From positions 1 through 12,783 of the forward strand of contig JBHJGN010000026.1 in the NCBI GenBank assembly GCA_050331735.1: DNA of 12,783 nucleotides. Reading direction: 5' to 3'. The translations under genes were made by a program, and so were the position numbers. The stretch comes from Cyanophyceae cyanobacterium. GTDB lineage: Bacteria; Cyanobacteriota; Cyanobacteriia; Cyanobacteriales; JBHJGN01. The notes under the pieces were generated by a model. The model was given only the letters and a program-made list of their open reading frames with translations, was not told the origin of the DNA and did not search any database. Of the stretch, positions 1-12,783 are shown piece after piece. How positions within the stretch are numbered: the first letter of the stretch is position 1; every line of letters starts with the position of its first letter.

Positions 1-1
1 T

Positions 2-1657
2 CGGATCTTTCGGCGGACGATGCACTCTCTCCGTTAAAGAAAATCCAGGATTAGCAATTAACCTCCCTAACGCCGGAAAATACCTTGCAGCGCCAATCCC
101 TTCGTAGCCTCGAATTTGATCCACTGTCGCCGCTTTTTCTGGATTGAGTACCGCTTCCATCTCTTCAGTAATACCCACAATTGCCTCAGCCACTTCCGGA
201 TACCGTCGCTTACGGTTGAGCCTCAACAACAACTGCTTAGAGTTCCATAACTTTCCCCGCACAATCTGCCGCGCTACCCCTACCTGAAATTCTTCATCGT
301 GCCGTCGCTCAAACTGTGCCGTCTCAACCACTAAATTATCCGCCTCAGCACTCCATAAGTGCCCCTTATATTCCCCCAACTGAGTTAAAAACACCACTGG
401 AATTTGCTCTGCCAGACACGTCGAAATAACGCTCGTCGTGAGCTGAATATTGCCAAATACGAGAATTCTCTCTACCTCCCGAATCAGTACCTCCAGACGA
501 TCTTCTCCAGGAGGCTGAACCAGAAAACGCCCCTGTTCTTTACGAATCGTTGTTCCTTGCTCTACTAAATAAAGCGTTGCCATCTCTGGAATCCAAGCTT
601 GTTCAACTGATGTAATCGGCACAGATTTTTCTGGACGCACTTCGTACCCCAACACCACAAATAGCGGCGGCGGAATCGGCTTTTGAGCTGCCTTCAGAGC
701 CTCCACCATTGCCAACTGCAACGTATTCGGCTGCGTGACGGTTTCCGCATGAACCAAGCGCTCCCCCTTATTGACTACAACTGGTAGATGGGGTGCTTCG
801 GTTTTTTTAATAGGAACAATCAAATCTCCTGCAAAAGCATGTCCTAAAAAACGAAACCCGCGCTCAAAGGTAGTAATTTGGGTTTTATCCTGATGCAGCA
901 ATAGCCCCATTGCTGAGAGGATTTGAGCTACTTCAACATGAGCTTGAATGAGCCGTTTTTGAGTGCGAGACAGCAGCACAAAATCATCTGCATAGCGCAC
1001 CAGCTTTAGCCCTGATGCGGAAACAATCTCATCAAAGTCATCCAGATAAACATTGGCAAGAATCGGTGAAATAACGGCTCCTTGAGGAATGCCTCTCTGT
1101 GGCAGCACTAATCCTTCTTTAGCTAAAACTCCAACGGTAATCCACGCCTCAATCAAGTCAAGGAATTGAGGAATATCCAGACGTTCTGCTACCTCAGCCA
1201 GCAACCGTGGATGCTCAAGATTATCAAAATACTGAACAATATCGGCATCTAGTACCCATTCGTAGCCTCTATCGCGCCACTGAGCCACCTGACGCACTGC
1301 CATAAGATGAGATCGTCCCGGTCGATAAGCAAAGCTACAGGGTTCAAACTCCTGCTCCATCACTGGATGCAGCACGTTCAGCATCGCCTGCTGCACAATT
1401 CTATCCCTCACCGTCGGCACACGCAGTTCTCGCCATCCCCCCTTCTTTTTGGGGATTACGATCTGTCGCCAAGGCAGCGGACGATAGATTCCTTCAGCAA
1501 CAGTACACCTTAACTGAGATAGATAAGTCTTCTGCCTCGCTCGAAACTCCCCGATTGTCTCTCCATCCACCCCAGCACAGCCCCTATTTTTTGCCACCTT
1601 TTCCCACGCCAACTGAAAATTAGTCCGGCTGAGAAACTGATCCCTTAAAGAACCCAT
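2..1657 (-). CDS. cas1: Reverse transcriptase-Cas1 fusion (RT-Cas1), 3' end beyond the left edge of the window
   Basis: Manual translation from the ATG at 1657 gives 552 codons open to the edge. Group II intron-type RT motifs: MGSLRDQFLSRTNFQLAWEKVAKNRGCAGVDG, IPKKKGGWRELRVPTVRDRIVQQA, SFAYRPGRS, WVLDADIVQYFD, GIPQGAVISPILANVYLD, VRYADDF (YADD at 983-994), GFRFLG. After a linker the same frame gives Cas1 from 583: MATLYLVEQGTTIRKEQGRF, ILVFGNIQLTT, IVRGKLWNS, IRGYEGIGAARYF, RVHRPPKDP. Confidence 0.96.
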   Translation of the reverse strand, partial: MGSLRDQFLSRTNFQLAWEKVAKNRGCAGVDGETIGEFRARQKTYLSQLRCTVAEGIYRPLPWRQIVIPKKKGGWRELRVPTVRDRIVQQAMLNVLHPVMEQEFEPCSFAYRPGRSHLMAVRQVAQWRDRGYEWVLDADIVQYFDNLEHPRLLAEVAERLDIPQFLDLIEAWITVGVLAKEGLVLPQRGIPQGAVISPILANVYLDDFDEIVSASGLKLVRYADDFVLLSRTQKRLIQAHVEVAQILSAMGLLLHQDKTQITTFERGFRFLGHAFAGDLIVPIKKTEAPHLPVVVNKGERLVHAETVTQPNTLQLAMVEALKAAQKPIPPPLFVVLGYEVRPEKSVPITSVEQAWIPEMATLYLVEQGTTIRKEQGRFLVQPPGEDRLEVLIREVERILVFGNIQLTTSVISTCLAEQIPVVFLTQLGEYKGHLWSAEADNLVVETAQFERRHDEEFQVGVARQIVRGKLWNSKQLLLRLNRKRRYPEVAEAIVGITEEMEAVLNPEKAATVDQIRGYEGIGAARYFPALGRLIANPGFSLTERVHRPPKDP

Positions 1658-1742
1658 AGCTTATGAAAGTAGATTGTCGAACTAAGAAGTTACAGCGAAA
1701 AGTTCAGAAAATAGAGAAAGAGACGGCAGAAAAATGTAACAA

Positions 1743-2063
1743 ATGACTCAAACCACCAATAATGGCTGGCAGCAAGCAATATACAGCAACACCAAAGCAT
1801 TGGGAGGATTGGAAGTCAAGGTAGATCGACTAGAAACCAAGGTCGATAGCCTCGGAACAGATGTAGCTGTCCTGAAAGACGATGTAAAAAGCTTAAAGAG
1901 CAACGTAGCCGAACTCAAAGATAATATGAAAGCCTTAATGTCTGAGGTCAGCGAGATCAAGCCAGTCGTCATGTGGGTTAAAGTTATTGCTGGTATCGTC
2001 GGGACAGTCGCGCTTGGTTTTGCTGGAAATTATGTTTACTCAATTTACCAGTCTTTTGCTTAA
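1743..2063 (+). CDS. Small coiled-coil protein with a C-terminal transmembrane helix (hypothetical; XhlA/Bdr-like architecture)
   Basis: Seven heptads (LEVKVDR LETKVDS LGTDVAV LKDDVKS LKSNVAE LKDNMKA LMSEVSE) followed by hydrophobic VVMWVKVIAGIVGTVALGFAG. Purine-rich upstream region. Confidence 0.8.
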   Translation: MTQTTNNGWQQAIYSNTKALGGLEVKVDRLETKVDSLGTDVAVLKDDVKSLKSNVAELKDNMKALMSEVSEIKPVVMWVKVIAGIVGTVALGFAGNYVYSIYQSFA

Positions 2064-2168
2064 CGCTCACAATTCAGTCTTTAAATTCATCAACACTTTC
2101 AGCAACTACCTGTTATCAGAAATTGCATTAATGGCATAAGTCCTCATTAGAAAAACAAGAAGACAACA

Positions 2169-3002
2169 TTAAGCGAATTTCTGATGTTTAAGATTGTATG
2201 TAATTTTAACTTCCATGATCTGTGGAAAATGAATTTGGCTAATGTACTGTAAATGTCTTCTTGGTGTAGCACAGGCGAGAATTATTCCTGCTGTCATTAC
2301 TTTTGTAGCCCCGGTAATATCGGCAATTACTTTAAATTCATCTAAACGTTGGTTCCGAGCATGATTGTAGATGCAGTTTACAAGATGATGAATGTGATTT
2401 GGATCGTCGAGACGATCATCAGGAACAAGCAAACTGAGTTTTTCTCCTGGAAAGTCTAGATCTTCAAGTTCATAGTTGCCGTAATATATTTTGACTTTTT
2501 GAGTTACTCCTTCTTTTGTTAGATTATTAAGCATATTTTTGGCGAAAGGCAAAGATTTCTCTGTACAGATTATCCAACAATGTTCTAGCTGTCCTTTCCC
2601 TTTGTCCCAATGTTCCATAATTGCTCGTTCAGCAGGAGAGTCATTCTTAGGACTCATTGCTACGATTAATCCAGTAAAGTTTTTTTCTAGAGGGTAAACA
2701 TTAGGTTGAGGAGAGGCAGCACCAAAAGCTCCAATAAATTTGTCTCTTAACCAACGGGAGAGAGGTGTAAGGGAGATCAATATAAAGAGAATTGTAGTGA
2801 TTACAGACCAGACCACTAACTTAAATAAGGCTACACTACTAATTCCCAACTGCTTGCCTATCCAGTCTGCAAAATAATCCCAAAATAATGAGGAAAAACC
2901 ATCAGCGATAAGCGTTAGTAGCAGTATACTGATGACAAAAGAATTAAGAAAGCGTTTAGTAGGGTCTGCGATCGCCTCAATTACCGGATTGCGTTGAATC
3001 AT
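2169..3002 (-). CDS. Two-TM + CARF domain protein, Cam1-like type III membrane effector
   Basis: Two N-terminal hydrophobic segments (FVISILLLTLIADGFSSLFW; LFKLVVWSVITTILFILISL). Then a Rossmann-like CARF pattern: GLIVAMS, AIMEH, HCWIICT and the CARF signature VIADITGATKVMTAG. No room for a C-terminal nuclease domain. Located inside a type III locus. Confidence 0.85.
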   Translation of the reverse strand: MIQRNPVIEAIADPTKRFLNSFVISILLLTLIADGFSSLFWDYFADWIGKQLGISSVALFKLVVWSVITTILFILISLTPLSRWLRDKFIGAFGAASPQPNVYPLEKNFTGLIVAMSPKNDSPAERAIMEHWDKGKGQLEHCWIICTEKSLPFAKNMLNNLTKEGVTQKVKIYYGNYELEDLDFPGEKLSLLVPDDRLDDPNHIHHLVNCIYNHARNQRLDEFKVIADITGATKVMTAGIILACATPRRHLQYISQIHFPQIMEVKITYNLKHQKFA

Positions 3003-3341
3003 ATGAAAATTATCGTAAGTTGACTTGGTTTACTAGGACGAAAAGTTGCTACTAGGTTGGTTTGACAAGCAGTATTACTCTGCAAATGATTGACTATCAA
3101 GAGTTACGCATCGGCAACTATCCTTGGAGGATAAGGGAACGAAACATGATTAACTACGTAAGTTCTGACTATATATTTACTACCAGTTGGAACAAAGCTT
3201 TTCCTGAAAAAACGCGGGTCTTTGCTTGAACGAAGCAAATAGCCTGCCTCAATTCCTCTCAGGGAATAACTACTTGCGATCGCCCAGCATTTTCAGACTA
3301 CTGTAAATTTAAGAGAACAGGAGCAGAAATTTAGAGATCCG

Positions 3342-3923
3342 ATGACAGCCTTAACAATTCCTCAAGGGTTTACGGTGAGTCCAGCTCAGTTTGACCAGTT
3401 AGCCCTTGCTAACGACACAGTAAGACTAGAGCTTACTCAGGAGGGAGAACTGATTATTATGCCGCCAACAGGAGGAAGCGCAGGCAATCAAAACTTTGAG
3501 CTTTATATTGACTTGGGCAATTGGAATCGTCGAACTAGATTGGGGAAAGCGTTTGACTCTTCTACAATTTTTATTCTCCCTAACGGTGCGAGGCGATCGC
3601 CAGATGTTGCCTGGGTGCGTTTAGAAAGATGGAACTCTCTCTCCCCTCAAGAGCAACAGGGATTTCCTCCCATTACTCCAGATTTTGTTATCGAGCTAGT
3701 TAGCCCCAGCGATCTGACCAACCAGCGGTATGTAGACTTACAGGCAAAGATGCGCGAGTACATCGAAAATGGCGCTCAGTTAGGCTGGTTAATCGAACCA
3801 AAACAGAAAACTGTAGAAATTTATCGCCCTGCACAAGCTGTTGAAGTTCTTAAACAGCCAGCAACGCTTTCAGGAGAAGCAGTATTGCCCAGATTTGTCC
3901 TAAATCTGAGAGGGTTCTTCTAA
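3342..3923 (+). CDS. Uma2 family endonuclease (DUF820)
   Basis: Motifs RLELTQEGELIIMPPTGG, FDSSTIFILPNGARRSPDVAW, PDFVIELVSPSD, KMREYIENGAQLGWLI. Confidence 0.95.
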   Translation: MTALTIPQGFTVSPAQFDQLALANDTVRLELTQEGELIIMPPTGGSAGNQNFELYIDLGNWNRRTRLGKAFDSSTIFILPNGARRSPDVAWVRLERWNSLSPQEQQGFPPITPDFVIELVSPSDLTNQRYVDLQAKMREYIENGAQLGWLIEPKQKTVEIYRPAQAVEVLKQPATLSGEAVLPRFVLNLRGFF

Positions 3924-4059
3924 ACACTTAGATACAAACAACTCATTTTGAAGGAGCGGACATTCATTGGCAATACTCTGATGACGCTACATCCTCAATT
4001 CTTTATAAACTTTTCAGCGATCGCCGCCGCTTCTCGGTAACTTTAAACACATTCTGCTA

Positions 4060-4099
4060 TCGCAAAAGCAGACATAAAAGATTTTGTGTTTCTTTGCGA
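4060..4099. promoter_or_regulatory. Imperfect inverted repeat (candidate operator) upstream of cas10
   Basis: TCGCAAAAGCAGACATAAAA-GA-TTTTGTGTTTCTTTGCGA. Outer arms TCGCAAA/TTTGCGA are perfect; ends ~50 bp before the ATG at 4151. Confidence 0.45.
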
Positions 4100-4150
4100 A
4101 ATTCATCTCTTCCAGGCTGTAGTTACCCTATAGCTACTCGATCGATAGGA

Positions 4151-6298
4151 ATGTCAGCAACCATCTACACAGCAATTACCTTTGCTCCAGTCCAGGGCTT
4201 TATCGAAAAGTCGCGCAAGCTTCGAGATTTGTATGGAAGTTCCTTCATTTTGTCTTACCTAGCCAGTACCATTTGCTGGGAAGCAAGGTGTCAAGGCTGT
4301 GAAGTTATTTCCCCAGCGCTAATCAACGTCATTCAGGGTACTCCTAATCAAATTATTGTCCGAGGAAATTTCTCAGAAGACGCAGCCCAAGGAGCTTTAA
4401 ATTGGGCTTGGCAAAAAGTTACTGAAAGATGTCGCACCTGGATAGAAGCAAATTGCCAGGCATGGATTCAAGCTCAGCTTGTAGACTGGGCAGTTAAAGA
4501 TAACTGGCATCAAAAGCCCACCTCAAAAACTCTCCCCTGGGGCAGAGATTGGAAGCTGTGGAGCAATCACTCCTGGGAATTTTTTTGGGCGCAAGGAAAA
4601 TCAATTACGGCGGCGCGACAGAATCTAAACGAAAAAAAGCGATCGCGCAACTGGACAGCCGTTAACTGGACTGGAGAAAGCTCAAGCTTATCAGGTGCTG
4701 ATGCAGTTGCGTATCCAGGGATGAGTCGAGTTCCGCCAAAAAAATGGGACTATAGAAGAGAAAAAGAGGCGATTGAGAGCTTTTACCGAGTGCTCAGTGA
4801 AAAAGTAGGCACCGCTTTTCTAGAATACGTTGCAGAACGGCTCAAGCAAGCATCTACCCCAGAATTACGAAAAGAACTGGTTGATAGATACGGAACGGGT
4901 TTTTTAGAGTTTGTCCAAACCACTCTTCCGAAACTAAATCAATACGACAAGCAAGAACTTGCTATTAAGTATGGTGCCCCAATCGTAGATCCTGCTGAAG
5001 AATTAAGCATTCCTGAGTTGGTTAAACGCCTCGTGACTTTAGAAGCGATCGCTCAGCCTATTGGTATCGGTTTTAAAGAAGTGCCTGAAACCTTTCGAGA
5101 ACTTAACCGCCTTAGCCAGAAGAAGGACAAGAACACAAAAGGTAAACAGCAACCAGTTATAGAACCAGATAGTCGCTGGATGGGCTGGTTTCAAGGCGAT
5201 GGAGATCGAGCAGGCGAATATTTACAGTCCCTAGTTAAGTTTGCCACCTTTTGCATCAAGTTTTTTTTCTATAGGCCGACTAGCCTAGAGTTTTTGTGGC
5301 TAAGCATTACTAATTCAGAAAGTCAAGCCTTAAATGTTTTTAGCCATGCCATGCTGAAATGGGGAGAATGTCATCTCAAAACAAGCCTACCCCCAGCAAC
5401 CGGACGTATTATTTATGCAGGAGGAGATGATTTTTTAGGGGTATTTCATCGCCCATCTCCAGATCCACGGTTTCTAAAACCGCTGCTCAATTACCTTGTA
5501 GATAAACAAACTCAGCGGCATCCTGAACCTGCCAGCTTAGAGAAGCTAAGAGAGCAAATTATTGACCAAGGACTTCATAAAAATATTTCTATTCCAGAAT
5601 CCGTTCGCCGAGGCTGGAAAAATATCATTGAGGAAACGGAACACCCCTCAGAATTGGATAGCCATCTTGGGTATGCTGGCTTGAGTCGTCAAGAAGCAGC
5701 CGTCCTCTTTTCACAACCTGTTCTGCAACCGCAAGAATGCTTGGAATGGTTTTACCACTTTCGCTCTACACAAGATCAGGACATCTGGAGCCTTCACAAG
5801 CAGCCAATTACTGTTAGCGTGGGGTTTGTTTGGGCAGCCCCAAACGTACCGCAACGGGATATACTGCAACATTGCAAGGATGCTGAGCAGACTGCCAAAC
5901 GGAAGGGACGCGATCGCCTCTGTATTCGTATCCTCTTCAACGGGGGCAACTACCTCGAATGGGTTTGTCCTTGGTGGTTTTTGGGAGTCTTGAAAGCTTA
6001 CTGCGATCGCAACCAGAAGACAGGGAAGGAAGCTATCTGGAGACATTTATACGAAGATGTTGCGGTATTAGAGTCCCGCCATGCTTTTAGTCAACAAACC
6101 GAAGTTGCCCTCGCGTTGTTTGCAATCTATTTTGGCGAACAAAGAAGACAGGAGCTTGTGGAACATCTTTGGGACACCGAAGAGAAAGCAGGGATTTTAG
6201 ATAACCAGCCATTAGCAAAAGAGTCTGCCAACGAGAAAGCTCTTAATCAATGGATCATCAATCTTGCCAAAGTGGGGTTTCATCTATGTCAACAGTAG
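4151..6298 (+). CDS. cas10: Type III-B Cas10/Cmr2, lacking the HD domain
   Basis: Begins with the Cmr2 motif ITFAPVQGFIEKSRKLRDLYGSSFILSYL; WFQGDGDRAG; Palm2 IIYAGGDDFLG (GGDD at 5420-5431); ITVSVGFVWA; AEQTAKRKGRDR. I prefer the ATG at 4151, where homology begins, over the TTG at 4094. Confidence 0.96.
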   Translation: MSATIYTAITFAPVQGFIEKSRKLRDLYGSSFILSYLASTICWEARCQGCEVISPALINVIQGTPNQIIVRGNFSEDAAQGALNWAWQKVTERCRTWIEANCQAWIQAQLVDWAVKDNWHQKPTSKTLPWGRDWKLWSNHSWEFFWAQGKSITAARQNLNEKKRSRNWTAVNWTGESSSLSGADAVAYPGMSRVPPKKWDYRREKEAIESFYRVLSEKVGTAFLEYVAERLKQASTPELRKELVDRYGTGFLEFVQTTLPKLNQYDKQELAIKYGAPIVDPAEELSIPELVKRLVTLEAIAQPIGIGFKEVPETFRELNRLSQKKDKNTKGKQQPVIEPDSRWMGWFQGDGDRAGEYLQSLVKFATFCIKFFFYRPTSLEFLWLSITNSESQALNVFSHAMLKWGECHLKTSLPPATGRIIYAGGDDFLGVFHRPSPDPRFLKPLLNYLVDKQTQRHPEPASLEKLREQIIDQGLHKNISIPESVRRGWKNIIEETEHPSELDSHLGYAGLSRQEAAVLFSQPVLQPQECLEWFYHFRSTQDQDIWSLHKQPITVSVGFVWAAPNVPQRDILQHCKDAEQTAKRKGRDRLCIRILFNGGNYLEWVCPWWFLGVLKAYCDRNQKTGKEAIWRHLYEDVAVLESRHAFSQQTEVALALFAIYFGEQRRQELVEHLWDTEEKAGILDNQPLAKESANEKALNQWIINLAKVGFHLCQQ

Positions 6299-7470
6299 TC
6301 ACTAATCCAGAAAAAACTATAGAGGAGAAAGGCGCTCGCCCTCTTTTTCAATACCTCATTGTTATTCAGCCGCTAGGCTTTTTATACGGTAGTGCCGGGA
6401 ACTTTCTTTCTCCAGAGAACCTTGTTGGTCGCTCTGGCAGTAGCTTTCCTCCCTCTGCTGCTGCCTTATCTGGGGTATTTGCTGCTCATTACAATTCAAC
6501 AGAGACTAATGATGACGATAAAAAGAAAAAACTTAAACCCTTGCAAGTTGCAGGTCCATTTTGGGGATTTAACGAAGAGCTAGATAATTTTTTAGTTCCT
6601 ACTCCTTTTAACTGCTTGGTAGAAATGAAACGGGATGGGGAAGATGAAGAAAATCAGGTTAGAGCAGGACAAGTTCAGCAAAAAATCTTTTGGCATACCA
6701 AAGATCAGAAGTGGCTCGACCAAAACTATCAAGTTCCCAAAGGGAAGTTTTTCCGTGGTAGTTGGATAAAGATTAATGATTGGCACAAAGTTAATTCAGA
6801 GCAATGGCAAGACACAGAGGTATTTGAGGCTCCTTGGCATTACGTTCCATACCTGCATCCTCAACTAGAAAAACAACAGCGGCGGGTGGATGCCGCTCTC
6901 GAACGAGGCAGTCTGTTTCTAGAAAATGCAGTGGCTTTGCATCCCGACACCTGCATAGTTTATTTGGCTAACGACAAGCTGCCTTACGGCTGGTATCGTT
7001 TTGGCGGTGAAGGGCACATGGTCAATCTCGAATGGCGCTCCCTATCTTTTCAGTGCCAAGAGTTATTGGAAAATGGCTCTCTTAGTAAAAGCTTTGCCTT
7101 AGTTACCCCAGCAATTTGGGGGTCTAATCGCCTGTCGGAAAGGGAACCGATTGTGGCCCAAACAAACCAGAAAGCATGGCAGGTAGAAGCAATGCTCACC
7201 GAGCGTCCAAGTCCCTACCGCTATCGGTTAGGGAAACGGTCTTTAGAACAACCACTGGAAGAAGTATCAAACCGTCAACCACACAAACCTGGACGATTAT
7301 CTAGAGGACGCTACGCTGTACCAGCAGGAACGGTTTATGTTCTAAAAAAGCCTTTTGAACTAGAAAACACCTGGCAGAAATGGCCAGATAGCTGGTTTCC
7401 AAAAGAGGCTTATTCCTTTAAGCGCTGGGGATGCGGATTGGCGCTGCCGTTAGACAATGCGATCGCATAG
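6286..7470 (+). CDS. cmr3: Cmr3 (Cas5-like RAMP)
   Basis: YLIVIQPLGFLYGSAG, FPPSAAALSG, GWYRFGGEGH, YAVPAGTVY, C-terminal WGCGLAL Gly loop. The ATG at 6286 overlaps the cas10 stop; 6250 is an alternative start. Confidence 0.93.
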   Translation: MSTVVTNPEKTIEEKGARPLFQYLIVIQPLGFLYGSAGNFLSPENLVGRSGSSFPPSAAALSGVFAAHYNSTETNDDDKKKKLKPLQVAGPFWGFNEELDNFLVPTPFNCLVEMKRDGEDEENQVRAGQVQQKIFWHTKDQKWLDQNYQVPKGKFFRGSWIKINDWHKVNSEQWQDTEVFEAPWHYVPYLHPQLEKQQRRVDAALERGSLFLENAVALHPDTCIVYLANDKLPYGWYRFGGEGHMVNLEWRSLSFQCQELLENGSLSKSFALVTPAIWGSNRLSEREPIVAQTNQKAWQVEAMLTERPSPYRYRLGKRSLEQPLEEVSNRQPHKPGRLSRGRYAVPAGTVYVLKKPFELENTWQKWPDSWFPKEAYSFKRWGCGLALPLDNAIA

Positions 7471-7493
7471 TTAAAAGTGAGGAAATTTAGTTA

Positions 7494-8327
7494 ATGTATC
7501 AAAAAGCCTACGGTATTATTGAAACCTTAGCGCCGCTTCATGTCGGTGCTAGCGCAGGGGAAGAAACGGGAAATCTCAACCTGATTTTTCGCGATCAGTT
7601 TACCCAAACGGGGATTATTCCTGGTAGCTCGATTCGCGGTCGTTTTCGGGCGGATATGCGGCAATCGAATCAAGATGAAGCTCACTGGTACGGACACGAA
7701 TCCGTACCGGGACAAGCAGACGGCGGCACGACTGAAGCCAGAGTCAAATTTGAATATGCTTCTCTCGTTTGGCTTCCCGTATTTTGTCCTGGGCAACCGA
7801 TTGTTTGGGTAAGCTGTCCTCGTCTGCTGAAACGCTACCAGCAAATTACCGGACTGACTGCCGACACCCCTGAACCCTATACAGCTTCTCCATCTCTCAC
7901 AGGACGCAACATTCAAGGAAACCATCAGGTTTTATTCTTTAACCTTGGTTTCCTCACCGTTGAACAAACCACTGACCTATCCCCCTGGATTCCTCACGGC
8001 GCAGTCCCAGAAGCTAATTTAGTGGTGGTGTCAGATAACGATGTTTCCATGCTGCACGACATGGCCCTCTACCGCCAAAGTCGAGTTTCGCTAGAAACGG
8101 AACAGAAGAAAGCTAAACAGGGCGCTTTTTTCGATGTAGAAGCCTTACCGGAAGGCAGCGTTCTAATATTCCCGATTGCCTTGAAAGAGTCAGGCTGGAA
8201 CCCCTTTAACGGTTCAGTGACGGATGAACTGTACTTTGGGGGACTCGAATCAATTGGCTTTGGTCGCTGTCGCGTCACGCTAGCCGGACAAGGCGTTGCC
8301 GCTCAATCGGTACAGGAGGTGCGATAA
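7494..8327 (+). CDS. cmr4: Cmr4 (Cas7 backbone RAMP)
   Basis: LAPLHVGA, IIPGSSIRGRFR, LVWLPV, VWVSCP, FDVEALPEGSVL, YFGGLESIGFG. GAGG ribosome-binding site upstream. Confidence 0.95.
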   Translation: MYQKAYGIIETLAPLHVGASAGEETGNLNLIFRDQFTQTGIIPGSSIRGRFRADMRQSNQDEAHWYGHESVPGQADGGTTEARVKFEYASLVWLPVFCPGQPIVWVSCPRLLKRYQQITGLTADTPEPYTASPSLTGRNIQGNHQVLFFNLGFLTVEQTTDLSPWIPHGAVPEANLVVVSDNDVSMLHDMALYRQSRVSLETEQKKAKQGAFFDVEALPEGSVLIFPIALKESGWNPFNGSVTDELYFGGLESIGFGRCRVTLAGQGVAAQSVQEVR

Positions 8328-8734
8328 TGGCTTGGCACTACTACAGCCTAGATCGAGAAGCCCAAAAACTGGTGCTAGATGCCAAAATACGCGATCGCAA
8401 TTCTCTCAATCAGTCTTTTAAAATGCGTGAAGCGGTTGCCTACGGTCTAGAACGCTTCTGGGGCGAACATCTGCGCTTGCAAATCAAAGAGCCAGCCAAG
8501 TCCCAGTATTGGAAAGAAACTTGGGATACGCTAGTTAAGCTCATGGAACATGCTAAAGTGCCTCTTCCAAACGATCCTGTCGATGCCAACCAGACCGATA
8601 CGGTGAAGGCAATGGCAGAAAAGCTCTGGCATTTAACAATAGAAGACCAACGAGTGGCTCTAGCTGTGCTTGCTCAACTCTGCGACTGTCTGGTGTGGTG
8701 GACGCAACGGTATAAAGGAGCTTCTGAAGAATGA
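8327..8734 (+). CDS. cmr5: Cmr5 (Cas11 small subunit)
   Basis: 135 aa, helical, between cmr4 and cmr6. YGLERFWGE and LCDCLVWWTQR motifs. AGGAGG RBS and TAATG overlap with cmr4. Confidence 0.85.
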   Translation: MAWHYYSLDREAQKLVLDAKIRDRNSLNQSFKMREAVAYGLERFWGEHLRLQIKEPAKSQYWKETWDTLVKLMEHAKVPLPNDPVDANQTDTVKAMAEKLWHLTIEDQRVALAVLAQLCDCLVWWTQRYKGASEE

Positions 8735-10392
8735 GCCACCATCAAGGAATGGCAGATAAAGTGCCGCTAATGTTTCAAGCCCAAACCGAAGGGCGCTGTC
8801 AGCTTCAGTACGCTGCTTCAGAAGACGCGCAGCGCTGGGCTTCAGAATGGATAGAAAAAGCTGAGTCTTACCCTCGTCAGTGGTCAGGAATACAGTCTCG
8901 CACCTATACCTTAAGCTGGCGGTTTGTCACCAACGGCGGGCAAGATGACGGAATTATTCGTCCGGTAATTGGTGCTTTTGGCTTACCCTACTATCCGGGT
9001 AGCAGCATGAAAGGCGCTTTTCGTGAGGCTTGTCAACAGCTTCATCCTGAGAAAGTGGATGATTACTGTGGAAATGCAGAGAAACCAGGTATTCTCCGTT
9101 TTCATGGCGGCTATCCAACCGACGACCGCTGGCAGGAAAACCTTGTTGATGTTGTGCATCCTCAGCAGGGGTGGCAGGTCAAAACGAACGATACTAGCAA
9201 TAAACCAAGAGGTGAAAGCGCCTTTGCCCTCATTTCTCTTTACAAACCCGAATTTGAGTTCGGGATTTCTAGCACGAGTTCTCTAGAAGCAGCAGAGTGG
9301 AAGACTATTTGGGATATTTGGGAACTGGCAATTTCTGTGGGCTTAGGTTGTCGCGTCAGTGCTGGTTATGGACAACCTAAACAGCAGAAGCGAGACATTC
9401 TCTATCGCGCTCATCTCATTGGACAAGGACTCGCCTCGACTTTGCTGGATGGCGAGAGCGAGTTTCGCCCCAATATCTTCAAGGCAACCTTACGGGGTCA
9501 TGCTTTACGCATCTTTGGTGGCTTAACCGATGCTGCGACAGCAGAAAAGTTGGTGGAAACTTTGTTTGGTGGCGTGACCGAACGGGCGACTGTGGGACTG
9601 CTAGCAATGAACTGGAATGAATTTTCACTGGCACTAAAACCGTTTGACGAGGGCTATGGTGAACCAACCTATGCCGTAGAAGGAGTATTGCGCTGGTTTT
9701 TGACTCAATCCTTGCCGAGTGAAGAGAGAAAAGCCCTTCAGAAGCTAGTCAAAAATTTAACCAGTTTTGCCATGCTGTTAGGAGGGTTTGGTAAGTCTTG
9801 GCGAAGAGCCGATCACAGACTGTTCTATCCTGAATACTATGAGGATAAAGAAATTAAACCCCTGATCGGTTGCCACTGGCAGTGGGGCAAGCGATCGCAG
9901 ATCCCCTACAACGTCGTGCGTCAGCTAGCAACAGTTGGGGATTTTATTGATAATGTCCGCGACTCGGCTCAGGAGTGGATGCAGTGCCAAGGTCTTACTT
10001 CTACCCCCAATAATTATGCCAACTGGCGCGAAGCATGGCATCCAAATCAGGTACAAGTTTGGGGACGAGAGGCAGACAGTGCTGAAGATAGTGAGGCAAT
10101 AGACTGGTTTCACGGACCTTATCAAAAAGCTTATCGAGATTTAGGGATTGCTGAGGGATCTATTTATCACACTGCTATAACAGGTCGAGTCAATCAAATT
10201 AGTCGGCTGTGGAATCGCATGTATCCCAAGATTCGGTTTGTTAAAGATCCTGCTACTCCTAAAAAGCCGATGGCTAGACCAACTAACTTTTTCTTTGAAC
10301 TACTCACTATTTTTCCTGATAGTTCGCCTCGCTCTCGCCAGTTTCTTGATTTTTTAGCATCTGAAATGACTACATTTCAAAGGCTTTGGTAG
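8731..10392 (+). CDS. cmr6: Cmr6-Cmr1 fusion RAMP protein (III-B variant type)
   Basis: N-terminal half is Cmr6-like (GLPYYPGSSMKGAFR, LVDVVHPQ, GLGCRVSAGYG). C-terminal half is Cmr1-like (EFRPNIFKATLRG, LFGG, LLGGFGKSWRR). ATGA overlap with cmr5. Confidence 0.9.
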   Translation: MSHHQGMADKVPLMFQAQTEGRCQLQYAASEDAQRWASEWIEKAESYPRQWSGIQSRTYTLSWRFVTNGGQDDGIIRPVIGAFGLPYYPGSSMKGAFREACQQLHPEKVDDYCGNAEKPGILRFHGGYPTDDRWQENLVDVVHPQQGWQVKTNDTSNKPRGESAFALISLYKPEFEFGISSTSSLEAAEWKTIWDIWELAISVGLGCRVSAGYGQPKQQKRDILYRAHLIGQGLASTLLDGESEFRPNIFKATLRGHALRIFGGLTDAATAEKLVETLFGGVTERATVGLLAMNWNEFSLALKPFDEGYGEPTYAVEGVLRWFLTQSLPSEERKALQKLVKNLTSFAMLLGGFGKSWRRADHRLFYPEYYEDKEIKPLIGCHWQWGKRSQIPYNVVRQLATVGDFIDNVRDSAQEWMQCQGLTSTPNNYANWREAWHPNQVQVWGREADSAEDSEAIDWFHGPYQKAYRDLGIAEGSIYHTAITGRVNQISRLWNRMYPKIRFVKDPATPKKPMARPTNFFFELLTIFPDSSPRSRQFLDFLASEMTTFQRLW

Positions 10393-10523
10393 TAAAACTA
10401 TCTTTTCCCGGAGTATCCTCGCCCCTTCCGAGAGCAACTCCAGAAGGTTGAGAACTTACCTGGGGAGCGTTTCCAAGCCGTTAATCGCTTGAGAGTACAA
10501 TTGAACTAAAAGCCTGCTGCCGA

Positions 10524-11171
10524 ATGACTCAATCCTCAGTACCAAAGCTAATATCTGATACCTGGGTCAAAGCAACCTGGGAAGAGTTTATCGCCCTTGC
10601 TGACGATCCTCAGTATGCAGAAGGGAGATGCTATTACGACGAAGGGTATTTAAGAATTGAAATGGCAGCATTAGGTCCGGCGCATGGTCAGGATAACTCA
10701 ATTGTTTCCACTGTCGTTGTCGTTTATGCTGCTGTCAACAACATTCCCATTAAAGAATTAACCAATACCAGTTTCAGAAAAATTGGGGTGCGAGAAAGTC
10801 AGCCTGATATAGCTTTTTATATTGGCAACTCCTTACAATTTCCTCCTCGCAACAATTCTCCGGTAGATGTTAATGACCTTGGTGCGCCTACTTTAGTCAT
10901 TGAAATTGGCTCTTCGTCTTTTGCAGATGATATTGGACGGAAGCGCCTGCTCTACGAAAAGCTTGGCATTCAGGAATATTGGGTTGTTGACGTTGCGGAA
11001 GGGGAAGTGCTTGCCTTTGCAGTGGCTAATTTAGGGAGCAAGCGTATTCGTGCATCGCAGGTATTGCCAGGTTTAGACATGGCTTTAGTAGAAGAAGCCC
11101 TTAAGAAATCGCAAACCGAAGATGATGGCGCGATCGCCCGCTGGCTACTCACCACCTTCAGCCCATCTTAG
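10524..11171 (+). CDS. Uma2 family endonuclease
   Basis: WVKATWEEF, YYDEGYLRIEM, GPAHG, QPDIAFYIG, PTLVIEIG, KRLLYEKLGIQEYWVVDV. Confidence 0.94.
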   Translation: MTQSSVPKLISDTWVKATWEEFIALADDPQYAEGRCYYDEGYLRIEMAALGPAHGQDNSIVSTVVVVYAAVNNIPIKELTNTSFRKIGVRESQPDIAFYIGNSLQFPPRNNSPVDVNDLGAPTLVIEIGSSSFADDIGRKRLLYEKLGIQEYWVVDVAEGEVLAFAVANLGSKRIRASQVLPGLDMALVEEALKKSQTEDDGAIARWLLTTFSPS

Positions 11172-11274
11172 ACGCGATCACTTCCTAATCCCGGGTTTTG
11201 TTACTAAACACCGACACGAGCAGCGCACAGAAATTTATCCAGGAACGTTGAAGCAGTAAAATGACAAGCGAAAA

Positions 11275-11481
11275 CTAAGCCGATTGAAAAGAGTAAGTCT
11301 GAGGTTGTGGAAGAGGATCTCGCTCTTCGATCAACATCTCTAATACATCTTGAGCGTTGCTTAAAGCTTCTTCATAAGAATCGCCGTGAGTGTGAGCGTA
11401 TTTCCCAAACTCTGGCAAAGAGACTACATAACACTGGTCTTCCGGGGACCACTGAATTAAGATGCTGTATTGAGATTTCAT
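11275..11481 (-). CDS. hicB: HicB family antitoxin (short form, no DNA-binding domain)
   Basis: YSILIQWSPEDQCYVVSLPEF, THGDSYEEALSNAQDVL. 4-bp overlap with hicA. Confidence 0.92.
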   Translation of the reverse strand: MKSQYSILIQWSPEDQCYVVSLPEFGKYAHTHGDSYEEALSNAQDVLEMLIEERDPLPQPQTYSFQSA

Positions 11482-11684
11482 GATTCTGCTTCCTCTATTT
11501 CTCTAAGATAGCTTTTGACATCTCTTTCCTGATAGGGCTTAGCATCCTGCCCGTCATTTCCAGAAAGGGTTAGTTTATCCATTAGTCGAGGATGTTTCCA
11601 CTTAGTATGGCTGCCTTTCCCAGATTCACTCATACAGCCAGCTTGGCGTAACATCTGTTTTAATTCTCGGATTTTCTTGGGCAT
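11478..11684 (-). CDS. hicA: HicA family toxin (mRNA interferase)
   Basis: MPKKIRELKQML, GKGSHTKWKHP (catalytic His motif), LSGNDGQDAKPYQE. Confidence 0.93.
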   Translation of the reverse strand: MPKKIRELKQMLRQAGCMSESGKGSHTKWKHPRLMDKLTLSGNDGQDAKPYQERDVKSYLREIEEAES

Positions 11685-12012
11685 AGCGAATACTCATCTT
11701 TATCTGTGCCTCCTAAATCCACTGTTCCCAAAGTCACTGGTAGCTTCTCCTCCAGCTTCGTCAGCAGAGGTTTTGCCGCTTACTAATCTTGCTCAAAACC
11801 GCCAATCCTGTTTTTTTCTAATCGAGGCCTATAGAAAATTGCCTGTTGCCATCTTACCCTTATTGAGGGATTACTTTGACAGACAGGCTGTTCCAAACAT
11901 TAATAAAACGACATCATTAACAGTCTGTAAAAGCAGGCAAGAAAATAGCGGCCTATAATCGGGGAGAGCGCCTCTTTTGCTACAAATGAGGTTAAAAAAA
12001 GGGATTTATACC

Positions 12013-12189
12013 ATGATCAGTCTGGGACACACCGTTCAGCCATCTCGTCAGTTTAATGGGCAAGGGCTCAGTAGTTGTTTGCTCGTTTTTGCTTGGCTGT
12101 GCGTCAGTTTCACTAGCTGGCGCTGGCTGGCTCAAGAGCTAATCGCCTCCCGCTTTCACTTTGCTTTCGCTAGCCTGATTGCCGTGGGT
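12013..12189 (+). pseudogene. 5' part of a membrane-protein gene, apparently interrupted by IS701
   Basis: MISLGHT...LSSCLLVFAWLCVSFTSWRWLAQELIASRFHFAFASLIAVG has two hydrophobic segments and then runs into IS sequence. TATAAT at 11954-11959 and AAGGGA upstream. Confidence 0.45.
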
Positions 12190-12421
12190 CTGTTGTACCT
12201 AAGGATAAAATCGCTATCAGGCAGAGAGAGCAATGGATGTGGAGCTACAGATTCTCAGACATTTGCCGAGGGACGCTCAGCCGACCATATCATTCATTGA
12301 TGAATATTGTAGCGGCTACAAAGACTTGTTTAAAGAAGTAAGAGGATACGAATGCTTTAAATATTTACATCTAGGCATTATCTCACCAATAAGCGCGAAA
12401 ATCACTGCCAGAAATTGCCAA

Positions 12422-12468
12422 CTCGCGCGTTCCCTTGCGCCTGTCGGCGGCGCGGGGTCGCTCGTCAA
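12422..12468. repeat. 47-bp GC-rich hairpin insertion with a CAA duplication
   Basis: Removing it restores GAA ATT GCC AAA GTA GTC (EIAKVV). CAA occurs at 12419-12421 and 12466-12468. Stem CCTTGCGCC/GGCGCGGGG includes G-U pairs. Confidence 0.7.
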
Positions 12469-12502
12469 AGTAGTCAGAATTAACTCGGCACAATCATTGC
12501 AT

Positions 12503-12547
12503 CCTTGGTGCGCCTAAATTCGGAGGGAACCTCCGAGGCGGCGCATC
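12503..12547. repeat. 45-bp hairpin insertion (small dispersed repeat-like)
   Basis: Removing it restores TTG CAT CGC TTT ATT GCC CAA TCA CCT TGG (LHRFIAQSPW). Inner stem TCGGAGG-GAA-CCTCCGA is perfect; outer stem GGTGCGCC/GGCGCATC. Confidence 0.75.
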
Positions 12548-12647
12548 CGCTTTATTGCCCAATCACCTTGGTTGGTCACCGAGTTCAGAAACAGAAGATT
12601 GTTAAAAACTTTCAGGGCATTAAAAGGAAAGAAAATTATTGTAGTCA

Positions 12648-12783
12648 TACCATTTCTTGAAAAGAAAGCACTGGCTTAGATAAGCTAAGACAAGCAGGAA
12701 CTTAGAGAGGGAAGGAATGGCAAGTGTTTATAACGTTGAGGTGAAAGAAAGCGCTGAAGAACTCAAAGAACTACTAAGAGGAC
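12648..12783 (+). mobile_element. Left end of a probable IS630-family element; transposase starts at 12717
   Basis: IS701 similarity stops abruptly at the TA at 12648-12649. The ORF from 12717, MASVYNVEVKESAEELKELLR, resembles the N-terminus of cyanobacterial IS630 HTH transposases. Purine-rich RBS present. Confidence 0.65.

Follow-up and report, generated by a model that had tools for sequence, protein, structure and literature searches.

Organization of the locus

The window, by which we mean the whole stretch of 12,783 nucleotides that was analysed and that makes up contig C26 of the assembly, carries at its left end a gene in which a reverse transcriptase (RT) is followed by Cas1. A complete type III-B Cmr module is oriented divergently to this gene, which also stands beside the gene of a CARF-transmembrane protein (Table 1). 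The module consists of Cas10/Cmr2 with a GGDD motif, Cmr3, Cmr4, Cmr5 and an unusually long Cmr6-family protein; profile searches gave no match to an HD domain in Cas10/Cmr2, and neither a separate Cmr1 gene nor cas6 was seen within the window. The CARF-transmembrane protein is a candidate cyclic-oligoadenylate-gated membrane effector, which is not called Cam1 here since a search of solved structures with its sequence, at E values up to 1, returned no match. The small coiled-coil protein was found beside none of the relatives of the RT-Cas1 gene in the related loci examined, and a promoter and terminator scan of positions 1500-4200 returned seven promoter-like sites against a shuffle mean of 5.3, which is no better than shuffled sequence. 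No CRISPR array was found within the window.

Table 1. Features of the window, with positions counted from its first base.
Feature	Position	Strand	Evidence or remark
RT-Cas1 fusion gene	2..1657	-	codons 1-552 of about 695; 3' end off contig
RVT_1 domain, residues 68-274	836..1456	-	Pfam E 4.4e-39
YADD catalytic motif, residues 222-225	983..994	-	D224 and D225 invariant in 35 sequences
RT-to-Cas1 connecting region, residues 277-361	575..829	-	11/85 Pro; conserved PIPPPLFVVLGY at nt 644-679
Cas1 N-terminal beta domain and first part of helical domain, residues 362-552	2..574	-	Cas_Cas1 E 2.6e-44
Bases identical to start of contig C72	1..141	.	assembly branch point into shared segment absent from assembly
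106-aa coiled-coil protein, C-terminal hydrophobic stretch	1743..2063	+	translation, profiles
277-aa CARF protein, two N-terminal hydrophobic segments	2169..3002	-	PADLOC CARF8--CARF_TM, E 1.1e-98
Uma2-family protein	3342..3923	+	Pfam
Cas10/Cmr2	4094..6298	+	734 aa; GGDD at nt 5420-5431, residue 443
Cmr3	6250..7470	+	Pfam, PADLOC
Cmr4	7494..8327	+	Pfam, TIGR, PADLOC
Cmr5	8327..8734	+	PDLC01476, E 1.1e-64
Cmr6-family RAMP protein, unusually long (553 aa)	8731..10392	+	PDLC01212 full length, E 1.1e-210

An earlier reading made from the sequence alone (the sequence-only reading) had pointed to an open frame of 552 codons missing from the list of open reading frames. The frame is real: a listing that allows open ends, together with the translation, gives a single frame on the minus strand that starts with ATG, has no internal stop and is open at its 3' end, and it was absent from the earlier list because the tool omits frames running off the source unless open ends are set. 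The Cas1 part is incomplete, since the contig stops before the frame does; the Pfam Cas_Cas1 profile is matched at positions 1-187 of 283 only, and 58 full-length homologues run 140-144 residues past the last residue of the window protein. Within the part that is present, 130 of the 132 columns conserved to at least 95% in these homologues are kept (alignment of every second match, 59 sequences). What lies at the contig end is the first four-fifths of an RT-Cas1 fusion gene.

Domain structure of the RT-Cas1 protein

The profile searches that the sequence-only reading had proposed found both RVT_1 and Cas_Cas1 in the frame. The fingers and palm of the RT occupy about residues 1-282, the active site is fully conserved in the alignment, and the YADD motif and the other RT motifs are intact, as had been claimed for an RT of the group II type. 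The PADLOC RT profile PDLC01136 scores 331.5 bits. Similarity to RTs begins at residues 4-12, and an in-frame stop lies two codons upstream of the ATG, which leaves no room for an N-terminal Cas6 domain; moreover, the Pfam, TIGR and PADLOC profiles gave no Cas6 family match in the frame, so that the earlier description of a protein lacking this domain holds and a Cas6-RT-Cas1 fusion of the kind found in clades 8 and 11 was set aside.

A group II intron RT or maturase was likewise rejected as the identity of the gene. There are no Rfam matches in the window, the TIGR04416 match is partial and below the cut-off (residues 12-276, profile positions 2-268 of 353, score 286.5 against a cut-off of 300), and the model of the RT, which superimposes on the RT of GsI-IIC (6ar3/6ar1) with an rmsd of 1.9-2.0, stops aligning after 273 columns of group II RTs that are 415-425 residues long. 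No thumb/X region was detected in the RT, either with the TIGR04416 profile or in the structural alignment. The model of the whole protein aligns with the Cas6-RT-Cas1 structure 7kfu over 562 columns.

Between the two domains lies a region that had been described as a Pro-rich linker. Its proline content is indeed raised, as compared with 6.0% overall, but it is no plain spacer: in the alignment it carries the near-invariant motif PIPPPLFVVLGY, and the AlphaFold model places a helix at residues 312-324 along with short strands, with low confidence at residues 345-352 only. Beyond it, the first catalytic glutamate of Cas1 is present (E519 in RGYEG, nt 101-103), while the conserved His and Asp/Glu motifs of homologous Cas1 proteins fall past the contig edge. 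The PADLOC Cas1_IIIb profile matches residues 15-551. The claim that the RT is joined to Cas1 thus stands in so far as both share one frame, with the qualification that the Cas1 domain is only partly contained in it.

Relationship to clade 5 of CRISPR-associated RTs

Judged by sequence comparison, the gene is an additional member of RT-CRISPR clade 5 (Toro et al., 2017), a fusion that has already been catalogued in cyanobacteria. The family is large and routinely annotated as Cas1: among the best 120 matches listed, all 120 contain both PF00078 and PF01867 at 56-71% identity, and the closest protein among the matches listed in the collection searched is 71% identical. The RT domain shares 56-67% identity with named members of clade 5 (Pseudanabaena biceps PCC 7429, Nodosilinea nodulosa and the stand-alone RT of PCC 7424), and 35-45% with members of clades 3 and 7 and with group II intron RTs, clade membership being taken from Supplementary Table 2 of PMC5541045. 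In a tree of RT domains, for which 20 rows were prepared and 19 kept after one frame (G037) without a match to residues 1-290 had been dropped, the window protein falls among the clade-5 rows, with clade 3 apart (100/99); the tree does not recover clade 5 alone as exclusive, as clade 7 groups with it (93/90). The domains, the identity to clade 5 and the Cmr neighbours together bear out the earlier identification of an RT-Cas1 fusion without Cas6, from a type III system and a cyanobacterial clade.

The contig end and the candidate arrays

The window ends at a fork in the assembly. Contigs C26 and C72 have exactly 141 bases in common at their ends, and contig C33 and the reverse of contig C66 also have exactly 141 bases in common, made up of a 104-base leader, the first repeat and one further base, after which their spacers differ. 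The smallest contig kept in the assembly has 2321 bases. In the Logan contigs of the sequencing run (X1) the paths likewise part at position 141, and their 149-base record extends only 8 bases beyond window position 1. Runs X2 and X3, from that study too, contained almost none of the words sampled, a result that was given no weight as evidence. The arrays on C33 and C66 have 20 and 17 repeats, respectively, behind the identical leader and with an identical 36-base repeat; 33 of the 37 repeats equal the consensus and the other four differ from it at one or two positions. Among 401 genomes of the order, this one alone contains the 36-base repeat when up to three mismatches are allowed.

A clade-5 cas2 and the C-terminus of Cas1 are not in the assembly. 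Searches by tblastn with the Cas2 proteins and Cas1 C-termini of relatives reached only an unrelated module on contig C93 (38-40% identity), which also holds the sole cas2 of the assembly, 39-40% identical to clade-5-linked Cas2. Neither window bases 1-49 nor the 36-base repeat had an exact match in the metagenome contigs scanned, and a scan of genome contigs for the missing segment returned relatives only. Of nine related loci examined, all have a Cas2-like frame after RT-Cas1, and an array was detected in eight. Furthermore, Laspinema (L017) and the Nostoc N6 plasmid each combine a clade-5 RT with the Cmr module seen in the window and with repeats of the class found on C33 and C66. The earlier expectation that cas2 and the array lie beyond the left edge is therefore in keeping with these loci and with the ends and repeat class of C33 and C66, but the assembly itself supplies neither the cas2 nor the rest of cas1.

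The structure of the assembly fits a collapsed segment of roughly 1.2 kb, present in two copies and carrying the 3' end of cas1, cas2 and the leader. Such a segment would hold the larger part of the leader along with about 143 missing Cas1 codons and a cas2 of 91 codons, and its presence in duplicate would have caused it to be collapsed and lost. One copy would continue from the full RT-Cas1 gene and the other from a 5'-truncated cas1 remnant on C72, each copy feeding one of the two arrays; the link from the window to the arrays consists of overlaps between contig ends, without spanning sequence.

Alternatively, the two forks might stem from two co-assembled strains or from mis-binning, in which case RT-Cas1 would have a single array and the cas1 remnant would belong to another cell line. 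The genome is a metagenome bin of 99 contigs from a run recorded as a stromatolite metagenome, which gives room for such an origin. However, the four contigs are long (12.8-87.5 kb), the bin is 99.98% complete with 0.52% contamination, and C72 bears single-copy core genes (frames 4040-4588 and 4624-5610, petC/petA-like by reading of their translations). In addition, the arrays on C33 and C66 have no spacer in common, even at their old ends, unlike recent strain variants of one array. Depths in the Logan contigs are similar for the C26 path (48.7) and the C72 path (52) as against 80.4 for the shared 149-base record, but these depths are not copy numbers and give a weak hint only. Co-assembly of two strains, or mis-binning, is unlikely.

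Spacers and proposed function

No source was identified for any of the 35 spacers, and hence no strand or RNA signal was obtained from them. When they were compared with their own genome by blastn-short, no perfect match exceeded 16 bases, and the longest match with mismatches covered 22 nt, two of them mismatched (E 0.54). In the phage collection the C33 spacers had no match and the C66 spacers had one, to an Erwinia phage at E 0.01, which was taken as chance; matches in the plasmid collection were repeat-to-repeat only, in arrays carried by one Aphanizomenonaceae and one Nostoc plasmid.

The explanation that best accounts for the observations jointly, and that we consider highly probable, is that the window holds the 5' four-fifths of a clade-5 RT-Cas1 adaptation gene of a cyanobacterial type III-B system, that the remainder lies on a collapsed duplicated segment, and that the product is, by homology, a putative integrase of RNA and DNA spacers. 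The protein and Cas2 would act jointly as an integrase, adding new spacers at the repeat next to the leader. Its counterparts in Marinomonas (clade 8a) and Vibrio vulnificus (clade 6) suggest by analogy that DNA may not be the only source of these spacers and that RNA may also serve, through reverse transcription or 3'-dN tailing. The crRNAs would then guide the Cmr complex to transcripts, upon which Cas10 would make cyclic oligoadenylate to be sensed by the CARF membrane protein.

Uptake of RNA by the window enzyme is suggested by what is described for enzymes of other clades; no acquisition assay for a clade-5 enzyme was found in the literature searched. It could be argued that the intact enzyme takes its spacers essentially from DNA and employs the RT for another step, such as priming or fill-in, without any recording of transcripts. 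The RT-Cas1 enzymes studied so far are described as accepting both DNA and RNA (PMC11014452), CRISPR-associated RTs are described as able to prime DNA synthesis on DNA and RNA (PMC10415136), a type VI-linked RT-Cas1 fusion is discussed in one preprint passage with "no evidence of RNA" uptake (10.1101/2024.03.12.584598), and the sequence of the window is silent on the choice of substrate. On the other hand, RT-dependent uptake of RNA is reported for the type III-D RT-Cas1 of Vibrio vulnificus, a member of another clade (PMC6821258), and the full conservation of the RT active site argues for a catalytic role of this domain. Acquisition essentially from DNA is considered unlikely.

That RT-Cas1 is instead a decaying remnant, with Cas1 broken or joined elsewhere past the contig end and the two arrays no longer fed, is very improbable: the truncated cas1 copy on C72, IS66 fragments after the C33 array and a repeated element at the right end of C26 amount to rearrangement and make decay conceivable, and cases are seen among relatives, with an internal deletion in L026 (query residues 84-266 followed by 492-552), a reading frame broken at residue 186 in L025 and an Aphanizomenonaceae plasmid that keeps only cas2 and the array behind an ISKra4 transposase, but the window gene runs stop-free with nearly all highly conserved positions in place, and the near-perfect repeats and identical leader are as expected of arrays in use.

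The lengths of the spacers show a regularity of their own. Multiples of three (39, 42, 45, 48 and 51 nt) make up 25 of the 35, and all of the 11 newest spacers of one array have such lengths. The pattern was not seen in related arrays, where 88 of 228 (L004, L013-L023), 12 of 33 (L052) and 2 of 5 (L051) spacers are multiples of three; the remaining arrays of this genome do not show it either (3 of 21 and 1 of 9). An origin of the steps in codon phase was rejected, as the best strand and frame left only 16 of the 25 spacers free of stops. Cas1-Cas2 is known to use a fixed ruler for prespacers, and it is a very doubtful proposition that this RT-Cas1 variant replaces the ruler by sizing or selecting prespacers in 3-nt units, within a type III-B system that lacks cas6 and whose cas2-leader-array unit is duplicated. 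Such units could arise if a protective protein or filament bound nucleotides in triplets, or if the RT or tailing reaction advanced in steps.

To our knowledge, RT-Cas1 integrases are the only known natural route by which RNA sequence is written into a genome at a defined site, and transcriptional recorders have been built on them. The window protein adds to clade 5 one sequence, at most 71% identical among the matches listed, together with a probable leader, repeat and effector set; it is useful as a candidate for testing and leaves existing knowledge unchanged. Two technical lessons follow, namely that a short duplicated segment can cause an array-adjacent adaptation module to be lost from a metagenome bin, and that a list of open reading frames which drops edge-open frames hides what remains of the gene.

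Comparison with known systems

The closest known counterparts are the clade-5 RT-Cas1 proteins of the cyanobacteria P. biceps PCC 7429 and N. nodulosa PCC 7104, which likewise combine RT, linker and Cas1 in one frame of about 695-700 aa, with YADD and without Cas6. They are 59-62% identical to the window protein overall and 67% in the RT domain, and the system is of type III-B; in relatives, RT-Cas1 is followed by cas2 and an array. The repeat class of C33 and C66, a hairpin (...ACCGATT...AATCGG...) followed by GTTGGAAAC, is the one listed for Nodosilinea and Rivularia in the supplement of PMC5541045. Unlike in the named clade-5 members, the window gene is cut by the assembly, two arrays have one and the same leader and there is a second, truncated cas1 copy. 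The spacers on C33 and C66 are also longer (38-51 nt, mean 43.3) than those of the related arrays measured (30-52 nt). In other clade-5 loci (the Gloeothece citriformis PCC 7424 plasmid, the Nostoc N6 plasmid, G009, G014, G015 and G040) the two halves that are fused in the window are separate adjacent genes; the order RT, cas1, cas2 is the same, and the RT and Cas1 halves are 53-58% and 53-56% identical, respectively.

The Cas6-RT-Cas1 proteins of Marinomonas mediterranea and Thiomicrospira (clade 8a; PDB 7kft/7kfu) resemble the window protein in combining a CRISPR-associated RT with Cas1 in one polypeptide that belongs to a type III system. Their RT is described as lacking a thumb/X subdomain and as connected to Cas1 by a linker (PMC8102632), and phmmer matches the window protein to 7kft over the RT with an E value of 3.1e-45. 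However, the clade 8a proteins have an N-terminal Cas6 that the window protein lacks, the clade is a different one, and YADD stands in place of the FADD given for the Thiomicrospira structure (PMC8102632). It is for enzymes of this Cas6-RT-Cas1 family that mechanisms of RNA uptake are described as worked out (PMC11014452).

The RT-Cas1 of Arthrospira platensis (Toro clade 3, "branch 5" of Silas 2017) is comparable in another respect, as its natural spacers are described as nearly all without an identifiable source (PMC5513706). Clade 3 is treated as a separate clade of independent origin (Toro et al., PMC5541045), and its proteins, which form their own well-supported branch in the tree, are only 32-35% identical to the window protein. 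Among solved structures, the best sequence match is the group II intron RT of GsI-IIC (PDB 6ar1; E 1.2e-50, residues 4-277), which has the same fingers and palm fold, whereas group II intron RT/maturases also have thumb/X, DNA-binding and endonuclease parts that the window RT lacks, with Cas1 instead.

For the effector side, CRISPR3 of Synechocystis PCC 6803 offers a comparison, described as a cas6-less type III-Bv system in which RNase E and RNase J carry out processing and the 36-nt repeat forms a hairpin on its 5' side and is single-stranded towards its 3' end (PMC12464536). The window locus is, like CRISPR3, a cyanobacterial Cmr system without a cas6 of its own, and the repeat of C33 and C66 folds like the CRISPR3 repeat, with a stem of positions 6-11 with 18-23 and a free 3' tail, although the hairpin is weak (z -1.5). 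The relationship is distant, given that the long Cmr6 of the window and the pSYSA RAMP protein of Synechocystis PCC 6803 are 22.8% identical over 69%, and a Cas6 is present elsewhere in the genome that holds the window, on C93.

The RT-Cas1 gene at the contig edge

The genome bin (GCA_050331735.1) comprises 99 contigs and 5.57 Mb, and the window is one entire contig, C26. The sequence-only reading had described a single 552-codon frame joining a reverse transcriptase (RT) with a YADD motif to Cas1, had noted its absence from the ORF track and had pointed to the existence of a cyanobacterial clade of RT-Cas1 fusions. An ORF listing that includes edge-open frames bears out the first two points: the frame is stop-free, has an in-frame stop two codons 5' of its ATG and runs off the contig end, which is probably why the ORF track lacks it. 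RVT_1 and Cas_Cas1 both match within this one frame, the PADLOC CRISPR RT profile is matched end to end (331.5 bits), and the PADLOC Cas1_IIIb profile covers residues 15–551, so that the observation was correct. The active site of the RT is conserved throughout. The NCBIfam group II intron RT model matches residues 12–276, up to profile position 268 of 353, with a score of 286.5 just below the cut-off of 300; a group II intron reading was rejected, since the window has no Rfam match and hence no intron RNA.

Features of the RT-Cas1 locus and of related contig ends (window coordinates unless a contig or locus is named)
Feature	Position	Strand	Remarks
RT-Cas1 frame	1657–2	-	ATG at 1657 to base 2; 552 codons
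RVT_1	RT-Cas1 residues 68–274	-	Pfam, E 4.4e-39
YADD	residues 222–225, nt 983–994	-	RT motif of RT-Cas1
Cas_Cas1	RT-Cas1 residues 362–552	-	Pfam, E 2.6e-44; profile positions 1–187 of 283 only
Coiled-coil protein, 106 aa	adjoins RT-Cas1		divergent from RT-Cas1
CARF-TM protein, 277 aa	2169–3002	-	PADLOC CARF8--CARF_TM, E 1.1e-98; two hydrophobic N-terminal (transmembrane-like) segments and CARF
Uma2-family genes	3342–3923 and 10524–11171		either side of the Cmr module
Cmr6, 553 aa	8731–10392	+	about twice the usual length
HicA toxin and HicB-like antitoxin	11275–11684	-	68 aa each
Left shared end	1–141		also start of C72
Right repeated element	12647–12783		also at ends of C87 (141 bases) and C72 (137 bases)
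TPS-domain gene	C72:231–1145		filamentous-haemagglutinin N-terminal domain
CRISPR arrays	C33:105–1662 and C66:86137–87429		20 and 17 repeats
IS66-family transposase	L028:1758–3199 (on C33)		two frames, 329 and 111 aa; directly past the array
Csx3-family protein	L029:577–897 (on C66)		PF09620, E 2.6e-34; about 1.7 kb from the array's far end

The gene is real, truncated by assembly and apparently otherwise intact. All of the best 120 matches in a 5.8-billion-protein collection carry both domains at 56–71% identity and mostly have about 695–725 residues; those with a name are labelled 'CRISPR-associated endonuclease Cas1' and come from cyanobacteria. Aligned with 58 full-length homologues, the protein retains 130 of the 132 columns conserved to at least 95%, and the homologues extend 140–144 residues (median 143) beyond its last residue; the first Cas1 catalytic glutamate (E519, in RGYEG) is present, and the conserved ...LH... 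and ...DLMEEFR... motifs fall in the missing part. The interdomain region (residues 277–361) holds 11 prolines in 85 residues compared with 6.0% overall and contains the near-invariant motif PIPPPLFVVLGY, and an AlphaFold model (mean pLDDT 85.0) places a helix and short strands there, with only residues 345–352 disordered. The complete model can be aligned to 7kfu, a Cas6-RT-Cas1 structure. Its RT part fits the group II intron RT GsI-IIC over 273 columns (rmsd 1.9–2.0), which takes in fingers and palm and stops short of the thumb, in agreement with the absence of a thumb/X subdomain from CRISPR RTs (PMC8102632).

Placement among cyanobacterial RT-CRISPR clades

Toro et al. 2017 (PMC5541045) distinguish two independent cyanobacterial RT-CRISPR clades: clade 3, to which Arthrospira platensis belongs, and clade 5, which includes fusions (Nodosilinea PCC 7104, Pseudanabaena biceps PCC 7429 and others) and stand-alone RTs (Rivularia, Crinalium, Cyanothece PCC 7424; Supplementary Table 2). 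The RT domain of the window shares 67% identity with its counterparts in Pseudanabaena and Nodosilinea and 56% with the stand-alone RT of PCC 7424, compared with 35–45% for group II intron RTs and for proteins of clades 3 and 7. A maximum-likelihood tree with 19 rows (one further prepared row was left out for want of a match) puts it among the clade-5 rows with clade 3 apart (support 100/99). Both clade-7 rows cluster with those of clade 5 (93/90), and the tree therefore places the window with clade 5 but does not show that clade 5 excludes clade 7. The identification in the sequence-only reading was right, and the gene adds one more member to a cyanobacterial clade that is already catalogued; its type III-B surroundings are standard.

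RT and Cas1 have often been split or joined in this lineage. In a set of 40 genomes from the same order, a fused homologue (58% identity) is present in one (G021), and four (G009, G014, G015 and G040) have the halves as separate adjoining frames (53–58% identity), as do plasmids of PCC 7424 and Nostoc N6. Decayed relatives also occur: in Phormidium sp. CCY1219 (L026) query residues 267–491 are deleted internally, in a Leptolyngbyaceae MAG (L025; 1.8x coverage according to the contig name) the frame breaks at residue 186, and on an Aphanizomenonaceae plasmid (L051) cas2 and an array stand alone behind an ISKra4 transposase. An RT-Cas1 of 59% identity with a CARF-TM gene immediately upstream lies on a contig (L020) of a MAG labelled Rhizobium sp., by its bin name an alphaproteobacterium, which is likely a mis-binned cyanobacterial contig.

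The type III-B module

The CARF-TM gene is followed by Uma2, Cas10/Cmr2, Cmr3, Cmr4, Cmr5, Cmr6, a second Uma2 gene and HicA/HicB. The Cas10 and Cmr genes make up a complete type III-B effector set, to which the CARF-TM protein would add a sensor of cyclic oligoadenylate. Cas10/Cmr2 has GGDD at residue 443 and no match to an HD domain, the module has no separate Cmr1 gene, and neither cas6 nor a CRISPR array was found within the window. The long Cmr6 is a recognised PADLOC subfamily that is found on several cyanobacterial plasmids (35–54% identity). Within 10 kb of an RT-Cas1 homologue, CARF-TM homologues occur in 4 and Cmr gene homologues in 3 of the 23 related loci searched, many of which are short contigs. 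The CARF-TM protein matches no solved structure by sequence at E values up to 1 and is accordingly not named here as a Cam1-type effector.

Contig-end forks, cas2 and the arrays

In all nine related loci read, a Cas2-like frame starting with MLV(L/V)(V/I)VYD follows the RT-Cas1 frame after 0–1160 bases; it has 90–91 aa in eight of them and is shortened by the range read in the ninth (L014). An array then follows in eight of the nine (240–350 bases past cas2 in the six measured), and RefSeq labels the pair cas1 and cas2 in Pseudanabaena galeata. A tblastn search of the bin with the Cas2 of two relatives and two Cas1 C-termini finds only a different adaptation module on C93 (38–40% identity), which comes with a Cas6 and with another repeat, of 37 bases; the cas2 and Cas1 C-terminus partners are therefore not assembled. 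The arrays on C33 and C66 share the 36-base repeat ATTTACCGATTAATTGAAATCGGAATTGTTGGAAAC, whose class is also present, behind clade-5 RT genes and alongside the same kind of Cmr module, in Laspinema (L017) and on the Nostoc N6 plasmid and is given for Nodosilinea and Rivularia in the supplement of PMC5541045.

The contig ends form two forks. Past the 141 bases shared with the window, C72 continues into unrelated DNA with the TPS-domain frame and, further on, frames that are petC/petA-like by reading of their translations. The start of C33 and the last 141 bases of C66, reversed, likewise share 141 bases (a 104-base leader, the first repeat and one base), after which the arrays diverge with no spacer in common. 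For a two-copy segment, a k=141 assembly graph is expected to give just such a pattern of two ways in and two ways out, overlapping by 141 bases. By comparison with relatives the segment should be about 1.2 kb long (about 430 + 276 + 150–250 bases and two overlaps), less than the 2321 bases of the smallest contig kept in the bin. It is quite probable that the genome carries two cas1-3'/cas2/leader/array units, one continuous with the full RT-Cas1 and the other behind a 5'-truncated cas1 remnant (C72). Alternatively, the forks could stem from two co-assembled strains instead of two units in one genome. Logan contigs of the one run that contains the window have the same fork at position 141, with depths of 80.4 for the shared 149-base record and 48.7 and 52 for the branches, which are not copy numbers and, as the run is possibly the source of the assembly, give only a weak hint. 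Linkage to the cas2 and array that had been proposed beyond the left edge is plausible from the contig-end structure, but no sequence in the assembly closes it.

The right contig end is repeated elsewhere in the bin as well, so that repeats flank the CRISPR island at either end. A TPS-domain gene also lies near the clade-5 RT/cas1 region of the Nostoc N6 plasmid (L052), and this neighbour shared with C72 may be fortuitous or reflect an old gene arrangement. An IS66-family transposase lies past the C33 array. Csx3 is a ring nuclease family, and the Csx3-family gene on C66 has one ParA-like and one Uma2 gene as well as some small toxin-antitoxin-like frames beside it.

Spacer lengths

The spacers of the C33 and C66 arrays measure 38–51 nt (mean 43.3 nt) and are longer than those of related arrays. 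In 25 of 35 cases the length is divisible by three (39, 42, 45, 48 or 51 nt), as it is in all of the first 11 leader-side spacers of C66; for one residue class this gives a binomial tail of 4.6e-6, the pattern having been noticed post hoc. Since the measured quantity is the unit length, the choice of repeat boundary cannot produce this pattern. It is absent in related clade-5 arrays (88 of 228 spacers), in two more arrays of the same repeat class (12/33 and 2/5) and in the other arrays of the genome. A codon-phased coding origin is not supported, as no frame is free of stops.

Possible RNA uptake and crRNA processing

The CRISPR system served by this RT-Cas1 would target RNA, and RNA recording by the enzyme, as the sequence-only reading proposed, may be inferred by analogy. 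The Fusicatenibacter RT-Cas1 is reportedly a recorder enzyme. RT-dependent RNA acquisition has been reported for the Vibrio vulnificus enzyme of clade 6 (PMC6821258) and the Marinomonas enzyme of clade 8a (PMC11014452), both of which take DNA too. Work on the cyanobacterial clade 3 was limited to spacer repertoires found in nature, and the sources of those spacers stayed unidentified (PMC5513706). A search of the literature on cyanobacterial RT-Cas1 and, from 2019, on RT-Cas1 spacer acquisition (bioRxiv supplements being outside its scope) yielded no assay of a clade-5 enzyme. The 35 spacers have no match in their own genome and no notable one among 50,697 phage records, and their matches among 72,556 plasmid records are all to other arrays.

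The array repeat forms a small hairpin near its 5' end and leaves the 3' tail unpaired, a weak fold (z -1.5). In this it resembles the repeat of the cas6-less Synechocystis III-Bv system, which is cut by RNase E (PMC12464536), whereas here a Cas6 exists on C93.

Follow-up and report, generated by a model that had tools for sequence, protein, structure and literature searches.

The locus and its genomic context

The window, a stretch of 12,783 nucleotides, carries part of a type III CRISPR locus in which a gene encoding a protein of 277 residues lies between an RT-Cas1 fusion gene and a run of cmr genes (Table 1). We refer to this protein as 2TM-CARF, since two transmembrane (TM) helices and a CARF domain account for most of it. 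Its start codon is taken to be correct because the N-terminus aligns from residue 1 or 2 onward across 30 homologues. RT-Cas1 follows downstream on the same strand, an unrelated open reading frame (ORF) of the opposite strand intervening, an arrangement in which other loci differ. A scan of positions 1500-4200 gave seven promoter-like sites where 5.3 would be expected from shuffled sequence, and three terminator-like sites against 1.9; promoter-like sites are present in the intergenic region upstream of the gene, in numbers not exceeding the shuffled expectation.

Table 1. Features of the locus, with positions counted from the first nucleotide of the window
Feature	Position	Strand	Evidence or remark
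RT-Cas1 fusion	2..1657	minus	cut by contig end; Pfam RVT_1 4.4e-39, Cas_Cas1 2.6e-44
2TM-CARF gene	2169..3002	minus	open frame, 277 aa
CARF domain, residues ~101-269	2196..2702	minus	pLDDT 93-98; Foldseek and VIA-align matches
DITGATKVMT, D-x-T-G...K ligand-loop motif, residues 228-237	2292..2321	minus	family conservation
Juxtamembrane linker helix, residues 81-93	2724..2762	minus	model helix; basic R83, R86, K88
TM helix 2, residues ~56-80	2763..2837	minus	hydropathy and model helix 57-78
TM helix 1, residues ~18-42	2877..2951	minus	hydropathy and model helix 14-52
Intergenic region 5' of 2TM-CARF gene	3003..3341	.	AT-rich, GC 0.395
Cas10/Cmr2 without HD domain	4151..6298	plus	ATG at 4151 within TTG frame opening at 4094; PADLOC Cas10b E 1.8e-181
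GGDD cyclase motif of Cas10, residues 443-446 of TTG frame	5420..5431	plus	sequence motif
cmr3, cmr4, cmr5 and 553-aa Cmr1/Cmr6-type RAMP	6250..10392	plus	Pfam, NCBIfam, PADLOC

On the other side of the gene, Cas10 gives no Pfam match to an HD domain, its Cmr2_N match beginning at residue 26, and its GGDD motif is retained by every one of the 19 syntenic Cas10 homologues that could be aligned across that site. The 553-residue RAMP matches the PADLOC Cmr6 profile at E = 1.1e-210. Both the cas gene set and the GGDD-bearing Cas10 are those of the III-B variant (III-Bv), which is defined by Cas10/Cmr2, Cmr3, Cmr4, Cmr5 and a fused Cmr1-Cmr6 in the absence of cas6 (PMC6546367). No Cas6 was found among the 15 ORFs of the window that were scanned, and the window holds neither a CRISPR array, arrays being present on other contigs, nor any ring nuclease or other sensor-effector recognised by Pfam, NCBIfam or PADLOC.

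Linkage to CRISPR is a general property of the close relatives, with CRISPR genes in 29 of 30 close loci, all of them cyanobacterial. Within the DNA covered, RT-Cas1 is present in 22 of the 30; in 16 it comes next downstream on the same strand (gaps of 39-1389 nt), in two more it is divergently adjacent, and Cmr/Cas10 genes are found in 15. Five close loci have neither RT-Cas1 nor Cmr/Cas10, and four of these five carry a III-A operon, Cas6 or WYL/Csx3 genes. Family members also sit directly behind III-D and III-A operons (loci L025 and L027), another lies beside a Cas6-HTH gene, and Csx3-AAA genes occur near several relatives. The sequence-only reading had proposed that the protein is the effector of its cognate Cas10. 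The association itself is upheld by the retention of GGDD in an adjacent Cas10 devoid of an HD domain and by the CRISPR linkage of the close loci, but exclusivity is not: the family also stands beside III-D and III-A operons, and the adjacent Cas10 is not the sole possible source of signal because a second one, in a III-D operon, is encoded on another contig.

Architecture of the protein

Only two segments, at residues of about 18-41 and 54-82, exceed 1.9 in 19-residue Kyte-Doolittle windows. The AlphaFold2 model has helices at 14-52, 57-78 and 81-93, followed by a domain of alternating strands and helices (101-266). As the CARF match takes up model residues 98-269 out of 277, no room is left for a catalytic or other further domain, and neither Pfam nor PHROGs has a match to the protein. 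As modelled, 2TM-CARF has its two TM helices folded into an N-in/C-in hairpin, from which a short linker helix of basic character leads to a cytosolic canonical CARF domain, in agreement with the original description of two TM helices, a linker and a CARF domain with nothing catalytic attached.

Conservation is unevenly spread over the membrane part. Mean column information is 2.93 bits in TM1 and 2.94 in the CARF domain against 2.20 in TM2, which is hydrophobic and yet, like the outer loop, poorly conserved. At the mid-membrane position D34 of TM1, 28 of 31 family sequences have aspartate and three asparagine, and the neighbouring G35 is glycine in all 31; of 69 sequences of the wider group, 52 have N, D, S or Q at the D34 position. 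The helical periodicity of TM1 conservation has no clear 100-degree peak, and we therefore do not claim a single conserved face. Prediction of an oligomer from four copies of residues 17-266 with the close-family alignment, run without controls, scored 0.10 against a mark of 0.42, which speaks neither for nor against an oligomer.

The CARF domain and its ligand site

Structure comparison, the check that had been called for at the outset, places Cam1 nearest to 2TM-CARF. In Foldseek the best PDB match of the domain is Cam1 (8t66_A, E = 4.4e-8, TM-score 0.72 on the target), the top matches are the three Cam1 CARF entries (TM-score 0.72-0.75 on the target), and at least 31 PDB matches at E <= 0.001 are nearly all CARF proteins. 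VIA-align superposes the domain on Cam1 8t65_B with Z = 16.4 and an rmsd of 2.4 Å over 141 of 153 residues; other cA4-binding CARF domains follow in Cdn1 (15.1), Can2 (14.8), Card1 (14.2) and TtCsm6 (14.0), and Z values run from 16.4 to 12 across Cam1, Cdn1, Can2, Card1, Csm6, Crn1-type ring nucleases and Cami1. The confident model and these matches establish a Rossmann-like CARF fold.

Two ligand-loop motifs are conserved in CARF domains, one a loop with Ser or Thr that follows strand 1, the other D-x-T-G...K behind strand 4, and both can be recognised here. S117, which belongs to a G-L-I-V-A-M-S stretch and lies in the loop past strand 1, is present in 30 of 31 family sequences. Within DITGATKVMT, D228, T230 and G231 are invariant (31/31) and K234 nearly so (30/31), and a wide profile built from 69 sequences of the wider 2TM-CARF group aligns this motif with D-L-T-G-G-K of Cam1 and D-I-T-G-G-R-K of Sso2081.

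With that wide profile, Cam1 is the best sequence match in the PDB (E = 1.8e-6, over the CARF part) and Sso2081 the second best (E = 0.004). PDB searches with the single protein or a close-family profile retrieved no CARF protein and no Cam1; of three single-TM relatives (P0163, P0172, P0186) searched against the PDB, one matched Sso2081 at E = 0.001, two had no match and none found Cam1. In Cam1, T97 and Y180 hydrogen-bond cA4 (PMC10808066), and these residues fall on T147 and Y253 of 2TM-CARF, both invariant in the 31 sequences. Cam1 T183 aligns with the invariant Q256 and Cam1 K160 stands one column ahead of K234, in a wide-profile alignment that stops short of the S75/N76 contact. Judged by its fold neighbours and these two conserved contacts, the ligand would most likely be cA4. 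The earlier suggestion that the protein is a TM-CARF effector comparable with Cam1 is strengthened by the structural match, the profile match and the conserved ligand contacts alike.

Family and distribution

2TM-CARF belongs to a family already catalogued computationally, as full-length matches to PADLOC profiles show. PDLC01942 ('CARF8--CARF_TM') matches residues 4-274 over profile positions 1-262 of 264 at E = 1.1e-98, and PDLC01168 ('CARF, 2 TMs') matches at E = 7.5e-44. The NCBIfam match to TIGR02710 is weak (E = 5e-4; 19 bits, where the cut-off is 83.9; residues 198-248). All three entries are bioinformatic bins without tested function. The CARF labels in PADLOC presumably follow the classification of Makarova et al. 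2020.

At E <= 1e-30 the family comprises 56 representative clusters, and at E <= 1e-10 a wider group of 484; homologues were found in 51 other clusters, the best at 53% identity. Most of the listed representatives of 230-300 residues share the layout of two N-terminal TM helices and then CARF. The named close homologues are all cyanobacterial, the family being widespread in filamentous and marine cyanobacteria. Of 40 genomes from the same order, only three have even partial matches. The cyanobacterial setting supposed in the first reading is consistent with these homologues and with the apocytochrome f encoded in the genome. A literature search (CARF8, 2TM-CARF/Cam1-like, CARF with thylakoid) returned no study of the family; members might be listed among the homologues tabulated alongside the Cam1 and Cap1 papers. 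The finding is to be expected rather than surprising, the family having already been binned by PADLOC and the mechanism being predicted by analogy.

Comparison with studied effectors

The class of membrane-acting CARF effectors is small and of recent date. Four have been studied according to a 2026 preprint, Cam1, Cap1, Csx23 and Chp1; among them Cam1, Cap1 and Chp1 each act in the membrane as tetramers that cA4 activates and that depolarise the cell.

Cam1 of Nitrosococcus halophilus (PDB 8T64, 8T65, 8T66; PMC10808066) resembles 2TM-CARF in its N-terminal TM part, its C-terminal canonical CARF domain and the lack of an enzymatic domain, and both are encoded in type III loci. Each also has a conserved acidic residue within a TM helix, D17 in Cam1, on which its pore model rests (PMC10808066), and D34 in 2TM-CARF, although the latter stands in a different helix context. 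Cam1 is shorter (206 residues) and has one TM helix rather than two and a linker helix, and structural alignments give only 13-17% identity between the two proteins; the Cam1 homologues considered in the same paper share about 40-47% (PMC10808066). Cam1 was, moreover, studied in a III-A setting, whereas the members of the 2TM-CARF family come from cyanobacteria and are associated with RT-Cas1 and III-Bv. Membership of the Cam1 family was rejected on the two TM helices and on the lack of direct sequence similarity, the close-family profile missing Cam1. 2TM-CARF is rather a distant relative of Cam1 that, by analogy, would most likely halt the infected cell through membrane depolarisation.

Cap1 of Parafilimonas terrae likewise has two N-terminal TM helices and then a cOA sensor, and it forms a tetrameric pore opened by cA4; many of its homologues consist of TM part and sensor only (bioRxiv 10.1101/2025.11.13.688252), PtCap1 itself also carrying DUF4579. 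Its sensor, however, is a non-canonical CARF-like one, binding one cA4 per four domains and marked by the motif R(X3)QQ(X10)L. A search of the 277 residues of 2TM-CARF for R...QQ found no occurrence, and this, along with the canonical CARF domain, led us to reject Cap1-family membership; no Cap1 structure was among the chains compared. Chp1 of Bacteroidales shares a TM helix returning to the cytosol, a linker and, at the C-terminus, a CARF domain, and in its tetramer, which contains CARF dimers, cA4 shifts the linker helix and so opens the pore (bioRxiv 10.64898/2026.08.05.743128). It differs in its set of four TM helices and in a HAD phosphatase domain at the N-terminus, both absent from 2TM-CARF. 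Csx23 and the CARF-TM effector of Panoptes are alike in being small membrane proteins under cyclic oligoadenylate control, but the sensor of Csx23 is not described as CARF, and the Panoptes effector has a C-terminal TM domain and is held off rather than activated by cA3. The combination of a two-helix hairpin with a canonical CARF domain is absent from the four studied effectors, none of which is cyanobacterial.

Proposed function

Taken together, these observations make it likely that 2TM-CARF is a membrane effector of type III CRISPR immunity gated by cOA, probably cA4. On the model of Cam1, Cap1 and Chp1, binding of a target transcript by the Cmr complex would lead Cas10 to make cOA, most likely cA4, which would bind where two CARF domains meet in an oligomer already assembled, probably as a dimer of dimers. 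The linker helix could then move and rearrange the TM helices so that ions pass, through a pore most plausibly lined by a conserved polar stripe of TM1 centred on D34-G35. Membrane potential would collapse, and the infected cell would stop growing, blocking phage replication. Since Cas10 is without an HD domain, a large share of the defence that the locus provides would fall to this signalling arm. The pore model is transferred by analogy, as the TM architecture is unlike that of every studied effector (one helix in Cam1, four in Chp1, and two with a non-canonical sensor in Cap1).

A more elaborate version can be imagined for thylakoid-bearing cyanobacteria, in which four hairpins form an eight-helix, cOA-gated pore of novel architecture, gated at the conserved D-G stripe of TM1 and acting on the thylakoid, where collapse of the photosynthetic proton gradient would serve as an abortive-infection switch, the shared orientation with RT-Cas1 coupling dormancy to the capture of spacers from RNA. 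In this full form we consider the proposal unlikely. What makes the family attractive is that it is compact, at 277 residues, and tied to HD-less III-Bv systems with RT-Cas1. It would be a tractable case for the nucleotide gating of a minimal TM hairpin, and could reveal on which membrane an abortive-infection effector of cyanobacteria acts and whether III-Bv immunity works mainly through signalling.

Alternative explanations

The protein might instead be a membrane-tethered ring nuclease or cOA sink, whose CARF domain binds and slowly cleaves cOA to end the response and whose helices only anchor it. The CARF domains of stand-alone ring nucleases do match strongly, with Z values within about 3-4 units of Cam1 (Sis0455 13.5, Sis0811 12.8, Sso2081 12.7), and Sso2081 ranks directly behind Cam1 in the wide-profile search. 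Ring nucleases use Ser and Lys at the loop places occupied here by the nearly invariant S117 and K234, and no ring nuclease is recognised in the window, whereas several relatives have Csx3-AAA nearby. A mere anchor, however, needs neither a TM1 conserved like the CARF domain nor a nearly invariant mid-membrane D-G pair; Cam1 is still the top match in both structure and sequence; and since Cas10 lacks HD and the window showed no further sensor-effector, a locus having only a degrader would be left without a signalling output. We therefore regard a dedicated ring nuclease as quite improbable, slow intrinsic cleavage of cOA being in any case compatible with the membrane-effector reading.

Two further accounts turn on the surroundings of the gene. 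One would see in it a recently acquired passenger, poorly integrated or non-functional and outside the working defence of the locus. The first reading had noted that the gene is more AT-rich than the cmr genes and had taken this to suggest a swapped-in module. The difference is real, GC being 0.376 against 0.45-0.50 and GC3 0.306 against 0.39-0.46, and among the genome's 2754 long ORFs (GC3 mean 0.511, sd 0.064) the gene ranks near the 1st percentile; a low-GC island at about 1800-3300 spans the gene and the spacers on both sides. The opposite-strand ORF that separates the gene from RT-Cas1, unlike in other loci, and the scarcity of even partial matches in the order point the same way. The exchange itself did not show up as an outlier when identities of 2TM-CARF to its relatives were regressed on those of RT-Cas1, Cmr4 and Cmr1/6 (mean residuals -0.015, -0.046 and -0.026, against sd of 0.064-0.081), so that composition alone would favour a foreign origin, divergence giving no sign of one. 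A passenger is in our view very improbable, for the frame runs intact over its full length, all 25 family-invariant columns are kept (invariance being counted with the 2TM-CARF sequence included), the position between cas10 and RT-Cas1 is the one usual for the family, and the gene has diverged from its relatives to a degree that matches the cas genes beside it. The other account has a membrane-bound cOA sensor acting not as a pore but on the adaptation module or another partner, for instance by recruiting or regulating RT-Cas1. The frequent adjacency of the two genes, in an apparent shared operon, and a linkage tighter than that to Cas10/Cmr (22 against 15 of the 30 close loci) speak for it, yet we give it the least credence of the three alternatives: members behind III-A and III-D operons or beside Cas6-HTH have no adjacent RT-Cas1, neither a partner domain nor a surface for interaction can be discerned, it is common for accessory and adaptation genes to be grouped in one operon as a matter of organisation, and the TM-CARF proteins that have been studied all act on the membrane as such.

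Architecture of the 2TM-CARF protein

The gene is an open frame whose start codon is fixed by 30 homologues, their alignments beginning at residue 1-2. Two stretches alone, residues about 18-41 and 54-82, give hydropathy windows above 1.9. An AlphaFold2 model, built with a 31-sequence alignment of the protein and 30 homologues (hereafter the close family; mean pLDDT 85.5), has helices at 14-52, 57-78 and 81-93 and a strand/helix domain at 101-266 (pLDDT 93-98). The two TM helices and linker proposed in the sequence-only reading are thus borne out, as is a CARF domain carrying DITGATKVMT; the protein has no catalytic domain, since nothing lies C-terminal of the CARF domain.

Features of the window and of other contigs of its genome (G000)
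Feature	Location	Strand	Remarks
RT-Cas1 fusion	window, left of 2TM-CARF gene	same as 2TM-CARF gene	cut by contig end
Last 46 residues of RT-Cas1 fragment	window 2-139; recurs at start of contig C72, 2-139		100% identity
P0197 ORF (106 aa)	window 1743-2063	+	between 2TM-CARF gene and RT-Cas1, opposite strand
Low-GC island	window about 1800-3300
2TM-CARF gene	window 2169..3002	-	277 residues
DITGATKVMT motif	residues 228-237, window 2292-2321	-	in CARF domain
First Uma2-family gene	window 3342-3923	+	PF05685
Second Uma2-family gene	window 10524-11171	+	PF05685
HicB/HicA toxin-antitoxin pair	window 11275-11684	-	adjoins cmr operon
Three ORFs	window 11677-12517		no family match
Cmr4 and Cmr5 paralogues	G000:C33 about 57411-58685 (locus L077, 15412-16685)		contig end
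III-D system (locus L078)	G000:C81:3631-12599		Cas10 of 810 aa, Csx10, several Csx7 RAMPs

Conservation amounts to 2.93 bits per column in TM1, 2.94 in the CARF sensor, 2.20 in TM2 and 1.62 in the outer loop. TM1 positions at least 90% conserved are P14, F18, F22, T26, D34, G35 and W41. In the close family position 34 is D in 28/31 and N in 3/31, and G35 is invariant; in a wider group of 69 sequences position 34 is N, D, S or Q in 52/69, while position 38 is D in 28/69. A simple anchor would not need such conservation of TM1. A conserved TM aspartate, D17, underlies the pore model put forward for Cam1 (PMC10808066). Basic residues lie on the N-terminal side of the hairpin (R4, K16, R17) and after TM2 (R83, R86, K88), which fits a predicted N-in/C-in topology with a cytosolic CARF domain.

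The CARF domain and its ligand site

The protein has no match in Pfam and, in NCBIfam, a weak match to the TIGR02710 CARF entry alone (E 5e-4). The PADLOC profile 'CARF8--CARF_TM' matches it whole (E 1.1e-98, 262/264 profile positions) and 'CARF, 2 TMs' also matches (E 7.5e-44), which places it in a group that computational binning had already defined. In a Foldseek search of the PDB the CARF fold was found, the top matches being three Cam1 CARF entries (E 4.4e-8, TM-score 0.72-0.75 on target). VIA-align superposes residues 98-269 of the model on cA4-bound Cam1 (8t65_B) with Z 16.4 and rmsd 2.4 Å over 141/153 residues; Cdn1 (15.1), Can2 (14.8), Card1 (14.2) and TtCsm6 (14.0) come next, and ring nucleases below them (Z 12.7-13.5). 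Sequence searches of the PDB with the protein alone or its close-family profile found no CARF. The wider 69-sequence profile, which includes distant 2TM-CARF proteins, retrieved Cam1 as its best match (E 1.8e-6), followed by Sso2081 (E 0.004).

In the wider-profile alignment T97 and Y180 of Cam1, which hydrogen-bond cA4 and whose mutation is described as lowering affinity or function (PMC10808066), align with T147 and Y253, neither of which varies within the close family (31/31). Cam1 T183 aligns with Q256, also invariant there; K234 is K in 30/31, with Cam1 K160 one column earlier. H131, C142, W143, C146 and C244 are likewise invariant across the close family, and all of these except C146 are largely retained in the wider group; they might cluster, perhaps into a metal or redox site.

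Comparison with studied membrane effectors

The proposed likeness to Cam1 holds, Cam1 being the best structural match and the top PDB match of the wider profile, and by analogy the protein probably works like Cam1. It is not a Cam1-family member, because neither of the two defining Cam1 features checked is present. Cam1 has one TM helix whereas the protein has two; Cap1 also has two, but with a CARF-like domain in place of a canonical one; Chp1 has four TM helices and carries a HAD domain besides its CARF domain. Homology to Cap1 is ruled out, the Cap1 motif being absent and the CARF domain canonical. The literature searched held no experimental work on this family, and a 2026 preprint counts just four studied TM CARF effectors. 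The architecture would appear to be new among studied membrane CARF effectors, and of a kind already known.

The cmr operon and other type III genes in the genome

On its right the gene is followed, in order, by a Uma2-family gene, Cas10/Cmr2, Cmr3, Cmr4, an ORF of 135 aa without family match in the Cmr5 position, and a Cmr1/Cmr6-type RAMP of 553 aa. This is the III-B variant (III-Bv) layout, as described for Synechocystis CRISPR3 (PMC6546367). Cas10 has no HD domain, because the protein begins at the Cmr2_N motif, and retains GGDD at residues 443-446; it is an HD-less, signalling-competent Cas10. The window holds no CRISPR array; arrays are present on four other contigs. The two Uma2-family genes bracket the operon; the first stands between cas10 and the 2TM-CARF gene, an arrangement that differs from most related loci. 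Beyond the RT-Cas1 repeat, contig C72 carries unrelated housekeeping genes (TPS domain, TatC, cytochrome f), and the repeat looks like an assembly-graph overlap or repeat.

The 2TM-CARF gene is single-copy in its genome. No Cas_Cas02710 was found there, nor Cas_APE2256 or SAVED, the latter two being weak blanks as control genomes are equally silent. The expectation that the protein serves the cognate Cas10 is upheld by the adjacent GGDD Cas10 and the type III linkage, but is complicated by a second Cas10 in the III-D operon of contig C81, with which there may be cross-talk. Near that operon there are also a CBASS-cyclase-like fragment and pieces of TnpB/IS630. The Cmr4 and Cmr5 paralogues on contig C33 (75% and 73% identity to those of the window) have siderophore-transport and PKS genes before them in place of cas10/cmr3; they form a second Cmr module that is orphaned or broken.

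Related loci

Scanning one genome per species yielded 68 loci; 30 of them, every one cyanobacterial, carry a close relative (identity of 32% or more across 200 residues or more). RT-Cas1 is present in 22 of the 30, directly downstream on the same strand in 16 and divergently adjacent in two; gaps in the 16 are 39-1389 nt, and the co-orientation and shortest gaps (39-43 nt) suggest an operon joining effector to adaptation module. Cmr/Cas10 genes occur in 15/30, and these or RT-Cas1 in 25/30. Where Cmr/Cas10 genes are present, cmr1/6-cmr5-cmr4-cmr3-cas10 typically diverges from the 2TM-CARF gene followed by RT-Cas1.

The 12 close loci without Cmr matches were scanned against PADLOC (84 ORFs of 180 aa or longer). 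Directly upstream of the relative stands a III-D operon in L025 and a III-A operon in L027; Cas6-HTH adjoins it in L015, L020, L023 and L026, WYL and Csx3-AAA occur in L002, L016, L021, L026 and L034, and L037 has a Cas7 fragment. Nothing was found in the eight ORFs of L017 that the scan covered. Within the locus DNA examined, CRISPR genes thus accompany 29/30 close relatives, and this linkage makes the family a portable accessory module of type III systems that is associated chiefly with RT-Cas1/III-Bv loci. Of 21 syntenic Cas10 homologues, 19 have an alignment that reaches the motif, and every one of these keeps GGD[DE].

A representative-level search gave 56 clusters at E <= 1e-30, a number that rises to 484 at <= 1e-10 and to 1085 at <= 1e-3; the representatives mostly have 230-300 aa and two N-terminal hydrophobic segments. 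In L045, L054, L060, L062, L064 and L065 the match is restricted to residues about 200-255, lying between cas10 and RT-Cas1 in L060 and L065 and just upstream of RT-Cas1 in L064; these may be decayed gene remnants in otherwise intact III-Bv loci.

Composition and origin of the gene

The gene is indeed more AT-rich than the cmr genes (GC 0.376 vs 0.45-0.50; GC3 0.306 vs 0.39-0.46), at about the 1st percentile of composition among 2754 long ORFs of a 5.57 Mb genome (GC 0.495; GC3 mean 0.511, sd 0.064) in which the window's cas genes themselves fall below the mean. The family as a whole is not low in GC: across the 27 relatives that have cas neighbours, the gene differs from these neighbours in GC3 by +0.021 on average, with a negative value in nine. 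The difference in the window (about -0.1) is therefore locus-specific. Even partial matches occur in just 3/40 same-order genomes. Divergence from relatives tracks RT-Cas1, Cmr4 and Cmr1/6 (mean residuals -0.015 to -0.046, sd 0.064-0.081). The swapped-in module of the sequence-only reading therefore stands as to composition, which suggests a separate or recent origin, but phylogenetic distance gives no confirmation, the gene being no outlier.

Proposed function

Cam1, Cap1 and Chp1 are described as cA4-activated tetramers that depolarise the membrane (PMC10808066; bioRxiv 10.1101/2025.11.13.688252; 10.64898/2026.08.05.743128). Its architecture, its type III linkage and the HD-less, signalling-competent Cas10 are established here; beyond these, and by analogy, the protein is probably a cOA-gated depolarising membrane effector. 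Target RNA binding would lead Cas10 to make cOA, probably cA4, one ligand would be bound per CARF dimer, and the basic linker helix 81-93 would pass the induced change to the TM hairpins, where the D34-G35 face of TM1 may line or gate an ion path; depolarisation would then arrest growth. This whole sequence of events is what we consider probable.

A membrane-tethered ring nuclease is unlikely: such enzymes are strong fold matches to the CARF domain, and S117 and K234 are conserved, but the conservation of TM1 argues against a pure degrader, as does the fact that the window offers no other signalling output. Slow intrinsic cleavage of cOA is possible and compatible with a membrane effector. We think it very improbable that the protein is instead a cOA sensor acting on RT-Cas1 or adaptation, since the family is also found with no RT-Cas1 nearby, striking as the apparent operon linkage is. 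Hardly more credible is a recently acquired or idle passenger, to which the odd composition and the opposite-strand ORF inserted before RT-Cas1 would point; yet the gene is intact and fully conserved, and it occupies the position usual for the family.

That ORF, P0197, encodes a coiled coil and a C-terminal TM helix; it matches XhlA/'hemolysin' and other coiled-coil families weakly, with scores below cut-off. It is absent from all 68 related loci, and a paralogue on contig C5 is 66% identical.
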